Positions 1 through 64,000 of a stretch of DNA of 64,000 nt are shown here, in pieces. The stretch is from an uncultured Flavobacteriales bacterium. GTDB taxonomy: Bacteria; Bacteroidota; Bacteroidia; Flavobacteriales; UBA1820. The position numbers and the translations under genes were made by a program. Below the pieces are notes generated by a model. The model searched no databases, was not told the DNA's origin, and worked only from the letters and a program-made list of their open reading frames with translations. The stretch spans positions 135,938 to 199,937 of the forward strand of contig CABQBC010000001.1 in NCBI GenBank assembly GCA_902462305.1, written 5' to 3'. Numbering within the stretch: position 1 is the stretch's first letter; every line of letters begins with the position of its first letter.

Positions 1-176
1 CCAAGGATTATACGCGCGTTTATATCGTCCGAGAGTTCCCTCTGATGTACGCCCTTGACGCTTCCTACTGTGCCCACAGGCATGAAAATAGGAGTAGGTA
101 TCTCGCCGTGGGCGGTTTTTATCACCCCGAGGCGGGCTTTGGAGTTCTTGTCGAGGGTCTGTATCTGAAATTCCAT
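1..176 (-). CDS. tgt: queuine tRNA-ribosyltransferase (tRNA-guanine transglycosylase), N-terminal fragment running off the window
   Basis: Hand translation of the minus strand from ATG at 176 gives MEFQIQTLDKNSKARLGVIKTAHGEIPTPIFMPVGTVGSVKGVHQRELSDDINARIIL. This matches the conserved Tgt N-terminus (TP.FMPVGT.G.VKG). It is absent from the ORF track because under 60 aa lie in the window. Confidence 0.8.
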   Translation of the reverse strand, partial: MEFQIQTLDKNSKARLGVIKTAHGEIPTPIFMPVGTVGSVKGVHQRELSDDINARIIL

Positions 177-269
177 ATAGTCGTCTTTACCGAAAATGCG
201 CCCGATGCGTAAAAATACGCCTTGCCGGGCATTAAAAAACCGTTGTTGCCGCTTTGACCACAACATTTG

Positions 270-277
270 CAAATATA
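270..277 (-). promoter_or_regulatory. Bacteroidetes-type -7 box TATATTTG facing tgt
   Basis: Plus-strand caaatata equals TAnnTTTG on the minus strand. It lies about 95 nt upstream of the tgt ATG, at the gene-proximal end of the repeat. Confidence 0.4.
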
Positions 278-397
278 GTGAAAGCCGGGAGAAGAGCCAA
301 GTTCGCTTGAGCTATTCCGAGGCCATCCCTATATTCTGAAAATATAATGAAAACCGACGGGAAACCGAAAAAAGCCGAATGATTTTTAGATATTACC
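270..397 (-). repeat. two degenerate copies of the 80-bp promoter-bearing repeat (same family as 21361-21672)
   Basis: The reverse complement aligns to the 80-bp unit. Shared blocks are aaatatagtgaaagccg, attccgaggc.atcc.tatattctgaaaatata and ggaaaccgaaaaaagccgaa.gattttta. Confidence 0.6.
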
Positions 398-494
398 ATA
401 GGCACAGCCATAGACCGGGACCTCAGACCGTCAGATATTTAAAGCCCCGTAGCACGCCCGCCAGAGACACGCATGAAACGGCCATGTACGGCAT

Positions 495-1730
495 TCAGAA
501 ACCTGCGTCCACCTGCGTTGCGAGCAAATCAGCCAGTTCCTCTCTGCGGGATATAAGATAATCGCGTCCGTCCTTTACCATCACTTCGGCCGGGCGGAAA
601 CGCGAATTATAGTTCGAGGACATCATATATCCGTAAGCTCCCGCGTTGAGTATTGCCAGAGTGTCGCCACGTCGTATCTCGCTTATCTCCCTTCCGCGCG
701 CGAAATTGTCCGTCTCGCATATGTAACCCGTCACGTTGTACATGCGAGCCTGCCCGCCGGGATTGGAAACGTTAACGATATGATGGTACGCATCGTACAT
801 CATGGGGCGTATCAGGTGGTTTAGCCCGCTGTCGACCTGTGCGAACATAGCGGCCGGAGTTTGCTTCACCCAGTTCACGTTGACCAGCAGCGTACCGGAC
901 CTGCTGACCAGGAATTTACCTGGTTCTATCATAAGGCGTACCTGACGCGGAGCCTGAGCGGAGAACGCATTGAAACGTTCTGACAGTCTGGCTCCCAGAA
1001 GTTCTATATCCGTCTGTTTGTCGCCTTCCTTGTACGGTACCTTGAAGCCGCTGCCGAAGTCCACGTATTCGACCGAAGGGAAACGTGAAGCCACCGAGAA
1101 AAGCAATTCGGCCCCTTGCAGGAATATGTCCACATCGTATATATCGGAACCGGTGTGCATATGCACGCCATTGATATTTATGTTTTTCCCGCGCACCAGT
1201 TCCTCCAGACGCCCGGCATATTCCACCGATATTCCGAACTTCGAATCCCGGCTGCCTACAGCTATCTTGTCATTGCCTCCGGCGTAGATATGCGGATTTA
1301 TGCGGACACCGACCGGTACTCCGGGGTATCTGTCGCCGAAAAAGGAAAGCGTTTCCAGGCTGTCGATATTGACATGTATGCCAAGCGCCACGGCTTCGTC
1401 CAGTTCCGCCTCGCACACTCCGTTAGGGGTGAATACGATGTCGGACGGCAAAAATCCGGCAGACAGCGCCAAACGCGCTTCGTTTACCGAAACGGCGTCT
1501 ATACCGCTACCGTACCCGCGCATAATCTTCAACACATTGACGTTGCTCAACGCCTTCATGGCAAAGTTTATACGCTTGTGCTCCACCCCGGAAAATGCGT
1601 TCCAGAGACGGGAGTACTGCGCGCGCATGATTCCTTCGTCGTAAACGTACAGCGGCGTACCGTATTTCCGGACCAGCTCCAAAGCGCCTACACCGCCTAT
1701 CGAATATGTTTTTTCTTCCGTAAGTGTCAT
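495..1730 (-). CDS. lysA: diaminopimelate decarboxylase (PLP-dependent Orn/DAP/Arg decarboxylase family)
   Basis: 411-aa ORF with family signatures YVYDE, FAMKA (PLP lysine region), EPGKFLV and ICETDNF. Specificity is inferred as DAP but not proven. Confidence 0.75.
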   Translation of the reverse strand: MTLTEEKTYSIGGVGALELVRKYGTPLYVYDEGIMRAQYSRLWNAFSGVEHKRINFAMKALSNVNVLKIMRGYGSGIDAVSVNEARLALSAGFLPSDIVFTPNGVCEAELDEAVALGIHVNIDSLETLSFFGDRYPGVPVGVRINPHIYAGGNDKIAVGSRDSKFGISVEYAGRLEELVRGKNININGVHMHTGSDIYDVDIFLQGAELLFSVASRFPSVEYVDFGSGFKVPYKEGDKQTDIELLGARLSERFNAFSAQAPRQVRLMIEPGKFLVSRSGTLLVNVNWVKQTPAAMFAQVDSGLNHLIRPMMYDAYHHIVNVSNPGGQARMYNVTGYICETDNFARGREISEIRRGDTLAILNAGAYGYMMSSNYNSRFRPAEVMVKDGRDYLISRREELADLLATQVDAGF

Positions 1731-1750
1731 CCCTGTAATTGTTTGAAGTG

Positions 1751-1758
1751 CAAAAATA
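1751..1758 (-). promoter_or_regulatory. -7 box TATTTTTG upstream of lysA
   Basis: Plus-strand caaaaata matches TAnnTTTG on the minus strand, about 20 nt upstream of the ATG at 1730. Confidence 0.4.
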
Positions 1759-1918
1759 CGGCAAAAGGCCCTACCGGCACAGTTTCATCCGGTACAATTT
1801 TACCGCACAGGGACATCTTTTTGTGAAATAACGCCCATTTACCGGCATAATACACATCGGGGCAACCTTTTAAGCCGTATTTTACCGAAGCGGGAACACA
1901 ACGGGCGTCGGGCTTCGA

Positions 1919-2419
1919 TCACACCGTCAATATTTTTTCCAGATATACCATATCGACACATCTGCGTCCGTCGTCCTCCAATATCTCGAAACCGTAATTA
2001 TCGGCAAAAAAACCTTTTATTCCATACGAATACGAAAATCCGCGCCTGATATAAAAATCATACTGCCAGAACGGTTTCTCCCCTTCACCGGGCGAGCCCG
2101 TACCGAGAATTACGCGCTTTACACCCTGACATGCGAGATATCCGCACAAAAAATCCAGCATCCGTGACGCCAGTCCGCGGTGGCGGTATGAATCGCCGAC
2201 AGCAAGGTTCATCAACTCCGCTCTTCCCTCCTCTACCTTTACGGCTGCGCAACACACCGCCCTGTCCGACTCGTATCCGACAAAGAGCAATGCCTCATGC
2301 AAATAACGCGACACCATTTCAGGCGAAGGGTCGGCGATGAGCAAAAGAGGCATATAACCTTCTTTTTCCTCCGGGGGGATTATACGTATGTCCATCGATT
2401 TAAGCGGCTGTCCGTGCAT
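1919..2419 (-). CDS. GNAT family N-acetyltransferase
   Basis: 166-aa ORF with a GNAT acetyl-CoA motif region (YRHRGLASRMLDF). An alternative start is at 2395 (MDIRII). Confidence 0.7.
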   Translation of the reverse strand: MHGQPLKSMDIRIIPPEEKEGYMPLLLIADPSPEMVSRYLHEALLFVGYESDRAVCCAAVKVEEGRAELMNLAVGDSYRHRGLASRMLDFLCGYLACQGVKRVILGTGSPGEGEKPFWQYDFYIRRGFSYSYGIKGFFADNYGFEILEDDGRRCVDMVYLEKILTV

Positions 2420-2425
2420 TTCCTT

Positions 2426-2791
2426 TTAAAAACCTTCGGCTTCGAGTTCGAGAATGCGCCTTTGCCAGCGTTCCCACACGTCTTTTTTTGTCACCGTTAT
2501 GCATAGCCTGAGAGCCATCTCCAATACGCATTTTTCGTCGGCATAACGTCCCGACCGCCTCAGTAAAGGAAGGACTTTTTCCGTACAATGGGTTATCCTG
2601 GAACAGTCCACCACTTTTTTCGAGTATTCGTGTTCTAGTATTGCAAGATATGCGTCGGCAGCGCCTTGCGCATCCCCGTCCTCTTTCAATGTACGGGCAT
2701 GTTCGAGCCTGGCGGCATAGGCGTCGTTCCTTTTTTTGATATAACCGGCCAGAAGCGTGGCTATGGTGATAACTACCAGAAGTGTCAGCAT
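2426..2791 (-). CDS. hypothetical membrane-anchored protein
   Basis: I chose the internal Met start MLTLLVVITIATLLAGYIKKRND, which gives one N-terminal TM helix. No family was recognised. The gene sits 6 nt upstream of the GNAT gene. Confidence 0.5.
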   Translation of the reverse strand: MLTLLVVITIATLLAGYIKKRNDAYAARLEHARTLKEDGDAQGAADAYLAILEHEYSKKVVDCSRITHCTEKVLPLLRRSGRYADEKCVLEMALRLCITVTKKDVWERWQRRILELEAEGF

Positions 2792-2986
2792 AGAAGATAG
2801 GTTTGCAATGGTACTTATGCAAAAGTAGTTAATAATCTTCCCCGGAGGATAAAAAAGGATTATTTTTATATCAGCGCTATTTTTATTCCGCACCCGGACA
2901 ATACAAGGCGGAACCGGCCCGAAACATCCTGACCAAAGACTAAATATACGGCATACGCATGAAGAACCCGAAAGTGCCAGAATGGG

Positions 2987-3754
2987 CTAGGAAGTCAGAA
3001 TCATAGCCCCTGCAAAACCCAGGACTATTACCGCCAGTTTTTTGATTTTCCCGTAAACGGCCATGTCGCAGTCGAAAAGCATCACGGCCGATACATGAAG
3101 CAGGATACCAACCACTACGGCCAATAGCTGGAAATAATACTCCGATAACCAGCTTATATGCTGTCCGGCGAACATGCCGAGAGGTCCGGCAAGGCCGAAC
3201 ACCGCCATTAGCAGCAACGCCGTGGAACGTTTTTTCACAACGCGCAGCAGGAATATGTACAACACCATCGCCATCGGGACCGTATGCAGCGCTATGCCGG
3301 CCAGAAGCGGCGAAACACCGGCTATCTCCAACCCGTGATGAACGTGTTCATGCTCATGTATATGCCCGCAGCTCAGTATCGGCAGCGACTCGATGAATGT
3401 ATGCAGCGACAGGCTTACGAACATGGCAACCGTGAGCGGCATATTGCCGTCGTCGTCATGCCCGCGGCCGTGTGTACAGGATGGGGTATGGGTATGTCCA
3501 TGGTCTATCCCTTTGGTAAAAAAATCCAACACGGATTGTATCAGCAATCCGGCCATAACACACAGACCTATCGTATGCGGCGGCAATTCGGAATATACCT
3601 CCGGCAGCATATGGAATACTATTATGCCTATCACGAAAGCACCGGTAAAACTGGATATGAGATCTATCGAGCGTTTTCCTATCCGTTTACCGAAAAAACC
3701 TACGGCAAGCACTGCCAGCACGGTTGCTCCGAAAAGTATTATATAATCCGTCAT
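2987..3754 (-). CDS. ZIP family metal (zinc) transporter
   Basis: 255-aa multi-TM protein with His-rich loops (HGHTHTPSCTHGRGHDDD and HIHEHEHVHH), as in ZupT/ZIP permeases. Confidence 0.75.
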   Translation of the reverse strand: MTDYIILFGATVLAVLAVGFFGKRIGKRSIDLISSFTGAFVIGIIVFHMLPEVYSELPPHTIGLCVMAGLLIQSVLDFFTKGIDHGHTHTPSCTHGRGHDDDGNMPLTVAMFVSLSLHTFIESLPILSCGHIHEHEHVHHGLEIAGVSPLLAGIALHTVPMAMVLYIFLLRVVKKRSTALLLMAVFGLAGPLGMFAGQHISWLSEYYFQLLAVVVGILLHVSAVMLFDCDMAVYGKIKKLAVIVLGFAGAMILTS

Positions 3755-3961
3755 AAAGGCATATATTTTTCTGTAGGGCGTAAATTTACGTCAAAAATAA
3801 CGTTTTCAGCCATACGTATGACCGTAAAAAAAAAACGCACTGCCATAAAAAGCATCCATGTGGAACATACGATGAAAATGCCGGAGCACAACGGACGGAA
3901 CATTTACCACGTAACGTAACACCGCACTTCCGCGCGTACAACAACATACAAAAAAACAGCG

Positions 3962-4645
3962 TCAAAACACTGCCGGAATACGTACTTCGGTGCGGAAAGT
4001 CCCGTTTTGACCGGCAGTTTCCAACGTTCCGCCGAAACACGCGGCAAGCAATTTACGCGATATGTCCAGCCCGATACCCGGCTCACCGGAAGTCACTTTT
4101 CCGGCAATAGTCTCATTTTCCACGCAGATAACAGCAAAGACGCCTTCCACATACATGCGTATCGAAACTACCGTCCCATTCTTACCGTGACGTACCGCAT
4201 TTGACAGCACATTTTCCACCACCGTACGCAACACTGCCGACGGACCTTCCACCCGCACCTCCCCGCAGGTTTTTATTTCACAGGAAAAACCGGGATTGTG
4301 ATCCGCTATGAATTCCGAGACTACGCGGAGCAATTCCGTCAGTTCCGTCACTTGACCTCCCGCCAGTTCCGCAGGAATAGCCGTATCTACTGAAGCATGC
4401 ATACTGCGGGCCATCCGTAAAAGGGCAGACGCCTTTTCGTTTATCTGCACCAGCGAAGCATGCACGGCCCTGAGGACTTCCATATCCCCGTGTGACACAA
4501 CGTCTTTTGCCGCCAACATCCCCAATACATTGGCATCGAACGCCAGCGGCCCCACCATATCGTGCGTTATCACCGATACGAGCGCACCAGTGAGCGTATC
4601 CTCAGCACGTTTTTCCCCAACGTTTTCCGGCAATATCCGCGTCAT
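3962..4645 (-). CDS. small soluble histidine kinase (HisKA-like H-box plus HATPase_c), with no sensor or TM domain
   Basis: 227 aa with an H-box ITHDMVGPL, an N-box VVENVLSNAVRHG and a G-box-like GEPGIGLDISRKLL. Its start overlaps the folA stop by 4 nt (ATGA at 4642-4645). Confidence 0.7.
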   Translation of the reverse strand: MTRILPENVGEKRAEDTLTGALVSVITHDMVGPLAFDANVLGMLAAKDVVSHGDMEVLRAVHASLVQINEKASALLRMARSMHASVDTAIPAELAGGQVTELTELLRVVSEFIADHNPGFSCEIKTCGEVRVEGPSAVLRTVVENVLSNAVRHGKNGTVVSIRMYVEGVFAVICVENETIAGKVTSGEPGIGLDISRKLLAACFGGTLETAGQNGTFRTEVRIPAVF

Positions 4646-5193
4646 TTTTCAGGAGGGAGCAATTTCATGTATGTAAATGCGTGCGGATTTTTACCGTCAG
4701 GAAGATGTCTTTCCTCCCATACCGTTCTCCAATCCTTTATCATATCCATCGGGAAAAAAGTATCTGCCTCGAAACTCCCTTCTACCCGTGTCAGGTATAT
4801 CCGGTCCACTATACCGGCCTGGAGCGCCTGCCGGTATATTTGCCCTCCGCCGGTTATGAACGGCTCATCGGGATACTCAAGCGCGGAAGCGTTGAACACA
4901 ACTGCTTTTTCAAGCGCCTGTTCCAGCGAAACGGCTCCGGCGCAGTTTTCCACATTCCCAATCGAATTTAAAAAATCCGCATCACGCGACACCACTATGC
5001 TCGTGCGGCCAGGCAACGCCCTGCCTATCGACTCGAACGTACGGCGGCCCATCACCATCGGATGTCCCCATGTCAGGTTTTTAAAATACTTCAAATCACC
5101 GGGAAGATGCCACAGAAGCTCGTTCCCCAGTCCTATTTCTCCTTTGGGCCCTGCCGCTACGGCCAGCGATATTTTTTTCACCGCACCTGTCAT
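4642..5193 (-). CDS. folA: dihydrofolate reductase
   Basis: 183 aa with the DHFR motifs [21 protein letters not shown] and [10 protein letters not shown]. It overlaps thyA by 4 nt. Confidence 0.9.
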
Positions 5194-5984
5194 ACCGCCA
5201 CCGTTCCTTTTATATGAGGGTGAGGGTCGTAACCTTCGAGCGTGAAGTCATCGAAAGAAAACGAGAAAATGTCCCTCACGTCCGGATTTATCTTCATCGA
5301 GGGCAATGTGCGAGGCTCGCGCGTGAGTTGCAGGCGTATCTGGTCGAAATGGTTGGTATAAATGTGTGCGTCGCCCAAAGTATGAACGAACTCACCCGGC
5401 TTAAGACCGGTAACCTGAGCCATCATCATCGTGAGCAGCGCATAGGATGCTATGTTGAACGGCACTCCGAGGAAAATATCGGCCGAACGCTGATACAGCT
5501 GGCAAGAGAGTTTCCCGTCAGACACATAGAACTGGAACAGCGCATGACATGGCATAAGGGCCATTTTGTCCAACTGGCCGACGTTCCATGCCGATACGAT
5601 CATCCGGCGCGAATCGGGAGTTTGACGTATCTGGCGTACGACTTCGGATATCTGGTCCATCACACGTCCGTCGGGAGAAGGCCACGAACGCCACTGGGCG
5701 CCGTACACAGGGCCGAGATTTCCGTCTGCGTCGGCCCATTCGTCCCATATCCTCACTCCGTGTTCCTTCAGGTAACCTATGTTGGTATCCCCGCGCAAAA
5801 ACCACAGCAGTTCGTATATTATTGACTTGAGATGTAGTTTTTTGGTCGTAAGAAGGGGAAAACCTTCCGAAAGGTCGAAGCGCATCTGATAACCGAACAC
5901 CGAGCGGGTACCGGTGCCAGTGCGATCGGACTTGTCCGCACCGTGCTCCATCACATGCCTTGCCAGGTCGAGATATTGTTTCAC
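5190..5984 (-). CDS. thyA: thymidylate synthase
   Basis: 264 aa. MKQYLDL, DRTGTGT and the active-site region [13 protein letters not shown] are canonical ThyA motifs. Confidence 0.95.
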
Positions 5985-6074
5985 TTTTGAAATACTGATT
6001 TATGGTTGGTCGTGTCCAAAAGTAGTGATTTTTCATTACTTTTGTTTTACCCTGGAGGGTATAAAACCGGAAAA

Positions 6075-6671
6075 ATGACTGTAAAAGCCAAAGAGCGTAT
6101 TATAATGGGTATAGACCCCGGAACGAACATAATGGGATTCGGGGTGATAAAGGTAACAGGGCGCACAATGTCGTACGTGGCTATGGACGAACTGGACCTG
6201 CGCAAATCAGACGACCCGTTCCTGAAACTGAAGACGATTTTCGAATATACCACTTCGCTTATAGACACATACCTGCCTGACGAGATAGCGCTCGAAGCGC
6301 CGTTCTACGGCAAAAACGTACAGTCGATGCTCAAACTCGGACGGGCGCAGGGCGTGGCCATGTCGGCGGCCCTGATGCGGCAGATACCGATAACCGAGTA
6401 TCTGCCTAAGAAAGTGAAAATGGCCATAACTGGCAACGGCAACGCTTCAAAAGAACAAGTGGCAGGCATGCTGGTACAACTATTAAAGTACAGGGACCTG
6501 CCCAAACACCTCGACTCGACCGATGCGTTGGGCATCGCGGTGTGCCACTTTTTCAACAGCTCCCGCCAAAACCGCGAAACGGCAAGCTACTCCGGATGGG
6601 AAGGATTCGTCCGCAACAACCGCTCGCGCGTGAGCGGCGAGTTACCGCGCGATATAAAAAAGAAATTATAA
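6075..6671 (+). CDS. ruvC: crossover junction endodeoxyribonuclease RuvC
   Basis: GIDPGTNIMGFGVI, the N-terminal catalytic Asp motif, and the C-terminal DSTDALGIAVCH. I moved the start to ATG 6075; a later ATG at 6105 is also possible. Confidence 0.85.
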   Translation: MTVKAKERIIMGIDPGTNIMGFGVIKVTGRTMSYVAMDELDLRKSDDPFLKLKTIFEYTTSLIDTYLPDEIALEAPFYGKNVQSMLKLGRAQGVAMSAALMRQIPITEYLPKKVKMAITGNGNASKEQVAGMLVQLLKYRDLPKHLDSTDALGIAVCHFFNSSRQNRETASYSGWEGFVRNNRSRVSGELPRDIKKKL

Positions 6672-6764
6672 ATCCGGGTGTAACTTTTTAACATATATGA
6701 ACGTCATACGTTTTGAAAGCCCACACCGGTGTTGCGGGCATAATATGTATAAAAAACGTAAAAA

Positions 6765-7814
6765 ATGGCATTTAACATGAAAAACGCAGTTTACAAATTT
6801 ACAACCGCTGTCGCTGTTGCAGGCATTCTGGCCGGATGCTCGGCGGGAAAAGGCGGTGACAGCTTCGGCGATGCGGTAACGCTCAAAGCAGACAGCATAA
6901 CCGTAAATGCGATAGTCGATCCCCGGCAATGGGCATCTTCAGGAGACTATGCGGCCATACTTGGCGATAAAACGGATACGGCGCTGTTCGTATTCTCCCT
7001 GCCGGATTTCGATTTAAGGTATTCGGCCCTCACGCGCGGCGAAGGCCCCGACGAACTCGGCATGTGGCCCGACCTGCACTCCGACAACGCCGATGACGGC
7101 GGATTCTACGTGGAGGATTTCTCGAAAAAATTCACCAGGCTATACATGCCGGGGCGCGACAGCCTCAGCATGAAGGCATCGTACAAAATGAAAAACATCC
7201 AGGCCATAGTAAACGGCAAAAAGTACATAACGTCCAAGCTGAACATCACCGACGGGAAAAAAGTGGACTATTACAGGCTCACCGACTGGGAAACAGGCGA
7301 CGTACTCGATTCCATTGCCACACTCGGCGTATGGTTCACTGACAAGATAGGCGACTATACCGTACACTACCAACGCAACTCGCCCATGTGCACCTCGTAC
7401 GGCGACAAACTGGCCATAGCGTACGCACATACCGGACGCGTGGATTTTTATGACCTGAAGGACGATAAATTCGCGCTTTACAAATCACAGGGCGACCTCC
7501 GTACAATCGAACAGCTCCACGACGATATGCCGAAACTCAAGGATAACGCGGAGGGCAGCGTCGAAGAGGTGGCAAGCGATAAAAATTATGTGTACGTACT
7601 GGAAAGGACAAAGATAAAGGAAGATGCCAACGGCCTGCCTACATACAAGTGCATTGTAAAAGTTTACGGATGGGACGGAAGTTGTATGGAGATGTACGAA
7701 CTGGACAAACAGGTTACAAGTATGATACTGCACCGCGGCAGCGGCAAATTATTCTGTTACGACAACGCGCTGGACTTCGAACAGGTGTACGTCTACACCC
7801 CGAAAGGACTTTAA
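6765..7814 (+). CDS. lipoprotein, 6-bladed beta-propeller-like family (BF3164/DUF5128-like), paralog 1
   Basis: Lipobox ILAGC. Shared family motifs are ADSITVN..I.P, LPDF..RYSALTRGEGPDELG and the C-terminal LDFEQVYVY. Confidence 0.65.
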   Translation: MAFNMKNAVYKFTTAVAVAGILAGCSAGKGGDSFGDAVTLKADSITVNAIVDPRQWASSGDYAAILGDKTDTALFVFSLPDFDLRYSALTRGEGPDELGMWPDLHSDNADDGGFYVEDFSKKFTRLYMPGRDSLSMKASYKMKNIQAIVNGKKYITSKLNITDGKKVDYYRLTDWETGDVLDSIATLGVWFTDKIGDYTVHYQRNSPMCTSYGDKLAIAYAHTGRVDFYDLKDDKFALYKSQGDLRTIEQLHDDMPKLKDNAEGSVEEVASDKNYVYVLERTKIKEDANGLPTYKCIVKVYGWDGSCMEMYELDKQVTSMILHRGSGKLFCYDNALDFEQVYVYTPKGL

Positions 7815-7906
7815 AAATAACGGACACGGCGGCAGCCTCACAGCGCCGCCGTATTTTTGTTTTATACGTATCGCATTGAAAATAAACCATCACAAATCTA
7901 AAAACT

Positions 7907-8956
7907 ATGGGCATTTTGAAACATCCTTTTCATAAAGCGGCAACCGTATGCTCCCTGGCGCTGCTCGCACTCTCGTGCGGCGGTAAAGGCGCTTCCGAAG
8001 GTTTCTCTCCTGCCGGGGAACTGGCAGCCGACAGCGTGGCGATAAATCAGATAATAAAGCCAATATGCGCAACAATAGCCGACGGCAAATGCGTCATAAT
8101 GAGCGACGACACCGATTCCGTGTTCTATGTGTACTCCATGCCGGACTTCTCGTTTATGTATCCCGCCATGACCAAAGGTGAAGGCCCGGACGAAATAGGC
8201 AGCGCATACATGATAAAACACGCTGCCGGCTATCCTGGGTTTTCGTTCATAGACTATTACAAAAACAATATAAAGACATACCGCGCATCCGCCGCCGGAA
8301 TAAGATCCGTAAAACAGATTTCTGGCGACCACCTTAGCGACGTGGACATTACGTGCATTATAAACGACACGCTAGCCGTAGGCGAGAGCTTTACGTTCGA
8401 CGGCACGAACCTCGGATTCATAAAACTGGTGGACATCCGCACCGGGCGGACACTCGATTCGGCACGCAGTTACTCGGTAGTGAACGTTCTGAGAGAAGGC
8501 AACAACATGTCGATAAACATTATGAACGTACCCGATTACGAATCCGACGGCCGCACTCTGGCTTTGTGTTACGAATATACCGGACGTATGGATTTTTACG
8601 ACATATCCGGCGGGCGGCTCGAACTGAAAAAATCAGTAGGCGACAAACGTACGGTGGAACAACTCCGCGAAACGGATTTCTGGAAAATGGAAAAAGGCTT
8701 CTACTACATCTCCATGACTTCGTCACCGGACTGCATAATGGTGCTGCGTACAGAGTTTGAAACCACACCGCTTCCCCGATATAAATACACTACGCTTTCT
8801 TCGTCGCTGCTTACATACGACTGGAACGGCGTACCGCAAAAAGAGTACAAACTGGACAAAACGGTGAACAACGCGCTGTTCGATCCGCACTCAGGAAAAC
8901 TGTTCTGTTTCAATGACGAACTCGATTTCGAACAAGTGTACGTGTACGGGCTTTGA
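7907..8956 (+). CDS. lipoprotein, 6-bladed beta-propeller-like family, paralog 2
   Basis: Lipobox ALSCGG, with motifs ADSVAINQI, MPDFSFMYPAMTKGEGPDEIG and LDFEQVYVYGL. Confidence 0.65.
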   Translation: MGILKHPFHKAATVCSLALLALSCGGKGASEGFSPAGELAADSVAINQIIKPICATIADGKCVIMSDDTDSVFYVYSMPDFSFMYPAMTKGEGPDEIGSAYMIKHAAGYPGFSFIDYYKNNIKTYRASAAGIRSVKQISGDHLSDVDITCIINDTLAVGESFTFDGTNLGFIKLVDIRTGRTLDSARSYSVVNVLREGNNMSINIMNVPDYESDGRTLALCYEYTGRMDFYDISGGRLELKKSVGDKRTVEQLRETDFWKMEKGFYYISMTSSPDCIMVLRTEFETTPLPRYKYTTLSSSLLTYDWNGVPQKEYKLDKTVNNALFDPHSGKLFCFNDELDFEQVYVYGL

Positions 8957-8985
8957 TAAATTTGACAACCTAACTATGTAAAATA

Positions 8986-10044
8986 ATGAAAATACCTTAC
9001 CGCATTTCCATTTTGGCTGTGGCAACTCTGTTCGCGGCGTGTTCGGGCGGCGGAAAAGAAACAGCGCCGGGCTTTTCCGAACCTGTAGCCCTGACAGCCG
9101 ACAGCATAGCCATCAGCCAGATAATAGACCCTTTCCAGTGGACGTCCGTCGGCGGACATTGCGTAATACTGGGCAAAAGCACAGAAAAAGCACTCCATGT
9201 GTACAGTTTCCCTGACTTCGAATACCGTTACAGCGCACTCACACGAGGCCAGGGACCGGGAGAACTGGGGCCTTACGCTTTTATAATCCCCGGCGACGTT
9301 TCTTCAGGCAGGTTATTCCTGCACGAACGGCTGACAAGTAACGCCCTGAGCGAATTTTCCGTATCGGACACGGAATTGAGCCTATGCGGCGAACCGGCAG
9401 TACAAAAAGGAAGCCTGATATGTGTCACGCAGGATACGCTCGTGGTGAAAGAGAAAAAAAGGTACAAGGAAGAAAAATGTTATACCACCCTCGAATCGAC
9501 GGAACATCCGGGTATGGAACTCGATTCGATGGTCAATTACAACATTTACAAAATAAAAGAATCGGCAAATTCTATCAGCATATTTAAAATGAACGCGCCG
9601 TTCTATCTGTGCAAAGACGACACCCTCGTAATGGCTTACAAAGACACCCGCCGCTTGGATTTTTCGGATATTTCTAAAGGGAAGTTCAAAACGTTCAAAA
9701 CTTTAGGGGATAACTCGACGCTGAAAGAACTCGAATCGCGCATTACCGATATGGGCAACGGGATGTGGTCATTCGGAGGCCAAGGGGAATTTTTCGCCGC
9801 CGCCGATGCATCTGCCGACTACATATACGTACTTCTGTGCAGATATTCCCCGGAACACCCTGACGATATGTCGAAAAAATCCTCTTCCGTACTCGTGTAC
9901 GACTGGAAAGGAAACGAAGTGCGCAGGTTCGATCTCGACAAATACGTCAACATGATGGTAGCCGACAGAAAAACAGGCAATTTATTCTGCTACGACAGCG
10001 CATTGGATTTCGAACGAGTGTACGTGTACCGTCCTAATATATGA
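8986..10044 (+). CDS. lipoprotein, 6-bladed beta-propeller-like family, paralog 3
   Basis: Lipobox FAACSGG, with motifs ADSIAISQI, FPDFEYRYSALTRGQGPGELG and LDFERVYVY. Confidence 0.65.
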   Translation: MKIPYRISILAVATLFAACSGGGKETAPGFSEPVALTADSIAISQIIDPFQWTSVGGHCVILGKSTEKALHVYSFPDFEYRYSALTRGQGPGELGPYAFIIPGDVSSGRLFLHERLTSNALSEFSVSDTELSLCGEPAVQKGSLICVTQDTLVVKEKKRYKEEKCYTTLESTEHPGMELDSMVNYNIYKIKESANSISIFKMNAPFYLCKDDTLVMAYKDTRRLDFSDISKGKFKTFKTLGDNSTLKELESRITDMGNGMWSFGGQGEFFAAADASADYIYVLLCRYSPEHPDDMSKKSSSVLVYDWKGNEVRRFDLDKYVNMMVADRKTGNLFCYDSALDFERVYVYRPNI

Positions 10045-10161
10045 CATTCGTATCGTCAAAAACGAAATTATCCGCCCCATAACGCGTGTCCGTATCGGAT
10101 AGTTCCAATAAATTCCGCAAGCAGCGGAAAAAATACAACGGTCAAATAGAACGCTAAAAAC

Positions 10162-11190
10162 ATGAAAACATCACTTAAATTGCTAGCATTCGCAGCAGTG
10201 CCTGCCTTATGCGGATGTTCGCACCAAACGCACCAGAAAAACTACGCCGAACTGACTTCTTCGGATTCTACCGACATGGTCTTCGCCGTCTCGGACAGCA
10301 TACATGCCGACAGCGTAACCATAAATGAAATACTCGAACCTATGGAATGGAACTTTGCCGAGGGCTGCGTAATCGTAAACAGCCCGAAAAACGAGGAGAT
10401 ATTCCATGTTTACGCCGCGCCGGAATTCCGCTACATGTACTCTTTCGGCAAAAAAGGCGAAGGGCCGGGGGAATTTTTCAGCCCCAACATATACCCTTCT
10501 CCCGATGGTAAAGGTTTTTACATAACCGATATAGTCGGAAAATGCTGCCGATATGCCATCGACCAGTCGCATGCATGGGCCGTTTCCGAAACGGCGACAC
10601 GCGGCAACGGCGCGGATATGTTCGTGTACGCCATGACCGACGATTCTACGGCTGTCAACCGGCCAGGCTCCGGGACACGGCTGGAGGTAGTACGCTTTTC
10701 GCAAGGACTCAACGTCACCGATACAATCGCAAGCCTTCAGGTAGAAGGCCCGGAAAAAACAGAAACCTACGGAGACCGTACATTCACAACCCGTCCGTCG
10801 AGGAATTTTCCGTCGGTGGTAAGCCGTGAGGGGCGCGTTGCTTTCGTATATCCCCAGGTTCGGCGCATAGACTATTTCGATATAACTCGGGACGGGAAAT
10901 TTTCACACGTGCGCTCCATCGGGAATCTGAGCTGCCGGCGGGAAATAGAAAACTCCGACATATTTTCACAGAAACGCCGCGATATAGAAGTACGTACTAC
11001 GGAAAAAAACATATACGTGCTGGACGATAATGCGATATATGTCTATGACTGGAACGGCAACTGCATGGCCGAACTTTTTCCCGACAAACGCATAACATCG
11101 TTCATTCCCGATCCTGTCAATTCGAAAATATACGGATACGACCGCCGCGAGGATTTCGAGAAAGTGTACGTTTTCGATTTCACGGAATGA
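10162..11190 (+). CDS. lipoprotein, 6-bladed beta-propeller-like family, paralog 4 (most divergent of the tandem set)
   Basis: Lipobox ALCGCS, with motifs ADSVTINEI, APEFRYMYSFGKKGEGPGEF and EDFEKVYVF. Confidence 0.6.
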   Translation: MKTSLKLLAFAAVPALCGCSHQTHQKNYAELTSSDSTDMVFAVSDSIHADSVTINEILEPMEWNFAEGCVIVNSPKNEEIFHVYAAPEFRYMYSFGKKGEGPGEFFSPNIYPSPDGKGFYITDIVGKCCRYAIDQSHAWAVSETATRGNGADMFVYAMTDDSTAVNRPGSGTRLEVVRFSQGLNVTDTIASLQVEGPEKTETYGDRTFTTRPSRNFPSVVSREGRVAFVYPQVRRIDYFDITRDGKFSHVRSIGNLSCRREIENSDIFSQKRRDIEVRTTEKNIYVLDDNAIYVYDWNGNCMAELFPDKRITSFIPDPVNSKIYGYDRREDFEKVYVFDFTE

Positions 11191-11208
11191 TCCCTGCATG
11201 GCAAACAT

Positions 11209-11239
11209 AAAAACGGCGTCCCTTCGGGACGCCGTTTTT
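11209..11239. terminator. bidirectional intrinsic terminator between convergent genes
   Basis: aaaaacggcgtccc-ttc-gggacgccgttttt forms a 14-bp stem with A/T tracts on both sides. It lies between the propeller paralog 4 stop and the tatA stop. Confidence 0.75.
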
Positions 11240-11286
11240 ATGTACCAAATGATGACTGCGCATTCTTACGGGAAATGCCGCCGTTA

Positions 11287-11502
11287 TTATTTTTCTTTGT
11301 CTCCGGCCGAATCGTTTTTGGCGTCTTTACCGTCATCCGCGTCACCGTACTCACCGCGTGTGGACTTCTTGAACTCGTTTATCCCCTTGCCCAGGTTCTT
11401 CATCAGAGTAGGTATCTTCGCGCCGCCGAAAAGCAACAACAGAACAAGCACTATAAGAATAAGCTGAGGAACGCCTATCACGCCAAGTATTATCGTTTCC
11501 AT
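11287..11502 (-). CDS. tatA: twin-arginine translocase subunit TatA/E
   Basis: From the internal Met: METIILGVIGVPQLILIVLVLLLLFGGAKIPTLMKNLGKGINEFKK, followed by an acidic tail. No tatC is adjacent. Confidence 0.85.
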   Translation of the reverse strand: METIILGVIGVPQLILIVLVLLLLFGGAKIPTLMKNLGKGINEFKKSTRGEYGDADDGKDAKNDSAGDKEK

Positions 11503-11768
11503 AATTACGGTATCATTATTATATGAAGGCAAATATATGTCTTTTTCCGTGTAAAACAACACCGCCCCACGAAGTTATTTACTCGCTTTTCCTGTTCATT
11601 GCGGAAAACACAGCATCAGTTTTTCACAATTCCGCTCGGTAAAAACCCCGTACATATACCGGCACGAAAACAAAAAAACAGCTTTTTACCTTTTTTTATG
11701 CACATTTTACCCTGTATTAAAAGCTATTACTTAAATTTGGGGAGCAAAAAACAACATCATCAACACCA

Positions 11769-13394
11769 ATGTCCCCAAAAATACTGCGCGGAGTAAGGAT
11801 AACCGCTGCCCTGATCTTTTTCCTGCCGCTTATTTTCTATTTCGTCGATTTCGCAGGGATAATGCCTCAAAGCCTTGCATTTGCGCTTAAATTGCAATTC
11901 GTCCCGGCTATATTGGCCGGAGCATGGCTTTACGTAGCCGCTGTGATGATACTCACCTTGCTGTTCGGACGCATCTACTGCTCGGCAATATGCCCGTTCG
12001 GAGTAATGATGGACTGCGTATCGCACATATCCGGACGCGGCAAAAAGAAAAACTTTAAAAACAAAGACAAACGTTACGCATATTCCCGCCCGCACAACGT
12101 ACTCAGATATTCGGTACTGGCCATTTTCACGGCGGCGTTTTTCATATCCGGACTGTTCCTGGCAGTAATGTTGCTGGACCCGTATTCCAATTTCGGACGT
12201 ATAGCCGCCAACATAGCCTCACCCGTATATGTCGCTGCGAACAATGCCCTGGCATACGTCACAGGACTGTTCGGTTCGCACGCATTGTACAAAGTGGGAT
12301 TTGCCTCGTTCGACATATACGCCTTTTCATTCTCGGCGGCGGTACTTACCGTAGTGGCATTGCTGGCCTTTTTCAAAGGCCGCCTGTACTGCAATTCCGT
12401 GTGCCCGGTAGGCACATTCCTCGGATTATTTTCCCGTTTCTCTCTGTTCAAAATACGTATAGACCAAGAAAAATGCACATCGTGCGGAATATGTACGATG
12501 AGTTGCAAATCGTCCTGCATAGAAAAAGGAGGCAAAAGCATCGACTATTCGCGTTGCGTGGTATGTTTCGATTGTATAGGCGGCTGCAAAGGACACGGCA
12601 TAACATTCAGCCCCGGAATAACAGGAGTGAAAGGGACAAAACATGTCACAACCGGAAAAAACACGCCTGAAGACGCTTCAAGACGTGAATTTCTGGCCAC
12701 TTCAGCGGCAATAGCACTATCGGCGCCCATACTTTCGGCAGCCGTACCGCAACCGGGAAAGGAAAAAGCCTGCGCCAATGCAGGAGAATGCATAAACGGC
12801 GACACGTGCGACTTCACCAACCAATGTTACACCAGTGGAAGCAAACTGCCGGTCACCCCTGCCGGTTCGACAGGCATCGAAGAATTCAACGCAGCATGTA
12901 CGGCCTGCAATCTATGTATAGTCAAATGCCCTTCACAGGTACTTAAGCCGGCGGTGACGGAATACGGACTGCGCGGCTTCATGCAACCGGTCATGAAATA
13001 CCGCGACGGACATTTTTGCAATTACGACTGTACCGTATGTTCGCAGGTATGCCCCACCGGAGCCATAAAGCCTCTGACAAAAGAAGAAAAACACACGGTA
13101 CAAATAGGCATAGCGCATTTCTTTCCCGGAAAGTGCGTGGCAGTGGTAAATTCATACGACTGCGGCGCCTGCGCCGAACACTGCCCGACGGCAGCCGTAC
13201 ACATGAAAGACAACCCGTCCGGAGGCCCGCGCATACCGGAAGTAACACCAGAACTTTGCGTAGGCTGCGGTGCTTGCGAACAGATATGCCCGGAAAAAGC
13301 CATTATCGTCTATGGCAACAGGGTACACCGTAAAGCCGAATTACCCGTAAAAGAAGATGCGCTGGAAATAGACATAGACGATTTCGGTTTTTAA
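11769..13394 (+). CDS. membrane-bound polyferredoxin (NapH/MauN-like N-terminal domain plus several 4Fe-4S clusters)
   Basis: 541 aa with N-terminal TM helices carrying CxxxCP motifs (GRIYCSAICPFG and GRLYCNSVCPVG). Further CxxCxxCxxxCP ferredoxin motifs follow (CTSCGICTMSC, CTACNLCIVKCP, CGACAEHCP and CVGCGACEQICP). Confidence 0.8.
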   Translation: MSPKILRGVRITAALIFFLPLIFYFVDFAGIMPQSLAFALKLQFVPAILAGAWLYVAAVMILTLLFGRIYCSAICPFGVMMDCVSHISGRGKKKNFKNKDKRYAYSRPHNVLRYSVLAIFTAAFFISGLFLAVMLLDPYSNFGRIAANIASPVYVAANNALAYVTGLFGSHALYKVGFASFDIYAFSFSAAVLTVVALLAFFKGRLYCNSVCPVGTFLGLFSRFSLFKIRIDQEKCTSCGICTMSCKSSCIEKGGKSIDYSRCVVCFDCIGGCKGHGITFSPGITGVKGTKHVTTGKNTPEDASRREFLATSAAIALSAPILSAAVPQPGKEKACANAGECINGDTCDFTNQCYTSGSKLPVTPAGSTGIEEFNAACTACNLCIVKCPSQVLKPAVTEYGLRGFMQPVMKYRDGHFCNYDCTVCSQVCPTGAIKPLTKEEKHTVQIGIAHFFPGKCVAVVNSYDCGACAEHCPTAAVHMKDNPSGGPRIPEVTPELCVGCGACEQICPEKAIIVYGNRVHRKAELPVKEDALEIDIDDFGF

Positions 13395-13471
13395 GCGCGC
13401 TTCTTTTCGGTATCGCCCCAGCGTCAACACCGCATCCGGCAAACACACTGCCACGGAATAAAGCTCACACA

Positions 13472-13509
13472 AAAAATCCCCTGTGTAAATTTTCACACAG
13501 GGGATTTTT
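13472..13509. terminator. bidirectional intrinsic terminator
   Basis: aaaaatcccctgtgt-aaattttc-acacaggggattttt forms a 15-bp stem. It sits between the convergent polyferredoxin and the 13533-14225 gene. Confidence 0.75.
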
Positions 13510-13532
13510 CACTGCAAGGCACTATACGGCTG

Positions 13533-14225
13533 TCACATCCTGGGTTTGACCCCGGCGGAATACCCTACCCTGGTTATGATGCTCACCACGCCTTCATAGG
13601 CGGCGGGACCGTATGCGGCAACATCGGCCCAGTCCTTGTAAACGGAAACACTTACCACCTGCCTCGGATCCAGATTCTGGATTTCCTCGGGATTAACCTG
13701 CAGGCCGTCTATCAGGTAATAATTGCAAACCATATGACGGGCTCCCGACGTAGAGGCAACCAAACGGCCGAAAGTAACCACCCCCTGGTTATACGATATC
13801 TTACCGAAACGCCCGTTGAAAAGGTCCTCTATCTTATAATCGTTCTTCCCTACCCAGTACGTTTTTCCGCTTTCGGTATAATATCCCATATCAGGTTGTT
13901 CGTAATGATACTTATCCTTTGGCATTTCCACGAAAATACTGAAGTTTACCACGGTGTTTTTTTCCGGATTTACGGGAATAGTGGTTGGAGGTATCCCGCT
14001 GAACGACACTGAGAGGTTTCTTTCCTTACGCCCAAGCTCAATACTGTAACGCCCTTCGGAATTAGTGACGGCTTCGGTTTTGGACCTCACGGCCTTCACT
14101 TTTACGCCCTCTATCGGTATCCCCGCCATATCCGTTATACATCCGGTTACGGTATATTGCTGTGCTATGGCATTTACGGAAGGAAATACCGCAGCGAGTA
14201 TAAAAAGTAGCGCTAATTTTTTCAT
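13533..14225 (-). CDS. secreted protein: carboxypeptidase-regulatory-like domain plus a SusC plug-start-like module, with no barrel (paralog A)
   Basis: Signal peptide MKKLALLFILAAVFPSVNAIAQQ, then YTVTGCITDMAGIPIEGVKVKAV...TNSEGRYSI (CarbopepD_reg-like). The C-terminus reads YYLIDGLQVNPEEIQNLDPRQVVSVSVYKD..AAYGPAAYEGVVSIITR. Confidence 0.6.
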   Translation of the reverse strand: MKKLALLFILAAVFPSVNAIAQQYTVTGCITDMAGIPIEGVKVKAVRSKTEAVTNSEGRYSIELGRKERNLSVSFSGIPPTTIPVNPEKNTVVNFSIFVEMPKDKYHYEQPDMGYYTESGKTYWVGKNDYKIEDLFNGRFGKISYNQGVVTFGRLVASTSGARHMVCNYYLIDGLQVNPEEIQNLDPRQVVSVSVYKDWADVAAYGPAAYEGVVSIITRVGYSAGVKPRM

Positions 14226-14393
14226 GGCCGGTAGAATTTGTAGTTATCCGATAGACAATCCGTATGAACCGCCATCCGGCCCGTACGATGCAAAATATGG
14301 TGAAAACCGGATACAGAGCCCATGTTCACTTGAGGTTCTGCCAAGGCGCATCCCATATCATACAAATATAGCGATTTTATTAACCGCAGCACA

Positions 14394-15317
14394 TTATTTT
14401 TTGCGGCTCGCATTTATGAGCACAACGCCGTTGCGGGCCTTTTCGCCGTATGTCTTCTCCACGCCGGAACGCACTATCATCATATCGTCGATATATTCTG
14501 GATGAAGCGCTGCGATATTTTTGACTTCCATATCGTTAATGATGTACAGTTCGCAACGCTTGCCGTCTATCCACACGTAGCCGTCACGGTATGTTATGCC
14601 TTCGCCCTGGAATTCAACAGCTTTTTTAAGCCCTTCCTCGCCCCTGAGCCTGGAATAATTGATGGTGCTCATCTGTACCGGTGTGTTCCTCTGAACACGG
14701 GATTCCAGTATCACCGCCCCGTTCTGCCCGGCTGCTCCGTATTTATTGGATGTACCGAACTTTATTATCGTGATAGAGCGTATAAGCTGCGGCATGACCG
14801 CATTAAGGTCAGCCACTGGCGCGCCGTCAAGTTCGTAGTAATCGCACCACCCCTGGTTACCCCGGAAAAATACCCTGCCGGTTTCGGGATCATAAATGGT
14901 ATGATTAGGATAACGCATTTTAAAAATATCCTCCCACGACACATCTATAGAACCTAACACGTAAGTATGCTCGCCGTCCTTTTCGGTAAAGAATCCCCGG
15001 CCGTAGGCATCGTACAGGGAAAGGTTCATGTTCACATCCCCTGACAGATCGACACCTTTTATTTTAACCCTTGTAGGTTTGGTGTATTTTACTTTTATCC
15101 TCACCCTTCTGTCTTTGGATGTGACAGGAAGGGAGTAAAAGCCGGCCGTATCGGTCAGGACTCTGGCTCCAGAGCCAAGGGCTTTTATTTCGGCGCCCTC
15201 TACCGGCCGTCCCCAGGCATCCCTTAGGTAGCCATGCATGGCTTCCGCCTGTTGGGCTGTCACCGGCACAGAAAAGGCGGCTAATACGGCTAATAAAGAT
15301 AGTTTTACCAGTTTCAT
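14394..15317 (-). CDS. secreted protein: carboxypeptidase-regulatory-like domain plus two SusC plug-start-like modules, with no barrel (paralog B)
   Basis: Start moved to MKLVKLSLLAVLAAFSVPVTAQQ. Module 1 is YYELDGAPVADLNAVMPQLIRSITIIKFGTSNKYGAAGQNGAVILES. Module 2 is LYIINDMEVKNIAALHPEYIDDMMIVRSGVEKTYGEKARNGVVLINASRKK. Confidence 0.6.
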   Translation of the reverse strand: MKLVKLSLLAVLAAFSVPVTAQQAEAMHGYLRDAWGRPVEGAEIKALGSGARVLTDTAGFYSLPVTSKDRRVRIKVKYTKPTRVKIKGVDLSGDVNMNLSLYDAYGRGFFTEKDGEHTYVLGSIDVSWEDIFKMRYPNHTIYDPETGRVFFRGNQGWCDYYELDGAPVADLNAVMPQLIRSITIIKFGTSNKYGAAGQNGAVILESRVQRNTPVQMSTINYSRLRGEEGLKKAVEFQGEGITYRDGYVWIDGKRCELYIINDMEVKNIAALHPEYIDDMMIVRSGVEKTYGEKARNGVVLINASRKK

Positions 15318-15710
15318 AGCATAAAAACGATTTATAATAACGAATCCGTAACCCCTATGCCGGGTATCAGACAACATGCCTTACGTAAAATATCGACCTG
15401 TCCATGACCGCGCACGACTATTGCACGGGTCAATTATTGTTTTGTCAATATTAAGATATTTTTTAATATATAACAGAAATTATTCGCTTTTTAAATAAAA
15501 ACTTATTCTGTTCAATACGTCCATAGCCCGCAGGCATAGCCTGTTTGATATTAAATGTCTGTTGCTAATATCTGTCCAGTGAGGCCCATCACAACGCTTC
15601 GCCTCGGCATCAAAGCACAACCCTATGTTTAGTGCCGAAGCATGATTCAATGGACGAGAAAACAACATCCATAACTGGTAGCCCGCCAACCAGCTTATTT
15701 CCGGCCAGGC

Positions 15711-15753
15711 AAAAAAAGAAATAAAAAAGACAGGCCCCATAAAAAGACCTGCC
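15711..15753 (-). terminator. candidate intrinsic terminator of the 15829-16464 gene
   Basis: On the minus strand, ggcagg-N13-cctgtc (6 bp including one G.U) is followed by ttttttatttc. Confidence 0.4.
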
Positions 15754-15828
15754 TTGAATTATCCTGCACGATACGCGCAGTCACCTGTTCTGCCGGGTCC
15801 TCCCGGCCATAACTCCGCCGCCGGCTAA

Positions 15829-16464
15829 TTATTTTATCTTGGCCGATTTAGTGGTGATAAGCACCACGCCATTGATTCCTTTGCCTCCGTAAACGCTTGC
15901 AGTACCGTCCTTGACGACAGTCACTTCATCTATGTCGGAAGGGTTAAGCATCAAGAGGTTTTCTACTTCCGAACCGTCGACCATGTATAGCAGGCACTGT
16001 TCGTTCCTTATGTACACGTATCCGTCCCTGTACGTAACGCCGGGAGCCTTTCCTTCGATGATATGTTTTATGTCCATCGTGCCTTGGATATTACCGGAAG
16101 GCGTCATCGTAACCTGGGCATTTGATATGTCGCGTTTATCGACCAAGCCTTTGGCTATAGCCAGGTCCATATCGGAAAACTCGAGGGTGACGTCGAGCTG
16201 GGTCTGTTTTTTCTTAAGCTTTACATACTGGGAAATAAGCCCTTCACCGGTAAATATAAGTGTCGATTCCGAAGGAGCAAGGTCTATCTTGTAATGTCCC
16301 TTGTCATCGGTTTTAGTAGTCTTTGCAGAGCCCTGTACCGCAATAGTAATGCCTTTTATCGGGGCCTTACCATAGGACACAGTTCCCTCCACCGTGCGCG
16401 ACTGTGCGAATACGGAGCCGGCAAACAGCAGAACGGCAATCGTCAGGAATCTTTGTAACTTCAT
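15829..16464 (-). CDS. secreted protein: carboxypeptidase-regulatory-like domain plus a SusC plug-start-like module, with no barrel (paralog C)
   Basis: Signal peptide MKLQRFLTIAVLLFAGSVFAQS, then TVEGTVSYGKAPIKGITIAVQGS..TKTDDKGHYKI. The C-terminus LYMVDGSEVENLLMLNPSDIDEVTVVKDGTASVYGGKGINGVVLITTKSAKIK closely mimics the SusC/RagA motif (VIDG..LNP.DIESI.VLKDA.A.AIYG.RAANGVI.ITTK). Confidence 0.65.
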   Translation of the reverse strand: MKLQRFLTIAVLLFAGSVFAQSRTVEGTVSYGKAPIKGITIAVQGSAKTTKTDDKGHYKIDLAPSESTLIFTGEGLISQYVKLKKKQTQLDVTLEFSDMDLAIAKGLVDKRDISNAQVTMTPSGNIQGTMDIKHIIEGKAPGVTYRDGYVYIRNEQCLLYMVDGSEVENLLMLNPSDIDEVTVVKDGTASVYGGKGINGVVLITTKSAKIK

Positions 16465-16657
16465 CGTTTTCGTATTATTTTAATTTAATATTTGGTTTAT
16501 TTATCTCAGGTCAAATATATGTAAAAAAATCATACTCCAACACATTTTTCAGAAAAAACCCTAAAGAAATCTTAATAAAATGCAAACATATTTAACATTG
16601 TATCAAAAACAACTTTTAACATCCCAAAAAAACGATGCTTATTTATCAATAAAGACG

Positions 16658-16665
16658 TATCTTTG
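16658..16665 (+). promoter_or_regulatory. -7 box TATCTTTG upstream of the speH-speE fusion
   Basis: Matches TAnnTTTG. It would give a leader of about 125 nt before the ATG at 16796. Confidence 0.35.
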
Positions 16666-16795
16666 CCCGCTGTAACTTTTGAAAGGCAGTACGTTGGCCC
16701 GGAAGTCAGAAAAGAACAGCCCGGGCGGATTATAAATTATAAAACCAATTTTCCAAATGGCACTGTGTTGCCGGTAAATAATTAGACATACGTAA

Positions 16796-18076
16796 ATGAG
16801 AGCATTAGGAAGACACATCCTAGTCGAATTTTTCGGCTGCGAACCACAGGTTATGAACGACGTGGCTAAGATCGAAACAGCAATGGTCGATGCGGCTGCA
16901 AAAGCCGGAGCCACAGTGATAAATTCCACTTTCCATCATTTTTCCCCGTACGGCGTATCGGGTGTGGTCGTGATACAGGAAAGTCACCTGGCCATACACA
17001 CATGGCCTGAGTACGGATATGCGGCTGTCGACCTTTTCACATGCGGCGACTCCGTCGACCCGTGGATATCGTTCGATTACCTGAAAGATGAATTCCATGC
17101 CCGCAACTACTCGGCTCTGGAAATGCGCCGTGGCAGCCTGGCTCAACTCGAAAGGCTCGATTTCGACCTGGCCTCCATGCGCGAGCTGAATAAAAAGCAC
17201 ACCAATCCGCAGAGGTTCACGCGCAACGTATGGTTCACCGACAAGGACGACAACCAGGCGCTCTCGCTGCGCCACACAGGTGAAGTTTTCTACGACAAGA
17301 CATCGGAATATCAGCGCACGCGTGTTATAAACACATACGGTTACGGCATGGCACTGACCATAGACAATATGTTCATGTGTACGGAAAAGGATGAAGCCCA
17401 CTATCACGAGATGATATCCCACCCGGCCATGTTCGCTCACGGAAACGTGAAAAAAGTACTGATAATAGGCGGCGGGGACGGAGCCTCCGTGCGTGAAATA
17501 GTAAAACACAGCAGCGTCGAAAAAGTCGTTATGGTGGAAATAGACGCAAACGTGGTTGAAGCATCCAAAAAACACCTTCCGCAGATGGCCTCTGCGTTCG
17601 ACCACCCTAAACTCGAACTGATAATAGGCGACGGCATAGAATACGTAGCCAAGGCCGCCCCGAAGAGTTTCGATTACATAATAGTCGACGGCAGCGACCC
17701 CGTAGGACCGGCAGAAGGGCTCTTCTCCGAAAAATTCTACCGCGACTGCAAAAACGCCCTTGCCGACGGCGGAATGCTGATAACCCAGGGAGAGTCGCCC
17801 CTTTTCAACAGCAGTACGTTCACCGAACTGAACGCATGCCTGAAAAGGATATTCCCTGCCGAGAGGGTCAAAACGATGCTGTTTCACATACCGACCTATC
17901 CGTCGGGAATATGGAGTTTCCAGATTGCCGTAAACGGGGACCTCGACGTGACCGAACCGAACGAAAAGGCACTGTCCGAATTCCAGCGTCCGCATGCGTT
18001 GAAATACTACAATACGGAAGTACACCGCGCGGCATTCGCACTGCCGAACTATGTCAAAGAAATGCTGAATGAATAA
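16796..18076 (+). CDS. fused S-adenosylmethionine decarboxylase proenzyme (class 1b, SpeH/SpeD-like) and spermidine synthase-type aminopropyltransferase (SpeE-like)
   Basis: One 426-aa ORF. Residues 1-115 are AdoMetDC-like, with the self-processing region [28 protein letters not shown]. Residues from about 150 to 426 are SpeE-like ([42 protein letters not shown] and [15 protein letters not shown]). Confidence 0.85.
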
Positions 18077-19103
18077 CGGAAACGACACTGCGGCAAACTT
18101 CGACCCCGGAGCCCCCGGAGTGAACAACGGGAACTTTTTCGGGTTCCCGTATTCATTGGAACAGGCTTCAACGGTCATATACCCCGTAACATGGGACGTC
18201 ACCACATCCTACGGCGGAGGGGCTTCACGCGCCCCGCAGGCAATCCTGGAAGCGTCGCCGCAACTCGACTTTTTCGATTTCGACTTCCCACGCGCATGGG
18301 AAAACCGTATAGGCACACATCCTGGAAACGCCCTTTGCCGTGACAACGACGCATGGAGGGCTAAGGCGGAAGGGATAATTTCCTCCATAGAAGCCGGAAC
18401 ACCGCTCGCTGCGCTGTCAAAGCAAACGGACGAAGTAAACGAAGCTTGCCGCAGAGTAAACCTACGCACAAGGGAAGACGTTTCAGCCCTTCTAAACGAC
18501 GGTAAAAAAGTCGTGCTGTTAGGCGGCGACCACTCAACACCGCTCGGATACATAGAAGCCTTGGCCGAAAGGCACGACAGTTTCTCAATACTGCACATAG
18601 ACGCACATGCCGACCTGAGGGACTGCTACGAAGGATTCGAATACTCGCACGCATCCGTGATGTTCAACGCTATGAAGCTACCGTCGGTAACCAAACTGGT
18701 CCAGGTAGGAGTAAGGGACGTATCGCCCGGCGAGATATCGTTCATAGAAAACTCAGGCGGAAGAATATCGCTTTTCGACGATTATTCGTGCAGCCGTCGT
18801 CTGTACGCCGGGGAAAAATGGAATGAAATATGCCTTGACATCGTGTCGCGGCTACCGGAGAAAGTATACGTGAGCTTCGACATAGACGGGTTGGACCCGG
18901 CGCTGTGTCCAGGTACCGGAACTCCGGTTCCCGGAGGGCTCAGTTTTCAACAGGCCGCTCACCTGCTCCTAACGCTCAAGACCAGCGGGCGCAAAATAAT
19001 AGGCGCAGACCTGAACGAAGTATGCCCATCGCCCTCCGACGGACAATGGAACGCCAATGTAGGCGCACGCATACTGTACAAACTGTGCAGTCTGGTCAGA
19101 TAG
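18069..19103 (+). CDS. ureohydrolase (arginase/agmatinase family)
   Basis: 344 aa with Mn-site motifs [20 protein letters not shown] and [24 protein letters not shown]. Its start overlaps the upstream fusion gene by 8 nt (ATGAATAA). Confidence 0.8.
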
Positions 19104-20127
19104 AATAACGGTACCGATAAACGTATTCGAAATCGGCGTTCTGGTCTATCGCATATATGGTATTGCGTCTGACGTCGATTTCATAAAAATGGCAACGGCC
19201 CTCGAGCAGGAACTGCTTTACCGGACGGCCGTCCCACGTGAATATCCTTATACCCGCATAGCCTTTCTTATCGCGCTCCATATAACGTGCGAAAAGATAT
19301 TCTTTAGTGGGTATTAACTCCATATAACCGCGAACAACATCTTTTTCCGCAGAAAAAACACTGTCCGCACCGTACACCGACCTCACGGTCAATTTGCCTG
19401 CGTCATCCGCCCCGTAAAACTCCAGCCTGTCCATGCCGGTATATCCGAGGACTACAGTGCGCCCAAATGCGGTAGCTACCAATCCATTCCTTACCGTTGA
19501 CATAACAGACCGGTTGTATGACTGAGAGCCGGTTTTATCGACCGACTTTTCCCATTTGGTTTCCACATTTTCCACAATCGTTTGCGTACTTACTACCGAA
19601 TCGACGGTTTGTCCTGAAAATGTATTAACCACCTTCAGTTTTTTTATTGTACATATAACGCCCAAACTGTCATCAATGCGCAACGCCATAGGAAAATGAC
19701 GGAGTTTTTCCACATCGGTGCGAGTTACACTACCACCACCGAACACAAGAGCCGATGTGCAACCGTTGGTAAATTCGGTCACCGGTATTCCCGTTCCGTC
19801 CCCATCTGCCGACTGTATTTTCTGCACGAATCCGAAATCGTCCGGCCCTTCACCCCTGACACCTGTCTTGTACAGAAATTTGAATTCAGGCAAACCATAT
19901 ACGAAAAACACGTCATCCGTCTTCATGGAATGCACTACGGCCTTGTCGTCGCAGACGCTCATCCACACGGGAATGAGTATTTCGTTAATTTTCACGCTGT
20001 CTTTGGTTAAAATTTCAACTTCGGGGAAATCATCGCAAGCAACGGAAGAAGTATATCCGGACGGTTTACATGCGCTGACAATGAACAAAATCAGCACGTA
20101 AAACACATAAAATGGCTGTAGTCTCAT
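19096..20127 (-). CDS. lipoprotein, 6-bladed beta-propeller-like family, paralog 5 (dispersed copy)
   Basis: Lipobox IVSAC, with motifs KDSVKINEI, LPEFKFLYKTGVRGEGPDDFG and ADFEYVYRY. Its 3' end overlaps the convergent ureohydrolase gene by 8 nt. Confidence 0.6.
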   Translation of the reverse strand: MRLQPFYVFYVLILFIVSACKPSGYTSSVACDDFPEVEILTKDSVKINEILIPVWMSVCDDKAVVHSMKTDDVFFVYGLPEFKFLYKTGVRGEGPDDFGFVQKIQSADGDGTGIPVTEFTNGCTSALVFGGGSVTRTDVEKLRHFPMALRIDDSLGVICTIKKLKVVNTFSGQTVDSVVSTQTIVENVETKWEKSVDKTGSQSYNRSVMSTVRNGLVATAFGRTVVLGYTGMDRLEFYGADDAGKLTVRSVYGADSVFSAEKDVVRGYMELIPTKEYLFARYMERDKKGYAGIRIFTWDGRPVKQFLLEGRCHFYEIDVRRNTIYAIDQNADFEYVYRYRYSI

Positions 20128-20218
20128 AATTTAGCATTTTCAGTTAAAAAAATATAACCCGCAAAGCCTAACCTGTGCCGCAGGTAAAAGGCCGGCTTTT
20201 TAATAAGATTTTATATTG

Positions 20219-21148
20219 TCAGCCTATGCGGTAAGGACCCTCGTCGCCTTCGATTATTCCGAGGTAACTGATATATCTTGACGGAGCTATCTCGCCGCTC
20301 TCCACCGCTTCCACAACGGCGCAGCCTGGCTCGTCCGTGTGCAGGCAGTTATTGAAACGGCACTTGTCCTTCAAGGCGAATATCTCCGGGAAGTAATCCC
20401 CTACCTCCTGTTTTTCCATGTCGACCATACCGAACCCGCGTATGCCGGGGGTATCGATTATATACCCGCCGAAAGAAAGCGGGAACATCTGCGCGAAAGT
20501 AGTAGTGTGCTGCCCTTGGAGGTGCGTTTGCGATATTTCGGCGGTCTTTAGATCAAGCGAAGGCTCCACGGCGTTTATTATGCTGCTTTTTCCGGCGCCG
20601 GAATGCCCGGAAAACATCGATGTTCGTCCGGCCATCATTTTTTTCAGTTCACCTATGTTTTCCCCTGTTGCCGCGCTTATCCTGAGCACCGGATAACCTA
20701 TTTTTTCGTAAATAAGCGAAAGAGCCTCCATAGATGCGGTATCCTCCGGTCCGTAAATGTCGGTTTTGTTGAAAAGCACTACCGCAGGTATGCGGTACGC
20801 ACGGGCTGTGGCCAGAAAACGGTCTATGAACGTAGTTGTGGTCTGCGGGGAGGATATTGTGGCGACGATAAATGCCGTATCTATATTTGAAGCCAGTATG
20901 TGCGTTCGCTTGGACAGTTTTACAGAACGGCGGACTATAAAATTGCGGCGCGGCAATATACGCGTGACAACACCGTCGGTACCGTCCGGCGCGGTGGAAA
21001 ACTCCACTCTGTCGCCAACGGCTACCGGATTGGTGCTCTTTATACCCTTAAGGCGCAAAGAGCCCTTTATCCTGCACTCGTACTGCACTCCGTCGTCAGT
21101 ACGCAGAGTGCACCAAAGTCCCGTTGCCCGTATCACAACTGCTTCCAT
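20219..21148 (-). CDS. rsgA: ribosome small subunit-dependent GTPase A
   Basis: OB-fold N-terminus, circularly permuted GTPase motifs (NKTDI, then GHSGAGKSS) and a C-terminal zinc knuckle CRFNNCLHTDEPGCAV. Start moved to MEAVVIRATG. Confidence 0.85.
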   Translation of the reverse strand: MEAVVIRATGLWCTLRTDDGVQYECRIKGSLRLKGIKSTNPVAVGDRVEFSTAPDGTDGVVTRILPRRNFIVRRSVKLSKRTHILASNIDTAFIVATISSPQTTTTFIDRFLATARAYRIPAVVLFNKTDIYGPEDTASMEALSLIYEKIGYPVLRISAATGENIGELKKMMAGRTSMFSGHSGAGKSSIINAVEPSLDLKTAEISQTHLQGQHTTTFAQMFPLSFGGYIIDTPGIRGFGMVDMEKQEVGDYFPEIFALKDKCRFNNCLHTDEPGCAVVEAVESGEIAPSRYISYLGIIEGDEGPYRIG

Positions 21149-21360
21149 AAAACTCGCTTTTAAAGGCAAATGTCGGCATTTTTTACTTTCGTTTCGAATA
21201 TTTATCGGCATAATTATCGGCTGTATTCACGTACGGCACTTATCATCGCTTGTTCTTTGGGCGGCTACATGCTTAAAGCATTACAACTGTTTCTATTTCC
21301 ATTTATTTTGACCGTTGCCGGTTACGGATATCAGGGTGGCGTCGGCAAATGGGAAAAATA

Positions 21361-21672
21361 CAGGATGCTCCTCGGAAAACCTATAAAAATCCTTCGGTTT
21401 TTTCCGGTTTCCTCTCGGCTTTCACTATATTTTCAGAATATAGGATGCGCCTCGGAAAACCTATAAAAATCCTTCGGCTTTTTTCGGTTTCCTCTCGGCT
21501 TTCACTATATTTTCAGAATATAGGATGCGCCTCGGAAAACCTATAAAAATCCTTCGGCTTTTTTCGGTTTCCTCTCGGCTTTCACTATATTTTCAGAATA
21601 TAGGATGCGCCTCGGAAAACCTATAAAAATCCTTCGGCTTTTTTCGGTTTCCTCTCGGCTTTCACTATATTT
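21361..21672 (+). repeat. 80-bp head-to-tail tandem repeat, about 3.9 copies
   Basis: Unit: taggatgcgcctcggaaaacctataaaaatccttcggcttttttcggtttcctctcggctttcactatattttcagaata. Copies starting at 21441, 21521 and 21601 are identical base for base. The copy at 21361 has about 5 differences. The last copy is cut at 21672 and ends ...cactatatttg. Confidence 0.95.
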
Positions 21673-21673
21673 G
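21666..21673 (+). promoter_or_regulatory. -7 box TATATTTG formed at the end of the last repeat unit, facing rlmN
   Basis: Matches TAnnTTTG. Interior units carry TATATTTT instead. The box lies only about 6 nt from the rlmN ATG (21679). The real promoter is therefore either an upstream unit or the mRNA is leaderless. Confidence 0.35.
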
Positions 21674-21678
21674 TGGTT

Positions 21679-22734
21679 ATGGAAAACCCAGGCAAACGCG
21701 ACATAAGGGAACTCTCGCTTGAAGAGCTGCGCGAATTTTTCGCCTCCCGTTCGCTCGGAGCGTACCGGGGCGGACAGGTGCATCAATGGCTGTGGCAGAA
21801 AGGGGCTTCGTCTTTTTCACAGATGACAAGCCTTTCCAAAAACCTCAGGGACGAACTGGAAAAAGAGTTTTATATAGGCAAAGCCACCGTACCGCGAATG
21901 CAGCATTCATCCGACGGAACGATAAAAAATGCCGTACTGTTGCACGACGGACTAATTGTGGAGAGCGTGCTGATACCGGCCGATGACCGTACCACTGCCT
22001 GCGTGTCGTCGCAGGTGGGATGCGCCATGGGGTGCGAATTTTGCGCCACGGCCCGTCTTAAACGCACGCGCGACTTGACTTCAGGGGAAATATACGACCA
22101 GGTGAAAGAAGCCGACCGCCAGAGCCGCGAATATTTCGGGCGTCCGCTATCCAACATCGTATTCATGGGAATGGGCGAGCCTACGCTCAACTACGCCGAA
22201 GTGATGCGGGCCATAGATATGATTACGTCTGCGCAGGGAATGGGCATGTCGCCTCGCAGGATAACCGTTTCTACAGTAGGAAACGCCCGGATGATACGGC
22301 GGATGGCCGATGACGGCGCACGTTTCCGTCTGGCAGTGTCGCTTCACTGGGCGGTACAGAAAATGCGCGAGACCATCATGCCGGTGGCGAAAAAAATACC
22401 CCTGGACGAACTGGCCGAAGCCGTAGCTCATTGGTACGAGGTAACAAAAAGTCCGGTAACATACGAATACGTGGTATGGGACGGGCTGAACGACCGGCCC
22501 GAAGACCTGCGCGCCCTGATAAAATTCTGCCGGCGCACCCCGTGCAAAGTCAATCTGATAGAGTACAACAGCATAGGCGACGGGCGTTTCAGAGGGGCTT
22601 CTGCCGAAGCCATGGAAATGTATAAAAAAGGGCTGGAGGATGCCGGAATCACCGTTGTGGTCCGCTTGTCCAAAGGGCGTGACATAGACGCCGCATGCGG
22701 ACAGCTTGCCGGACGGACGGGCGATACCGTATGA
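21679..22734 (+). CDS. rlmN: 23S rRNA/tRNA (adenine-C2)-methyltransferase, radical SAM
   Basis: Radical-SAM motif SSQVGCAMGCEFCAT, GMGEPTLN and the C-terminal DIDAACGQLA. Start taken at ATG 21679 rather than GTG 21673. Confidence 0.9.
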   Translation: MENPGKRDIRELSLEELREFFASRSLGAYRGGQVHQWLWQKGASSFSQMTSLSKNLRDELEKEFYIGKATVPRMQHSSDGTIKNAVLLHDGLIVESVLIPADDRTTACVSSQVGCAMGCEFCATARLKRTRDLTSGEIYDQVKEADRQSREYFGRPLSNIVFMGMGEPTLNYAEVMRAIDMITSAQGMGMSPRRITVSTVGNARMIRRMADDGARFRLAVSLHWAVQKMRETIMPVAKKIPLDELAEAVAHWYEVTKSPVTYEYVVWDGLNDRPEDLRALIKFCRRTPCKVNLIEYNSIGDGRFRGASAEAMEMYKKGLEDAGITVVVRLSKGRDIDAACGQLAGRTGDTV

Positions 22735-22869
22735 ACTGATTATAAACGACTTGTAAATGACATATCTGGCAACGCCGGTATGTCATCGGCCTGATGATTT
22801 GCCGGGCAAACGAAACAAACGACTCGCCGGTAATATCCGGCCTGACAGAATGGTGTATATAAACAATAT

Positions 22870-23850
22870 ATGGGAGCAGTAGAAATAATACGCAGGCCGA
22901 TAGAGGTCGAAATGGAAACCTTCGAGAAGAAATTCCGTGAAGCCATGTCCTCCGGCGTGCCCCTTCTGGACAGGGTACTTTACTACATCGTCGGACGCAA
23001 AGGCAAACAGATGCGTCCCATGTTCGTCTTTCTGACGGCCAAGATGCTCTCCGGGGGCCGTGAGGCTGAAGACCCGACGTACCGTGCCGCATCGCTGATA
23101 GAACTGGGCCACACTGCATCGCTGGTACACGACGACGTGGTCGACGATTCCGACCAGCGACGCAACTTTTTCTCCGTGAACGCCATCTGGAAAAACAAGA
23201 TAGCCGTACTGGTAGGCGACTTCATGCTCACCCAGGCCCTAACACTGGCCATAGACCACGAAGAGTTCGACATGTTGCGCGTTGTCGGCCACACGGCAAA
23301 GGAAATGGCCGAAGGCGAACTGCTCCAGATAGAAAAAGCAAAGAAGCTGAATATCACCGAAGACGTTTATTACGATGTCATACGCGGAAAAACCGCCACG
23401 CTCATATCTTCGTGCACTGCCATCGGAGCCATTTCCGTAGGTGCGGACAAACAAACGGTGGAAAAAATGAGGGATTTCGGCATGATGTGCGGAATGGCCT
23501 TTCAGATAAAGGACGACCTTTTCGACTACACGGAGGAAAAAATAGGCAAGCCCACAGGCATAGACATACGCGAACAGAAGATGACCCTGCCGCTTATCCA
23601 CGTACTGAACAAAGTACCGAAAGATCAGCGCAAATGGATGATAAATATCGTCAAAAAGCACAACCGCGACAAAAAACGCGTACGCGAACTGATAAACTTC
23701 GTACGTGAAAACGGCGGACTGGACTACGCGGTAGCAAAAATGGAAGACTTCAAACGCCGTGCGCTGGACATTCTGTCGGGTTATCCGGAAAGTCCCGCAC
23801 GCGCTTCGCTCGAAGAAATGGTCCGCTACTGTACGGAACGCAAAATATGA
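22870..23850 (+). CDS. polyprenyl diphosphate synthase (octaprenyl/IspB-like)
   Basis: 326 aa with the first DDxxD motif (LVHDDVVDDSD) and the second (FQIKDDLFDY). Chain length cannot be determined from sequence. Confidence 0.8.
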   Translation: MGAVEIIRRPIEVEMETFEKKFREAMSSGVPLLDRVLYYIVGRKGKQMRPMFVFLTAKMLSGGREAEDPTYRAASLIELGHTASLVHDDVVDDSDQRRNFFSVNAIWKNKIAVLVGDFMLTQALTLAIDHEEFDMLRVVGHTAKEMAEGELLQIEKAKKLNITEDVYYDVIRGKTATLISSCTAIGAISVGADKQTVEKMRDFGMMCGMAFQIKDDLFDYTEEKIGKPTGIDIREQKMTLPLIHVLNKVPKDQRKWMINIVKKHNRDKKRVRELINFVRENGGLDYAVAKMEDFKRRALDILSGYPESPARASLEEMVRYCTERKI

Positions 23851-23886
23851 TTTTTATAACCTGAAAACGAAAAAAAGGAGGACTAA

Positions 23887-24648
23887 ATGAAGAACAAACC
23901 GCTTATACTGGTAACCAACGACGACGGAATTTCCGCCCCCGGAATACGGATACTGACGGAAATAATGAGCAAAATAGGCGAAGTATGGGTAGTGGCTCCG
24001 GAAAAAGCACGCTCAGGCATGGGCCACGCCATAACGATAGGAAATATCCTGACTTACGACGAAAAAGAACCACGCGACGGAGCCTCGCGCGAGTTCAGTT
24101 GTTCCGGCACTCCTGCCGACTGTGTCAAACTGGCGAAAAACCGCATCCTTCCCCGTCGTCCGGACATATGCGTATCGGGTATAAACCACGGTTCTAACGC
24201 CACGATAAACGTGATATACTCCGGCACCATGGGAGCGGCGATGGAAGCCGGCGTAGAAGGCATACCTTCGATAGGTTTTTCCATCTGCGACCACCGTACG
24301 GATGCCGATTTCGGCTATCTCGAACCGTTTATCCGTGCTATAACGCTCAAAGCGCTGGAACACGGACTTCCTAAAAACACGGTGCTAAACGTCAATTTCC
24401 CTGCCGGGCCTGTAAAAGGCGTTAAAATATGCCGCCAGGCCGACACCCGATGGGAACAGGAATTCGAACGCCGCACACGTCCCTACGGAGGCGATTATTT
24501 CTGGCTCGTGGGCACGCCCATATGCAACGACAGGGGTACCGATACCGACCAATGGGCTTTGGACAACGGCTACGGGTCTATAGTACCGACAACGTTCGAC
24601 CTTACGGCATACGGAACTATCGAAGACATAGAGAACTGGGGGCTCTGA
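23887..24648 (+). CDS. surE: 5'/3'-nucleotidase SurE
   Basis: ILVTNDDGISAPGI, SGINHGSN and YSGTMGAAMEA are canonical SurE motifs. Confidence 0.9.
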   Translation: MKNKPLILVTNDDGISAPGIRILTEIMSKIGEVWVVAPEKARSGMGHAITIGNILTYDEKEPRDGASREFSCSGTPADCVKLAKNRILPRRPDICVSGINHGSNATINVIYSGTMGAAMEAGVEGIPSIGFSICDHRTDADFGYLEPFIRAITLKALEHGLPKNTVLNVNFPAGPVKGVKICRQADTRWEQEFERRTRPYGGDYFWLVGTPICNDRGTDTDQWALDNGYGSIVPTTFDLTAYGTIEDIENWGL

Positions 24649-24693
24649 TTCCTGTTTTCTCACACAAAAACACACGGCACATACACCACAGGC

Positions 24694-25824
24694 ATGAAAT
24701 ATTATATCATAGCGGGCGAAGCCTCCGGCGACCTGCACGCATCCAACCTAATAAAAGAACTCAAAGCGCGTGACGGACAGGCCGAAATACGCGCATGGGG
24801 CGGCGATCTGATGCGGCAAGCGGGAGCCGAAATAGTAAAACACTACCGCGAACTGGCCTTTATGGGTTTCGCCGAAGTGCTGGCAAACCTGCGCACTATC
24901 CTGGGTAACATGAAGTTCTGTAAACGCGATATCGCCGCTTTTGCACCGGACGCTGTCATATTCGTGGACTATCCTGGCTTCAACCTCAACATAGCATCCT
25001 GGTGCCGCAAAAACGGATACCGCACGTATTACTACATTTCCCCGCAGGTATGGGCATGGAAAGAGGGTCGCGTGAAAGGCATAAAGAAAAACATAGACCG
25101 GATGCTCGTCATCCTGCCCTTTGAAAAAGATTTTTACGAAAAACACCGTTACAGCGTCGATTACGTCGGGCATCCTCTGCTGGACGCTCTGGCCTCGCGT
25201 CCGCACGCGGACCCGGACGCTTTCCGCTCCGAAAACGGCCTCGACGAACGCCCGATAATAGCGCTTCTGCCAGGAAGCCGGCGTCAGGAGATAAAAAAGA
25301 TGCTCCCCGCCATGGCATCGGCAGAGAAAAAATTCCCCGGATACCAGTTCGTAGTAGCCGGAGCACCGGGACAGGGAGAAGATTTTTACGACAAACTATT
25401 AAAAAACACCGGCATACGCATCGTTTACGGGAAGACTTACGGGCTTTTGTCCTCAGCGCATGCCGCGCTTGTGACATCAGGCACGGCGACGCTCGAAACA
25501 GCGCTTATCGGTACTCCGGAAGTAGTCTGCTACAAGGGCTCGCCGTTGTCGTACATGATAGGCCGTATGGTAGTCAAAGTACCGTTCATATCGCTCGTGA
25601 ACCTGATAGCCGGTCGCAAGGTAGTCACCGAACTGATACAGGGCGAGCTGAACGCGGAAAACATCGAACGGGAACTCGGCGCCATACTCTCAGGGCCGGT
25701 ACGGGAAAAAATGCTCGAAGACTACGCTTCGATACGCCATATCCTGGGAGACGGCGGGGCGTCCGCCCGTGCCGCCGCTCTTATAACCGGATACATGAAA
25801 AAAAACGGCTCCGGCGGACATTAA
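24694..25824 (+). CDS. lpxB: lipid-A-disaccharide synthase
   Basis: MKYYIIAGEASGDLHASNLI, VDYPGFNL and TSGTATLETAL. The surE-lpxB adjacency is typical of Bacteroidota. Confidence 0.9.
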   Translation: MKYYIIAGEASGDLHASNLIKELKARDGQAEIRAWGGDLMRQAGAEIVKHYRELAFMGFAEVLANLRTILGNMKFCKRDIAAFAPDAVIFVDYPGFNLNIASWCRKNGYRTYYYISPQVWAWKEGRVKGIKKNIDRMLVILPFEKDFYEKHRYSVDYVGHPLLDALASRPHADPDAFRSENGLDERPIIALLPGSRRQEIKKMLPAMASAEKKFPGYQFVVAGAPGQGEDFYDKLLKNTGIRIVYGKTYGLLSSAHAALVTSGTATLETALIGTPEVVCYKGSPLSYMIGRMVVKVPFISLVNLIAGRKVVTELIQGELNAENIERELGAILSGPVREKMLEDYASIRHILGDGGASARAAALITGYMKKNGSGGH

Positions 25825-25839
25825 ACCATACGCACACAC

Positions 25840-26610
25840 ATGGCAGGATGGAACCCCTGGCACGGATGCCACAAACTGAGCGCAGGATGCGCCAACTGCT
25901 ACGTGTACCGCATGGACGCGCGTCACGGACGCGACAGTTCTGTGGTGGAAAAAACGGCGGCATTTTCCCTTCCTGTGAGAAAAGACCGCAAAGGCCGGTA
26001 TAAAATCCCTCCTACCGACCCTTCGGAACTAAACCTTATCAACTTCGGAATACGCCGTCTGCGCGCCCCGTCGGTGGTGTACACATGCTTCAGTTCGGAT
26101 TTTTTCGTCGAAGAAGCCGACGCATGGCGAAAAGAAGCATGGGAAATGATGCGCACGCGGTCGGACCTTCACTTTTTAATGATAACGAAACGCATAGACC
26201 GGTTCGGGAAATGCGTCCCTGAGGACTGGTCGGACGGCTATCCTAACGTCACGATATGTTGTACCGTCGAAAACCAGGACCGCGCCGACTACCGGCTGCC
26301 GATATATGCCGACGCGCCGATAAAACACAAGATTATAATCTGCGAACCGCTTTTGGGACCTGTGGACCTGTCACATTATTTGGATCGCGGGATCGAAATG
26401 GTTGTGGCCGGAGGAGAATCAGGCCCTCAGGCACGCCCGTGCCGCTACGAATGGATACTCGAACTGCGGCGTCAATGCATTGATTACGGCGTGGCATTCA
26501 ACTTCCGCCAAACCGGAGCACGGCTTATCAAAGACGGCAGGCTTTACATGGTAAAACGCCAATACCAACATTCCCAGGCAAGACGCGCTTCGATAGACTA
26601 CAACCCGTAA
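25840..26610 (+). CDS. DUF5131 (phage Gp37/Gp68-like) family protein
   Basis: The N-terminal WNPWHGCHKLSAGCANCY matches the family hallmark (WNP..GC...S.GC..CY). Function unknown. Confidence 0.6.
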   Translation: MAGWNPWHGCHKLSAGCANCYVYRMDARHGRDSSVVEKTAAFSLPVRKDRKGRYKIPPTDPSELNLINFGIRRLRAPSVVYTCFSSDFFVEEADAWRKEAWEMMRTRSDLHFLMITKRIDRFGKCVPEDWSDGYPNVTICCTVENQDRADYRLPIYADAPIKHKIIICEPLLGPVDLSHYLDRGIEMVVAGGESGPQARPCRYEWILELRRQCIDYGVAFNFRQTGARLIKDGRLYMVKRQYQHSQARRASIDYNP

Positions 26611-26615
26611 ACGCC

Positions 26616-28496
26616 ATGCAGAAATACGCCCCGGCAGTGCTTTTAGCTTCCTTTGCCTGCGGCGTAGCCGCAGGCGCTCAAACGGACATCCCGATATGGG
26701 CGTGGTGCGTACTTACCGTCTGCGCACTGGCGTTCGGACTGGCGGTGTTCCGCTCAGGAAAAGGCTTGAACGGCAGTTACAAATCCGTACCGTTTCTGGT
26801 ACTGGCCGTTTTTTCGGCCGGTGGCTGGCGCGAAGCCTCGAAGGATGCGGCCACATCGAAAGCATTGTCGGCCCTCCCCTGGTACGGACACGTAAATTAC
26901 ACTGCCGTAGCGGACGAAGTGCCGGGTATAAACCGTGGACAAGAGGTTCGTTTCATAAAAATACGTAACTTCAAAAGCCCGCAAGCCCCCGCATTTCCAT
27001 CCGGTATGCGCCTGTCCGTACCAGCCGATACTTCACTGGCCGTAAAACCTGGCGACGTATTATGCGGAGAAGGGACTATACTCCCGCTCAAAGCCCCGCA
27101 GAGGCACGATACGCCGGACTTCAGCCGGATAAACATCCTGAAAGGTATCGTAGCCGAAATACGCGGAGGAAATATCTCCTGTACGGGAAAAAACACAATG
27201 TCATTGTCATCCCTGAGGGAAAACATAAGGACGAAAATAAAGGGAAACCTCATACGTGCCGGGCTGTCACGACAGTCTGCATCGCTTACATGCGCCCTTG
27301 TCCTGGGCGACAAAAATTCGCTTGACAAGGATACCAAACAGGCGTACCAGTTGTCCGGGGCGATGCATCTTCTGGTTGTTTCGGGATTACACGTGGGTAT
27401 AGTCGCCGCACTGCTGTATTTTTTATCATCGCCTTTGAAAAAAAGGGAAATGCTGCGTGCGGCCGTTATACTCGTTTCGCTTTGGGCATATGGATGGCTG
27501 ACAGGATATTCACCTCCGGTACTGAGGGCCCTTTGGATGTTTTCCATACTTACGTTATCGGGACTTGGCGGCGGGCGGTATTCCCCGGTAGGAGCATTGG
27601 GAGTGGCAGGCCTGGCAGATCTCGTATTTTTTCCGAACGATTTGTTTTCGGCCGGTTTTCAGATGAGCTATGCCGCAACGCTTGCCATAATACTCCTTTA
27701 CGGAAAAATATCGAAACTGTGCGCCACTCTTCCGCGCGGGGCGGATATGACTGCAAAACTCATTCTGGTGAGCCTTGCGGCACAAACGGCCCTGCTTCCG
27801 TTCGTACTGTATTATTTCGACTATCTGAACTTTCTTTTTCCCCTGACCAACCTGCTGCTTGTACCGTTGGTATGTTACCTGCTGATACCGGCAGGAATAC
27901 TTATGATCATATTGTCCGCATTCACGTCATGTATTCCGGTCTTACCGCAAGTTTATGATTCCCTGACCGGCTTATCGGCACGGGTGGCAAGCGGAATAGC
28001 AGAAAGGGACTTCGCGGCAGTGACAGACTTAGGGTTGTCACAAGGCGCTTTTTACGGACTTATACCGATATGTGCCGGAGCCGTTTTCTTTTTCCGCAGG
28101 AAAACGGCAGGAGCGTGCCTTGCTGTGACGGGAGGCATCATATGGGCAAGCGTGACGCTCATCTCGGGCAATCCTTTCCCTTATCTCGGACAGGAGGGAG
28201 AAAAATATTTCGTGTATCTGGATGAAGACCGTAAAGCGCTCCCTTCCCCAGGCTCTATTATAACTGCCGGGCATACGGTATGTTTCATGCCCGGCAAAAC
28301 GGATTCTTTGCCAGACGGGAAATTCATACTCGCGGCGGAAAAATACCGCATACCGTACAAAGCACCTGCCGGGATAATCGTACTGCCCGGAGCGCGTGCG
28401 GAAGACGTTCTTGCATGGAAAGCGTATGCTGCGACATACGGAGCGGCATTTTACGATATGCGCGCACAAGGTTATTATAAATTTGCAAAGGATTGA
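26616..28496 (+). CDS. comEC: ComEC/Rec2 family competence-type membrane protein
   Basis: 626-aa polytopic protein. The core motif is LVLGDKNSLDKDTKQAYQLSGAMHLLVVSGLHVG. No clear C-terminal metallo-beta-lactamase motif. Confidence 0.75.
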   Translation: MQKYAPAVLLASFACGVAAGAQTDIPIWAWCVLTVCALAFGLAVFRSGKGLNGSYKSVPFLVLAVFSAGGWREASKDAATSKALSALPWYGHVNYTAVADEVPGINRGQEVRFIKIRNFKSPQAPAFPSGMRLSVPADTSLAVKPGDVLCGEGTILPLKAPQRHDTPDFSRINILKGIVAEIRGGNISCTGKNTMSLSSLRENIRTKIKGNLIRAGLSRQSASLTCALVLGDKNSLDKDTKQAYQLSGAMHLLVVSGLHVGIVAALLYFLSSPLKKREMLRAAVILVSLWAYGWLTGYSPPVLRALWMFSILTLSGLGGGRYSPVGALGVAGLADLVFFPNDLFSAGFQMSYAATLAIILLYGKISKLCATLPRGADMTAKLILVSLAAQTALLPFVLYYFDYLNFLFPLTNLLLVPLVCYLLIPAGILMIILSAFTSCIPVLPQVYDSLTGLSARVASGIAERDFAAVTDLGLSQGAFYGLIPICAGAVFFFRRKTAGACLAVTGGIIWASVTLISGNPFPYLGQEGEKYFVYLDEDRKALPSPGSIITAGHTVCFMPGKTDSLPDGKFILAAEKYRIPYKAPAGIIVLPGARAEDVLAWKAYAATYGAAFYDMRAQGYYKFAKD

Positions 28497-28545
28497 TTTT
28501 ATGCCTACATTTATAGTATAATAATGCAAATATATTTTTATCGCT

Positions 28546-29280
28546 ATGAAAAAATCAACCATCAACGTCATTATCGCGGCCATAGCGGCCATTGTGCTGG
28601 GCTGCGTACTCGTATCCGGATTTCAGGACCGCAACAAGGCCATGAATTCCATAACCGTGACAGGCATGAGCCAGAAGGATTTCACTTCGGACCTTATCGT
28701 ATGGCAAGGCAGTTACACTATACGTAATTTCAACTTGGCCGAAGGATATAAAAAACTGCACGGCGATGCCGAAACGGTAAAAAACTACCTGCTCTCACAG
28801 GGCCTGAAGCCTGAAGAATTCGTATTCTCGTCCGTTAACTTCTATAAGGACTTTTCCAATTCCTACAACCGGCAGACGGGCGAATCGACATCCGTGTTCA
28901 ACGGATATGTGCTGTCGCAAAACGTACAGATAACATCCAAAGACGTAAATAAGATAGAAGCCCTTTCCAGGGACGTGACCAGCCTTATAAACAAAGGCAT
29001 AGAATTCTCGTCCAACGCACCGGAATACTACTATACCAAACTGTCGGAACTTAAACTCGAAATGATAGCCGCCGCGAGCGATGACGGCCGCAAACGCGCC
29101 GAACAGATAGTTGAAAACGCCGGAGGCAAGATAAAAGACCTCCAGAGTGCATCGCTCGGCGTATTTCAGATAACCGCCCAGAATGCCAACGAAAACTATT
29201 CGGCCGGCGGGGCGTTCAACACGTGGTCAAAGGACAAGACCGTATCGGTGACCGTAAGGCTGAAATACCAGGTCAAATAA
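28546..29280 (+). CDS. SIMPL/DUF541-like periplasmic protein
   Basis: 244 aa with an N-terminal TM anchor or signal. The overall pattern (ITVTG...Q..Y.., C-terminal V.V.V.L.Y.V) resembles the SIMPL family. Assignment is from memory. Confidence 0.55.
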   Translation: MKKSTINVIIAAIAAIVLGCVLVSGFQDRNKAMNSITVTGMSQKDFTSDLIVWQGSYTIRNFNLAEGYKKLHGDAETVKNYLLSQGLKPEEFVFSSVNFYKDFSNSYNRQTGESTSVFNGYVLSQNVQITSKDVNKIEALSRDVTSLINKGIEFSSNAPEYYYTKLSELKLEMIAAASDDGRKRAEQIVENAGGKIKDLQSASLGVFQITAQNANENYSAGGAFNTWSKDKTVSVTVRLKYQVK

Positions 29281-29300
29281 AAATGCCGGCAACATATCTG

Positions 29301-29351
29301 CCGTCAGACAAAAAGGCGCGGGGCATTGCCCCGCGCCTTTTTGTCTGACGG
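29301..29351. terminator. long perfect hairpin acting as a bidirectional terminator
   Basis: ccgtcagacaaaaaggcgcgggg / ccccgcgcctttttgtctgacgg form 23-bp perfect arms around cattg. The A5/T5 tracts lie inside the arms. It sits between convergent genes. Confidence 0.7.
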
Positions 29352-29381
29352 CTTTTACCGAAACCGACATATTAAATAATA

Positions 29382-29879
29382 TCACTTATTTTTCACCGAA
29401 GTACAGTCTGAAGACCTGCCTGCGGCCGGAACCAGACCTGCCGTAACGATATCGTCCTGAGGCGAACGCCCGTCGGCAGTGACAGAGGTTAGAAAATCGT
29501 CTTCCCTCAAACCGGCCTTTTTTATCAGAAAAGACTTTACCACCAACGCACGCGAACGCGCCAAGCGCAGCGCTTTTTTCTCATTTCCCGACGAAGCGGT
29601 ATTCGAAGACACGCCTATTTTGAATTCACCCGATCCGATCCTGCTACGTTCGGCCTCTACCCTTTCCAACAGTGCGGACATCGAAGCGGCATTATTGCCG
29701 TAACTATCCGACAATACCCTGGAGTTCCCCTTAAATGAAAATGCATACGTGGTGAAAATTTCCGGGCGCACACCTTTCGATGACGACGACGACACCGGGC
29801 CGTTGATATGTTGAGAATGAATATCCATTGCCGAAACAATTAAAATACAAATAAATAAAAATAACGATACTTTCTTCAT
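29382..29879 (-). CDS. hypothetical secreted protein with an OmpA-C-like motif
   Basis: Signal peptide MKKVSLFLFICILIVSA. The segment NEKKALRLARSRALVVKSFLIKKAGLREDDF resembles the OmpA-like L..RA..V..YL segment. The family call is weak. Confidence 0.4.
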   Translation of the reverse strand: MKKVSLFLFICILIVSAMDIHSQHINGPVSSSSSKGVRPEIFTTYAFSFKGNSRVLSDSYGNNAASMSALLERVEAERSRIGSGEFKIGVSSNTASSGNEKKALRLARSRALVVKSFLIKKAGLREDDFLTSVTADGRSPQDDIVTAGLVPAAGRSSDCTSVKNK

Positions 29880-30082
29880 AACCGTAATGCCAATTATTTT
29901 ATAAACCTATACAACTCAAAAATTCCGGACTTTAAATATACCACTATTATTTTAAACTCCGCGGGCAGAGCTCGTTCGATATTAATATCTGTCCAATCGG
30001 GGTCACCCGGCAGGCTTGCCGTTTATTTATTACCACCCGCCTTATTACATCAAGTAGTACCGAACGGCCTATGGCAGGGATG

Positions 30083-30988
30083 TCAATCGTAAATATCGTC
30101 TTTCGCCTGAGGACAATCCTCGCACCCTACCTCCAGTTCCAGTGTCGCATGGTCTATGCCCATATCGTGAAGGACATGCTTGACTTGGTCTTTCACGCGT
30201 TTTTCATCGTCATAACCGCCCACCACTATATGGGCAGTAAGAGCATTCTGAGTAGTGCTAAGCGCCCATACGTGCATATGATGCACTCCCTTGACGCCTT
30301 TTTGACCGAGTATGGCCTCTTTCACGGCTTTCACATCCAATCCGCGCGGGACGCCGTCCAATGCCAGCACGACGCTGTCGCGCAACAGCCCCCATGTCGA
30401 AAATAGTATCACCGCCGCTACAACGATACCGATTATCGGGTCTATCACGTACCAGCCGGTATATTTTATTACGACGCCCCCCGCCAGCACCCCCACGGAC
30501 ACCAACGTATCCGCAGCCATATGCAGATAAGCCCCTTTCACGTTCAGATCCTTATCCTTGCCTTTGAAGAACAGGAACGCAGTGAAAGCATTTACCACTA
30601 TGCCCACGCCTGCGACCCAGGCCACTACACCGCCCTCCACTGGCTGTGGGGTCATCAGTTTTTCCACACTCTGCCACAGTATCACCGCCACCGCTCCCAC
30701 CAACAGCATGCCGTTTACCAATGAAACGAGTACCGTCATTTTTTTGTAACCGTAGGTGTATTTTCTCGACGGTTTTATCATCATCATACGGAAAGCCAGA
30801 AGCGCCAGCACCAGTGACACCACGTCGCTAAGGTTGTGACCGGCATCAGAAAGAAGCGCCAGAGAACCAAGGTATAACCCAGCTCCCGCCTCGACCGCCA
30901 CGAAAACGATATTCAGAGCTATGCCGAGTACGAAAGCCCTGCCGGTATTTTCGACGGAAAGATGCGCATGGTTATGATTGCCAGACAT
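30083..30988 (-). CDS. cation diffusion facilitator transporter (CzcD/ZitB-like)
   Basis: Start moved to MSGNHNHAHL. The ORF-track extension upstream translates through the repeat element. Motifs: SLALLSDAGHNLSD, HMAADTLVSVG and a C-terminal cytoplasmic domain. Confidence 0.85.
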   Translation of the reverse strand: MSGNHNHAHLSVENTGRAFVLGIALNIVFVAVEAGAGLYLGSLALLSDAGHNLSDVVSLVLALLAFRMMMIKPSRKYTYGYKKMTVLVSLVNGMLLVGAVAVILWQSVEKLMTPQPVEGGVVAWVAGVGIVVNAFTAFLFFKGKDKDLNVKGAYLHMAADTLVSVGVLAGGVVIKYTGWYVIDPIIGIVVAAVILFSTWGLLRDSVVLALDGVPRGLDVKAVKEAILGQKGVKGVHHMHVWALSTTQNALTAHIVVGGYDDEKRVKDQVKHVLHDMGIDHATLELEVGCEDCPQAKDDIYD

Positions 30989-31012
30989 GTTTTTTGCGTT
31001 TTTGTATTCAGG

Positions 31013-31020
31013 CAAATATA
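31013..31020 (-). promoter_or_regulatory. -7 box TATATTTG facing the CDF transporter gene
   Basis: Plus-strand caaatata, about 25 nt upstream of the ATG at 30988, at the gene-proximal end of the repeat copy. Confidence 0.5.
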
Positions 31021-31102
31021 GCGAAAGCCGAGAGGAAACCGAAAAAAGCCGAATGATTTTTATAGGTTTACCAAGGAGCATCATATATTGTCCAAAATAT
31101 AG
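31013..31102 (-). repeat. about 1.1 degenerate copies of the 80-bp promoter-bearing repeat
   Basis: aaatatagcgaaagccgagaggaaaccgaaaaaagccgaatgatttttataggttta aligns to the reverse complement of the 21361-21672 unit. Confidence 0.7.
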
Positions 31103-31204
31103 CCCAATTAAAAACATTCTGAAAAAAATCGGTAAAACGTTTGGATTTTTATTTGAAACGCCCGTACATTTGACAAGTACGTCAAACAATAAAGTCAATC
31201 ACAC

Positions 31205-31864
31205 ATGTCAAACGAAAAACAAGCCTCAAAATCACGCGAAAGCAATCTGCACGAGTATTCGGACATAGAGCACCGCATACTGGATGCCGCGCGGGAAGTA
31301 TTCATACGCAAAGGCTACGACAGCGCCACGATGGGCGACATAGCACTGCTGGCAGGCATGAGCCGCACATCGGTCAATTACTACTTCCGGAACAAAGAAC
31401 GCCTGTTCGAGGCTATATTCGAGGAGATAATAACCATGATACTCCCCCAATTGGTAGATATCGCAGGATCGGACGAGCCGTTTCTGGACAAGATAGACCG
31501 GATAATAACACGATACATAGACCTGTTGCTGCAAAAGCCAAACCTTCCCGTATTTTTAGCCAGGGAAATACACCGCGATCCGCATCACGTGCTTGACATA
31601 GTGCTTTCCCGCCTCCAACCCTACGACGTACCAGGAAAACTGATGCGGCAGATGGAAAAGGAAATGGAACAGGGCAATCTGAAACGTATACCGGCGGCCG
31701 ACATAACCACCACAATGATCGGCAGTATAGCTTTCCCGATGATAGCCAAAGAACTCCTCACTTGTCTTTTCTTCGACGACGACCCTGATAAATTCATCGA
31801 ATACTACAAAGGACGCCGGGAACTGACGATGGGGATATTGAGGAACCTTTTGAAACCGGAATAA
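31205..31864 (+). CDS. TetR/AcrR family transcriptional regulator
   Basis: N-terminal HTH: ILDAAREVFIRKGYDSATMGDIALLAGMSRTSVNYYFRNKERLF. Confidence 0.85.
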   Translation: MSNEKQASKSRESNLHEYSDIEHRILDAAREVFIRKGYDSATMGDIALLAGMSRTSVNYYFRNKERLFEAIFEEIITMILPQLVDIAGSDEPFLDKIDRIITRYIDLLLQKPNLPVFLAREIHRDPHHVLDIVLSRLQPYDVPGKLMRQMEKEMEQGNLKRIPAADITTTMIGSIAFPMIAKELLTCLFFDDDPDKFIEYYKGRRELTMGILRNLLKPE

Positions 31865-31883
31865 ACCCGATAATAAATACGAC

Positions 31884-33179
31884 ATGAAAAAGCAAACGTT
31901 AATACTCGCAGCAATGGCAGCCGCCGCATTCCCGGCCTCGGGGGCATTCTGCCGGGCCGGTGACACCGATACCGCAAAGACCGTCACCATAGACGAATGT
32001 TATGCCCGCGCCCGTGAAAACTATCCGGCAATACGCCGCAAAGGGCTTATAGAACTGACAAGGAACTACGACCTGTCCAACGCCTCGCGTGCCAACATAC
32101 CGCAGATGAGCATATCTGGAAAAGCAACATACCAGTCCGACGTCACCACCCTGCCGTTCGACGTACCGGGCATAGACACCCCTTCGCTAAGCCGTGACCA
32201 GTACCAGATAACGGCAGATATATCGCAGAACATATGGGACGGCGGTATCACACATGCGCAAAAAAAGACCGTCCGCGGCGAGGCCGAAGTATCGGCCCTC
32301 CAGCTGGAAACACAACTTTACGAGATACGCTCGCGCGTGAACCAGATGTATTTCGGGATACTGCTGCAAAAAGAAATGCTCGCCCAAAACGCCACCTTGC
32401 AGAAAGATCTCGCGGAAAACGTCCGCCGTATAGAGGCAATGATGGAAAACGGCACAGCCAACCGTACGGACCTCGATGCCATGAGCGTGGAACTCATCTC
32501 CGCACGGCAAAGGGAAGACGAGATAAAATCCTCCATAAAAGCATACATATCAATGCTCGGCATCATGACCGGTATGCAGATTGACGAAAGCACTGCATTT
32601 GAAATACCCGAATCGTCCGCGCTTAAACTATCGGGAGAAGTGCGCCGCACGGAACTTCAGATGTACGGCGCGCAGGAACGGCTGCTCGACACGCGTTACA
32701 AAGCGGCTTCATCGGCGGTAAAACCACGTCTGAGCCTTTTCGCACAGGGAGGTTACGGCCGTCCGGGACTCAATATGCTGGATAACGATTTTTCGGCGTT
32801 CGCCATAGCCGGGGTAAGGCTCAAATGGGACATAAGCGGATTTTACACCCTTGGCAACAACCGGCGCAAGATAGACGCACAGCGCATGGGAATACAGGCC
32901 GACCGCGATACTTTCCTGCAAAACCTATCGGTACAGATGAGTTCACAGATGCAGGAGATAAACAAATACGAAACGCTGCTCGAAACCGACAACCGTATCA
33001 TTTCCCTGCGCGCGTCCATACGCCGCGCGGCCGAAAAACGCTTTGAAAACGGAGTGATAAGCGTGACCGACCTCATCCGCGAGATAAATGCCGAGGACAT
33101 GGCCCGCCAATCGTTCAATGCCCACCGTATAAACCTCATCCGCGCCGTTTACGACTACAAATACACCACCAACAATTGA
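31884..33179 (+). CDS. TolC family outer membrane efflux protein
   Basis: 431 aa with a signal peptide and two-repeat coiled-coil composition. It is the first structural gene of the efflux operon. Confidence 0.8.
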   Translation: MKKQTLILAAMAAAAFPASGAFCRAGDTDTAKTVTIDECYARARENYPAIRRKGLIELTRNYDLSNASRANIPQMSISGKATYQSDVTTLPFDVPGIDTPSLSRDQYQITADISQNIWDGGITHAQKKTVRGEAEVSALQLETQLYEIRSRVNQMYFGILLQKEMLAQNATLQKDLAENVRRIEAMMENGTANRTDLDAMSVELISARQREDEIKSSIKAYISMLGIMTGMQIDESTAFEIPESSALKLSGEVRRTELQMYGAQERLLDTRYKAASSAVKPRLSLFAQGGYGRPGLNMLDNDFSAFAIAGVRLKWDISGFYTLGNNRRKIDAQRMGIQADRDTFLQNLSVQMSSQMQEINKYETLLETDNRIISLRASIRRAAEKRFENGVISVTDLIREINAEDMARQSFNAHRINLIRAVYDYKYTTNN

Positions 33180-33207
33180 CAAAAACGCATAAACCCCATA
33201 TAACAAA

Positions 33208-34137
33208 ATGAAAAAAACAACAGCAAACATATCTGTCCCGTTCCTGTTAATCCTGCCTGTCCTGTGGGCATGTTCCGGGGACGAAGGCGATTGGGACGCC
33301 ACCGGCTCGTTCGAAGCCACGGAAGTAACAGTCTCGTCCGAAGTATCCGGCCGGATAGAAAGCATCCATGCCGAAGAGGGCCGCATACTGGAAAAAGGGG
33401 ACTTGGCCGCAGAAATAGACACAGTACAGCTTTACCTGAAGAAAATGCAGCTCGAAAGCACATTGGAGGCCATCCGCGCCTCACGGGCCGACATCGGATT
33501 ACAGATAGCCGCCACCAGGGAACAGATCGCTCACAATGAAAACGAAGTGGCGCGCACACGCCGCCTTATCGAAGCGCAGGCAGCAAACAGCAAACAACTC
33601 GACGACCTGGCATCGAATTCGCGCGTTCTTCAAAAACAGCTCTCTGCCCAACTTTCCACACTTACAAAAAGCAACGCCGCAGCCGAAGCAAACGCAAAAA
33701 GCACAGAATACCAGATACTGCAAACAAAAGACCAAATACGCCGATGCCGCATTGAAAATCCAGTCCGCGGAACGGTACTGGTAAAATACGCCCAACAGGG
33801 CGAGCTGGCATCGCCAGGACGCGCGCTGTACAAAATAGCCGATACCGGTACCATGTACCTGCGCGCATACGTGACTGCCGACCAGCTTTCATATATAAAA
33901 GTCGGATCGCCAGCACGCGTATTTTCGGACTATGGCTCCGATGGCCGCCGTGAATACCGGGGACGCGTAAGTTGGGTATCGGACAAGGCGGAATTTACTC
34001 CCAAAGGAATCAAAACGCGTGACGAACGCTCCTCGACCGTATATGCCGTCAAAATTGAAACCCCCAACGACGGATACATAAAAATAGGCCAATGGGGCGA
34101 AGTCGTTTTCGACAAACACGACGATGGGAAGCATTAA
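33208..34137 (+). CDS. HlyD family periplasmic adaptor (membrane fusion protein)
   Basis: Lipoprotein-like N-terminus (LWACSG), a lipoyl-like hairpin (VSGRIESIHAEEGRILEKGDLAAEID), a long coiled coil and a beta-barrel C-terminus. Confidence 0.8.
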   Translation: MKKTTANISVPFLLILPVLWACSGDEGDWDATGSFEATEVTVSSEVSGRIESIHAEEGRILEKGDLAAEIDTVQLYLKKMQLESTLEAIRASRADIGLQIAATREQIAHNENEVARTRRLIEAQAANSKQLDDLASNSRVLQKQLSAQLSTLTKSNAAAEANAKSTEYQILQTKDQIRRCRIENPVRGTVLVKYAQQGELASPGRALYKIADTGTMYLRAYVTADQLSYIKVGSPARVFSDYGSDGRREYRGRVSWVSDKAEFTPKGIKTRDERSSTVYAVKIETPNDGYIKIGQWGEVVFDKHDDGKH

Positions 34138-35080
34138 GTCCGACACTCCGGCCATAAAGGCCTCATTTTTGTCCAAGTCCTACCGCACGGGCAAAGGCAG
34201 CATAGAGGCATTGCACAAGGTATCCCTTGAAGTACCGCGCGGAGCCTTGTACGGTCTGATAGGTCCTGACGGCGCAGGCAAAACCACCATGTTCCGGATA
34301 CTGGCCACACTGCTTCTCCCATCGGAAGGTTCGGCCCAAGTCCTCGGCATGGACACTGTAGGCGGTTACCGGGAAATACGCCGCAGGATAGGTTACATGC
34401 CGTCGCGTTTTTCGCTCTACGAAGACCTCACAGTAGAAGAAAACCTCGGTTTTTTCGCCAGCGTATTCAAAACTACAGTGAAAGCCAATTACGACACGAT
34501 ACGCGATATATATTCCCAGCTGGAGCCGTTTAAAACGCGCGCCGCAGGCGCGCTTTCCGGAGGCATGAAGCAAAAACTGGCGCTGTGCTGCGCACTTGTG
34601 CACAAACCTGAAGCACTCCTTCTGGACGAGCCGACCACCGGGGTGGACCCGGTATCGAGGCAGGAATTCTGGCAGATGCTCTCGCGGCTCAAAGAATCCG
34701 GGATAAGCATACTCGTATCAACTCCTTATATGGACGAAGCCGCAATGTGCGACACCGTAGCCTTTATCGACAACGGGCGGATATTGTCCGAAGACACGCC
34801 AGGAAACATCGTGGCCTCTTTCCGTCCCGCCCTGTGGAAAGTACGGGCATCGGACATGTACCGGTTGCTTACCGACCTGCGGGCATTGCCTCATATAAGG
34901 ACATGTTTCTCGTTCGGCAGCTGGCAGCACGTAACCCTTGAACCGGAGGCTGCCGTATCCCAAGACTCTCTGGAGGTATACCTGCGCGGGAAAGGGCACA
35001 CCGGCATACGGATAGAGGCCGGCACGCCTACGCTCGAGGACTGTTTTATGGAAACTATGAACAACCTGAGAAATGAATGA
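34124..35080 (+). CDS. ABC transporter ATP-binding protein
   Basis: Walker A GPDGAGKTT, signature LSGGMKQKL and Walker B LLLDEPTTGVD. Overlaps the upstream gene by 14 nt. Confidence 0.9.
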   Translation: MGSIKSDTPAIKASFLSKSYRTGKGSIEALHKVSLEVPRGALYGLIGPDGAGKTTMFRILATLLLPSEGSAQVLGMDTVGGYREIRRRIGYMPSRFSLYEDLTVEENLGFFASVFKTTVKANYDTIRDIYSQLEPFKTRAAGALSGGMKQKLALCCALVHKPEALLLDEPTTGVDPVSRQEFWQMLSRLKESGISILVSTPYMDEAAMCDTVAFIDNGRILSEDTPGNIVASFRPALWKVRASDMYRLLTDLRALPHIRTCFSFGSWQHVTLEPEAAVSQDSLEVYLRGKGHTGIRIEAGTPTLEDCFMETMNNLRNE

Positions 35081-35825
35081 CAACGATACCGCCTCGATAC
35101 GCGTCACGGGGCTTACCAAACGTTTCGGCAATTTTGCCGCCGTGGACGGCATCACTTTCGAGGTGAAACCAGGAGAAATATTCGGATTTCTGGGAGCCAA
35201 CGGAGCCGGAAAGACTACTGCCATGCGGATGCTGTGCGGACTGCTACGCCCCACCTCCGGCACAGGAACGGTAGCCGGATACGACATCTACACCCAACGC
35301 GACGACATAAAACGGAACATCGGATACATGAGCCAGAAATTCTCGCTTTACCCGAAACTGAAAGTATGGGAAAACATACGATTGTTCGGCGGAATATACG
35401 GTCTTTCGGGTGGGCTATTGAAGGAAAAAACTGACGCGATCCTCGAAGAACTCGACATGCTCGGGGAAAAAGACACGCCGGTAGAGGAGTTGCCATTGGG
35501 ATGGAAACAGAAACTCGCATTTTCCACAGCAACGCTGCACCGTCCGCAAATAGTGTTTCTGGACGAACCTACCGGCGGTGTCGACCCCGCCACCCGCCGC
35601 CGTTTCTGGGAAATGATATACCGTGCCGCGCGCAGCGGGATAACCGTATTCGCTACCACGCACTACATGGACGAGGCCGAATACTGCGACCGCGTATCGG
35701 TAATGGTGGACGGGCGGATAAAGGCCATCGGCACGCCTGCCGAACTGAAAGAAAATTCAGGCGCGCAGGATATGGCCGGAGTGTTCCACGCCATGGTACG
35801 TTCGGCCAAAAGGAAAGGCGACTGA
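35073..35825 (+). CDS. ABC transporter ATP-binding protein
   Basis: Walker A GANGAGKTT, a degenerate signature LPLGWKQKL and Walker B VFLDEPTGGVD. Overlaps the upstream gene by 8 nt. Confidence 0.9.
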   Translation: MNDNDTASIRVTGLTKRFGNFAAVDGITFEVKPGEIFGFLGANGAGKTTAMRMLCGLLRPTSGTGTVAGYDIYTQRDDIKRNIGYMSQKFSLYPKLKVWENIRLFGGIYGLSGGLLKEKTDAILEELDMLGEKDTPVEELPLGWKQKLAFSTATLHRPQIVFLDEPTGGVDPATRRRFWEMIYRAARSGITVFATTHYMDEAEYCDRVSVMVDGRIKAIGTPAELKENSGAQDMAGVFHAMVRSAKRKGD

Positions 35826-35866
35826 CAGGACCGGACCCGCGTACAAACAAAAAAAGAATAGGACAA

Positions 35867-36982
35867 ATGGGACAATTCATTCCGTTCGTAAAAAAAGAAC
35901 TGCTGCACATAATACGCGACCGCCGCACTATGGCCATGATAATAGCCATGCCGGTGATACTGATAATACTCTTCGGTTACGCCATAACCAACGAAATAAG
36001 AGAAGCCCCGGTCGCGGTAGTCGATTACTCGCACGACGGCGCCTCGCGCGAGATAATACGCCATATATCGGCCAGCGAATATTTCGACATAAAATACCTG
36101 TACAACGACGAGAGTAAAATACAAAGCGATTTCCTCTCCGGCAGAATAAAGATGGCGGTAGTATTTCCCGCCGGATTGGAAGCCGACATAGCACGCGGGC
36201 AAAACCCGCAGATAAACATTCTCTCCGACGCTTCCGACCCGAACGAAGCATCATCGCTCTCTGCGTACATAAAATCCACTGTCGCTTTCGCCCTGGCGCA
36301 GGCATACCCGCAGACGCAATCCGACGCGGCACCTGTCGCGGTCAAAACAGAACTGTCGTTGCTGTACAACCCGCAAATGAAAGGGGCGTACAACTTCGTG
36401 CCTGGAGTGATGGGACTCATACTGCTTTTGTTATGCGCCATGATGACTTCCATAGGCATCGTGAGGGAAAAGGAAAAGGGCTCGATGGAAGTGCTCCTCG
36501 TATCGCCGCTGAAACCCGTTTACATAGTCGTGGCAAAAGCCGTCCCGTACCTGGCGCTCTCGATAGTAAACGTAGTTACTATACTGCTTCTCTCGCGGTA
36601 TCTGCTCGGAGTACCTATAAGGGGAAGCGTATGGCTGGTCTTTTTTCTGGCCACGCTCTTCGCACTGGTATCGCTCGCGCTGGGCCTGCTCATTTCGTCG
36701 GTGGCCGACAACCAGGGTTCGGCAATGATGATGTCAGGCATCGGGCTGATGCTCCCCGTGATGCTCCTCTCCGGCATGGTATTCCCGGTAGAGAACATGC
36801 CGGCCGTACTGCAATGGCTTTCGAATATCGTACCTGCCAAATGGTTCATCACGGCCGTGCGCGATGTTATGATAAAAGGACTTGGCTTCAGGGCGATATC
36901 GCTTGAAATCTCCGTACTTGGCGCAATGGCCGCAGTACTTCTTATCGTGAGCGTAATGAAATTCAAAAACCGGCTGGAATGA
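35867..36982 (+). CDS. ABC-2 type transporter permease
   Basis: Start moved to MGQFIPFVKKELLHIIRDRRT, a typical ABC-2 N-terminus. The ORF-track start at 35501 lies inside the ATPase gene in another frame. Confidence 0.85.
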   Translation: MGQFIPFVKKELLHIIRDRRTMAMIIAMPVILIILFGYAITNEIREAPVAVVDYSHDGASREIIRHISASEYFDIKYLYNDESKIQSDFLSGRIKMAVVFPAGLEADIARGQNPQINILSDASDPNEASSLSAYIKSTVAFALAQAYPQTQSDAAPVAVKTELSLLYNPQMKGAYNFVPGVMGLILLLLCAMMTSIGIVREKEKGSMEVLLVSPLKPVYIVVAKAVPYLALSIVNVVTILLLSRYLLGVPIRGSVWLVFFLATLFALVSLALGLLISSVADNQGSAMMMSGIGLMLPVMLLSGMVFPVENMPAVLQWLSNIVPAKWFITAVRDVMIKGLGFRAISLEISVLGAMAAVLLIVSVMKFKNRLE

Positions 36983-38109
36983 TGCTAAAAAAGAACATGA
37001 AAACACTTAGATTCCTCCTTGAGAAAGAATTCAAGCTGATAATGCGGGACAAGTTCATGCCGAAAATCATCATCGTGCTGCCCATTGTCCAACTACTGAT
37101 ACTGCCTCTGGCCGCCAATTTCGAGATGAAGAATATAAACGTCAGCCTGGTTGACCGCGACCGTTCCGTACTTTCGCAAAAACTGGCCGAGAAAATCACA
37201 TCGTCGGGATATTTCCGCATAACAGGCTCCGATGCGGACTATGGCAAGGCAATGTCCGATATCGAATCCAACCGCAGCGACCTTATACTAGAAATACCGC
37301 AAGGTTTTGAAAAAGACATCAAAACGGAAAACGCCGCTACGGTCATGGTATCGGTAAACGCCGTCAACGGCTCGAAAGGCGGATTGGCGTCATCGTACAT
37401 GGCATCCATACTGAACGATTTTTCCGAAAGCCTGAACCCGCCCTCCGTATCCGGCGTCAGACAGGCTGGAATACGTACCGAAACGTCCTTCCTTTACAAC
37501 CCGCACCTGAGCTACAAGAACTACATGGTCCCCGGCATACTGGTATTCCTGCTCACGATAATATGTTCGGTAGTATCCGCACTGAATATCGTAGGCGAAA
37601 AGGAAAACGGCACGATAGAACAAATGAATGTGTCGCCAGTATCGAAATCCATGTTCATACTGTCCAAACTCATCCCGTTCTGGATAATAGGATTCATAGT
37701 GCTGACGATAGGCATAGCCGCCTCGTACATCGTGTACGGCATATATCCTGCGGGAAGTTTTGCGGTGATATACGCCTTCGCAGCAGTTTACATACTGGCG
37801 TTCACCGGCCTAGGGTTACTGCTTTCAAACGGAGCCGCCACTACGCAGCAAGCCATGTTCACCGCCATGTTCTTCATAATGATATTCCTGTTGCTAAGCG
37901 GACTTTTCACCCCTATCAGCAGCATGCCCCGGTGGGCGCAGTACATAACTTACCTGAACCCGGTGAGGTATTTCATAGAAGTGATGCGTATGGTATTCCT
38001 CAAGGGCAGTTCGTTTTACGACGTACTCCCCCAGTTTGCAGCGGTATGCGGTTTTGCCGTGCTGGCAAACGTCCTTGCGGTGCGCACATACCGCAAATCT
38101 GCCGGGTAA
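36979..38109 (+). CDS. ABC-2 type transporter permease
   Basis: 376 aa, a paralog of the previous permease (LEKEFKLIMRDKF with C-terminal TM bundle). Overlaps it by 4 nt. Confidence 0.85.
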   Translation: MMLKKNMKTLRFLLEKEFKLIMRDKFMPKIIIVLPIVQLLILPLAANFEMKNINVSLVDRDRSVLSQKLAEKITSSGYFRITGSDADYGKAMSDIESNRSDLILEIPQGFEKDIKTENAATVMVSVNAVNGSKGGLASSYMASILNDFSESLNPPSVSGVRQAGIRTETSFLYNPHLSYKNYMVPGILVFLLTIICSVVSALNIVGEKENGTIEQMNVSPVSKSMFILSKLIPFWIIGFIVLTIGIAASYIVYGIYPAGSFAVIYAFAAVYILAFTGLGLLLSNGAATTQQAMFTAMFFIMIFLLLSGLFTPISSMPRWAQYITYLNPVRYFIEVMRMVFLKGSSFYDVLPQFAAVCGFAVLANVLAVRTYRKSAG

Positions 38110-38188
38110 ACGACCGGTGTGTGTTTTGACATAGATTTTTTTTCAGTATATTTGAAGTCCGTTTACATACGGACTTCCTTTATTTACC

Positions 38189-38710
38189 ATGGAAACTATC
38201 TGGATAATAATAGTCCTCGCACTGCTGATAATAGCCCTTCTGGGGGCGTTCATCCCGGTTTTGCCGAGCATTACCGTAGGATGGGTGGGAATACTGATAC
38301 TGTATCTGGTCAGTGACGACGCCGTGTCCGGCAATACGATGCTATGGGTCACTCTTGCCGCCATAGGCGTCAAAGCGCTGGACATACTGCTGCCGCTTTG
38401 GGGCGTAAAAGTATTCGGCGGCACGAAAAAAGGAGTCAACGGGGCCACCGCAGGGCTGATAATAGCCACCGTTTGGGCTTTCACACCGTTCACCCTGCTC
38501 TTCCCTGGTTTTTTAGCCATAATAGTATTCCCGATAATAGGCGCATTCGCCGGTGAACTGATGGCCGAAGGCGGCAACATTCCCAAAGCGATAGGCGGTG
38601 CGGCAGGCTCACTGCTCGGCTTTTTCATGTCCGTAGGCTTCAAGTTCGCCCTTATCGTATGGTATCTCTACATCGCGATAACGCCATATCTGGAAAAGAT
38701 ATTTTCCTGA
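38189..38710 (+). CDS. DUF456-like small membrane protein
   Basis: 173 aa with four or more TM helices. The N-terminal LLGAFIPVLPSITVGWVG resembles the DUF456 motif. Confidence 0.55.
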   Translation: METIWIIIVLALLIIALLGAFIPVLPSITVGWVGILILYLVSDDAVSGNTMLWVTLAAIGVKALDILLPLWGVKVFGGTKKGVNGATAGLIIATVWAFTPFTLLFPGFLAIIVFPIIGAFAGELMAEGGNIPKAIGGAAGSLLGFFMSVGFKFALIVWYLYIAITPYLEKIFS

Positions 38711-38860
38711 CGCAATCCGCGGCACATACCTGAAACAATCGGGATATTTCGCATCCCATCCATACTGCAATATGCCTTCATTTTCCGCCGTACAAGAATA
38801 TCATAGAGTAAATTTCCCGCTTTATCACGGCACTTTGCCACAATCATGTGACATGCCCAT

Positions 38861-38893
38861 AAAAAAAGAACTTGACAAATAAATTTGCCAAGT
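38861..38893 (-). terminator. intrinsic terminator of the candidate sRNA
   Basis: Minus strand acttggcaaa-ttta-tttgtcaagt forms a 10-bp stem (one G.U) with a 4-nt loop, followed by tcttttttt. Confidence 0.65.
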
Positions 38894-38979
38894 CCTAAAA
38901 CTAACCTATACTAAAAAACTACAACTATGAAACTACTACTAACTAATATATACTTTATCTTTTACCTTATCTTTTCTAA
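38862..38979 (-). ncRNA. candidate small RNA of about 115 nt (C-depleted, ORF-free), bracketed by a consensus promoter and an intrinsic terminator
   Basis: Minus-strand body: gttagaaaagataaggtaaaagataaagtatatattagttagtagtagtttcatagttgtagttttttagtataggttagttttagg. It has no ATG and many stops in all frames. There is a single C before the terminator hairpin. The 5' end is predicted, not known. Confidence 0.45.
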
Positions 38980-38984
38980 CGATA

Positions 38985-39016
38985 CAAATATACGCAGCCA
39001 AAGCGACAAAAGCAAA
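38985..39016 (-). promoter_or_regulatory. full Bacteroides-type promoter: TTTG (-33), 20-nt spacer, TATATTTG (-7)
   Basis: Minus strand reads gatTTTGcttttgtcgctttggctgcgTATATTTG. No CDS lies downstream on that strand before the terminator. Confidence 0.55.
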
Positions 39017-39220
39017 TCATCAATGCCATTTCACCCCATTATACCGCCGTTTTAAAACGGGCGGACAGGGCCACTGCAACCGCATTAATAAAAAATAAAC
39101 AACCGGGTATGCGCTAAAAAAACTAAGCCTCAATTTTTAACCTTAAATTCACTTAAAAATTGTTTTTATGCAAAAAATAACCGGACACACATAATTAACA
39201 CTATTTCCCCTCTCGGACAT

Positions 39221-39249
39221 GAAAAAGGCGGCCCCAAAGGGGCCGCCTT
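39221..39249 (-). terminator. intrinsic terminator of serS
   Basis: aaggcggcccc-aaa-ggggccgcctt forms an 11-bp GC-rich stem, followed by a T tract on the minus strand. It lies 20 nt after the serS stop. Confidence 0.8.
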
Positions 39250-39269
39250 AAGTTATCTGCGTATAACTG

Positions 39270-40544
39270 TTAATCTATAATATCGAAACCTGTATACGCC
39301 TGAAGGGCCTTCGGTATACGTATGCCCTGCGGGGTCTGGTGATTTTCCAAAAGCGCCGCAACGATACGCGGAAGCGCAAGAGAAGAACCGTTCAGGGTAT
39401 GCGCAAGCACACGGTTGCCGTCGACATCCTTGTAGCGGAGCTTGAGCCTGTTTGCCTGAAAAGTCTCGAAGTTCGACACGGAACTTACCTCGAGCCAGCG
39501 TTTCTGTGCTGCTGAGAACACCTCGAAATCGTAAGTCATCGCCGAGGTAAAGCCCATATCGCCTCCGCACAGACGGAGGATATGATACGGCAGTTCGAGA
39601 TCGCGCAACAAGCCTTTCACATGTTCAAGCATCTGGTCCAATGCGGCATAAGAATCCTCCTGGCGTTCCACCCGCACGATTTCCACCTTGTCGAACTGGT
39701 GCAGACGGTTAAGCCCGCGCACGTCCTTGCCGTAAGAACCCGCTTCGCGGCGGAAACATGGCGTATATGCCGTGCATTTTATAGGGAGGCTGGCGCCGTC
39801 CACTATCACGTCGCGGAAAATATTGGTCACGGGTACTTCCGCCGTAGGTATCATGTAAAGGTTGTCCACCTGGTTGTGATACATCTGGCCTTCCTTGTCA
39901 GGCAACTGGCCCGTACCGTAACCCGAAGCCTCGTTTACCATATGCGGAGGCTCTATCTCGGTATATCCGGCGGCAGTGTTGCGGTCCAGGAAAAAGTTTA
40001 TCAGAGCCCGCTGAAGCCGCGCGCCTTTTCCCTTGTACACGGGGAAGCCTGCTCCGGTTATCTTCACACCGAGTTTAAAGTCGATTATATCGTATTTCTC
40101 GGCCAATTCCCAGTGAGGCATGGCTCCTTCGAAGAGTTCGGGAATGGCACCTTCGGCAAACACTTCCTGATTGTCTTCCGCGCCGAACCCCTGCACCACC
40201 AGTTTGTAAGGCACGTTAGGTATGAGGTACAGCAAGTCCTGAAGTTCTTTTTCAGTAGCCGAGAGCCTTTCTTCGAGTTCCTTCGACTGAGCCTTGAGCG
40301 CTGCCGTTTTCTCCTTCAGCGGCGCAGCTTCTCCCGCGCGGCCGGACTTGAACATGTCTCCTATCTCCTTGGCCAGCGAGTTGAGCTCTGCCAGATTGTT
40401 GTCCAAAGTGTTCTGCGTAGCCTTGCGGGTATCGTCCAACAGAAGCACTTTTTCTATCATTTGCTCAGCATCCTTGAAATTCCTTTTTGCCAGCCCTTCG
40501 AGCACCTGCTCCTTGTTCTGGCGGATAAAACTTGTCTGTAACAT
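39270..40544 (-). CDS. serS: serine--tRNA ligase
   Basis: 424 aa with an N-terminal coiled-coil arm and class II motifs (FRREAGSYGKDVRGLNRLHQFDKVE and GSSLALPRIVAALLENHQ). Confidence 0.95.
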   Translation of the reverse strand: MLQTSFIRQNKEQVLEGLAKRNFKDAEQMIEKVLLLDDTRKATQNTLDNNLAELNSLAKEIGDMFKSGRAGEAAPLKEKTAALKAQSKELEERLSATEKELQDLLYLIPNVPYKLVVQGFGAEDNQEVFAEGAIPELFEGAMPHWELAEKYDIIDFKLGVKITGAGFPVYKGKGARLQRALINFFLDRNTAAGYTEIEPPHMVNEASGYGTGQLPDKEGQMYHNQVDNLYMIPTAEVPVTNIFRDVIVDGASLPIKCTAYTPCFRREAGSYGKDVRGLNRLHQFDKVEIVRVERQEDSYAALDQMLEHVKGLLRDLELPYHILRLCGGDMGFTSAMTYDFEVFSAAQKRWLEVSSVSNFETFQANRLKLRYKDVDGNRVLAHTLNGSSLALPRIVAALLENHQTPQGIRIPKALQAYTGFDIID

Positions 40545-40579
40545 AACCTTTTGTCCGTTTGATACTTTTATTCAAACGA

Positions 40580-40587
40580 CAAAATTA
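40580..40587 (-). promoter_or_regulatory. -7 box TAATTTTG upstream of serS
   Basis: Plus-strand caaaatta, about 35 nt upstream of the ATG at 40544. Confidence 0.45.
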
Positions 40588-40715
40588 CTAACTTTTAATT
40601 TTTCGGGGAATTTTTTACGGCTAAAATACCACGGCGCACCAAATAAAAAACATAACGCGCGGAAAAACACGCGCACAGGGAATACCGGATGCCGTTCGGG
40701 AAAACACGAACAAGT

Positions 40716-40746
40716 TTTGTCCGCACCACGTCTTACCGTATATTTG
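40716..40746 (+). promoter_or_regulatory. full promoter TTTG-N19-TATATTTG upstream of the VOC gene
   Basis: agtTTTGtccgcaccacgtcttaccgTATATTTG lies about 65 nt before the ATG at 40811. Confidence 0.5.
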
Positions 40747-40810
40747 TACAATGCTGGTTTAGTCCCAGGCATGGTTTTTCATTACATTTATACAGGTAAA
40801 ACACCCGATT

Positions 40811-41200
40811 ATGAAAATAGAACACATAGCCTTGTGGTGCGCCGATTTGGAAGCCATGAAAGATTTCTACGTCCGTTACTTCGGCGGGGCGGCAGGGGAA
40901 AAATACACGAACGAAAAGAAAGGTTTTTCTTCGTATTTCCTATCGTTCGGAGCAGACTCCACGCGTCTTGAACTTATGCACAGCATACATACGGACCATT
41001 CCGCCCGTAACGACGGCCATCGCAAAGGGCCGGCTCATTTCGCTTTTTCCGCCGGCAGCCGCCGTGCGGTGGACGAGCTTACCTCACTCCTTGAAAACGA
41101 CGGCTTTTCCGTCATGTCATACCCCAGGACAACCGGCGACGGATACTACGAAAGCGCCGTCGAGGACCCCGAAGGCAATGCGGTGGAAATAACCGTATAA
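40811..41200 (+). CDS. VOC (glyoxalase/bleomycin-resistance/dioxygenase) family protein
   Basis: 129 aa. It begins MKIEHIALWCADLEAMKDFY and ends YYESAVEDPEGNAVEI, as expected for the paired beta-alpha-beta-beta-beta VOC fold. Confidence 0.75.
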   Translation: MKIEHIALWCADLEAMKDFYVRYFGGAAGEKYTNEKKGFSSYFLSFGADSTRLELMHSIHTDHSARNDGHRKGPAHFAFSAGSRRAVDELTSLLENDGFSVMSYPRTTGDGYYESAVEDPEGNAVEITV

Positions 41201-41263
41201 AGCAAAACCGGCAAGTATTTAGTGAAAACTCCGTTTTCTTTTCTCTTTACTCTCTGTTTGCAC

Positions 41264-41271
41264 TATATTTG
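41264..41271 (+). promoter_or_regulatory. -7 box TATATTTG upstream of comM/yifB
   Basis: The context gcactatatttg shares cactatatttg with the 80-bp repeat ends. It lies about 95 nt before the ATG at 41365. Confidence 0.4.
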
Positions 41272-41364
41272 TAAAATCCGGTTCAATGGACTAGGAACGC
41301 AAGTATCAAACAGCCTTTGGCTGCGGTCAGCGACATATTTACAGATAGAAAAAACTCTAAAAAC

Positions 41365-42903
41365 ATGCTTGTAAAGACATACGGCAGCACGGTATACGGC
41401 GTGGATGCCATGATGATAACGATAGAGGTGAACATATCGCAAGGAGTGGGTTACAATCTGGTAGGTCTTCCGGACAATGCCGTAAAGGAATCCTCGCACC
41501 GCATAAACGCCGCATTCGAGACCAACGGTTTCCGCTGGCCGGGGAAAAAAATAACCGTCAATATGGCCCCTGCCGACATTCGCAAGGAAGGTGCGGCTTT
41601 CGACCTTCCCATAGCCTTAGGCATACTGGCCGCATCGGGACAGATACCTGACGACAGCGCGGCGGAGTTCATGGTAATGGGCGAACTGTCGCTCGACGGC
41701 TCGCTCAAAGGCATACGCGGCGCATTGCCGATAGCCATAGAAGCACGTCAGCGCGGATTCAGGGGCATCATCCTGCCAAGAGAAAACGCACGTGAAGCCG
41801 CCGTTGTCGAAGGGCTGGAAGTGTACGGCATGGACACACTGGAAGAAGTGACGTCCTTTTTCAAAGGCACATACGACCCAGAACCCGAGAAAGTCGACAT
41901 ACGCGGCATTTTCTACGAAAACGAAAACGAAAGTGGCCCTGACTTTGCCGACGTGAAAGGCCAGGAAAATATAAAAAGAGCTTTGGAGATAGCCGCTGCC
42001 GGCGGGCACAACATAATCATGGTAGGACCTCCCGGAGCCGGCAAAACCATGCTTGCAAAACGCATATCGTCCATACTACCGCCGCTTACTCTCGACGAAG
42101 CGCTGGAAACGACCAAAATACATTCTGTCGCCGGAAAACTGAATGCCGAACACGGACTTATGACCGTGCGCCCGTTCCGCAGCCCTCACCATACGATATC
42201 CAACGTGGCTATGGTCGGCGGAGGGCAATACCCTCAACCGGGCGAGATATCCCTCGCACATAACGGCGTGCTTTTTCTGGACGAATTGCCAGAATTCCAG
42301 AAACAAGTGCTCGAAGTGTTGCGCCAACCGCTCGAAGACCGCGTAGTATCCATCTCCCGCGCCAGGCAAAGCGTAACCTACCCCGCCAGTTTCATGCTCA
42401 TAGCCTCGATGAACCCCAGCCCGTCTGGAGGTTTTGCCGACCAGTCCAAGGCTTTTTCATCGTCGCCGGCCGAGATACAACGCTATCTGGGAAAAATATC
42501 GGGCCCGCTTCTTGACCGCATAGACATACACATAGAAGTAGAACCCGTCAACTTCGACCAACTGTCCGAAGAGCGCCGCGGCGAGCCTTCGCGCGAAATA
42601 CGCAAACGCGTAGTGGCCGCACGCGCCATACAGGAAAAGCGTTTTTCTTCCTCTCCCGGAATAAATTACAATGCCCAGATGGACACGCGCTGTATCGACG
42701 AGTTCTGCCGGCTGGACGAAAAGGGCAAAAATCTGTTGCGAACGGCAATGGAACGCCTCGGACTGTCCGCCCGCGCTTACGACCGTATACTGAAGGTCTC
42801 GCGCACCATTGCCGATTTGGAAGCCTCGGAAAACATACTGCCTTCACACGTGGGAGAAGCGATACAATACCGCAGCCTCGACCGCGAAGGCTGGGCGCGG
42901 TAA
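41365..42903 (+). CDS. YifB/ComM family Mg-chelatase-like AAA+ ATPase
   Basis: Start moved to MLVKTYGS. It has a Lon-like N-terminal domain, Walker A MVGPPGAGKTM, GVLFLDELPEF and the C-terminal SARAYDRILKVSRTIADLE. Confidence 0.9.
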   Translation: MLVKTYGSTVYGVDAMMITIEVNISQGVGYNLVGLPDNAVKESSHRINAAFETNGFRWPGKKITVNMAPADIRKEGAAFDLPIALGILAASGQIPDDSAAEFMVMGELSLDGSLKGIRGALPIAIEARQRGFRGIILPRENAREAAVVEGLEVYGMDTLEEVTSFFKGTYDPEPEKVDIRGIFYENENESGPDFADVKGQENIKRALEIAAAGGHNIIMVGPPGAGKTMLAKRISSILPPLTLDEALETTKIHSVAGKLNAEHGLMTVRPFRSPHHTISNVAMVGGGQYPQPGEISLAHNGVLFLDELPEFQKQVLEVLRQPLEDRVVSISRARQSVTYPASFMLIASMNPSPSGGFADQSKAFSSSPAEIQRYLGKISGPLLDRIDIHIEVEPVNFDQLSEERRGEPSREIRKRVVAARAIQEKRFSSSPGINYNAQMDTRCIDEFCRLDEKGKNLLRTAMERLGLSARAYDRILKVSRTIADLEASENILPSHVGEAIQYRSLDREGWAR

Positions 42904-42939
42904 CAACTCCGGCACAGCATTATACATAACGATACGCAC

Positions 42940-43443
42940 ATGAACAATACGTTTTCTTTCAGGCAGGCCACCGAGGCCGACGTTCCGCGCATATTGGAGA
43001 TAATATCGCACCGTATAGAGTGGCTTGGGAAAAAAGGCATAGACCAATGGACCGGTGAGGACAACTATCTCGCGTATTACACCCCTGATTACTTTGCGCA
43101 GCATGCCCGCATGGGAGAAATTTTTCTGGCCGTCTGCCATGGGACTACAGCCGCATGCATTACCATTGTGAAAAGCGACACCCCGCGCTGGACTGACGAC
43201 GGCACACGCGCATACTACCTGCACAACCTCGCTTCGGACATGCGCTTTCCCGGAGCCGGACGCGCACTTCTCAGTTTTTGCGGGGCAAAAGCCGTGCGCG
43301 ACGGAATGGAGGCTCTGCGCCTGGACAGCAAAAAAGGCAATGAGGATTTAAGCCGTTACTATGAAACATTTGGTTTTAAGGCAACAGGATGGTGCGACGA
43401 CGACGGTTACCAGGGCATTCTGTGGGAAAAAAGGCTCGGTTAG
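42940..43443 (+). CDS. GNAT family N-acetyltransferase
   Basis: 167 aa with YYLHNLASDMRFPGAGRALLSF (motif A-like) and a C-terminal FGFK. Confidence 0.7.
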   Translation: MNNTFSFRQATEADVPRILEIISHRIEWLGKKGIDQWTGEDNYLAYYTPDYFAQHARMGEIFLAVCHGTTAACITIVKSDTPRWTDDGTRAYYLHNLASDMRFPGAGRALLSFCGAKAVRDGMEALRLDSKKGNEDLSRYYETFGFKATGWCDDDGYQGILWEKRLG

Positions 43444-43468
43444 GTTTTCCCGGCAGTGTTATTTTCTT

Positions 43469-43476
43469 TAGCTTTG
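43469..43476 (+). promoter_or_regulatory. -7 box TAGCTTTG upstream of dcp
   Basis: Matches TAnnTTTG, about 95 nt before the ATG at 43570. Confidence 0.3.
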
Positions 43477-43569
43477 CATTGTCCTTACGGCCTTTATATC
43501 ACGCGGGTATCTTAAATTCGTACAGCACCCGCAACGACATGCGAAATATAAACATCATATCATACGCCA

Positions 43570-45666
43570 ATGAAAAAGTATCTAATAGCAACCGCCGCCA
43601 TGGCACTTTTGGCCGCCTGCGGCACTAAAACAGACGAAATGACGAATCCGTTTTTCTCTTCTTACGACACTCCATACGGAGTGCCTCCTTTCGACAAGAT
43701 AAAAAACGAACATTATGTACCGGCGTTCGAGAAAGGCATGCAGGAGCACAATGCCGACATCGATTCGATTATCGGAAACACCGATGCCCCTACATTTGAA
43801 AACACGATACTGGCCTACGAAAACAGCGGCGACCTTTTGAACCGCGTATCGCTCGTATTTTTCAACATCACCGAAGCCGATACCAATGACACGCTCGATT
43901 CGATAGCCGAACACATCACACCTCTGATAACGGCTCATTTCGACGAGATAGCGCTCAACGAAAAACTGTTCGGCCGCATAAAATCCGTTTACGACCGCCG
44001 CGACTCGCTGGGGCTTAAAGGTGAAGAACTGCGCCTTACGGAAAAAATATACAAAGGATTCGAACGTTCGGGCATCAACCTGCCATCGGACAAAAAGGAA
44101 CGGCTTAAAGCCATAAATTCCGAACTGGCTTCGCTGTCCCTGGCATTCGGCAACAATGTCCTGAAGGAAACGAACGATTTCATCGTCGAGCTTACCGAAA
44201 ACGATCTAGACGGACTGCCTGAAGACGTTAAAGCCTCGATGGCCGACGATGCCAGAAGCATGGGCCGCGAAGGATACGTGGTTACGATGCAGAAACCCAG
44301 CTGGATACCTTTCGTAACGTATTCTACGCGCCGCGACCTGCGCGAAAAAGTTATCAAAGGCTACGTGATGCGTTCCGACCGTAACAACGATGCCGACAAC
44401 AAAGCTATCATAGACAAAATCGTAAACCTGCGTACTGAAAAAGCGCATATCCTCGGTTTCGACACATGGGCCGCCTATATGCTAGACGAGAACATGGCCA
44501 AAACACCTGAAAAGGCTTACGAACTGATGTACCAGGTATGGACTCCCGCCCTGAAACGCGCCAAGGAGGAACTTGCCGACATACAGTCCATGATAGACCG
44601 CGAAGGCGGCGATTTCAAAGCCGAAGCATGGGACTGGTGGTACTATTCCGAAAAGATACGCGGAGAAAAATTCGACCTTTCGGAAGAACAGACCAAACCC
44701 TACTTCACGCTCGATAACGCCACCAAAGGCATTTTCACCGTATGCGAGAAACTGTACGGCCTGAAATTCAAAGAACGCGCCGACATGCCTGTATTCCACC
44801 CTGACGTGAAAGTGTTCGAAGTTTACGACGACCGCGACACGCTGATGGGCGTACTCTACTCCGACTTTTTCGTACGTCCGAGCAAACGTCCCGGCGCGTG
44901 GATGACCAACTACCGCGAAGAATCATACAAAGACGGAGTACGGCAGATACCTGTCGTATCCCTCACGTGCAACTTCCCCAAACCTGTCGGCGATACCCCG
45001 TCGCAGCTCTCGATAGACGACGTAAAGACATACTTCCACGAATTCGGCCACTGCCTGCATAGCCTCCTTACGGACGTAAAATACGAAAGTCTGGCCGGGA
45101 CCAACGTACAGCATGACTTCGTCGAGCTTTTCTCGCAGATAATGGAACGCTGGGCCATGCATCCTGACGTACTCAAACTGTACGCGGTCAACTACAAGAC
45201 AGGCGAAGTGATACCGGACGAAATGATAAAGAAGATAGACGAGTCGGCCAACTTCGGACAGGGCTTCGCCACTACCGAATTCCTGGCGGCAGGACTTCTG
45301 GACATGGACTGGCACACGCAGAAAAATGCGAAAAAATACGATGTGAACGCATTTGAAAAAGACGCTATGGACAAAATAGGTCTGATAAAAGAGATTTACC
45401 CGCGCTATCGATCCACGTACTTCAACCATATTTTCTCCGGAGGATATTCGGCAGGTTACTACGCATACCTCTGGGCAGAAGTTCTCGATGCCGACGCATT
45501 CGAATCGTTCGTGGAAAACGGCATCTTCGACAAGGCGACAGCCGATGCCTTCCGTTACAAAATGCTGTCCAAAGGCGGAACTGAGGACGCTATGGTGCTG
45601 TTCAAAGACTTCAAAGGCAAGGAACCTTCTGTAACGCCGCTGCTCAGGAGCCGTGGCTTACTGTAA
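43570..45666 (+). CDS. dcp: M3 family metallopeptidase (peptidyl-dipeptidase Dcp-like), lipoprotein
   Basis: 698 aa with lipobox LLAACG, zinc motif HEFGHCLH and a downstream E ligand region typical of M3A. Confidence 0.85.
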   Translation: MKKYLIATAAMALLAACGTKTDEMTNPFFSSYDTPYGVPPFDKIKNEHYVPAFEKGMQEHNADIDSIIGNTDAPTFENTILAYENSGDLLNRVSLVFFNITEADTNDTLDSIAEHITPLITAHFDEIALNEKLFGRIKSVYDRRDSLGLKGEELRLTEKIYKGFERSGINLPSDKKERLKAINSELASLSLAFGNNVLKETNDFIVELTENDLDGLPEDVKASMADDARSMGREGYVVTMQKPSWIPFVTYSTRRDLREKVIKGYVMRSDRNNDADNKAIIDKIVNLRTEKAHILGFDTWAAYMLDENMAKTPEKAYELMYQVWTPALKRAKEELADIQSMIDREGGDFKAEAWDWWYYSEKIRGEKFDLSEEQTKPYFTLDNATKGIFTVCEKLYGLKFKERADMPVFHPDVKVFEVYDDRDTLMGVLYSDFFVRPSKRPGAWMTNYREESYKDGVRQIPVVSLTCNFPKPVGDTPSQLSIDDVKTYFHEFGHCLHSLLTDVKYESLAGTNVQHDFVELFSQIMERWAMHPDVLKLYAVNYKTGEVIPDEMIKKIDESANFGQGFATTEFLAAGLLDMDWHTQKNAKKYDVNAFEKDAMDKIGLIKEIYPRYRSTYFNHIFSGGYSAGYYAYLWAEVLDADAFESFVENGIFDKATADAFRYKMLSKGGTEDAMVLFKDFKGKEPSVTPLLRSRGLL

Positions 45667-45691
45667 GACCTCCGGTACAAAACAAAAAACA

Positions 45692-45739
45692 GATACCGGC
45701 CGTTACCTCCGCCAAAAGCCGGAAGTAACGGCCGGTATC
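45692..45739 (+). terminator. 15-bp perfect hairpin downstream of dcp (terminator candidate, no clear T tract)
   Basis: gataccggccgttac-N18-gtaacggccggtatc. Confidence 0.4.
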
Positions 45740-45758
45740 AATATAAATACAAATTTTC

Positions 45759-46760
45759 ATGTTTTATAAACAACCGATTGTGAACAAAATAATTATGGCA
45801 TTAACCGCTTGCGCCGCCATACTGGCCGCGACCGCCTGCGGAGGCGGAAAAGCAAAAACCGCAGAGAACGCAGTAACGGAAGTGCCTAAGGTGTATTTCA
45901 TCAAGGATATCACTTCCGAAAACATCATGAAGCTATACAACGCCCTGGGCCGCAAGGCTGAGGGCAAAAAGGTAGCAATTAAACTCTCCACCGGCGAGGC
46001 CGGCAATCCGAACCACCTGGACCCTAACCTTATAAAAGAACTGGTGCAGAGCGTGAACGGCACGATCATCGAAGGAAACACGGCATACGCCGGACAGCGC
46101 ACCAACACTGCCGACCATATGAAAGTAGCCGAAGAACACGGTTTTACGGCCATCGCCGATGTCGATATCATGGATACCGACGGCCAGGTAGCCCTTGAAG
46201 TAAAAGGCGGAAAACATCTCAAAGAGGACCTTGTCGGCAAAAACTTCCTCGATTACGACTTTATGGTGGTACTGTCGCACTTCAAAGGCCACCCTATGGC
46301 TGGCTTCGGAGGCGCACTGAAGAACATATCCATCGGCATAGCCTCGCCCGAAGGCAAAGCCAACATCCATTCGGCAGGAAAAACAGCCGACGTGGCCAAA
46401 GTATGGAGCATGATTCCCGACAACGACACTTTCCAGGAATCTATGGCCGAAGCATCGAAAGCCATCATCGACCATATCGGCGACAGGGTGCTGTATATCA
46501 ATGTGGCAAATAACCTGTCTGTCGATTGCGACTGCGTGGCCGACCCCGCTCCCGTGGCAATGGCCGACCTCGGCATATTCGCATCGCTCGATCCTGTGGC
46601 GCTCGACCGTGCCTGCATAGACGCTGTACGCAATTCCGACGATCACGGCAAAATACACCTAATAGAACGGATCGACTCCAGAAGCGGCATGCACAACCTG
46701 GACTATGCGGAACAACTCGGACTCGGTTCCCAGAAATACGAACTCGTCGAACTGAAATAA
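45759..46760 (+). CDS. DUF362-like protein with a lipoprotein signal
   Basis: 333 aa with lipobox AATACGG. VLSHFKGHPMAGFGGALKNISIG and SVDCDCV resemble DUF362. The family assignment is from memory. Confidence 0.55.
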   Translation: MFYKQPIVNKIIMALTACAAILAATACGGGKAKTAENAVTEVPKVYFIKDITSENIMKLYNALGRKAEGKKVAIKLSTGEAGNPNHLDPNLIKELVQSVNGTIIEGNTAYAGQRTNTADHMKVAEEHGFTAIADVDIMDTDGQVALEVKGGKHLKEDLVGKNFLDYDFMVVLSHFKGHPMAGFGGALKNISIGIASPEGKANIHSAGKTADVAKVWSMIPDNDTFQESMAEASKAIIDHIGDRVLYINVANNLSVDCDCVADPAPVAMADLGIFASLDPVALDRACIDAVRNSDDHGKIHLIERIDSRSGMHNLDYAEQLGLGSQKYELVELK

Positions 46761-46789
46761 TATTTCGATAATTTCCGGTCATTATCTGC

Positions 46790-46826
46790 AAAAACAGGCG
46801 TGAATCTAATCGCGCCTGTTTTTTTA
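46790..46826 (+). terminator. intrinsic terminator after the DUF362-like gene
   Basis: aaaaacaggcg-N12-cgcctgttttttt. Confidence 0.6.
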
Positions 46827-46847
46827 GCATGTATCTGTCCGTATTTT

Positions 46848-47417
46848 TTACCGCAAAACGTAAAAACGCATTATATCCTCATCGGAAACATTTTCCAGGC
46901 CGAGTACCGCAACATAAGGGTCTCCATCCAACCCCAACAAACGGGCGAAAGCAGGCTCCGTCTTCACGCCTTTTTCTTTCAGTTCCACCACCCTTCGCAT
47001 GAACTCCCCGCCGAGCAGACGTAGCACACGCGCCTCCACCAGCATATGCCTGTAAGCATTGGACCGGACAGGCTCCATATTGCAAGCGTATATCTCGACC
47101 GGTATGCCTCCGGCAGTAAAACGGCATAAAAAAGCCTTCCCGTCACCGGAAACACCAGTGGAAAAATCATCGTAACCGGCAAAAAGACGCGACATTTCAT
47201 CCCCGAACGAGGTAAAATCACCTGTCCAACGGCACACTATGTCCATATCGCTCCCACGAACATCTATACCCAACGGGAACGTCCCGGCAAGCACCGGCGC
47301 ATACTGAGCAAGCGACTCCATAATACCGTGCGAAGACAACACACCGTAACACCTGCGCTGCACGGCCGAACCGAAACGCAGGTACTCCGTACCGCTGAAA
47401 TCCGTATCATTAGCCAT
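46848..47417 (-). CDS. nucleotidyltransferase-fold protein (DUF4269-like)
   Basis: Start moved to MANDTDF. LAGTFPLGIDVRGSDMDIVC resembles the G[ST]...D.D minimal nucleotidyltransferase motif. Confidence 0.5.
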   Translation of the reverse strand: MANDTDFSGTEYLRFGSAVQRRCYGVLSSHGIMESLAQYAPVLAGTFPLGIDVRGSDMDIVCRWTGDFTSFGDEMSRLFAGYDDFSTGVSGDGKAFLCRFTAGGIPVEIYACNMEPVRSNAYRHMLVEARVLRLLGGEFMRRVVELKEKGVKTEPAFARLLGLDGDPYVAVLGLENVSDEDIMRFYVLR

Positions 47418-47495
47418 ATCCGTACACCCCGGTAAAAAATTCCGCAACCCGGCGTATTTGCCGGGAAATACGATGAAACCCTAATTACTGACGGG

Positions 47496-47981
47496 CTATA
47501 AAAAACTCTTGATATAACCTGCAGTGGCATCCTGCGAAGGACGCGGCGCATTGGCGTTTATTATTTTCCCGTCACGGCCTATCAGGATAAACCTCGGTAT
47601 GGTTTTTATCCCGTACTCCTGGGAAAAAGCACGCGAGCCTTCCTGTCCGGCATGCAACTGCACGCCGCCGAGCGATTGTTCGCGTACGAATTTTTCCCAT
47701 GCCGGCTTGTCTTTATCGACCGAGATACTGACGAACACAACGTCCTGACCTTCGAAAGTCTTTTCAAGGGCTTTGAGCGCAGGTATTTCCGCACGGCACG
47801 GAGGGCACCATGTAGCCCACACATCTATAAACACCAACTTTCCCTTAAACGAGGCCATCGTGTATTCGGTCCCGTCAGGGGTCTTGAACTTGAAGTCCGG
47901 TGCGGCGTCTCCATCCTTTACCTGGGCCAAAGCGCATAGCGGCAGAAATGCGGCCAGTAGAAATGCTGTTAAATTTTTCAT
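47496..47981 (-). CDS. TlpA/redoxin family thiol:disulfide oxidoreductase, secreted
   Basis: Start moved to MKNLTAFLLAAFLPLCALAQ. The thioredoxin active site is WATWCPPC. Confidence 0.85.
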   Translation of the reverse strand: MKNLTAFLLAAFLPLCALAQVKDGDAAPDFKFKTPDGTEYTMASFKGKLVFIDVWATWCPPCRAEIPALKALEKTFEGQDVVFVSISVDKDKPAWEKFVREQSLGGVQLHAGQEGSRAFSQEYGIKTIPRFILIGRDGKIINANAPRPSQDATAGYIKSFL

Positions 47982-48009
47982 ATTTCGATTTTTTTTAAAT
48001 TCATACAAT

Positions 48010-48056
48010 AAAAAAAGCCTGTCTTCAGTGCCTGAACACCAAAGATAGGCTTTTTT
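48010..48056 (-). terminator. intrinsic terminator of metK
   Basis: agcctgtctt-N16-aagataggct forms a 10-bp stem (one G.U), flanked by A6 and T6. Confidence 0.6.
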
Positions 48057-48076
48057 GTGTTATCCGTAAAACCGGC

Positions 48077-49345
48077 TCAGATGCCGAATGCGGTCTTAAC
48101 CTTATCTATGTAATCGAGTTTTTCCCATGTGAAAAGTTCGACTTCCACATCCTTGTCACCGAAGTAATCCGAGTGGAAATGTTTGGTTACCACCTGAGGT
48201 TCTCGGCCCACGTGCCCGTAAGAAGCTGTTTCGGCATAAATCGGGTTGCGGAGTTTAAACCTGCGTTCTATGGCCGAAGGACGCATGTCGAATATACCTT
48301 TCACGATCTTGGCTATCTCGCCATCCGTCATATCGACATGTGCCGTACCGAACGTATTGACGCATATGGATGTAGGCTCGACCACTCCTATGGCGTACGA
48401 CACCTGCACCAGAACTTCGTCGGCAAGACCGGCGGCCACCAGGTTTTTGGCAATATGGCGCGCTGCATAAGCTGCCGAACGGTCCACCTTAGACGGGTCT
48501 TTACCCGAAAAAGCGCCGCCTCCGTGTGCGCCCTTGCCCCCGTACGTATCTACTATTATCTTGCGTCCGGTAAGACCCGTATCACCGTGAGGGCCGCCGA
48601 TTACGAACTTGCCCGTAGGGTTTATATGGTACGTTATCTTATCGGTGAACAGCTTCTGTATTTCCGGTTCGCATCCGGCTATAACGCGCGGCATGAGCTT
48701 GTTTATTATATCCGATTTGATGGTTTCGAGCATCTGGCGGTCATCGTCGCAAAACTCGTCGTGCTGCGTGGAAACGACTATCGTGTCTATACGCTGAGGC
48801 ACGTTGTCGTCGGAATATTCGATCGTCACCTGGCTTTTTGCATCGGGACGCAGGTAGCTGATTTCCGTTCCTTCACGGCGCATTGCGGCCAGCTCCTTGA
48901 GTATCCTGTGCGAGAGTTCCAAGGCCAGCGGCATATAGTTGCGGGTTTCGCGGGTAGCATAACCGAACATCATGCCCTGGTCGCCGGCACCCTGTTCTTT
49001 CTGCTCGTTTTTCTCATTGGCAGCATCCACGCCGCGGTTGATATCGTCCGACTGTTCGTGTATCATCGATATAACCCCGCACGAGTCGCCGTCGAAACGG
49101 TATTCGGCCTTGGTATAGCCTATGCGGTTAATAACGTCGCGTGCCACACCCTGGAGGTCCACATAGGTATCGGATTTGACCTCGCCGGCCATTATCACCT
49201 GGCCGGTAGTTACCAGCGTTTCACAAGCCACTTTGGACTGAGGGTCGTAAGCCAGGAAATTGTCCAGCAGCGCATCGGATATCTGGTCGGCTATCTTGTC
49301 GGGATGGCCTTCGGAAACCGATTCGGAAGTAAACAAATATGCCAT
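48077..49345 (-). CDS. metK: S-adenosylmethionine synthase
   Basis: [37 protein letters not shown] and [19 protein letters not shown] are canonical MetK motifs. Confidence 0.95.
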
Positions 49346-49534
49346 TTCTACAAATATTTATATTGATTATTGAAAATTCGCAATTAAAAAACGCGCCCCG
49401 ACAACACACTGGCAGGAAACATATATGATAAACGGACCGGGAAAAAAAGCAAAGCGGGAAATCCTGTTTTAGCATTTTTTTCAAGAGGTCGCAATCAGTC
49501 AAATTTGTCCTCCGTGTAAAGTCTTTTCGCGGTG

Positions 49535-49542
49535 CAAAAATA
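49535..49542 (-). promoter_or_regulatory. -7 box TATTTTTG about 190 nt upstream of metK
   Basis: Plus-strand caaaaata. If this box is used, metK has a leader of about 180 nt. Confidence 0.3.
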
Positions 49543-49574
49543 CGCAAAAAAGAGGAAGCCTTTTAGTTTTCCCC

Positions 49575-50048
49575 TTATTTAACATTAAAAGCTTCCCATA
49601 TCATACCGGCAGGGTATCCCTTGGAGTAAAGATAGTTGTAAACCGCGGCCTTCTGCTGCCGCGTATCGAGTCCTCCGGCACGCCTGACACTGGCATCGAA
49701 AAGTTTTTTGAAATTTTCCCGGTATTCATCGCGGTTTATCTCGCCTATGGCCTCCTCTATCAGCGCGCCGGGAATACCCCTTGCGGCCAGTTCCGACCTC
49801 AGGCGCGTTTCACCCCATTTTTTTATACGGTACTTACCCCTTACGAAGCTGCGCGCAAAACGCTCCTCGTCCAGAAAGCGTCCGTCTTCAAGACTGCGCA
49901 TTATCACGGTATTTTCGTCTTCGGTCAGGCCGAAAGAACGCAATTTCTCATCCGCTTCCCTGCGGCAACGGTCGCGGTAGGCACAATATCGCTCCATCTT
50001 TTCCAGCACCTGCTCCGGTGTGGGCGTCGAATTTCCGTCCTTTGCCAT
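49575..50048 (-). CDS. recX: RecX family regulatory protein
   Basis: 157 aa. MERYCAYRDRCRREADEKL and the three-repeat helical pattern with GYPAGMIWEA are RecX-like. Confidence 0.75.
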   Translation of the reverse strand: MAKDGNSTPTPEQVLEKMERYCAYRDRCRREADEKLRSFGLTEDENTVIMRSLEDGRFLDEERFARSFVRGKYRIKKWGETRLRSELAARGIPGALIEEAIGEINRDEYRENFKKLFDASVRRAGGLDTRQQKAAVYNYLYSKGYPAGMIWEAFNVK

Positions 50049-50061
50049 AACCTCACTCCGT

Positions 50062-50796
50062 CTACTTTTTAACGCCTTTCTGCTGGATTATGAACACAGT
50101 CGGCTTTTTATGAATATCAGGCCGAACGCCTGAACTTTTCCACCCGGCAACGGTCATCGTCCGTATGTATTCATCCGGCCCCGTTATATCCGAAGCCACG
50201 CAAAGGCTGGTATGCGAAGCGCACGAGGACAGTATATCGTCGAACATCTGTACATTCCGGTAAGGCGTTTCTATGAATATCTGCGCCTGTGAGTTCTTCA
50301 GCGACAACGCCTCCAGCTCCCGCAGACGCGCCCTCCGGCCTGCCTTGTCCACAGGCAGGTACCCGTTGAAAGCGAAACACTGTCCGGAAAGACCGGAAGC
50401 CATCAGCCCCATCAACACGGACGAAGGCCCGCACAATGGTATCACGCGTATGCCCATCCCGTGCGCACGCTCCACGACCAATGCACCGGGGTCGGCTACG
50501 GCCGGAACACCAGCTTCGGACATCACGCCCAAATCATGTCCCTGAAGACAAGGAGCCAGGTAAGACGATATCATAGCGTCGTCGGAATGTTTGCCGATGG
50601 GATAAAATACGAGTGAATTTATATCCTTTTCCGGAACTACTTTCTTTATATACCGACGGGCCGTTTTTTCGTTTTCTACCGCGAAATACGATATACGGCG
50701 TATTTCATCCCTTACACGCGGGGCCATAACACTGTCGAACGGCACGTCGGAGAGAAACGTCGGTATCAGATACACAGCTCCTTTTTCCTTTTCCAT
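50062..50796 (-). CDS. tetrapyrrole-methylase-fold SAM-dependent methyltransferase (RsmI-like)
   Basis: 244 aa with MSEAGVPAVADPGALVV and IPLCGPSSVLMGLMASGL, as in the TP_methylase / RsmI family. Confidence 0.65.
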   Translation of the reverse strand: MEKEKGAVYLIPTFLSDVPFDSVMAPRVRDEIRRISYFAVENEKTARRYIKKVVPEKDINSLVFYPIGKHSDDAMISSYLAPCLQGHDLGVMSEAGVPAVADPGALVVERAHGMGIRVIPLCGPSSVLMGLMASGLSGQCFAFNGYLPVDKAGRRARLRELEALSLKNSQAQIFIETPYRNVQMFDDILSSCASHTSLCVASDITGPDEYIRTMTVAGWKSSGVRPDIHKKPTVFIIQQKGVKK

Positions 50797-50821
50797 ATTG
50801 TCACTTTACATATGGTTAAAA

Positions 50822-50862
50822 ACCGAAAAAACCGCCGTAAAGTTGCCCTTCGCGGCGGTTTT
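50822..50862 (-). terminator. intrinsic terminator after the DUF3127-like gene
   Basis: aaccgccg-N15-cggcggtt, with a T tract on the minus strand. Confidence 0.5.
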
Positions 50863-50889
50863 AATATCGTTATTTTCCTTTTCAGGTTC

Positions 50890-51297
50890 TCAGAACGGCA
50901 AATCGTCATCGTCGCCGGCCGGGGCTGACGGCGCTACAGGAGCCTGAGGTTGTGCCGGCATACCCTGCGATGCGAACGGATTGGCAGGAGCGGCGGATGG
51001 CTGTCCCTGAGCCATGCCGGGAGCGGACGCTTCGATACGCCATCCTCCTACGGACGTGAAATAACGCACATCGCCGGTCTTTGGGTCTGTCCACTCGCGT
51101 CCGCGCAGGTTTATCGACACTTTAACGTACTGACCTTCGGTAAAGGCGTCCACCAGGGCAGCGCGGCTCTGTGCAAACTCGACCATTATCGTCTGCGGAT
51201 ACATCTCGTCGGTGAGTATCACCACTTCTCGTTTCGAAAATGTCGGCGTTATCTGTTGCAGGGGGGATATTTTTTTAATAGTTCCTACCAATTCCAT
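50890..51297 (-). CDS. DUF3127-like OB-fold protein with an SSB-type disordered linker and an acidic DDDDLPF tip
   Basis: 135 aa. The N-terminal roughly 90 aa are globular. Then comes a Gly/Pro/Gln/Ala-rich tail that ends in GDDDDLPF. Confidence 0.6.
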   Translation of the reverse strand: MELVGTIKKISPLQQITPTFSKREVVILTDEMYPQTIMVEFAQSRAALVDAFTEGQYVKVSINLRGREWTDPKTGDVRYFTSVGGWRIEASAPGMAQGQPSAAPANPFASQGMPAQPQAPVAPSAPAGDDDDLPF

Positions 51298-51448
51298 CGT
51301 AATTTCGTTTTATTTATGTTTAAATCAATACTCAATCCTATTCGCGGAAACAGCGATACCGGACTTTACAAATATCGGTATTTTTTTCTTCCGGGCGTAA
51401 TTTTTTTATCAACATCCGGACAAATCATCCGTGCGCCCATGCCTGTCC

Positions 51449-52120
51449 TTACAGGAATTTGTAACCGACCATAACGCCGAAACGCGGTATCCAATGCGAG
51501 GAACCGTTCCAGGGATCGGGATGTTCGGGCTGGTTGGGACGTTGCGGATTCATTTCTATTTTGTCCTTCCAGGCTATCTGATTACCTTCCGAATCGAATT
51601 CGTCGTAAAGGGTATATGCATTGTACCATCCGGTAACAAATGTTCCTCCGGCAAACACGTCCAGCGTTATACGCTTTCCGAAATTCCACTTGTAGCCTAT
51701 CGAAACCCCGGACAGAATACCCATACCTCTCTGATACGAATTGTTCCACCGGAATATCTTCCCGTCGTTCAATATATAAGGCCGTGATACTTTGATCATA
51801 AGCAAAGCGCCTATGTCCACACCGCCCCACCAGCCTCGCAACGCGCCGCCTTCGTGTTTTTTAAAATAAAACCTGGCCGTGTTTATTATCTGCAGGAAAT
51901 GCTCCGGCCGGGAATGCCCTCCGAGTTTTACCGACTGCCACGGGGAATACAAAACCTCCGCATTGTACGATATCCTCTGCGACAGCGGAATTTCAACCGA
52001 AGGGTTTATCACTCCTACCAACGCATAAGCGCCGTTTATCTTAAGTTCCGTCTGTCCGTATGACGCGGCGCTGCAAAACGAAACCATCAAAACCGCAATA
52101 ATTATACGTATATTACCCAT
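51449..52120 (-). CDS. outer-membrane beta-barrel-like protein (DUF3575-like)
   Basis: Signal peptide MGNIRIIIAVLMVSFCSAASYGQ, alternating beta-strand pattern and a C-terminal aromatic (YKFL). Confidence 0.5.
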   Translation of the reverse strand: MGNIRIIIAVLMVSFCSAASYGQTELKINGAYALVGVINPSVEIPLSQRISYNAEVLYSPWQSVKLGGHSRPEHFLQIINTARFYFKKHEGGALRGWWGGVDIGALLMIKVSRPYILNDGKIFRWNNSYQRGMGILSGVSIGYKWNFGKRITLDVFAGGTFVTGWYNAYTLYDEFDSEGNQIAWKDKIEMNPQRPNQPEHPDPWNGSSHWIPRFGVMVGYKFL

Positions 52121-52295
52121 ATCTCTATATTTTTTAAAATCCTAAAGTATGTCCTGTCAGCAAAGATAGCTCAAACCGTCAGCCTGGCAAAGGGAAAACG
52201 AACTTTTAGGATGACCGTACCGCAACGGCAGTCTATATCGCTGACGATTTTACACTAAAAAAGAACAAAAACTTCCGTTATCTGAACAAAATATT

Positions 52296-52303
52296 TACAT
52301 TTG
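52296..52303 (+). promoter_or_regulatory. -7 box TACATTTG upstream of trpB
   Basis: Matches TAnnTTTG, about 95 nt before the ATG at 52397. The leader is CA-rich with no evident Trp leader peptide. Confidence 0.4.
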
Positions 52304-52396
52304 CCTTCATACTATTCAGCCACAACAGCTTTTTAACTAAAATACATTATCAGACCTGACACAAGGCACATCAAAACAACAAACACATATACACAC

Positions 52397-53593
52397 ATGA
52401 CTTTCAATATAGACGAAAACGGATACTACGGCCCGTTCGGCGGAGCCCACATACCGGAAATGCTGCGGAGAAACATCGAAACGCTTCAATCCACCTATCT
52501 CAAAGAAATAAACACCGAAAGTTTCAGGCAGGAATTCGACCTGCTGCTAAAGGACTACGTCGGCCGGCCTTCGCCGTTGTATTTCTCTGAAAAACTTTCC
52601 GAAAAATACGGCATACGCCTTTATCTCAAACGGGAAGACCTCAACCACACCGGCGCACACAAGATAAACAACGCCATCGGCCAGGTACTTCTGGCGCGGC
52701 GCATGGGCAAAAAACGCATCATAGCCGAAACCGGAGCCGGACAGCACGGAGTGGCCACTGCCACCGTCTGCGCCCTGATGGACATGGAATGCTCCATATA
52801 CATGGGTGCTACCGACATAGCCAGACAAATGCTCAACGTACAGAAAATGGAAATGCTCGGAGCGCAGGTAGTATCGGTAGAAAGCGGCAACAAAACGTTG
52901 AAAGAGGCCGTCGACGAAGCTCTTGCCGAATGGTGCGCACATCCCGACGATACTTTTTACCTGATAGGTTCAGCCGTAGGGCCTCACCCCTACCCCGACA
53001 TGGTTGCGCGTTTCCAGTCCGTCATATCGGCCGAAATAAAAAAACAGCTCGCCGAAAAAGAAGGCCGCGATTACCCCGATTACCTGATCGCATGCGTGGG
53101 AGGCGGCAGCAACGCGATAGGTACTTTTTACCATTACCTGGATGACAAACGCGTGAAACTCATCGAAGCGGAAGCGGCAGGATTAGGGCTCGATACAGGG
53201 CAGCACGCCGCCACGATGTCCCTCGGCAGTGAAAACGTGCTTCACGGCAGCAAAACACTGGTCCTTACGGACAGCAAGGGAGAAGTAACCGAACCGTACT
53301 CCATATCCGCCGGACTGGACTATCCCGGCGTGGGTCCGGCACACGCCAACCTTTCCGTATCGGGACGGGCAGAAATAATGGCCGTAACAGACGACCAGGC
53401 CCTCGACGCAGCTTTCGAACTGACGCGGGCAGAAGGCATAATCCCGGCGCTGGAATCTTCGCACGCGCTGGCGGTACTCTCCCTCCGCAAATTTGAAAAA
53501 GACGCTGTCGTGGTATTGACAGTATCCGGACGCGGCGACAAGGATATGCCTGCGTACCTTAAGGCTTTCAACGACCGTATGAAGACGAAATAA
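52397..53593 (+). CDS. trpB: tryptophan synthase beta chain
   Basis: 398 aa with [16 protein letters not shown] (PLP lysine), ETGAGQHG and GGGSNAIG. No other trp gene lies in the window. Confidence 0.9.
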
Positions 53594-53697
53594 AAGGATC
53601 TTTTCTCCATAACGCAAAACGTCTTCCCGGGCATATGTATTCGGGAAGGCGTTTTTTAAGTATCTTTACACAAACTCCCTGACTGCCATACACACCT

Positions 53698-54573
53698 ATG
53701 GAAGAGCCTATACGTACGCGCACAATACTCTCCCGCCTGAGAACACGCGACACCCTTTTCGGCATAACATACAATATGAACCTGTACCGGGGTTGCTCTC
53801 ACGGGTGTATCTACTGCGATACGCGCAGTACGTGTTACGGCATAGGCGACATAAGCCGCATAAGGATAAAAGAGAACGCCGTAGCCCTGCTCGAAAAAGA
53901 ACTGTCAGGCAAAAAAGGCCCTAAAGCCACAATAGGCACAGGTTCGATGAACGATCCTTACATGCCTTGCGAAAAACGGCACAGACTCACCCGTAGCGCC
54001 CTCGAAATCATAGCCAGGCACAGGTTTCCGGTACACGTGATAACCAAAAGCGGCCTTGTGGCACGCGATAAAGACATACTGTCCGAAATATCCGGAAAAT
54101 CATACGCCGCGGTCAGTTTTACCGTAACAACCTCCGACGACACTCTGGCGCGGATTACGGAGCCGGGAGCCACGCCGCCTTCGCTGCGCTTCAATGCCAT
54201 GGAAAAACTGGCCTCTGCCGGCATATACACCGGGGTGACCATGATGCCCATTCTGCCGTTTATAAACGACCGTCCGGAAAATATAACGGAGATCATGCGT
54301 ATGGCGGCTTCCTCAGGCGCATCCTATGTACTGCCTATGTTCGGGGTAACGCTTCGCGAAGGATCTCGCGATTTTTTCTACAGCGCGCTGGACAAACATT
54401 TTCCAGGAATCAAAGGCCGATACGAACAGACATTCGCAAACCGTTACGAATGTTTCAGTCCGCGTTATGCAGATCTGCGAGACGTTTTCCTGCAGGGCGC
54501 ATCGCGGTACGGACTTTCCGGGAGCATGAGATTTTACGAACCGCCTCCACCGGCGCAGCTTTCCATGTTCTGA
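53698..54573 (+). CDS. radical SAM protein (SplB / DNA-photolyase-like COG1533 type)
   Basis: The radical SAM cluster motif is YRGCSHGCIYCDTR. The size of 291 aa fits the SPL-like family. Confidence 0.65.
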   Translation: MEEPIRTRTILSRLRTRDTLFGITYNMNLYRGCSHGCIYCDTRSTCYGIGDISRIRIKENAVALLEKELSGKKGPKATIGTGSMNDPYMPCEKRHRLTRSALEIIARHRFPVHVITKSGLVARDKDILSEISGKSYAAVSFTVTTSDDTLARITEPGATPPSLRFNAMEKLASAGIYTGVTMMPILPFINDRPENITEIMRMAASSGASYVLPMFGVTLREGSRDFFYSALDKHFPGIKGRYEQTFANRYECFSPRYADLRDVFLQGASRYGLSGSMRFYEPPPPAQLSMF

Positions 54574-54634
54574 GGCCATTTACTTTAAAAACCATATATT
54601 TGTGCCTGTCAAACTCTAAAAACACATATACGCT

Positions 54635-54910
54635 ATGGAACAAAAATATTGCCAGAGCTGCGGAATGCCGATGTCAGCCAAAGAGGATTTCGGGACCGAA
54701 AAATCCGGGAACGCCAGTCACGATTACTGCACATATTGCTACAAGGACGGAAAATTCACTTCCGATTGCACTATGGATGAAATGATTGGACACTGCGCAC
54801 GTTTTGTAGACCAATTCAACGAAGATTCGGCCGTAAAATACACCAAAGAAGAGGCCATTTCGGAAATGAAACGCTTTTTCCCTCAGTTGAAACGTTGGAA
54901 AAACGCCTGA
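54635..54910 (+). CDS. zinc-ribbon domain protein
   Basis: 91 aa with CQSCGMP...CTYC, two Cys pairs at the N-terminus. Confidence 0.55.
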   Translation: MEQKYCQSCGMPMSAKEDFGTEKSGNASHDYCTYCYKDGKFTSDCTMDEMIGHCARFVDQFNEDSAVKYTKEEAISEMKRFFPQLKRWKNA

Positions 54911-54948
54911 ACACACACGTTTGATTCCCATATTTTCTATACCGGACA

Positions 54949-55419
54949 ATGCAATACACCGTCAAAAAAGTTTTCCCGCAGGACATACCATTGCTATGCC
55001 GCATTTTCAAAGATTCGGTGCTGAACATAGCATCGAAAGATTATTCACGCGAACAGACGGATGCATGGGCTGGTACGGGTACCGTAAAACGGTGGGAAGA
55101 ACTCTTTGCCAGCGGGCTTTGCTTTGCGGCGGCATTCGACAACGACGGCATCATGTGCGGCTTTACCTCGGTAAATACCGCCGGTTATCTGCACTCGATG
55201 TTCGTGGGGAGCGGTTATCGTGGAAAAGGCGTAGCTTCGGAACTTCTGAAATGGGCTGAAAATTACGCTAAAGAGCATCGTGCCTATGAAATGTCGTGTG
55301 ATGTGAGCATCACCGCAAAGACGTTTTTTTCAAAAAACGGATACCGTACGGAAAAAGAACAGGGTGTACGTGTAAAAGACATATTCATGACAAATTATGC
55401 CATGAAGAAAAAATTATGA
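54949..55419 (+). CDS. GNAT family N-acetyltransferase
   Basis: 156 aa. MFVGSGYRGKGVASELLKWAE is a GNAT motif A. Confidence 0.75.
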   Translation: MQYTVKKVFPQDIPLLCRIFKDSVLNIASKDYSREQTDAWAGTGTVKRWEELFASGLCFAAAFDNDGIMCGFTSVNTAGYLHSMFVGSGYRGKGVASELLKWAENYAKEHRAYEMSCDVSITAKTFFSKNGYRTEKEQGVRVKDIFMTNYAMKKKL

Positions 55420-55460
55420 TCTTCCGCCGCAATTAACGGGAGGATGTGTTATATAACGTA

Positions 55461-55871
55461 TCAGATATCCTCGAACTCAATATTGGTAAAGCGGCTCGAT
55501 AGCGAGATGTCTTCCTGCGTGCCCTCACGATCCGAAGCTACGGCGTGCTCGGCATCGATATCGTCAGGAGTCTTTTTATAGTCCTTTATATGACGTTCCG
55601 ATATGACTTCCTGCCCCTTTTCTTTCAAAATAAAATCGGTAGCTTCTTCAAAAAACGATTTAAAAGATTCGAAATCCTCTTTGTAAAGGTAGATTTTATG
55701 TTTCTTGTATTCGTTTACGCCCGATTCCTGGCTGAATTTTTTACTTTCGGTGATAGTCAGATAGTAGTCTCCGGCCTTTGTAGTCCTTACATCGAAAAAG
55801 TATGTCCTCCGTCCCGCCCTGAGTGCCTTGGAAAATATCTCGGTATTATCCTGGTATTCGTTTTCTCCCAT
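55461..55871 (-). CDS. PUR-alpha-like nucleic-acid-binding protein (DUF3276-like)
   Basis: 136 aa. RAGRRTYFFDVRTTKAGDYYLTITESKK and HKIYLYKEDFESF match the PUR-repeat pattern seen in Bacteroidota DUF3276 proteins. Confidence 0.6.
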   Translation of the reverse strand: MGENEYQDNTEIFSKALRAGRRTYFFDVRTTKAGDYYLTITESKKFSQESGVNEYKKHKIYLYKEDFESFKSFFEEATDFILKEKGQEVISERHIKDYKKTPDDIDAEHAVASDREGTQEDISLSSRFTNIEFEDI

Positions 55872-55899
55872 CGTTGTTTAGAGTTTAAATAATTTACCA

Positions 55900-55907
55900 C
55901 AAATCTA
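55900..55907 (-). promoter_or_regulatory. -7 box TAGATTTG upstream of the PUR-like gene
   Basis: Plus-strand caaatcta, about 30 nt upstream of the ATG at 55871. Confidence 0.45.
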
Positions 55908-56001
55908 AAAAAATATTTATCATAAAAAGATACAGGCCATATAAAGTTTTAATGAAAAGAAAAAAAATGATTTTTTTGTTGCGGCAAACGGATATTAATG
56001 G

Positions 56002-56009
56002 TATTTTTG
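56002..56009 (+). promoter_or_regulatory. -7 box TATTTTTG upstream of tRNA-Lys
   Basis: Matches TAnnTTTG, about 35 nt before the tRNA 5' end. Confidence 0.4.
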
Positions 56010-56044
56010 TGCCCGCAAACAGGGATTAAAACACTGTGCGTTAC

Positions 56045-56117
56045 GTTTCGGTAGCTCAGTTGGTAGAGCAATTGACTCTTAATCAATGGGTCGTGGGTTC
56101 GAGCCCCACCCGGAACA
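56045..56117 (+). tRNA. tRNA-Lys (anticodon CTT)
   Basis: Folded by hand into a 73-nt cloverleaf. Acceptor gtttcgg/ccggaac (one G.U), D arm gctc-agttggta-gagc, anticodon arm attga-ctCTTaa-tcaat, T arm gtggg-ttcgagc-cccac and discriminator A. CCA is not encoded. Confidence 0.9.
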
Positions 56118-56121
56118 CAAG

Positions 56122-56157
56122 AAAAAGCCCAAAACATAATGTTTTGGGCTTTTTTTA
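56122..56157. terminator. intrinsic terminator after tRNA-Lys (usable from both directions)
   Basis: aaagcccaaaac-ataat-gttttgggcttt forms a 12-bp stem with T7 downstream. Confidence 0.8.
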
Positions 56158-56196
56158 TGACTTAAATTTTTAGACTTTTTGCATCAAAAATAAAAG

Positions 56197-56736
56197 TTAT
56201 TCAAACAGGATATTGTTTTGCGGCTTATTGCTGATGGTAGGCTTTACCTGTATCAATTTTACAGTTTGAGAAGTTATATGGTTGAACTGTGGATTTTTGT
56301 CTATGAAATAGACTTTCTTGCCGCGAAGGTTCTCGAAGTATTCCCAGATTTCCTCTTTGGACATGGACTCGAACAGTTCGTCGAGGTCTATGATATAATT
56401 GTTGTCAAGAAAGGAGGCGGGTTCGGTACGAATTTCCAGGGTGTCATCCCATTCTACCGGCCTTGTTTTAGATAGCTCATAGGTATTGTAATTCACATGG
56501 AAAAACATTAAATATATTTCCCTAGCATCAGAAAGATAGGTAAAATTTATAGGCCCCCAATTATATAAATGACTATTATTTGGTTGATCTACCCTTCTAA
56601 AACCCTCCGATACATTATTTTCACCTTTCGATGTTACGTAGAAATATACCGGTTCATGTTCTGTATCTTCCGACTGTGCATATCCTGCGGCAAACGGCAG
56701 CAGAAGCAATGCGATGAGTGTTATTAGTTTTTTCAT
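56197..56736 (-). CDS. small secreted protein, candidate immunity/accessory protein (paralog 2)
   Basis: 179 aa with signal peptide MKKLITLIALLLLPFAAGYAQ. AT-rich. Shares identical DNA blocks with the 56795-57346 gene. No family recognised. Confidence 0.6.
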   Translation of the reverse strand: MKKLITLIALLLLPFAAGYAQSEDTEHEPVYFYVTSKGENNVSEGFRRVDQPNNSHLYNWGPINFTYLSDAREIYLMFFHVNYNTYELSKTRPVEWDDTLEIRTEPASFLDNNYIIDLDELFESMSKEEIWEYFENLRGKKVYFIDKNPQFNHITSQTVKLIQVKPTISNKPQNNILFE

Positions 56737-56794
56737 GTGTAGCGGTAATAGAAAAACCGGGAGGAGGCTTCTCCTCCCGGGAAAATCATAATTA

Positions 56795-57346
56795 TTATTT
56801 CATGCCACCTTCTTTCACTATAAGGCCGCCAGGGCGATTATTCGAGGATAATTTTACTTGTATCAATTTCACCGTTTGTTGGTTTATCTGGCCGTATTCG
56901 GGATTTTTATCTATAAAATATATCTTTTTATTATATAATTCATCTGTATAATCCCAGATTTCCTCTTTGGACATGGACTCGAACAGTTCGTCGAGGTCTA
57001 TGATGTAATTGTTGTCCAGAAAGGAGGCGGGTTCGGTGCGGATTTCCATCGTGTCATCCCATCTCACAGGCCGTATTTTTGAAAGTTCATAGGTGTTATA
57101 ATCTATGTGCATAAATGAAGCTCTAACTTTTCTGGATTTTGAAATATATGAAAAATATATAGGTACACTTCTATGACATGGATCGTTATTGCTACCATTT
57201 CCTCTCCATACGCCTTCAGATAAGTCGTTATTGGATTTTGAATTTACGTAGAAATATACCGGTTCATGTTCTGTATCTTCCGACTGTGCATATACACCCA
57301 TTAAGGGTTGTAATAACAGTATAGTAAATATGATTAGCTTTTTCAT
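56795..57346 (-). CDS. small secreted protein, candidate immunity/accessory protein (paralog 1)
   Basis: 183 aa with signal peptide MKKLIIFTILLLQPLMGVYAQ. It starts 20 nt downstream of the lipoprotein gene stop. No family recognised. Confidence 0.6.
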   Translation of the reverse strand: MKKLIIFTILLLQPLMGVYAQSEDTEHEPVYFYVNSKSNNDLSEGVWRGNGSNNDPCHRSVPIYFSYISKSRKVRASFMHIDYNTYELSKIRPVRWDDTMEIRTEPASFLDNNYIIDLDELFESMSKEEIWDYTDELYNKKIYFIDKNPEYGQINQQTVKLIQVKLSSNNRPGGLIVKEGGMK

Positions 57347-57365
57347 TGTTTGTTTAATTTAATTC

Positions 57366-58829
57366 TTATTTTTTTGATTTTGGCTCTATGCCAACTTTGT
57401 TTAAATAATCATCTATTTTACTCCGTTCATCAGGAGGTAAATTTTCATATACTGGAGAACCTTGCGTTCCTCCATAAGGAACATATTTGTAAAAATCAGC
57501 ATCCTGTCCCGGATATACCTGACGCAATATGTCCCTGTAAAAATCCGTATTTATCATCTTATCATGCTGGTAATCGTTGACATCTATCAAAGTCCTATCA
57601 GGAGGATAAAGTCCCATTTCTGTACCGATAAGATGACCAAATTCATGAGTAATCACACCAAAAACAGCTTCTGGAGAGGCTGTTGCCGCGAAAACAGGAT
57701 CATAATATATCTTATAACTTGGAGGAGCATTTTTATAAAATTGTACTTCAGTCACCGCTTTACGACTAAGAGGCGAGTCCGATATTCTTATTTGTAAATC
57801 ATTCCTTCTTGCTACATTATAAATAAAAGCCCTATTCTCCGGAGATAATTTATTTATAAAATCCATAGTAGATTTATCGAATAATTCCACACCTGTCTTC
57901 ATAATTGCAGGCGTATCATTATCACCGCCTCCTCCGTCACCCGGCCCGCTCGGATCGGGGTCGGGGTCCACAGGTGGAACCGGGTCGGTATCGGTAGTAT
58001 CGCGTACATACGCGGTACAATCGGTTCCGTTGCAGTCCATGTCGCCGCAATACGGACACGGCCTAACCATACACCATTCCGGAAAATAAGAACAGAAGTG
58101 CACAGGGTCGTAATTGTACACAGGCAGCCAACCCTTTATTATCACTTCATCGAGTGTCGAAATATCCTGCCCGTCCCATACGGGTACTGTCGTCGAGCCT
58201 GGATTCGGCGGCTCGTCTCCATCGCCGCCCTGCGCCTGGGAAACCATTACCGCAGGGACTAACAGGCCGCGTTTTACCGGAGCACGCGATGTGTCTATCC
58301 GGCCGTCGGTGTAACCTACTCTTCCCAACAGTTTCTTGCTCATGTCAAAGAAAAGCAGATCCCCGGTAAAATCCATCATGTTAAGCGGAGAAATGTACAT
58401 GGCGTCGATACCCGCTTTTTTCAGATAAGCCGTGTCGCCTACGGCGGATGTCAACGTACTATACTGCCTGCCCAGGGAATCCTGGTAGAGAGTAAGCCAT
58501 ACGGAAGGGTGCATGTAACGATGGCGTTCACTTTCCGGGAACTCCGTCGCATCGTAGTTGAAGTAATAATCGCCGGGAGAGGTGCGTACACATACGAGTA
58601 CCGCTTTGCTGCTGTCGTCCCATTGGTACGAACCGGCCGTTTCCCAGTTCAAATCGAGGCCCGCGGACGGATGCGCCGCGGTAAAAGAGGTCTTCTGGCC
58701 CTTTACTATGTCATTTTCTTTCGTCATATGAGCGTCGTATCCATACTGGTAACTCGTCATTTTCGAGCAGGATACCACGCATCCCAATACAGCTATGGGC
58801 AAAAAGACTTTAAAAGTCTTTTTTCTCAT
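57366..58829 (-). CDS. lipoprotein with a Cys-rich module, a Pro/Asp/Gly linker and a C-terminal HExxH (HEFGH) zincin-like domain; candidate polymorphic toxin
   Basis: 487 aa with lipobox AVLGCVVSC. The Cys cluster is HFCSYFPEWCMVRPCPYCGDMDCNGTDC and the linker is DTDPVPPVDPDPDPSGPGDGGGGDND. The C-terminal roughly 175 aa contain VITHEFGHLIG. Confidence 0.65.
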   Translation of the reverse strand: MRKKTFKVFLPIAVLGCVVSCSKMTSYQYGYDAHMTKENDIVKGQKTSFTAAHPSAGLDLNWETAGSYQWDDSSKAVLVCVRTSPGDYYFNYDATEFPESERHRYMHPSVWLTLYQDSLGRQYSTLTSAVGDTAYLKKAGIDAMYISPLNMMDFTGDLLFFDMSKKLLGRVGYTDGRIDTSRAPVKRGLLVPAVMVSQAQGGDGDEPPNPGSTTVPVWDGQDISTLDEVIIKGWLPVYNYDPVHFCSYFPEWCMVRPCPYCGDMDCNGTDCTAYVRDTTDTDPVPPVDPDPDPSGPGDGGGGDNDTPAIMKTGVELFDKSTMDFINKLSPENRAFIYNVARRNDLQIRISDSPLSRKAVTEVQFYKNAPPSYKIYYDPVFAATASPEAVFGVITHEFGHLIGTEMGLYPPDRTLIDVNDYQHDKMINTDFYRDILRQVYPGQDADFYKYVPYGGTQGSPVYENLPPDERSKIDDYLNKVGIEPKSKK

Positions 58830-58877
58830 AATAATGTTGTATCAGTTTGTTAATACCATTGAGTGAGGCCTCAGGGT

Positions 58878-58885
58878 CAAATATA
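58878..58885 (-). promoter_or_regulatory. -7 box TATATTTG upstream of the lipoprotein gene
   Basis: Plus-strand caaatata, about 50 nt upstream of the ATG at 58829. A perfect 10-bp palindrome tgaggcctca (58864-58873) sits just downstream of it. Confidence 0.45.
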
Positions 58886-59062
58886 AACAAAAAATAACAT
58901 AACACAAGTCCGACGACAAAAATTACCATAAATTCAAAGAACAAACGAAAACCCTACGCAATTTTCAAACAAACGCCTGGAAAACATAGAGTTTTCTCAA
59001 ACAAATATTCACGCGGCATCATTGATACGGCTAATGCACTACACATCAGCGCAGTGTGCTTT

Positions 59063-60106
59063 TCATCTACATTTATAATGTACGTCCGGGAGTTCCCTCA
59101 GCCGGCGCGCGGCAGCCTCGGCCGTTATATCCCTTTGTGGGTTGGCGAACATCTCGTAACCGACCATGAATTTTTTGACCGTAGCCGAACGCAGCAACGG
59201 AGGATAGAACGACATGTGCATCTGCCACTCGGGATGAGGGCCGTCGGTGGGCGACTGGTGTATCCCGGCAGAATACGGGAACGAACATTCGAACATATTA
59301 TCGTATCTGACAGTTACGTTTTTCACGGCATCGGCAAAACTGTCGCGTTCGGCGCGGTTAAGTTCCGTCAGGCATGCCACATGCCGCCTTGGTATTATCA
59401 TTGTCTCGAAAGGCCATACCGCCCAGAAGGGCACGAGTGCGGCGAAATGTTCGTTTTCGTAAACCATCCTCGTACCGGCCTTAAGCTCGACATTCAGATA
59501 GTCAGTAAGAAGTATCCTTCCCGTACGGCCCGCGTATTTTCTTTGGTGTTCGGTTTTCTTGCGCACTTCTTCCGGTACGGACTCCTGCGCCCATATCTGA
59601 CAGTGCGGATGCGGATTGGAATTGCCCATCAGCTCGCCTTTGTTCTCGAATATCTGAACGTTGCTTATCCAGTCCACAGCTCCCAGTTCGGCATATTGTC
59701 CGGCCCATACGTCCACTACTTTACCTATGTCCGCCACGTCCATTTCGGCCAGGGTGAGGCTGTGGTCCGGCGAAAAGTCTATAACCCGGCATATCCCGCG
59801 CTCGCTCCTTGCCACAAGCAACCCGTCAAGGTCGTAACTACCTGAAGGAGAATCGGGCAAAAGCGCTGAAAAATCGTTGGTAAATACGAACGTTTCTTTA
59901 TAATCGGGATTTACCTGCCCGTTTGCTCGTACATTGCCGGGACAAAGCTGGCACGATGGATCGTAATGCGGTTTTTCGACTACGGCCGGTTTTTCCACCT
60001 TGCCGTTCCACGGGCGTTTCATCCGGTGCGGCGACACCAATACCCACTCACCTGTCAGGATATTGAGCCGGCGGTGCGAATGTTCCTCGAAACTGAATTT
60101 TTCCAT
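59063..60106 (-). CDS. galT: UDP-glucose--hexose-1-phosphate uridylyltransferase
   Basis: 347 aa with the zinc site CQLCPGN and the active-site motif [10 protein letters not shown] (HxHxQ). Confidence 0.9.
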
Positions 60107-60125
60107 TGCTGAGACACGGTTGTTT

Positions 60126-61280
60126 TTACGCTTTCACTTCGTGGCATCCTTCCTTTACGGACGTCTTGTAAGCCGTCATGTCCGTTCCTGTCTGTTTCTT
60201 GTACGCGGCGGCAGCTTTTCCGATAAAAGTATCGGCATACGAGCCTTTCACGATATTTATCGTACATCCGCCGAAACCTCCGCCCATCATGCGCGAACCG
60301 AGTACATTTTCGTCGTCGCGTGTAATATTTACCAGAAAATCCAGTTCAGGACAGCTGACTTCATATTCTTCGGACAGTCCGTCGTGAGTGGCGTACATGA
60401 GCCTGCCAACGGCTTCCATATCGCCTTTTTTCATGTTTTCACACGCCTGTTCCACCCTGACCACCTCGCCTGTGACATAATGCAGGCGCTTGTACACCAC
60501 CGGAGGGAATTTATCCTTTTCCGCCTCCAGCTGCCCGACAGTAACATCCCGCAGGGAGGACACGCCGAAAAGTTTTTTACATATTTCAAGCCCCTGCTCG
60601 CACTCGTGGCGGCGGGTATTGTACTCAGATGATGCCAGCGAATGCTTGACGTTGGTATTGCACAACACTACGATGTTATCGCCCAGTTCAAACGGGAAAT
60701 ATTCATGCGAGAGGTCGCGGCAATCAAGGCGTATCACCGAGTTTTCGCGGCCCATTACGCTTGCGAACTGGTCCATAATACCGCATTTTACGCCTGCGAA
60801 CGTATGCTCCACCATTTGTCCGGTACGTGCTATGTCTTCTTTTTCCATTGCAAGCGAAAAAATGGCATTCAAAGCTGTCAGTGCGCCGCATTCCAATGCA
60901 GCGGATGACGAAAGACCGGCCCCAAGCGGTATATCGCCGCCGAACACCATGTCGAATCCCGATATTTTGCAGCCTTTTTTTTGCAGCTGGTCGCACACGC
61001 CCATAAGGTATGTAGCCCAGAAACCTGGTGCGGGAGCCAGGCTATCAAGTGAAAATTCGTACCCCTGACCGAGATCAGCGGCCCACAACCGCACTTTTTG
61101 TTCATCCCCGTTAGCTGCCACGGCGAAATTCATTGCTTTGTCTATCGCTGCCGGGAGCACGTAACCGTCGTTATAGTCCGTGTGTTCGCCTATTATGTTT
61201 ATGCGACCCGGCGCTTTGAATACGCGCGGAGAAGATGAAAATTTCTCTCTGAAAATACGTACTATGTCTTTTTCCTGCAT
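60126..61280 (-). CDS. galK: galactokinase
   Basis: 384 aa with the galactokinase signature [19 protein letters not shown] and the GHMP ATP motif [13 protein letters not shown]. Confidence 0.95.
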
Positions 61281-61347
61281 GTGTAGTGTGTTCTTTAGTT
61301 TTCCGCCGGAATATCACGGCGGTTATCCGAGTTTTTTTCCGTTTTTA

Positions 61348-61355
61348 CAAATGTA
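61348..61355 (-). promoter_or_regulatory. -7 box TACATTTG upstream of galK
   Basis: Plus-strand caaatgta, about 70 nt upstream of the ATG at 61280. Confidence 0.4.
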
Positions 61356-61370
61356 ACGCAAACGGTCAAA

Positions 61371-61399
61371 AAAAACAGCATGTATGACATGCTGTTTTT
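61371..61399 (-). terminator. intrinsic terminator of ribB
   Basis: aaaaacagcatg-tatga-catgctgttttt, with a T tract on the minus strand. Confidence 0.65.
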
Positions 61400-61475
61400 C
61401 ATCGATCTTTACCCCGCGCGGGAAGCCGCCGTTTTTCAGGCCATAACGGGAAAATCGGTTTTCCCCACATAAATT

Positions 61476-62105
61476 TCAGATATTATGCGCCTTACGATAT
61501 TCCACCAAAGATTCTATCGAGATAACCCTGAGCGAATGTTCACGCGCTATTTCGAGAAGCTGCGGCAGGCGCGCCATAGTCCCGTCGTGGTTCATTATTT
61601 CTATCAAGGCGCCGGCAGGCTGAAGTCCGCATATACGCGCCATGTCCACTACGGCCTCGGTATGCCCGTTGCGTTCCAGCACCCCGCCGGGACGCGCTTT
61701 CAATGCAAAAATATGACCTGGACGGCCTAACTGCTCCGCACGTGTGGACGGACAGGCCAGCGCGCGTATCGTTGCGGCGCGGTCACTGGCGGAAACTCCG
61801 GTAGTGCATCCTTCGCCCAAGAGGTCCACCGATACGGTAAAAGGCGTGCCTAGGTGTGATGTGTTTTCCCTGACCATCATATCCATTTCAAGACGTTCGC
61901 AAAGCTCCGGCGCCATAGGAGCGCACAACACCCCGCGTCCGTGATGCAGCATGAAATTGACTGTTTCGGGCGTTATTTTTTCCGCCGCGCAGACGAAATC
62001 TCCCTCGTTCTCCCGGTCCTGGTCATCCACAACTATCAATAACTTGCCGGCTTTGAAATCTTCAAGCGCATCTTCTATCCTACTGAGGGTCGTCATATTG
62101 CTCAT
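61476..62105 (-). CDS. ribB: 3,4-dihydroxy-2-butanone-4-phosphate synthase (stand-alone, no GTP cyclohydrolase II domain)
   Basis: 209 aa with [14 protein letters not shown] and GRPGHIFAL. The ORF ends after the DHBP synthase domain. It overlaps the upstream lptF/G-like gene by 26 nt. Confidence 0.9.
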
Positions 62106-63600
62106 CTTCGTTTTTTTTCCTTTTTAAAAATTTGAGTTTGTCTTTGTATTTCTGAGGCACACGCGCCCACTGGCGGTCCATGAAATTAAGAAGCGGATCG
62201 AGGTTTACTATCACCGCATCCTTCGTAGCGCGGTACGTGAGCCATATTCCGAACGGCAGAAGTATCCACGTGGGAAGCCAGCGCGCCGTAACCACGTCAA
62301 GCGTCCCCTCCTTGCCCATCCTCTCTCCGGTCATAAACAGTATGTGGTATATCATGAAGATACCTATGGCCACCACAACGGGAAGTCCCAGCCCTCCCTT
62401 GCGTATCAATGCGCCCAGCGGGGCCCCTATGAAAAACAGTACTATCACCGAAAACGCGAGCGCGTATTTGCGCTGTATTTCCAGTCCGTAGTTATTTACC
62501 ATCGAGGATGCCAGACGGAGCGATTCGGAGTAAGTGTCAAGATATTCGTAGTCCGAGCGCACCTTTGCCACTGCCGAACGGTATATCTCGCCCTTGTCGA
62601 AAAACCCGTCGTCTGCCAGATATTCAATCGCTGGGCGCAACGTGTCGGAAACGCCAGAAGTATCGCGCTTGAGTGTGCTGTCCGACGGCACCTCACGCAG
62701 ATATCCGCGTGTTTCGATATCCTGGGCGAACATCTCTATCTGCTTGGTGAACTGACCTTTCAGGGAATCGAGGATATAGCTCAGCTGCTCGATATCGAGC
62801 ATAGTATGACGTCCGCTTTCGTTTTCCTTGCTTATGTTGTCGATACTGAATGCAGATATGTCGATAGGAAAGACCTGACGGTCGAACGTAGTCTTGTTGA
62901 CCCTCTGGCGGCGGCGTTCCACATAACTGCTGGACACATCCATATCGTCCATGTAGCCGTTATAAAGCGTAAGTATCATATAACGCTTGTCGTCCGAAGT
63001 AGTTATCGAGCCCGACTCCCCCACTATGACGGTCTTTACCCCCGAATGGTCGCTAAGGTCGTATATCAACGCACCTCGGATACTGTCTTTTTTCTCATCC
63101 GATGTAGGCAGTTTTTCATTGACCCTTATCGAGAAATCGCCAACCGAAGTGAACACGCCCGGTTCGAGGTTGAGCGATGGTTTCTGGTTCACGATATTGC
63201 GCAGCATGTTCTCGTACTTGAAGTTGGCGTACGGTATCACCTTGTTGGCAAAAAGGAACGCCCCGTACGATACGAACGCCATAAGCACTATAAGCGAGAG
63301 CATTATACGGAAAAGGGGGATACCTGCGGCTTTAAATGCCGAAAGTTCGCTGTTTTCCGACAGGTTTCCGAAAGTCATTATCGAGGACAGGAGTATGGCC
63401 ACAGGCAAAGCCATGGGAACCATGGCTGCGCTCATGTACATCATCATCTCGGCGATGGGCAGAACACCGATTCCCTTGCCTATTATATCGTCCGCATAGA
63501 GCCACAGTATCTGCAGTACAAACACCAGCAACACCACGAAAAACGTGGCGAAAAACGGCAGTAGAAACGATTTAAGTATGTACCTGTCTAATATTTTCAT
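62080..63600 (-). CDS. LptF/LptG (YjgP/YjgQ) family permease
   Basis: 506 aa. The N-terminus is [30 protein letters not shown]. Three TM helices are followed by a periplasmic domain, three more TM helices and a charged C-terminal tail. Confidence 0.8.
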
Positions 63601-63693
63601 TCTTTTTCCCGTCTTCCGGTTTGTAGGTTTGCCGTTTTCGGCTGAAACCGTCGCTTTGCGCCCGCTTCAGATATACCGGAACACTTGCTGATT

Positions 63694-64000
63694 TTATGGT
63701 TCGGCTATGTAATAACCTTCTTTTTTGTATTTACCTCGGTCGAATGAAAACATAGCCGCTTCGGTTTTGTACTCTCTGTCTATGCCCGTAACCTTCAGAT
63801 AAGTACTGCCTGCGGAGCGGGACTTTTCGGTCACATCGACCAGCATCTTCGTGGCCGTGTCTATACCGACGAGTACGTATTCCGTAGCGCTCCGGGTATT
63901 TTTCGGCGTAAGGCGCAGGTATTGCACCGTACCTTTACGCTCCCCTGACAAAACCGCGAAATCACGCGCAAATGTATTCAAAATATCTGAAATCGACCCC
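63694..64000 (-). CDS. LolA-like outer-membrane lipoprotein carrier protein, C-terminal part (open to the window edge)
   Basis: The reading frame stays open beyond the listed TTG start to position 64000. The C-terminal beta-rich sequence (QYLRLTPKN...YLKVTGID...FSFDRGKY) resembles LolA. The assignment is weak. Confidence 0.45.
   Translation of the reverse strand, partial: GSISDILNTFARDFAVLSGERKGTVQYLRLTPKNTRSATEYVLVGIDTATKMLVDVTEKSRSAGSTYLKVTGIDREYKTEAAMFSFDRGKYKKEGYYIAEP

Follow-up and report, generated by a model that had tools for sequence, protein, structure and literature searches.

Regulation by RNA in the Bacteroidota is only beginning to be mapped, and almost all of that work is in cultured Bacteroides. 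In Bacteroides thetaiotaomicron, GibS and the FopS sRNA family (PMC7366714, PMC11697453) are transcribed from sigma-A-type promoters with the TAnnTTTG box and are built as a single-stranded 5' seed region followed directly by a Rho-independent terminator. These RNAs pair with translation initiation regions that lack Shine-Dalgarno sequences, and the RRM-1 protein RbpB binds them, its footprints lying in the single-stranded parts of sRNAs (PMC11697453). Further afield, the Hfq-dependent GcvB of Enterobacteria, which has several stem-loops and lies next to gcvA, has a highly conserved, C-poor, G/U-rich single-stranded region (R1) that pairs with C/A-rich sequences in or near the initiation regions of many mRNAs. 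The CsrB/RsmZ-type RNAs of Proteobacteria end in a terminator and sequester the protein CsrA by presenting many copies of a GGA motif in hairpin loops with variable spacers, and in Sib/Ibs-type type I toxin-antitoxin loci a small RNA lies fully antisense to a short ORF with a hydrophobic start. The locus considered here, from an uncultured human-gut Flavobacteriales lineage, is very probably a real and previously undescribed small regulatory RNA gene. It shares its build with GibS and FopS, but its unstructured, cytosine-poor, UAG-rich core is almost letter-for-letter identical between relatives whose neutral DNA is completely scrambled.

The predicted RNA gene and its surroundings

The DNA analysed (the window) is a stretch of 64 kb with a GC content of 0.50. 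Within it, a 559-bp gap (38711-39269; GC 0.38) separates a DUF456 membrane-protein gene (Pfam PF04306; 38189-38710, plus strand) from serS (39270-40544, minus strand), and the longest ORFs touching the gap are 59, 42, 37 and 36 aa. An earlier note had described on the minus strand of this gap a Bacteroides promoter, a short noncoding body and a terminator, and its observation holds, since every feature lies where the note had placed it. The -33 element, TTTG (39016-39013; core TTG at 39015-39013), is followed by 20 nt and by the -7 box TATATTTG (38992-38985). The organism is labelled Flavobacteriales, and not Bacteroides as the note had implied, but the same sigma-A consensus applies, as TAnnTTTG occupies -12 to -5 in flavobacteria (PMC9723704), which places the inferred +1 at about 38980. 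The pattern TTTG-N18-21-TAnnTTTG occurs 5 times in the window against 0.91 expected, a count reached by 0 of 100 shuffles, and two of the other four sites (38125-38154 and 40716-40746) sit just upstream of ORF starts, before DUF456 and the glyoxalase gene, respectively.

The 88 nt from 38984 to 38897 hold 2 C, only 1 of them after the predicted +1, no ATG, and stops in all three frames. In 85-nt windows, the lowest count of any base elsewhere in the 64 kb is 5, whereas here it is 1. The body comprises a purine-rich 5' leader (38980-38946) and the core UAGUUAGUAGUAGUUUCAUAGUUGUAGUUUUUUAGUAUAGGUUAGUUUU (38945-38897; 49 nt, and 50 nt in other lineages), with UAG occurring 9-10 times in 54 nt, against at most 4 on the other strand. 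A second correction to the note is that its AGAUAA repeats lie in the leader, as a 12-nt unit x 2.1 specific to this lineage, and not in the conserved part. The terminator hairpin, AGGACUUGGCAAA-UUUA-UUUGUCAAGUUCU (38896-38867), which the note gave as a 10-bp stem, extends to 13 pairs, two of them G.U, with a 4-nt loop, and is followed by six more U (38866-38861). The predicted RNA would be about 120 nt in this genome and 99-130 nt in relatives.

Nothing lies downstream on that strand except the antisense of DUF456. Upstream, serS has its own GC-rich terminator (39249-39225, minus strand; 11 pairs, 9 of them G-C, followed by TTTCAT), so the unit does not depend on serS read-through. Strains of the species carry either AAA or TTT in the loop of this terminator (39236-39238), which looks like a loop-inversion polymorphism, and one strain has a 3-nt insertion at 39241. 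A near-perfect GC-clamped inverted repeat, CCGCCGTTTTAAAACGGGCGG (39044-39065), is centred about 75 nt upstream of the inferred sRNA start and is present in strains of this species but not in the other lineages; it could be a lineage-specific regulator site or a leftover terminator. On the plus strand, a 9-bp hairpin, GAAGUCCGUUUACAUACGGACUUC, followed by CUUUAUUU (38154-38177), lies between the DUF456 promoter and its ATG at 38189, and could be a structure at the 5' end of the mRNA or an attenuator for DUF456. Elsewhere in the window, a SAM-II riboswitch (long-loop type, RF01726; 49459-49518, minus strand) scored 67.4 bits, above its gathering score, and a tRNA lies at 56045-56117 (plus strand).

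No Rfam family matched the element, in line with the note, which could not match it to a named family: the whole window at gathering thresholds and 38600-39350 at E up to 10 gave nothing credible, and over 38861-39016 only noise was returned (SSRC38 at 20.8 bits against a gathering score of 80, and snoRNA models). No paralogue was found in the window at up to 3 mismatches, and three core patterns gave 0 hits in IMG/VR, offering no evidence of a phage copy.

Comparative evidence for a minus-strand RNA

The decisive evidence, all of it comparative, came from a search for homologues of DUF456, the contigs that encode them, and a metagenome scan with a 19-mer from the core. Of the 9 hits of the scan, seven are the syntenic copy and two (L106 and L109; L numbers denote the loci and contigs recovered) are chance matches. 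Together these searches recovered the locus from at least seven further lineages of uncultured gut "Flavobacteriales bacterium" (L099/L100, L101, L096-L098, L095/L104/L105/L108/L111, L103, L115 and L112/L113), with one copy found per locus or contig. The exact serS and DUF456 proteins of the window occur on many human-gut metagenome contigs, the DUF456 protein being listed in 659 blocks of the collection, and in MAGs with the same NCBI label. Three truncated loci, L094 (88% relative), L102 and L116, end before the position where the element would lie and are uninformative. A partial search of genome contigs with serS returned only Flavobacteriaceae at 65-71% identity, none of which carries the element by blastn-short or nhmmer --max; the best nhmmer hit (L003, 99-149; E 0.0086) appears to lie in coding sequence with no promoter or terminator in view and was read as chance.

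Divergence from the window is deep. In the recovered lineages, the serS protein is 83-85% and DUF456 65-72% identical to that of the window, serS second codon positions are 90-92% identical, and its four-fold degenerate sites are saturated (26-42%), while the rest of the intergenic DNA cannot be aligned. Even so, the full layout is kept in 13 representative sequences from at least seven lineages. In all 13, a TTG lies 20-21 nt upstream of the TAnnTTTG box although the spacer sequences differ, and the A/G-rich leader varies in sequence and length, with 18-48 nt between box and core. It is followed by the block UAGUUAGUAGUAGUUUCAUAGUUGUAGUUUUUUAGUAUAGGUUAGUUUU(U)AGGACUUG, i.e., the core and the base of the hairpin, about 58 contiguous nt in all, then by a hairpin whose base is fixed and whose top and loop vary, and by a run of 6-8 U. 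The core is 100% identical across lineages apart from one U of a U-run, of which the window species has one fewer than all other lineages, and changes in two contigs of low coverage. The first, L098 (2.8x; ERZ10779912), is identical to L097 over 1,765 nt except for three changes within the core (L098 1546-1591, minus strand; equivalent to window 38912-38935), each turning GUAGU into GUUGU (A to U on the RNA strand), potentially an assembly or sequencing artefact in a low-complexity stretch, or potentially a real concerted variant. The second, L108 (2.5x), has one U-to-G change.

Loss of conservation relative to the flanks had been named beforehand as the result that would count against a stand-alone sRNA, and the opposite was found. 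Within the species of the window, 11 strains show 1 variable site in the 156 nt of sRNA plus promoter, an A-run indel in the leader at 38971, against 20 in the other 403 intergenic nt. The note's interpretation, an independent sRNA made of a promoter, a short noncoding body and a terminator, is thus supported.

The terminator also identifies the strand. Across 6 distinct variants of the hairpin, 98.7% of cells pair, against 38-65% when the partners are slid; pair 11:24 is A-U, G.U or U.G, pair 14:21 is A-U or G.U, and pair 15:20 is A-U, G-C or G.U. With six sequences the shuffle control is weak (about 50 of 500 shuffles reach the observed values), but the wobble pairs are still informative, because they would be A.C mismatches in a plus-strand RNA, and the hairpin is therefore maintained for the minus-strand transcript. 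This bears on the alternative that the element works as DNA or on the plus strand, as a protein-binding array or as a G-poor, C-containing Rho-loading (rut) region that terminates DUF456. The plus-strand copy is indeed unstructured and almost free of G (1 G in 85 nt), a property of rut sites, and lies directly downstream of a gene without a recognisable terminator. However, rut sites do not need a fixed sequence, and a correctly spaced sigma-A promoter and U-tract terminator are conserved on the minus strand in every lineage. In addition, a -7-like box, TAAATTTG, on the plus strand in the loop region of the terminator (38880-38887) is absent from the other lineages and is probably fortuitous. 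We regard this alternative as very unlikely.

A type I toxin-antitoxin-like pair, in which the antisense ORF (38927-39055, plus strand; beginning MKLLLTNIYF) would encode a small hydrophobic toxin, is already largely refuted. The ORF starts with an A-rich initiation region, its first 16-17 residues are hydrophobic in the window, and the sRNA fully overlaps its start. However, its length is 10, 16, 17, 19, 21, 23, 30, 38 or 42 aa in different lineages, and it is frameshifted within the species (42 aa in the window against 17 aa in L088, another strain). Only the first 6 codons are shared, and these are identical at synonymous positions too. No plus-strand promoter is conserved, all three plus-strand frames are closed upstream of the ATG inside the conserved block, no Pfam family matched, and no gene caller called the ORF. 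Neither is the element a leader or riboswitch, as its terminator faces the 3' end of a convergent gene and no gene lies downstream on the strand in any lineage, nor a ToxI-like type III antitoxin, as no tandem array was found beyond the small repeat in the leader and no toxin gene follows on the same strand.

In every locus that holds both, the sRNA gene converges on the 3' end of DUF456, although the upstream neighbour is an ABC-2 transporter or RsgA and the downstream neighbour is serS, hypothetical genes or a glycosyltransferase. The L114 relative of DUF456, at 61% identity, has no element within the 5.9-kb locus fetched. In L099-L101 only about 10 nt separate the DUF456 stop codon from the U-tract, and in the window no plus-strand terminator-like site lies between the two genes, so the DUF456 mRNA may carry the perfect complement of the sRNA in its 3' UTR. 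The two complementary RNAs, or the converging polymerases, would then control DUF456 3'-end formation or stability, or the 3' UTR would soak up the sRNA. Such a cis-antisense or mutual-sponge relationship is a serious rival or an additional layer, but as the main explanation we consider it unlikely: complementarity in cis is automatic and cannot by itself explain the fixed sequence, the distance to DUF456 varies from about 10 to about 470 nt (the latter in L112/L113), and short-range synteny among related genera can persist without a functional link. The partnership nonetheless offers a handle on the DUF456 family, for which the only functional study found links B. subtilis YqgC to manganese efflux (bioRxiv 10.1101/2024.02.14.580342).

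Proposed modes of action

The body is predicted to be unstructured, as the note had guessed. Only the terminator folds consistently in six lineages, the folds predicted upstream of it are weak and differ between lineages, and the core consensus (56 nt, with the AGAAAG found in other lineages) folds at only -4.6 kcal/mol. The functional surface is therefore a long single-stranded stretch of G, U and A, and the two uses that the note had suggested for it, a pairing seed or a protein sponge, both fit and do not exclude each other. What the analysis has established are the promoter and terminator signals, the predicted lack of structure, the absence of coding and the extreme purifying selection; transcription itself, the targets and any protein partner are inferred.

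We favour base pairing, with a confidence that is about even, in contrast to the high confidence that this is a functional sRNA gene. In this view, transcription would start near 38980 and end at 38866-38861, and the core would act in trans as an extended pairing surface for G-poor, A/C/U-rich mRNA segments, above all translation initiation regions, blocking initiation or changing mRNA stability, probably with the help of a single-stranded-RNA chaperone of the RRM-1 type, as with GibS and FopS. The initiation regions of 44 long ORFs in the window lack a Shine-Dalgarno sequence and are 43% A and 14% G, complementary in composition to an almost C-free RNA, and the core contains an anti-start-codon motif, UUUCAUAG, flanked by U-runs. 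However, a seed normally needs 8-20 conserved nt, and invariance over about 58 exceeds what pairing to a few targets requires. Nor did the 64 kb yield a convincing target: exact complementary words of 9 or more nt number 23 against about 25 expected from word counts, CTAAAAAC occurs 5 times against 3.5 expected, and the best duplex outside the locus (55751-55800; -32.6 kcal/mol), within the gene for a 136-aa DUF3276 protein (55461-55871, minus strand; Pfam E 9e-46), is matched by 16 of 39 shuffled cores.

The alternative that the same transcript is a protein-binding decoy is a less likely, though possible, reading. RbpB of B. thetaiotaomicron binds a 3x repeat of the G/U/A motif GUAGGAUA, which the UAG units resemble, with a KD of 5.1 uM, but not a C/U motif (bioRxiv 10.1101/2021.04.27.441718), and invariance over the whole core fits dense, overlapping protein contacts better than it fits a short seed. 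However, the UAG spacing is irregular (4, 3, 3, 8, 6, 8, 5, 5, 8 nt), known sponges tolerate spacer changes and none is seen here, and the RbpB motif comes from another order and rests on in vitro binding only. A consensus query found no RRM-1 gene in the window, although 64 kb is too little to judge. At its most speculative, and improbable on present evidence, the RNA would be the Bacteroidota counterpart of the CsrB/6S-class global titrators, an array of about ten UAG sites that sequesters the RRM-1 chaperone of the phylum or another abundant single-stranded-RNA-binding protein, and so sets global post-transcriptional output. Its conservation, as strict as that of rRNA, would then reflect protein contacts along the whole core, and it would be the first protein-sponge RNA in a phylum that lacks Hfq, ProQ and CsrA.

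Comparison with described RNAs

The general build of the locus is familiar, and what is new is the sRNA family itself, which stands out for its conservation, unusual for an unstructured sRNA, its near-absence of C, its density of UAG and its fixed position beside DUF456. That about 58 nt are fixed across genera-level divergence points to a dense interaction surface of high fitness value, and the composition gives a concrete motif to set against the RRM-1 proteins and Shine-Dalgarno-less initiation regions of the phylum, in a lineage that is uncultured yet widespread in human gut metagenomes. Like Sib/Ibs-type loci, it has a small RNA antisense to a short ORF with a hydrophobic start, but the ORF is not conserved in length or sequence and the conserved block extends well upstream of it. 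With CsrB-type RNAs it shares many copies of a short purine-containing motif on one small RNA that ends in a terminator, and the role proposed in the decoy reading would be that of CsrB/RsmZ for CsrA, but here the motif is UAG, there are no hairpins to present it and the spacers are invariant; CsrA, moreover, is reported absent from Bacteroides (PMC13370968). GcvB follows the pairing logic that the note had proposed, but no homology to it was found in Rfam, and here the motif is UAG-based, the terminator is the only structure, and the neighbours are DUF456 and serS rather than gcvA. The closest parallels remain GibS and FopS, from the same phylum, with the same type of promoter and the same arrangement of single-stranded 5' region and terminator. 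This is a resemblance in design and not evidence of membership, as no sequence or covariance-model match to them or to the other Rfam-curated Bacteroides sRNAs (BTnc families) was found even at E up to 10. One copy was found per locus or contig, against 14 FopS paralogues; the RNA gene occurs in uncultured Flavobacteriales and not in Bacteroidaceae; and its conserved block is about 58 nt, UAG-rich and almost free of C, where FopS has a seed of about 21 nt with 28-44% overall identity.

Follow-up and report, generated by a model that had tools for sequence, protein, structure and literature searches.

Strains of an uncultured gut bacterium of the Bacteroidota exchange the enzymatic C-terminal domain (CTD) of a predicted lipoprotein together with the small secreted protein gene directly behind it. 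We regard it as somewhat more probable than its opposite (roughly 55%) that this locus encodes a polymorphic zincin toxin anchored as a lipoprotein, a cognate immunity protein acting in the periplasm, and an array of orphan immunity genes, a kind of system not yet described. The toxicity of the CTD, its target, its delivery route and the binding of the small proteins to it are points that we infer. A polymorphic-toxin/immunity layout had been proposed in the initial annotation; CTD exchange, the paired first small gene, the zincin fold and Sec export speak for it, but the second small gene is an orphan and only one zincin family occurs.

The window, i.e. the whole stretch of DNA analysed (64,000 nt), carries the cassette on its minus strand. 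Its three open reading frames (ORFs), of 487, 183 and 179 aa, agree in their coordinates with the initial annotation: the lipoprotein gene (57366-58829), for which 11 full-length homologs were found and an alignment (A1) was made; the gene of small secreted protein 1 (56795-57346; variable-region type a), a candidate cognate immunity or inhibitor gene; and the gene of small secreted protein 2 (56197-56736; variable-region type b), a candidate orphan immunity gene. The spacer between the two small genes is 58 nt long as annotated, but the gap behind the lipoprotein gene is 19 nt and not 20 nt. Within the 58-nt spacer a GC-rich hairpin followed by a T-run (56757-56780, minus strand) is terminator-like or attenuator-like. 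The supposed tRNA-Lys terminator corresponds to a terminator-like hairpin (56122-56154, minus strand), situated between small gene 2 and a tRNA-Lys(CTT) gene which, according to ARAGORN, is encoded on the plus strand (56045-56118) and thus convergent with the cassette; this tRNA gene is conserved and bounds the variable array on its right. A candidate Bacteroidota-type -7 box, TATATTTG (58878-58885, minus strand), can be read in the sequence some 49 nt ahead of the ATG of the lipoprotein gene; it conforms to TAnnTTTG, which we take to be the Bacteroides promoter consensus. A sigma-70 scan for promoters at the locus returned no score exceeding chance. Further copies of the three families were not found within the 64-kb window.

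As annotated, the 487-aa protein is a predicted lipoprotein. Its signal peptide and lipobox (codons 1-21, MRKKTFKVFLPIAVLGCVVSC; 58767-58829, minus strand) designate Cys21, possibly Cys17, as the lipidation site, and Cys21 is invariant across 14 diverse N-domains. An acidic surface-export signal is common in Bacteroidota lipoproteins. Here, Cys21 is followed by SKMTSY and such a signal is missing, so that surface exposure of the lipoprotein is uncertain. The conserved N-domain (codons ~22-240; 58110-58766, minus strand) presumably serves as carrier, anchoring or targeting part and is nearly 100% identical among strains; it matched nothing in Pfam (14 N-domains scanned) or in the PDB (family profile). 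The cysteine module that follows (codons 246-271; 58017-58094, minus strand) was correctly recognised but miscounted: it contains six cysteines (246, 253, 258, 261, 266 and 271), all invariant in A1, and the mature protein reaches seven only with C80 of the N-domain. Distant family members have analogous Cys-rich segments. Next come the low-complexity, Asp/Pro/Gly-rich linker DTDPVPPVDPDPDPSGPGDGGGGDND (codons 280-305; 57915-57992, minus strand) and, within the CTD, the motif VITHEFGHLIG, with HEFGH at residues 395-399, both present as reported. Scans of the lipoprotein and of 14 N-domains with Pfam, NCBIfam and PADLOC revealed no trafficking or secretion module (T5SS, T6SS, T7SS, Rhs, PVC), only the lipoprotein signal peptide, in keeping with the earlier observation that no known delivery marker is visible.

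Among conspecific strains, replacement of the CTD behind a conserved N-domain, for which the initial annotation had suggested a comparison of relatives, was indeed found: some 300 codons are near-identical while the CTD and the first small gene are exchanged. This is the opposite of an invariant full-length gene, which that annotation had named as evidence against its proposal. By blastn, the window from position 64000 down to 57923-57934 is 99.4-99.5% identical to three metagenome loci (L001, L004, L007); for a fourth (L097) the identity is 97.7%. In all four the breakpoint falls at 57923-57934, that is at codon ~300 inside the linker. No blastn similarity is left across the CTD and the start of small gene 1; it resumes within small gene 1, at ~57272-57293. 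Among conspecific loci pS amounts to 0.011-0.022 in the N-domain (pN 0.000-0.002) versus 0.63-0.73 in the CTD, and CTD alleles replacing one another are 22-44% identical, with at least five deeply divergent CTD allelic types within one species-level population. Since dN/dS (NG86) nowhere reaches 1 and substitution at synonymous sites has gone to saturation, these data are no demonstration of positive selection. Hypermutation by a diversity-generating retroelement and phase variation were considered and rejected: the alleles are old, as judged by their saturated pS, and the window between 54 and 62 kb has no reverse transcriptase or invertase ORF. Contigs recurrently end within the array or directly behind it, as assemblies of a strain-variable repeat should. 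Scanning of genome contigs with the lipoprotein alignment gave no match, a scan of the same kind for GalT gave only a 73%-identical relative without synteny downstream, and tblastn of the lipoprotein against PLSDB plasmids gave no match.

The variable CTD of the window, designated type A (codons 306-487; 57369-57914, minus strand), is a minimal zincin of ~180 aa with the signature H395-E396-xx-H399 (HEFGH, 57633-57647) and a third invariant histidine, H422 (57564-57566). Profile search, Foldseek and a 42-CTD alignment uphold its annotation as a metallopeptidase: HExxH and the downstream histidine are invariant in all 42 CTDs at a mean column identity of 21%. The CTD-family profile found selecase/MJ1213 in the PDB (E=1.3e-5), and the AF2 model (pLDDT 88) retrieved selecase, jannalysin, BlaR1 and Spartan by Foldseek; for the minigluzincin and SprT-like zincins the probability is 0.99, but the TM-scores normalised to the query are only 0.33-0.40. 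The nearest structures are the selecase/jannalysin minigluzincins, and the nearest Pfam family is SprT-like (PF10263). SprT-like was matched by 15 of the 42 CTDs (E<=1), and one full-length member, P0068, passes its curated threshold (26.1 bits against a cut-off of 25.6). The window CTD itself reaches no Pfam threshold, and the complete window protein is without a Pfam match at E<=1. Six of the 42 CTDs weakly matched Peptidase_M91, the family of NleD-like effectors (best E 1.2e-4); the Tox-MPTase1-5, HopH1 and ALF families were absent among the matches listed, which cover 25 of the 44 Pfam families matched by the 42 CTDs. VgrG2b was not found by PDB sequence, profile or fold searches, and a protein search with the CTD profile yielded 10 distant SprT-like proteins and nothing else. 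The CTDs are under constraint, since their dN/dS is 0.2-0.7. With its invariant H, E, H and H on a modelled zincin fold, the CTD looks catalytically competent.

Both small proteins were annotated as secreted paralogs. They are 63% identical over 179 aa (E=1e-77), and their predicted Sec signal peptides, which end in AYA before Q, are SPase I signals without a lipobox. The AF2 model of small protein 1 is an alpha/beta structure with a pLDDT of 82, above 90 across most of the mature part. The exported protein comprises ~160 aa, and variability is concentrated in a four-stranded beta-sheet region at residues ~35-96 (57059-57244, minus strand). In this variable region pS between small genes is 0.38-0.83, as against 0.00-0.26 in the flanks among types b-f; type a is divergent along its entire length. 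Three C-terminal tail variants pair freely with the variable-region types, i.e. the small genes are mosaic. No fold match was found for the model (Foldseek best E 1.9 in the PDB and 0.62 among viral structures in BFVD). Neither the family profile nor single small proteins matched the PDB, and Pfam, NCBIfam and PADLOC gave no match. The statement that none of the three proteins belongs to a named family stands, with zero Pfam, NCBIfam, PADLOC and PDB-sequence matches; PHROGs, searched together with Pfam, NCBIfam and PADLOC, added nothing meaningful for any of them.

Across the 11 reliable loci, which represent five CTD types, the CTD type predicts without exception which type of small gene comes first. 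Type A is followed by a in two loci (the window and L093, both type-A loci that include the gene), B1 by c in three, B2 by f in four, B3 by g in one and C1 by e in one, the first small gene lying 0-20 nt downstream of its CTD type. The later members of the arrays (2 to at least 6) are shuffled in the manner of orphan immunity genes: B1 arrays read c,a,b or c,d or c,b,d,a, and B2 arrays f,c,a,d or f,e or f,d or f,b. The additional members carry variants cognate to the CTDs of other strains. Type b never comes first; it stands further back in arrays of CTD types A, B1 and B2. Of the small cognate proteins originally proposed, one or more in number, only the first behaves as cognate, and the second, of type b, as an orphan. 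The arrays consist of small-protein paralogs only, and no orphan CTD fragments were found beside the orphan small genes, which, like the single zincin family, counts against the toxin/immunity reading. So does adjacency, which by itself favours joint inheritance of the CTD and the neighbouring gene. A further point against it is that the small proteins, at 59-80% identity, resemble one another much more closely than do the CTDs that they would neutralise (22-83%). In a mirror-tree test, distances between CTDs and between their partners correlate weakly (Mantel r=0.52, p=0.02, 8 pairs), without significance for the five conspecific pairs. One locus, L005, was considered as a genuine mismatch of CTD and first gene and set aside as most likely an assembly chimera: its sequence matches, at 100% identity, two L004 segments fused at a 53-nt repeat. 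The L004 array contains an N gap.

Similar lipoproteins form about 50 representative clusters. In six of six distant gene pairs examined on four contigs a small secreted gene lies 6-17 nt downstream; five of these six were detected with the small-protein HMM, one of them following a lipoprotein with an N-domain that has only a remote relationship to that of the window. The N-domain has distant homologs in the wider family: of the four other groups of N-domains, three reach an hhalign probability of 92-98% and the fourth 63%. Shuffling of the CTD onto unrelated carriers was rejected on this ground; judged from sequence, the N-domain is part of a conserved family-wide architecture. All 42 CTDs align as a single zincin family, and a repertoire of unrelated toxin folds is absent. 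One distant locus adjoins the Bacteroidota conjugation genes TraM, TraN and TraG.

A working model for the locus would be as follows. Once lipidated, the lipoprotein would be anchored in the outer membrane; the CTD, possibly released at the linker, could reach the envelope of neighbours via contact, outer-membrane vesicles or lipoprotein exchange and would cleave a periplasmic or envelope protein there. Small protein 1 would bind and block its own CTD type in the periplasm of the producer through the variable sheet, and extra paralogs (here the 179-aa protein of type b) would protect against toxins of other strains. Homologous recombination might create new combinations, using the conserved N-terminal coding region or the linker at one end and, at the other, those halves of the small genes that are conserved (signal-peptide and 3'). 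Old alleles would be retained by negative frequency-dependent selection.

The zincin fold and the obligate small partner are equally compatible with a protease that is paired with an inhibitor for self-protection and not directed against other bacteria, as in the KLIKK peptidases and potempins of Tannerella. The surface or vesicle protease would then have host, dietary or phage proteins as substrates, its co-expressed small partner would be a specific inhibitor or chaperone silencing it in the periplasm, and host antibodies or phages would drive allelic diversity. Adjacent genes for a peptidase and its small, specific inhibitor are indeed known from Bacteroidota (PMC9890683), and a delivery system is not visible here. 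We nevertheless think this explanation unlikely, at about one chance in five or so of being right in our estimation, because it leaves unexplained why one to five extra paralogs match the CTD types of other strains and why the antigenically exposed N-domain is invariant with only the catalytic domain replaced. Gene order and anchoring are also opposite to potempins, the protease here being the upstream lipoprotein and the partner having no lipobox, and Foldseek against the PDB gave no potempin-like match.

Less probable still, the small secreted proteins might themselves be the effectors (variable adhesins, bacteriocin-like proteins or antigens), with the zincin lipoprotein as a maturation or release protease co-varying to recognise the variable region of its substrate. 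A single variable subdomain in multi-copy arrays recalls variable surface or secreted antigen families, and the fold is without match in PDB or viral structures. A processing protease, however, should recognise a conserved part of its substrate rather than drift as far apart as 22% identity; orphan copies would be left with no protease to match them, and the small proteins have no toxin, pore-forming or adhesin signature (Pfam, PDB). Misassembly of repeats in metagenomes, or an accessory gene decaying under relaxed constraint, we judge very improbable. The probable repeat-mediated chimera and the gapped array noted above are of the kind that misassembly would produce, but identical CTD/first-gene pairs recur across independent samples and assemblers (ENA, NCBI MAGs, Logan), every gene is an intact ORF, and neither the invariant catalytic residues nor the CTD dN/dS fits decay.

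Known antagonism among gut Bacteroidota comprises T6SS effectors and a few secreted toxins (BSAPs, BfUbb, bacteroidetocins, BcpT, Fab1, CDCL), and a lipoprotein-anchored metallopeptidase toxin is absent from a 2025 review of the field. Taking the toxin/immunity reading further, we propose tentatively, and at somewhat less than even odds, a T6SS-independent antagonism in which a minimal zincin toxin travels to neighbours on an outer-membrane lipoprotein, by vesicles, contact or lipoprotein transfer, a periplasmic immunity protein of new fold sets strain specificity, and allele sharing across lineages together with orphan arrays records long-term balancing selection in the human gut. Should the locus be the toxin/immunity system that it resembles, its toxin domain, immunity fold and carrier domain would all be new, its delivery would do without a dedicated secretion apparatus, and the uncultured gut lineage would gain a compact hypervariable marker for strain typing. 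The envelope target of a minimal zincin acting in the periplasm might mark a vulnerable point of the Bacteroidota cell envelope.

With the polymorphic toxin systems described by Zhang, Aravind et al. 2012 (PMC3482391) the locus shares a conserved N-terminus, a recombining C-terminal enzyme, a small gene downstream that varies with it, and additional immunity-like genes. The Wss1/SprT-like Tox-MPTase domains listed there are small zincins of about the size of the CTD, and the APD1/APD2 effectors of Amoebophilus have a lipobox directly following the signal peptide, as here (PMC3482391). In contrast to these systems, the locus has no Rhs, filamentous-haemagglutinin, T6SS, T7SS or PVC elements; it has one fold for all alleles, a Sec-exported immunity-like protein of unmatched fold and no orphan toxin fragments. 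The minigluzincins selecase and projannalysin (PDB 4QHF-4QHJ, 4JIX) and SprT-like proteins (PF10263) have HExxH and the downstream histidine, and apparently the minimal scaffold, in common with the CTD; the minigluzincins, soluble proteins of archaea, comprise ~110 aa, whereas the window CTD adds an N-terminal helical pair and a C-terminal helical extension.

SitA toxins of Myxococcus are outer-membrane lipoproteins delivered by TraA-mediated outer-membrane exchange, and SitA/SitI resembles the locus in its lipobox lipoprotein, polymorphic C-terminal toxin, adjacent immunity gene, within-species strain discrimination and association with mobile DNA (PMC5562445). Generic Pfam and NCBIfam scans of the window lipoprotein gave no hint of a sequence relationship between the two. 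We know of no TraA-type outer-membrane exchange in Bacteroidota. VgrG2b of the Pseudomonas aeruginosa H2-T6SS is a periplasm-toxic zinc metallopeptidase neutralised by its cognate immunity protein PA0261 (PMC6899460); like the CTD it is a zinc metallopeptidase, but it is fused to a T6SS spike instead of a lipoprotein and, unlike the CTD, is not known as an allelic series. AID arrays of gut Bacteroidales are tandem, strain-variable T6SS immunity genes linked to mobile elements (bioRxiv 10.1101/471110; PMC12247911) and, as proposed here, hold immunity genes beyond the cognate one; the present arrays differ in consisting of paralogs of one new family directly behind their own toxin-like gene, with no known T6SS immunity families (Pfam, NCBIfam, PADLOC). 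In Tannerella forsythia, an adjacent small specific inhibitor protects the envelope of the producer of KLIKK peptidases that target the host; potempins are upstream lipoprotein inhibitors with beta-barrel structure (OB or eight-stranded), whereas the small genes of the locus lie downstream, lack a lipobox and yield an alpha/beta model, and the abstract of that publication reports no within-species cassette swapping or orphan arrays, both of which are seen here (PMC9890683).

Because of its one zincin family and its family-wide N-domain, the system is more like the allelic specificity of the colicin DNase/Im type than like a modular Rhs or CDI toxin. Colicin E DNases and their Im proteins are homologous toxin domains and immunity proteins with specificity residing in a variable patch, and strains may carry extra immunity genes; colicins are soluble, plasmid-encoded, released by lysis and active in the cytoplasm. 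Both are allelic series, but the locus combines a lipoprotein zincin with an exported immunity-like protein.

The initial annotation described three minus-strand ORFs, and all three are present in the window: a lipoprotein of 487 aa (57366-58829) with a signal peptide and lipobox, MRKKTFKVFLPIAVLGCVVSC, followed by small proteins of 183 aa (56795-57346) and 179 aa (56197-56736). The lipoprotein's linker (residues 280-305) and HEFGH motif (residues 395-399) were both found, and the two small proteins are indeed paralogs (63% identity, E=1e-77), each with an N-terminal Sec signal peptide whose cleavage end reads AYA|Q. Across 22 homologs, Y19 and Q21 never vary. Signal-peptidase-I substrates of Bacteroidota tend to have an N-terminal Gln, a habit which this ending fits. 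Two details had to be corrected, since the first intergenic gap is 19 nt instead of 20 and the module reported to hold seven cysteines has six. The terminator placed next to tRNA-Lys does exist as a terminator-like hairpin (56122-56154); it separates the cassette from tRNA-Lys(CTT) (56045-56118), which is encoded on the opposite strand. None of the three proteins has a match in Pfam, NCBIfam, PADLOC or PDB sequences, and the window holds no additional copies of the cassette families.

The C-terminal domain (CTD, codons 306-487) is very probably a minimal and catalytically active zincin, as judged from conserved residues, profile matches and a predicted structure. Across 42 aligned CTDs (mean column identity 21%), only four columns are invariant: the H, E and H of HExxH and a His 14-40 residues downstream, followed by a near-invariant Met. 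The CTD profile matched selecase (MJ1213; E=1.3e-5), projannalysin (0.03) and Spartan (0.05) in PDB, and weak Pfam matches were obtained to SprT-like (15/42), PhageMetallopep (10/42) and Peptidase_M91 (6/42). The AF2 model of the CTD is confident (pLDDT 88, pTM 0.86). Among PDB structures it comes closest to selecase/jannalysin (probability 0.99, TM 0.5-0.6 on the target); next come BlaR1 (zinc-protease domain), Spartan and ZMPSTE24.

The N-domain has no Pfam or PDB match. Compared by hhalign with the other groups of the wider family, it aligned over about 180 residues with 92-98% probability for three of four groups and with 63% for the fourth. This distant homology indicates that the entire architecture, beyond the CTD alone, forms a conserved family. 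HMMER, run exhaustively with the full-length profile against 1.84 billion cluster representatives, yielded 51 proteins; most complete members are 370-570 aa long and carry a lipobox, a Cys-rich segment, a Gly/Asp/Pro-rich linker and the CTD match in the C-terminal ~170 aa. The small protein matched nothing among PDB structures, viral structures and PDB sequence profiles. The mature part of the small-protein AF2 model is confident (pLDDT 82 overall, >90 for most of residues 30-170); in it the variable region forms a four-stranded sheet, after which comes an alpha/beta part that is conserved.

Lipoprotein homologs form only 11 clusters, all full length, in a collection of 5.8 billion proteins. 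They are borne on contigs from metagenome assemblies and from NCBI MAGs, of which one carries the NCBI label 'Flavobacteriales bacterium', and the sample names look like those of human-gut cohort studies. Gene order is syntenic in all of them: FtsK, LptF/G, RibB, GalK, GalT, the lipoprotein, two to at least six small paralogs, tRNA-Lys and DUF3276. Residues 1 to ~300 of the lipoprotein are near-invariant in the alignment of homologs. Past the linker identity falls to ~22-44% between major types, with HExxH and a few other residues kept. By blastn, the window is 99.4-99.5% identical to the homologous loci L001, L004 and L007 from 64000 down to 57923-57934, where identity breaks sharply at codon ~300 within the GGGG of the linker. 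No blastn similarity to these loci is detectable across the CTD; it restarts within the first small gene (~57272-57293). Nei-Gojobori estimates gave pS 0.011-0.022 and pN <=0.002 for the N-domain among strains with CTD types A, B1, B2 and C1, whereas the CTD reached pS 0.63-0.73 and pN 0.39-0.55 between alleles of different major type (A, B or C). The CTD alleles are thus old and were brought in by recombination instead of having diversified recently in place. Type C CTDs occur in two lineages (L012, L004) and are closer to each other (pS 0.25) than the accompanying N-domains (pS 0.42), which suggests either an allele shared across lineages or transfer of the cassette.

Replacement of the CTD is accompanied by a change of the first downstream gene. 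The signal peptide is conserved in all small proteins, and conservation extends to the C-terminal half within types b-f; the variable region (residues ~35-96) distinguishes types a-g. CTD type A is followed by a (window, L093), B1 by c (L001, L002, L003), B2 by f (L007, L008, L009, L010), B3 by g (L097) and C1 by e (L004). The sole exception, L005, in which C1 precedes type a, is most likely a metagenome assembly chimera within the repeat array, since both of its halves are pieces of L004: L005 is 100% identical to L004 until a 53-nt exact repeat (L004 7479-7531) in the signal-peptide coding region, and beyond it 100% identical to the type-a gene of L004, located 5 kb on (L005 7479-7795 compared with L004 12426 onward). 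Later array positions differ between loci with the same CTD type, the orders being a,b and a,e for A; c,a,b, c,d and c,b,d,a for B1; and f,c,a,d, f,e, f,d and f,b for B2. The first position is never taken by type d or by type b, to which the window's second gene belongs. Contig ends often fall in the array, where one MAG also shows an N gap.

The variable regions differ by pS 0.38-0.83, the signal-peptide and C-terminal parts of types b-f by 0.00-0.26; in type a, to which the window's first gene belongs, divergence spans the entire length. Three variants of the C-terminal tail combine freely with the variable-region types. Taken together, these patterns show the arrays to be mosaics, in which gene conversion has homogenised the sequence surrounding old variable cassettes. 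Between the window's two small genes lies a GC-rich hairpin (56757-56780, minus strand; CCGGGAGGAG-aagc-CTCCTCCCGG, then a T-run), whose flanking sequence reappears between array members at other loci; the hairpin could attenuate orphan-gene transcription or act as a landmark for recombination.

On its tRNA-Lys side the array has a hotspot for insertions (L003 9800-12200; L007 10950-15428). One of these two strains carries RtcB and small ORFs between array and tRNA-Lys; the other has an S24-peptidase repressor, an AAA_15 ATPase and small genes directly after the array, and the next ~4.7 kb there hold no tRNA-Lys. A 62-aa ORF antisense to the window's tRNA-Lys (55949-56137, minus strand) is almost certainly spurious, and the same ORF is annotated as a gene in several public metagenomes (e.g. 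L001 9243-9431). Past the tRNA lie a DUF3276 protein (E=9e-46) and a 91-aa Zn_ribbon_2 protein (55461-55871, minus strand, and 54635-54910, plus strand), a GNAT acetyltransferase and a radical-SAM protein; these conserved neighbours show synteny in every strain and seem to have no connection with the cassette.

Outside the species the two-gene organisation recurs. In all six distant pairs examined, which lie on four contigs, a small gene with a signal peptide follows downstream at a distance of 6-17 nt, and the small-protein HMM recognises five of them (E 6e-79, 9e-65, 2e-31 and 1e-5, plus P0034). Contig L098 (1-10347) carries the lipoprotein homologs P0036 and P0050 in tandem, with partner genes of 183 and 179 aa, respectively; the other pairs include those of P0040 (L104), P0047 (L101) and P0058 (L103), the last with two small genes. 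The N-domain of P0050 is only remotely akin to that of the window, yet a clear small-protein homolog follows. The L098 pairs come immediately after Bacteroidota conjugation genes (TraM, TraN (DUF4138) and TraG), so that the module seems to be carried by a conjugative element. Of the two small paralogs behind P0058 (L103 3468-4340), the second is 117 aa long, seemingly truncated after the variable region, and may be a decaying orphan.

On the basis of the swapped CTD, the co-changing partner, the extra paralogs, the apparent occurrence of the module on a conjugative element and published precedents, we infer, with a probability of about 0.55, a polymorphic toxin/immunity system, of which toxicity, partner binding, target and delivery route are likewise inferred. 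Several results count against it: neither a delivery module nor an acidic surface-export motif after Cys21 was found, the CTDs all have one fold and none occurs as an orphan, partners are far less divergent than CTDs, the mirror-tree signal between the two is weak, dN/dS is <1, and physical adjacency alone could favour their co-inheritance. The main rival, a potempin-like self-protective protease/inhibitor pair acting on host or dietary substrates (PMC9890683), accounts for the obligate gene pair but leaves the orphan array and the invariant N-domain unexplained, and we consider it unlikely. It is still stronger than the improbable reading of the small proteins as the effectors, and far stronger than an artefact, to which we give very little credence.

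As a toxin/immunity system, the cassette would be new in its toxin domain family, its immunity fold and its carrier domain; none of its components fits a curated family, and a 2025 review of Bacteroidales antagonism describes no such system. Its lipoprotein-based presentation would be unusual. The exported partner would neutralise the protease in the periplasm; VgrG2b is a periplasm-acting zincin with an immunity protein (PMC6899460). Myxococcus has polymorphic toxins or effectors anchored by a lipobox (SitA; PMC5562445), Amoebophilus is predicted to have them (APD1/2; PMC3482391), and orphan immunity arrays are known from gut Bacteroidales (bioRxiv 10.1101/471110; PMC12247911). The locus resembles the polymorphic toxin pattern (PMC3482391) in its carrier, which is invariant while the enzymatic CTD, of ancient divergence, is exchanged at the linker, in the tightly linked partner gene that changes together with the CTD, and in surplus partner paralogs corresponding to the CTD types of other strains; the apparent occurrence of the module on a conjugative element also fits.

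Follow-up and report, generated by a model that had tools for sequence, protein, structure and literature searches.

At present, competition between gut strains is mostly attributed to type VI secretion, to the pore-forming BSAP proteins and to a small number of bacteriocins. In CDI and Rhs loci the composition of the DNA changes abruptly at the junction and displaced modules pile up downstream, and classical polymorphic toxin systems often have orphan cassettes of the C-terminal domain (CT). SitA toxins act in the cytoplasm, and the SitI immunity proteins are cytoplasmic as well. Polymorphic toxin systems were defined by comparative genomics by Zhang, Iyer, Aravind and colleagues in 2012 (PMC3482391), and APD1/APD2 of Amoebophilus provide an example from the Bacteroidetes of a lipobox-bearing conserved N-terminus combined with polymorphic C-termini (PMC3482391). 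The words metalloprotease, metallopeptidase and polymorphic do not occur in the text of a 2025 review of Bacteroidales warfare (PMC11901371). Here we analyze a locus present in a 64-kb stretch of DNA (the window) which, with a probability that we put at about 0.78, is a polymorphic toxin-immunity system and a new member of this class.

The putative polymorphic toxin precursor is encoded by an ORF at positions 57366..58829 on the minus strand, the strand of all features given below unless indicated otherwise. The predicted product is a lipoprotein of 487 aa for which no Pfam family at E-values up to 1 and no NCBIfam family was found. It has 11 homologs; ten are full length, and the other one (P0009) is a 293-aa fragment ending at the linker described below. 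In all 16 of 16 related contigs the gene is located between galT and an array of small genes. Its neighbours within 8 kb are housekeeping genes, namely ftsK, lptFG, ribB, galK and galT on one side, and genes for a DUF3276, a GNAT, a Zn-ribbon and a radical-SAM protein on the other; genes for secretion or delivery machinery are absent from these 8 kb. The possibility that the protein is cargo of a type VI or type IX secretion system was rejected, as no domain or neighbouring gene supported it. Upstream of the gene lies an AT-rich intergenic region (58830..59062) that presumably contains its promoter; the GC content is 38% over positions 58730-59060, an interval that extends ~100 nt into the toxin gene. 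No promoter was detected by a sigma-70 scan, as such a scan does not model promoters of Bacteroidota.

The protein starts with a predicted signal peptide and lipobox (MRKKTFKVFLPIAVLGCVVSC; 58767..58829), which by inspection reads AVLGC or VVSC and would place the lipidated residue at Cys17 or Cys21. A similar signal ending in Cys is present in 22 of the 30 full-length family members. In Bacteroidota, acidic residues just after the lipidated Cys constitute a surface-export signal. Because the residues following the lipobox Cys are not acidic (Cys21 is followed by SKMTSYQYGYD, none of whose first nine residues is acidic), surface exposure of the lipoprotein is uncertain; acidic stretches do follow the Cys in some relatives, for example CSVPEEEE and CKNDFEED. 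Next comes a conserved N-terminal domain (aa ~22-240; 58110..58766; GC 53%, GC3 59.5%) that is near-invariant across the homologs and 99-100% identical between strains at the nucleotide level. Residues 35-290 are almost all invariant in the alignment of the homologs (A1) and, for this reason, AF2 was of no use for the N-terminal 300 residues, its model being unreliable (pLDDT <50). A distant homolog of the domain, P0050, is located on a conjugative element. The domain is followed by a Cys-rich stretch with CxxC knuckles (CSYFPEWCMVRPCPYCGDMDCNGTDC, aa 246-271; 58017..58094), the six Cys residues of which are invariant in A1 and which is found at the same position in 13 of the 30 full-length relatives, and by a low-complexity Thr/Asp/Pro/Gly linker (aa 272-306; 57912..58016) containing a DP repeat of variable length. 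Linkers rich in G, D, P, N and S are present in 26 of these 30 relatives.

Two small genes are located downstream. The first one, immA (56795..57346), begins 19 nt past the toxin stop codon and encodes a 183-aa secreted protein, predicted to be the cognate immunity protein, whose signal (...GVYA/QS) is devoid of a lipobox and which belongs to no Pfam family. The second one, immB (56197..56736), encodes a 179-aa paralog that is 63% identical to ImmA and is predicted to be an orphan immunity gene; the signal peptide and the C-terminal half are conserved between the two, and residues ~30-95 are variable. They are separated by a terminator-like structure (56757..56780) consisting of a GC-rich hairpin of 10 pairs, 8 of them G-C, and TTTTT; the operon layout is toxin gene, 19-nt gap, immA and terminator-like hairpin. 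Another terminator-like hairpin closes the array (56122..56154), and a tRNA-Lys(CUU) gene on the plus strand (56045..56118) delimits the variable region at its far end. Spacers of the arrays in other strains translate to similar peptides.

Comparison with other strains revealed where this region is exchanged. From 64000 or galT down to 57923/57934, contigs of the same species, from metagenomes and MAGs, share 99.4-99.6% identity with the window; beyond this point they cannot be aligned. As the initial annotation had anticipated, identity collapses at the linker: nucleotide identity with the conspecific contigs is 98-100% from galT to codon ~300 and drops to 30-45% at ~57926. BLAST homology stops at 57923 for four contigs (L001, L002, L003 and L087) and at 57934 for two others (L004 and L100). 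The 5′ recombination junction is therefore placed at 57923..57934, where the last DNA shared by the alleles is ...CCGAGCGGGCCGGGTGACGG (SGPGDG). On the other side, L001 (N-terminal part, P0004-type CT and small genes of types C, A and B) and L100 (N-terminal part, P0006-type CT and types D, A and B) are colinear with the window again, with 98-98.5% identity, from within immA (57272/57293), and in L003 homology restarts exactly at 56118, past an insertion with rtcB. Extra breakpoints are present inside the CT and inside the immunity genes. No relative was detected when the GTDB representative genomes were scanned with the N-terminal domain, and the nearest relative found in these genomes by a GalT scan, a Flavobacteriales MAG (L007) with 73% identity, does not contain the locus. 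A scan of metagenomes with the immunity alignment yielded nine loci.

At least five CT types occur behind the one near-invariant N-terminal domain. The main CT groups are 21-45% identical to each other and have kept the HExxH, QH and M residues. The type of the first downstream gene, which is separated from the toxin gene by a 19-nt gap or overlaps it, matched the CT type in 14 of 15 contigs. Thus, the window-type CT is followed by type A (2/2 contigs, the window and L092), the P0004 type by type C (3/3), the P0006 type by type D (2/3), the P0003/8/10 type by type E (4/4) and the P0007 type by a further type (2/2); the intermediate CT of L103 is followed by an E-like type. The exception is L005, in which a P0006-type CT is directly followed by type A. 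The junction in this contig lies in signal-peptide sequence common to the paralogs, ~300 nt from the contig end, and L005 could reflect either a misassembly or a true strain that lacks the cognate gene. Orphan type A genes are located behind CTs of other types in L001, L003, L004, L087 and L100, and type B was never found directly behind a toxin gene, occupying later array positions in L001, L003, L004, L090 and L100. The array of L004 includes a 3-kb gap. Linkage to the CT is confined to the first downstream gene, and the second one is an orphan. The proposal that the CT and its downstream genes move together by recombination consequently holds for the first gene (56795-57346) and not for the second (56197-56736), which is an orphan behind other CTs as well. 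Loci contain from one to at least five orphan immunity genes, in an order that is shuffled between strains. These extra paralogs look like orphan immunity genes left after replacement of the CT. The initial annotation had suggested looking for orphan fragments of the CT and of the immunity genes: orphan immunity genes are abundant, but an HMM search detected no orphan CT fragment in the window or the related loci.

The same architecture is present in other lineages, and it is AT-rich in every setting examined. CT and immunity genes of the window family form two tandem pairs beside TraM, TraN-like and TraG genes on a conjugative element, the modules having a GC content of 31-40% versus 55% for the backbone. 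A second lineage has another N-terminal domain (N2), which is followed by CTx and immx in L109, and by CTy, immy, immx and immz in L104.

The variable CT itself (aa 307-487; 57369..57911) has a GC content of 35% and a GC3 of 24%. Profile searches gave 68 relatives, in which the domain is C-terminal whenever the protein is full length, and proteins 94% identical to the CT of the window exist. The HEFGH motif (His395, Glu396 and His399; 57633..57647) and His422 (57564..57566), corresponding to H90, E91, H94 and H117 in CT numbering, are invariant in an alignment of 35 diverse CT sequences (A3), and Met425, three residues beyond His422 (Met120 in CT numbering), is conserved in at least 90% of them. 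From its position and conservation, His422 is probably the third zinc ligand. The AF2 model of the CT (pLDDT 90, pTM 0.87) contains a beta-sheet, a long helix with the HExxH motif and a next helix with His422 and Met425. The best PDB matches are all zincins, namely selecase, jannalysin, Spartan and BlaR1. Selecase was matched with E = 5e-4 in the profile search and its chains with Foldseek probabilities of 0.94-0.99; all matches are below family thresholds, with Foldseek E-values >0.01 and TM values of 0.3-0.6. When the 35 CTs were compared with Pfam only sub-threshold matches to SprT-like (9 of the 35 sequences), PhageMetallopep, M91 and DUF5700 were found, and no toxin-metallopeptidase model was among the 25 of 45 families listed. 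No Pfam, NCBIfam or PDB match is above threshold, and neither the CT nor the immunity proteins showed homology to any characterised toxin or immunity protein. Judged by its motif and its model, the CT is a small HExxH...H zincin with only remote similarity to selecase and SprT, and probably is a zinc-protease toxin domain.

The zincin motif and fold class are silent on the target, and the contigs stem from gut metagenomes. These features are also compatible with a surface or vesicle protease that acts on host, dietary or phage substrates, whose CT is diversified by immune or phage pressure and whose downstream paralogs are dedicated inhibitors or chaperones that hold it inactive in the periplasm of the producer and confer no immunity against neighbours, as is the weak, sub-threshold likeness of 6 of the 35 CT sequences to Peptidase_M91, which Pfam describes as an effector protein. 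We consider this alternative unlikely. Strains hold up to five or more non-matching paralogs in shuffled order, and the fact that these are kept fits protection from the variants of other strains, not self-chaperoning. Moreover, an orphan immunity paralog is located beside a type I restriction system, the 6 kb upstream being free of toxin genes, and both strict co-variation of pairs and location on a conjugative element are typical features of toxin-immunity modules.

More doubtful still is a toxin-immunity pair that serves mainly in kin discrimination and is delivered by exchange of outer-membrane lipoproteins or by vesicle fusion, instead of being a released or surface-exposed weapon. The former route is that of the myxobacterial SitA toxins, which are polymorphic lipoproteins moved by outer membrane exchange (PMC5562445). 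The lipobox of the toxin, the lack of an acidic surface-export motif after its Cys, and the polymorphism within one species at a fixed chromosomal site agree with such a role. The paralogs described here, however, carry signal peptides, which sets them apart from SitI, and we know of no TraA/TraB outer membrane exchange machinery in Bacteroidota.

The exchange of cassettes is also reflected in the base composition of the lipoprotein gene. The G+C counts given in the initial annotation, 190 in 540 nt (35.2%) at 57361-57900 and 204 in 360 nt (56.7%) at 57901-58260, were reproduced exactly. We also confirmed that the N-terminal part (57901-58829; 52.7%) is close to the window mean (49.8%), and that both small downstream genes are AT-rich (36.1% for 56795-57346 and 38.3% for 56197-56736). 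The boundary at ~57925, where the GC content is 0.352 on one side and 0.582 on the other, is the biggest step between adjacent 400-nt windows in the 64 kb and the only large one that is intragenic. It falls on the Pro/Asp/Gly linker (...DPDPDPSGPGDGGGGDND, residues about 285-305), and the break thus coincides with a domain boundary, as had been claimed. The next-biggest steps, at ~16.4-16.9 kb and 38.6-39.2 kb, look intergenic because these stretches contain no long ORFs, and they were rejected as like events. The intragenic GC step of the lipoprotein gene (0.228) ranks first among the 34 ORFs that encode 300 aa or more (runner-up 0.133, median 0.065), and so does its GC3 step (0.375; runner-up 0.19). 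The GC contents at codon positions 1/2/3 are 54/46/60% for codons 1-301 and 48/35/24% for codons 302-487. Since most of the change is at synonymous sites, it is not an effect of amino-acid composition. The view that the step is a quirk of amino-acid content, of the codon usage of a weakly expressed segment or of a chimeric assembly, with no exchange of cassettes, would agree with the abundance of Lys, Asn, Ile, Tyr and Phe in the CT and with the decrease from 46% to 35% at codon position 2, but is highly improbable, being refuted by the fall in GC3 from 59.5% to 23.7% and by the presence of the same junction in more than 15 independent assemblies with different CTs behind identical N-termini.

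The CT of every allele is AT-rich (GC 35-40%, GC3 24-39%), the GC3 of the N-terminal part being 59-61%; the step therefore does not date a recent event. It is a standing property of the cassette pool and does not signal a recent arrival in this strain. The initial annotation had set against its own proposal the outcome that the CT is equally AT-rich in all relatives and paired with the same N-terminal part everywhere. The first part of this was indeed observed, but the decisive part was not, as the pairing of N- and C-terminal parts differs between strains. Together these results support the interpretation of the GC break as the result of recombination, in which the CT and the first downstream gene are exchanged behind a resident N-terminus. 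A single island comprising the low-GC tract down to 55300 was rejected because all strains show 98-99% conservation of the DUF3276 gene and the tRNA gene, neither of which is part of the exchanged segment. For genome scanning, the locus confirms that cassette exchange can be flagged reliably by a GC3 step that lies within a gene, at a low-complexity linker.

We propose that the locus functions as a polymorphic toxin-immunity system in the following way. The 487-aa protein would be exported by the Sec pathway and lipidated at the lipobox. The N-terminal ~300 residues common to all strains, comprising the domain, the Cys-rich knuckles and the Pro/Asp/Gly linker, would serve as anchor or in delivery, and the last ~180 residues would constitute an exchangeable HExxH...H zinc metallopeptidase that damages a target outside the cytoplasm of competing cells, in their periplasm or envelope. 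ImmA, bearing a signal peptide, would bind and neutralise the matching CT in the periplasm of the producer, and ImmB would be an orphan immunity protein directed against a CT type of other strains. New cassettes of CT and immunity gene would enter via homologous recombination, with one crossover in the conserved DNA that encodes the linker and the N-terminal part and the other where the immunity paralogs are conserved. Each new cassette would oust the old CT and leave the old immunity gene behind, which would make the arrays grow, and the combination of AT-rich cassettes with an N-terminal domain of host composition would produce the intragenic GC step.

As a more tentative proposal, which we hold with less than even confidence, the locus may be the founding example of an undescribed family of antibacterial weapons of Bacteroidota, with lipoprotein carriers, a new small zincin toxin, a new periplasmic immunity family and T6SS/T9SS-independent delivery. 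The carriers would be exported by the Sec/lipoprotein pathway and have lineage-specific N-terminal domains and extracytoplasmic CxxC knuckles, delivery might involve, for instance, outer-membrane vesicles or lipoprotein exchange, and the orphan immunity arrays would document how toxin types succeeded one another in a single gut species. The locus is a compact two-gene, secretion-system-independent candidate weapon that is clearly variable in nature within an uncultured gut lineage labelled Flavobacteriales at NCBI, and it has relatives on conjugative elements. A testable function would be gained for three protein families, namely the zincin of the CT, the immunity proteins and the carrier formed by the N-terminal part, and the order of the orphan genes could help to tell strains apart and to trace earlier toxin replacements.

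With polymorphic toxin systems in general the locus shares a conserved N-terminal trafficking part, a hypervariable, recombining C-terminal toxin and an immunity gene directly downstream, and these systems too include small zincin toxin domains, distantly related to Wss1-like peptidases (PMC3482391). It differs in that there is no match to Pfam toxin or immunity models, that RHS, filamentous-haemagglutinin and PAAR modules are absent and that no standalone CT cassettes were found. [quoted passage not shown] CdiA-CT/CdiI and Rhs-CT/RhsI likewise lose identity abruptly at a fixed junction and swap CT and immunity gene as a unit. However, a two-partner secretion partner, haemagglutinin repeats, a VENN motif and an Rhs core are lacking here, the carrier is a lipoprotein part of 300 residues, the junction is a Pro/Asp/Gly linker and the orphans are immunity genes only. 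SitI is cytoplasmic, in contrast to the exported immunity proteins of this locus. SitA/SitI of Myxococcus, as outlined in PMC5562445, resemble it in the lipoprotein signal on a polymorphic toxin, the adjacent immunity gene and strain discrimination; they belong to another phylum and have unrelated domains, and SitA reaches its target cells by outer membrane exchange. The acquired interbacterial defence (AID) arrays of gut Bacteroidales (bioRxiv 10.1101/471110; PMC11901371) likewise are arrays of orphan immunity genes thought to protect against the toxins of others. AID arrays answer type VI secretion effectors, whereas the array described here lies directly behind its own putative Sec-exported lipoprotein toxin and all of its members belong to one paralogous family. 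Finally, the predicted CT resembles the minigluzincins (selecase MJ1213 and projannalysin) and SprT/Spartan in that it is a small zincin of alpha/beta type, a long helix bearing HExxH and the following helix a further ligand. It differs from them by two additional helices at the N-terminus and a helical extension at the C-terminus and, whereas those proteins are cytoplasmic or nuclear, it would be exported.

The predicted toxin gene, a 487-aa ORF on the minus strand (57366-58829), has an AT-rich region on its promoter side (58830-59062). Its product contains, in order, a signal peptide with a lipobox at its end (AVLGCVVSC), an N-terminal domain of ~220 residues, a stretch rich in Cys that bears CxxC knuckles (aa 246-271; 58017-58094), a Thr/Asp/Pro/Gly linker with the end ...DPDPDPSGPGDGGGGDND, and a variable C-terminal domain (CT) of ~180 residues that carries HEFGH and runs to the stop codon. 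The predicted immunity gene immA (183-aa ORF; 56795-57346) begins 19 nt past this stop codon, and is followed on the same strand by a GC-rich hairpin with a T run (56757-56780), the paralog immB (179 aa; 56197-56736) and a second hairpin (56122-56154). A tRNA-Lys(CUU) gene (56045-56118) lies next to these on the plus strand. The immA and immB products both have a cleavable-looking signal peptide, with ...YA before and QS after the presumed cut, and lack a lipobox. Neither these two products nor the 487-aa protein matched Pfam or NCBIfam, even at E = 1. Both flanks consist of housekeeping genes: galT, galK, ribB, lptF/G and ftsK on one side and, on the other, a DUF3276 gene and genes for a zinc-ribbon protein, a radical-SAM protein and a GNAT acetyltransferase. 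The only Rfam matches in the window are the tRNA and, at 49459-49518 on the minus strand, a SAM-II riboswitch in its long-loop form (67.4 bits; gathering score 44).

Zinc-ribbon-like CxxC/CPxCG knuckle clusters precede the linker of the exported lipoprotein in the window and in the related proteins P0048, P0050, P0052, P0054, P0061 and P0074; candidate roles for exported knuckles are a disulfide knot, a metal site or a translocation element. GC-rich hairpins with a T run are also found in the spacers between immunity genes of the related contig L004 (10005-10070, 14363-14430 and 15569-15635), and the spacers are similar enough across strains to translate alike (...REEKSLLPVFLLPLH). Such a hairpin may be a terminator between array members or a recombination landmark.

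The initial annotation had reported, from hand counts, that GC content drops abruptly inside the toxin gene at the linker. Both counts are exact (190 G+C in 540 nt at 57361-57900, and 204 in 360 nt at 57901-58260). A profile in 200-nt steps stays at 28-42% from ~55300 to 57900 and then at 51-57% up to 58700; the window mean is 49.8%. The step at ~57925 (from 0.352 to 0.582 between adjacent 400-nt windows) is the biggest of the 64-kb window. The remaining large steps, at ~16.4-16.9 kb and 38.6-39.2 kb, were rejected as signs of a similar event because long ORFs are absent there, which suggests ordinary AT-rich sequence between genes. Of all 34 ORFs with 300 aa or more, the toxin gene has by far the largest within-gene GC step (0.228; next 0.133, median 0.065) and the largest GC3 step (0.375; runner-up 0.19). 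Codons 1-301 have a GC content of 54/46/60% at positions 1/2/3, and codons 302-487 one of 48/35/24%, so that most of the shift is synonymous. In every allele the N-terminal part has 53-55% GC (GC3 59-61%) and the CT 35-40% (GC3 24-39%), the window type having the lowest GC3 (24%).

A word-indexed protein search yielded 11 homologs, ten of them full length and one (P0009) a 293-aa fragment stopping at the linker. Residues 35-290 are almost wholly invariant in their alignment and conservation ends at the linker, past which the homologs split into distinct types, with HExxH, a QH pair and a Met still common to all. Synteny is identical in all 16 contigs compared (galK and galT, then the toxin gene, between one and many small genes, and the DUF3276 gene). 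Aligned with the window, they are 98-100% identical in nucleotides between galT and codon ~300; identity then collapses, at window position ~57926, to 30-45%, which is effectively unalignable; the exception is contig L092, whose CT is of the same type as that of the window. BLAST homology of 99.4-99.6% runs from 64000 to 57923 in contigs L001, L002, L003 and L087, and reaches 57934 in L004 and L100. The final DNA common to the alleles, ...CCGAGCGGGCCGGGTGACGG, codes for SGPGDG, and the CT of each type starts with a loosely conserved x-T/A-P-x-F. The recombination junction is fixed at the linker, and several CT types occur behind one carrier. We consider it nearly certain (probability about 0.95) that cassettes are exchanged at the linker; with some refinements, the loss of identity and the change of CT type at this point support the recombination that the initial annotation had read from the GC break.

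Next to this junction, the copy number of the Asp-Pro repeat of the linker (57940-57975, minus strand) differs among alleles (DPDPDP or DPDPDPDP in the window, L092, L089 and L090), which suggests slippage in GC-rich low-complexity DNA. A scan of GTDB species representatives gave no close match, its nearest GalT being 73% identical and belonging to a Flavobacteriales MAG (L007) without the toxin locus; the lineage of the window is poorly represented in reference genomes.

The small downstream genes form one family (alignment A4 of the small proteins), in which the signal peptide hardly varies, residues ~30-95 make up a variable region and the C-terminal half is conserved. The variable region distinguishes types A to F, and one further type is found behind the P0007-type CT. 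The first downstream gene is of type A behind the window-type CT (window and L092), type C behind the P0004-type (L001, L002 and L003), type D behind the P0006-type (L004 and L100), type E behind the P0003/8/10-type (L087, L090, L095 and L096), the further type behind the P0007-type (L089 and L106), and E-like behind an intermediate CT (L103). CT type and first gene are thus concordant in 14 of 15 contigs. The sole mismatch is L005 (9479-9795), in which type A comes after a P0006-type CT. We suspect an assembly join, the junction lying within signal-peptide sequence common to the paralogs and the metaSPAdes contig ending ~300 nt beyond it; a strain without the cognate gene is also possible.

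Positions after the first gene are shuffled between contigs: the order is C-A-B in L001, C-B-F-A in L003, E-C-A-F in L087, E-B in L090, A-D in L092, and D-F-[gap]-E-A-E-B in L004, whose array is the longest, includes a scaffold gap of ~3 kb of N (10700-13830) and holds at least six complete paralogs plus one cut by the gap. Types F and B, the latter being the type of the second gene of the window, were not seen in first position among the contigs compared. CT type and first downstream gene thus vary together, and orphan paralogs accumulate in shuffled order. Of the proposal that the CT and its downstream genes had arrived together, the part concerning the first gene stands, and that concerning the second does not.

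In contigs L001 and L100, colinearity with the window resumes inside immA (at 57272 and 57293, respectively; 98-98.5% identity). Therefore, compared with the window, in these contigs another CT with its own first gene replaces the window-type CT, and the type A gene is kept as an orphan. The initial annotation had advised a search for orphan fragments, and orphan immunity genes are indeed present in the arrays; HMM searches for the CT, the immunity family and the N-terminal domain detected no orphan CT, nor any further copy of the three, in the window or related loci. Crossovers appear to use conserved DNA, namely that of the linker and N-terminal part and conserved segments of the paralogs. 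P0018 is a mosaic of a type E variable region and a type A tail. The P0004 and P0003 alleles (L001 8001-9986 and L087 8001-9976) are mosaic within the CT: their DNA is 100% identical in the initial ~45 codons of the CT and in the catalytic helix, and 60-87% identical in two patches; the variable region of their immunity genes is 47-73% identical. We infer that the divergent patches may well form the interface between toxin and immunity protein, or they may reflect additional internal breakpoints.

A hot spot for insertions lies between the immunity array and tRNA-Lys. It holds an rtcB-containing segment in L003 (11771-14558) and L004 (from ~16200), and in L087 an island (from ~11880) encoding an S24 peptidase and an AAA_15 ATPase. 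Homology of L003 to the window restarts exactly at the tRNA end, 56118.

Similar modules occur in other settings. P0050, with an N-terminal domain homologous to that of the window (HMM E = 4e-61), adjoins genes for TraM, DUF4138 (TraN-like) and the TraG coupling protein, and next to it come an immunity-family gene of 183 aa, a second toxin (P0041) with a different N-terminal domain, and another immunity gene, in this order. This cargo has 31-40% GC versus 55% for the conjugation genes. The same cassette logic is found in a second lineage with an unrelated, P0042-type N-terminal domain (N2): L109 has N2 with CTx and immx, and L104 has N2 with CTy, immy, immx and immz, CTx being the HEFGH-like type nearest to that of the window. 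Modules in other contexts are again AT-richer than their flanks (38-41% versus 45-48%). The AT-rich cassettes may belong to a pool that circulates among or comes from AT-richer lineages, with turnover too fast to ameliorate, or their composition may reflect an AT bias common to accessory genes at large; the data, including the cassette on the conjugative element, fit both. More speculatively, the GC3 spread among CT types (24-39%) may mirror differing residence times.

In L107 (2203-6483), type I restriction-modification genes (an hsdS-like and a 1065-aa hsdR-like gene) immediately precede an immunity paralog, and no toxin gene is present in the 6 kb upstream of it; this paralog is an orphan in a defence-like context. 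All named database entries read 'hypothetical protein [Flavobacteriales bacterium]' and derive from MAGs, and one related contig is labelled human gut metagenome.

A CT profile built from 7 sequences, searched against 1.84 billion representative proteins, retrieved 68 proteins at E up to 1e-3. The full-length set comprised 30 of these (at least 350 aa, Met start); a lipobox-like signal occurs in 22 of the set, a G/D/P/N/S-rich linker in 26 and a Cys-rich stretch in 13. In 17 proteins inspected the domain reaches within a few residues of the C-terminus, the match in P0041 ending ~14 residues short. Only His90, Glu91, His94 and His117 are invariant in 35 diverse CTs, and Met120 is at least 90% conserved (His395, Glu396, His399, His422 and Met425 in the window protein). 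In a confident AlphaFold2 model based on these 35 CTs (pLDDT 90, pTM 0.87), two helices and a three-stranded sheet come before the HExxH helix, after which there is a second helix with His422 and then further helices. The top PDB matches are all zincins, none significant as a family assignment: profile matches were selecase MJ1213 (E = 5e-4), Spartan and projannalysin, and Foldseek matched the model to selecase (probability 0.94-0.99, TM 0.3-0.6), BlaR1, Spartan, jannalysin and Ste24. Matching viral models were mostly SprT-like. Pfam matches were sub-threshold only (SprT-like in 9 of 35 CTs, PhageMetallopep in 9 and Peptidase_M91 in 6), and no polymorphic-toxin metallopeptidase model was among the matches listed for the 35 CTs. 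The CT thus has the motif and, as modelled, the fold of a zincin, and we conclude that it is a small zincin, probably of SprT/minigluzincin grade, outside every curated family.

A toxin-immunity function of the locus is likely. Inspection of their signal peptides indicates that the small downstream proteins would be exported. The CT may be an antibacterial metallopeptidase working outside the cytoplasm, because its partner appears to be exported and immunity proteins work where the toxin acts. The immA product would bind and so neutralise the CT, and immB and the remaining orphans would guard against the toxins that other strains make. Anchoring or delivery of the CT would be the task of the N-terminal domain, knuckles and linker, and candidate routes of delivery are surface exposure, vesicles, lipoprotein exchange and cleavage at the linker.

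Displacement with retention of older genes is familiar from CDI and Rhs loci, and the junction of the window locus behaves like theirs; one difference is that no orphan CT was detected in the window or related loci. The locus lacks haemagglutinin, Rhs, PAAR and VENN modules and a type VI context, and no Pfam toxin or immunity model matches it. In design it is a polymorphic toxin system (PMC3482391). The lipoprotein carrier is reminiscent of the myxobacterial SitA toxins (PMC5562445) and of the lipobox prodomains of Amoebophilus, and gut Bacteroidales have comparable orphan arrays in their acquired interbacterial defence clusters. The locus appears to belong to none of these specific families. 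The terms metalloprotease, metallopeptidase and polymorphic are all absent from a 2025 review of antagonism among Bacteroidales (PMC11901371), and a full-text literature search found no published description of the toxin and immunity families, which is absence of evidence only. The locus is a well-known kind of system made of three unannotated families. The phenomenon itself is textbook; what is undescribed, and readily testable, is the families and their secretion-system-independent lipoprotein carrier in a gut Bacteroidota lineage.
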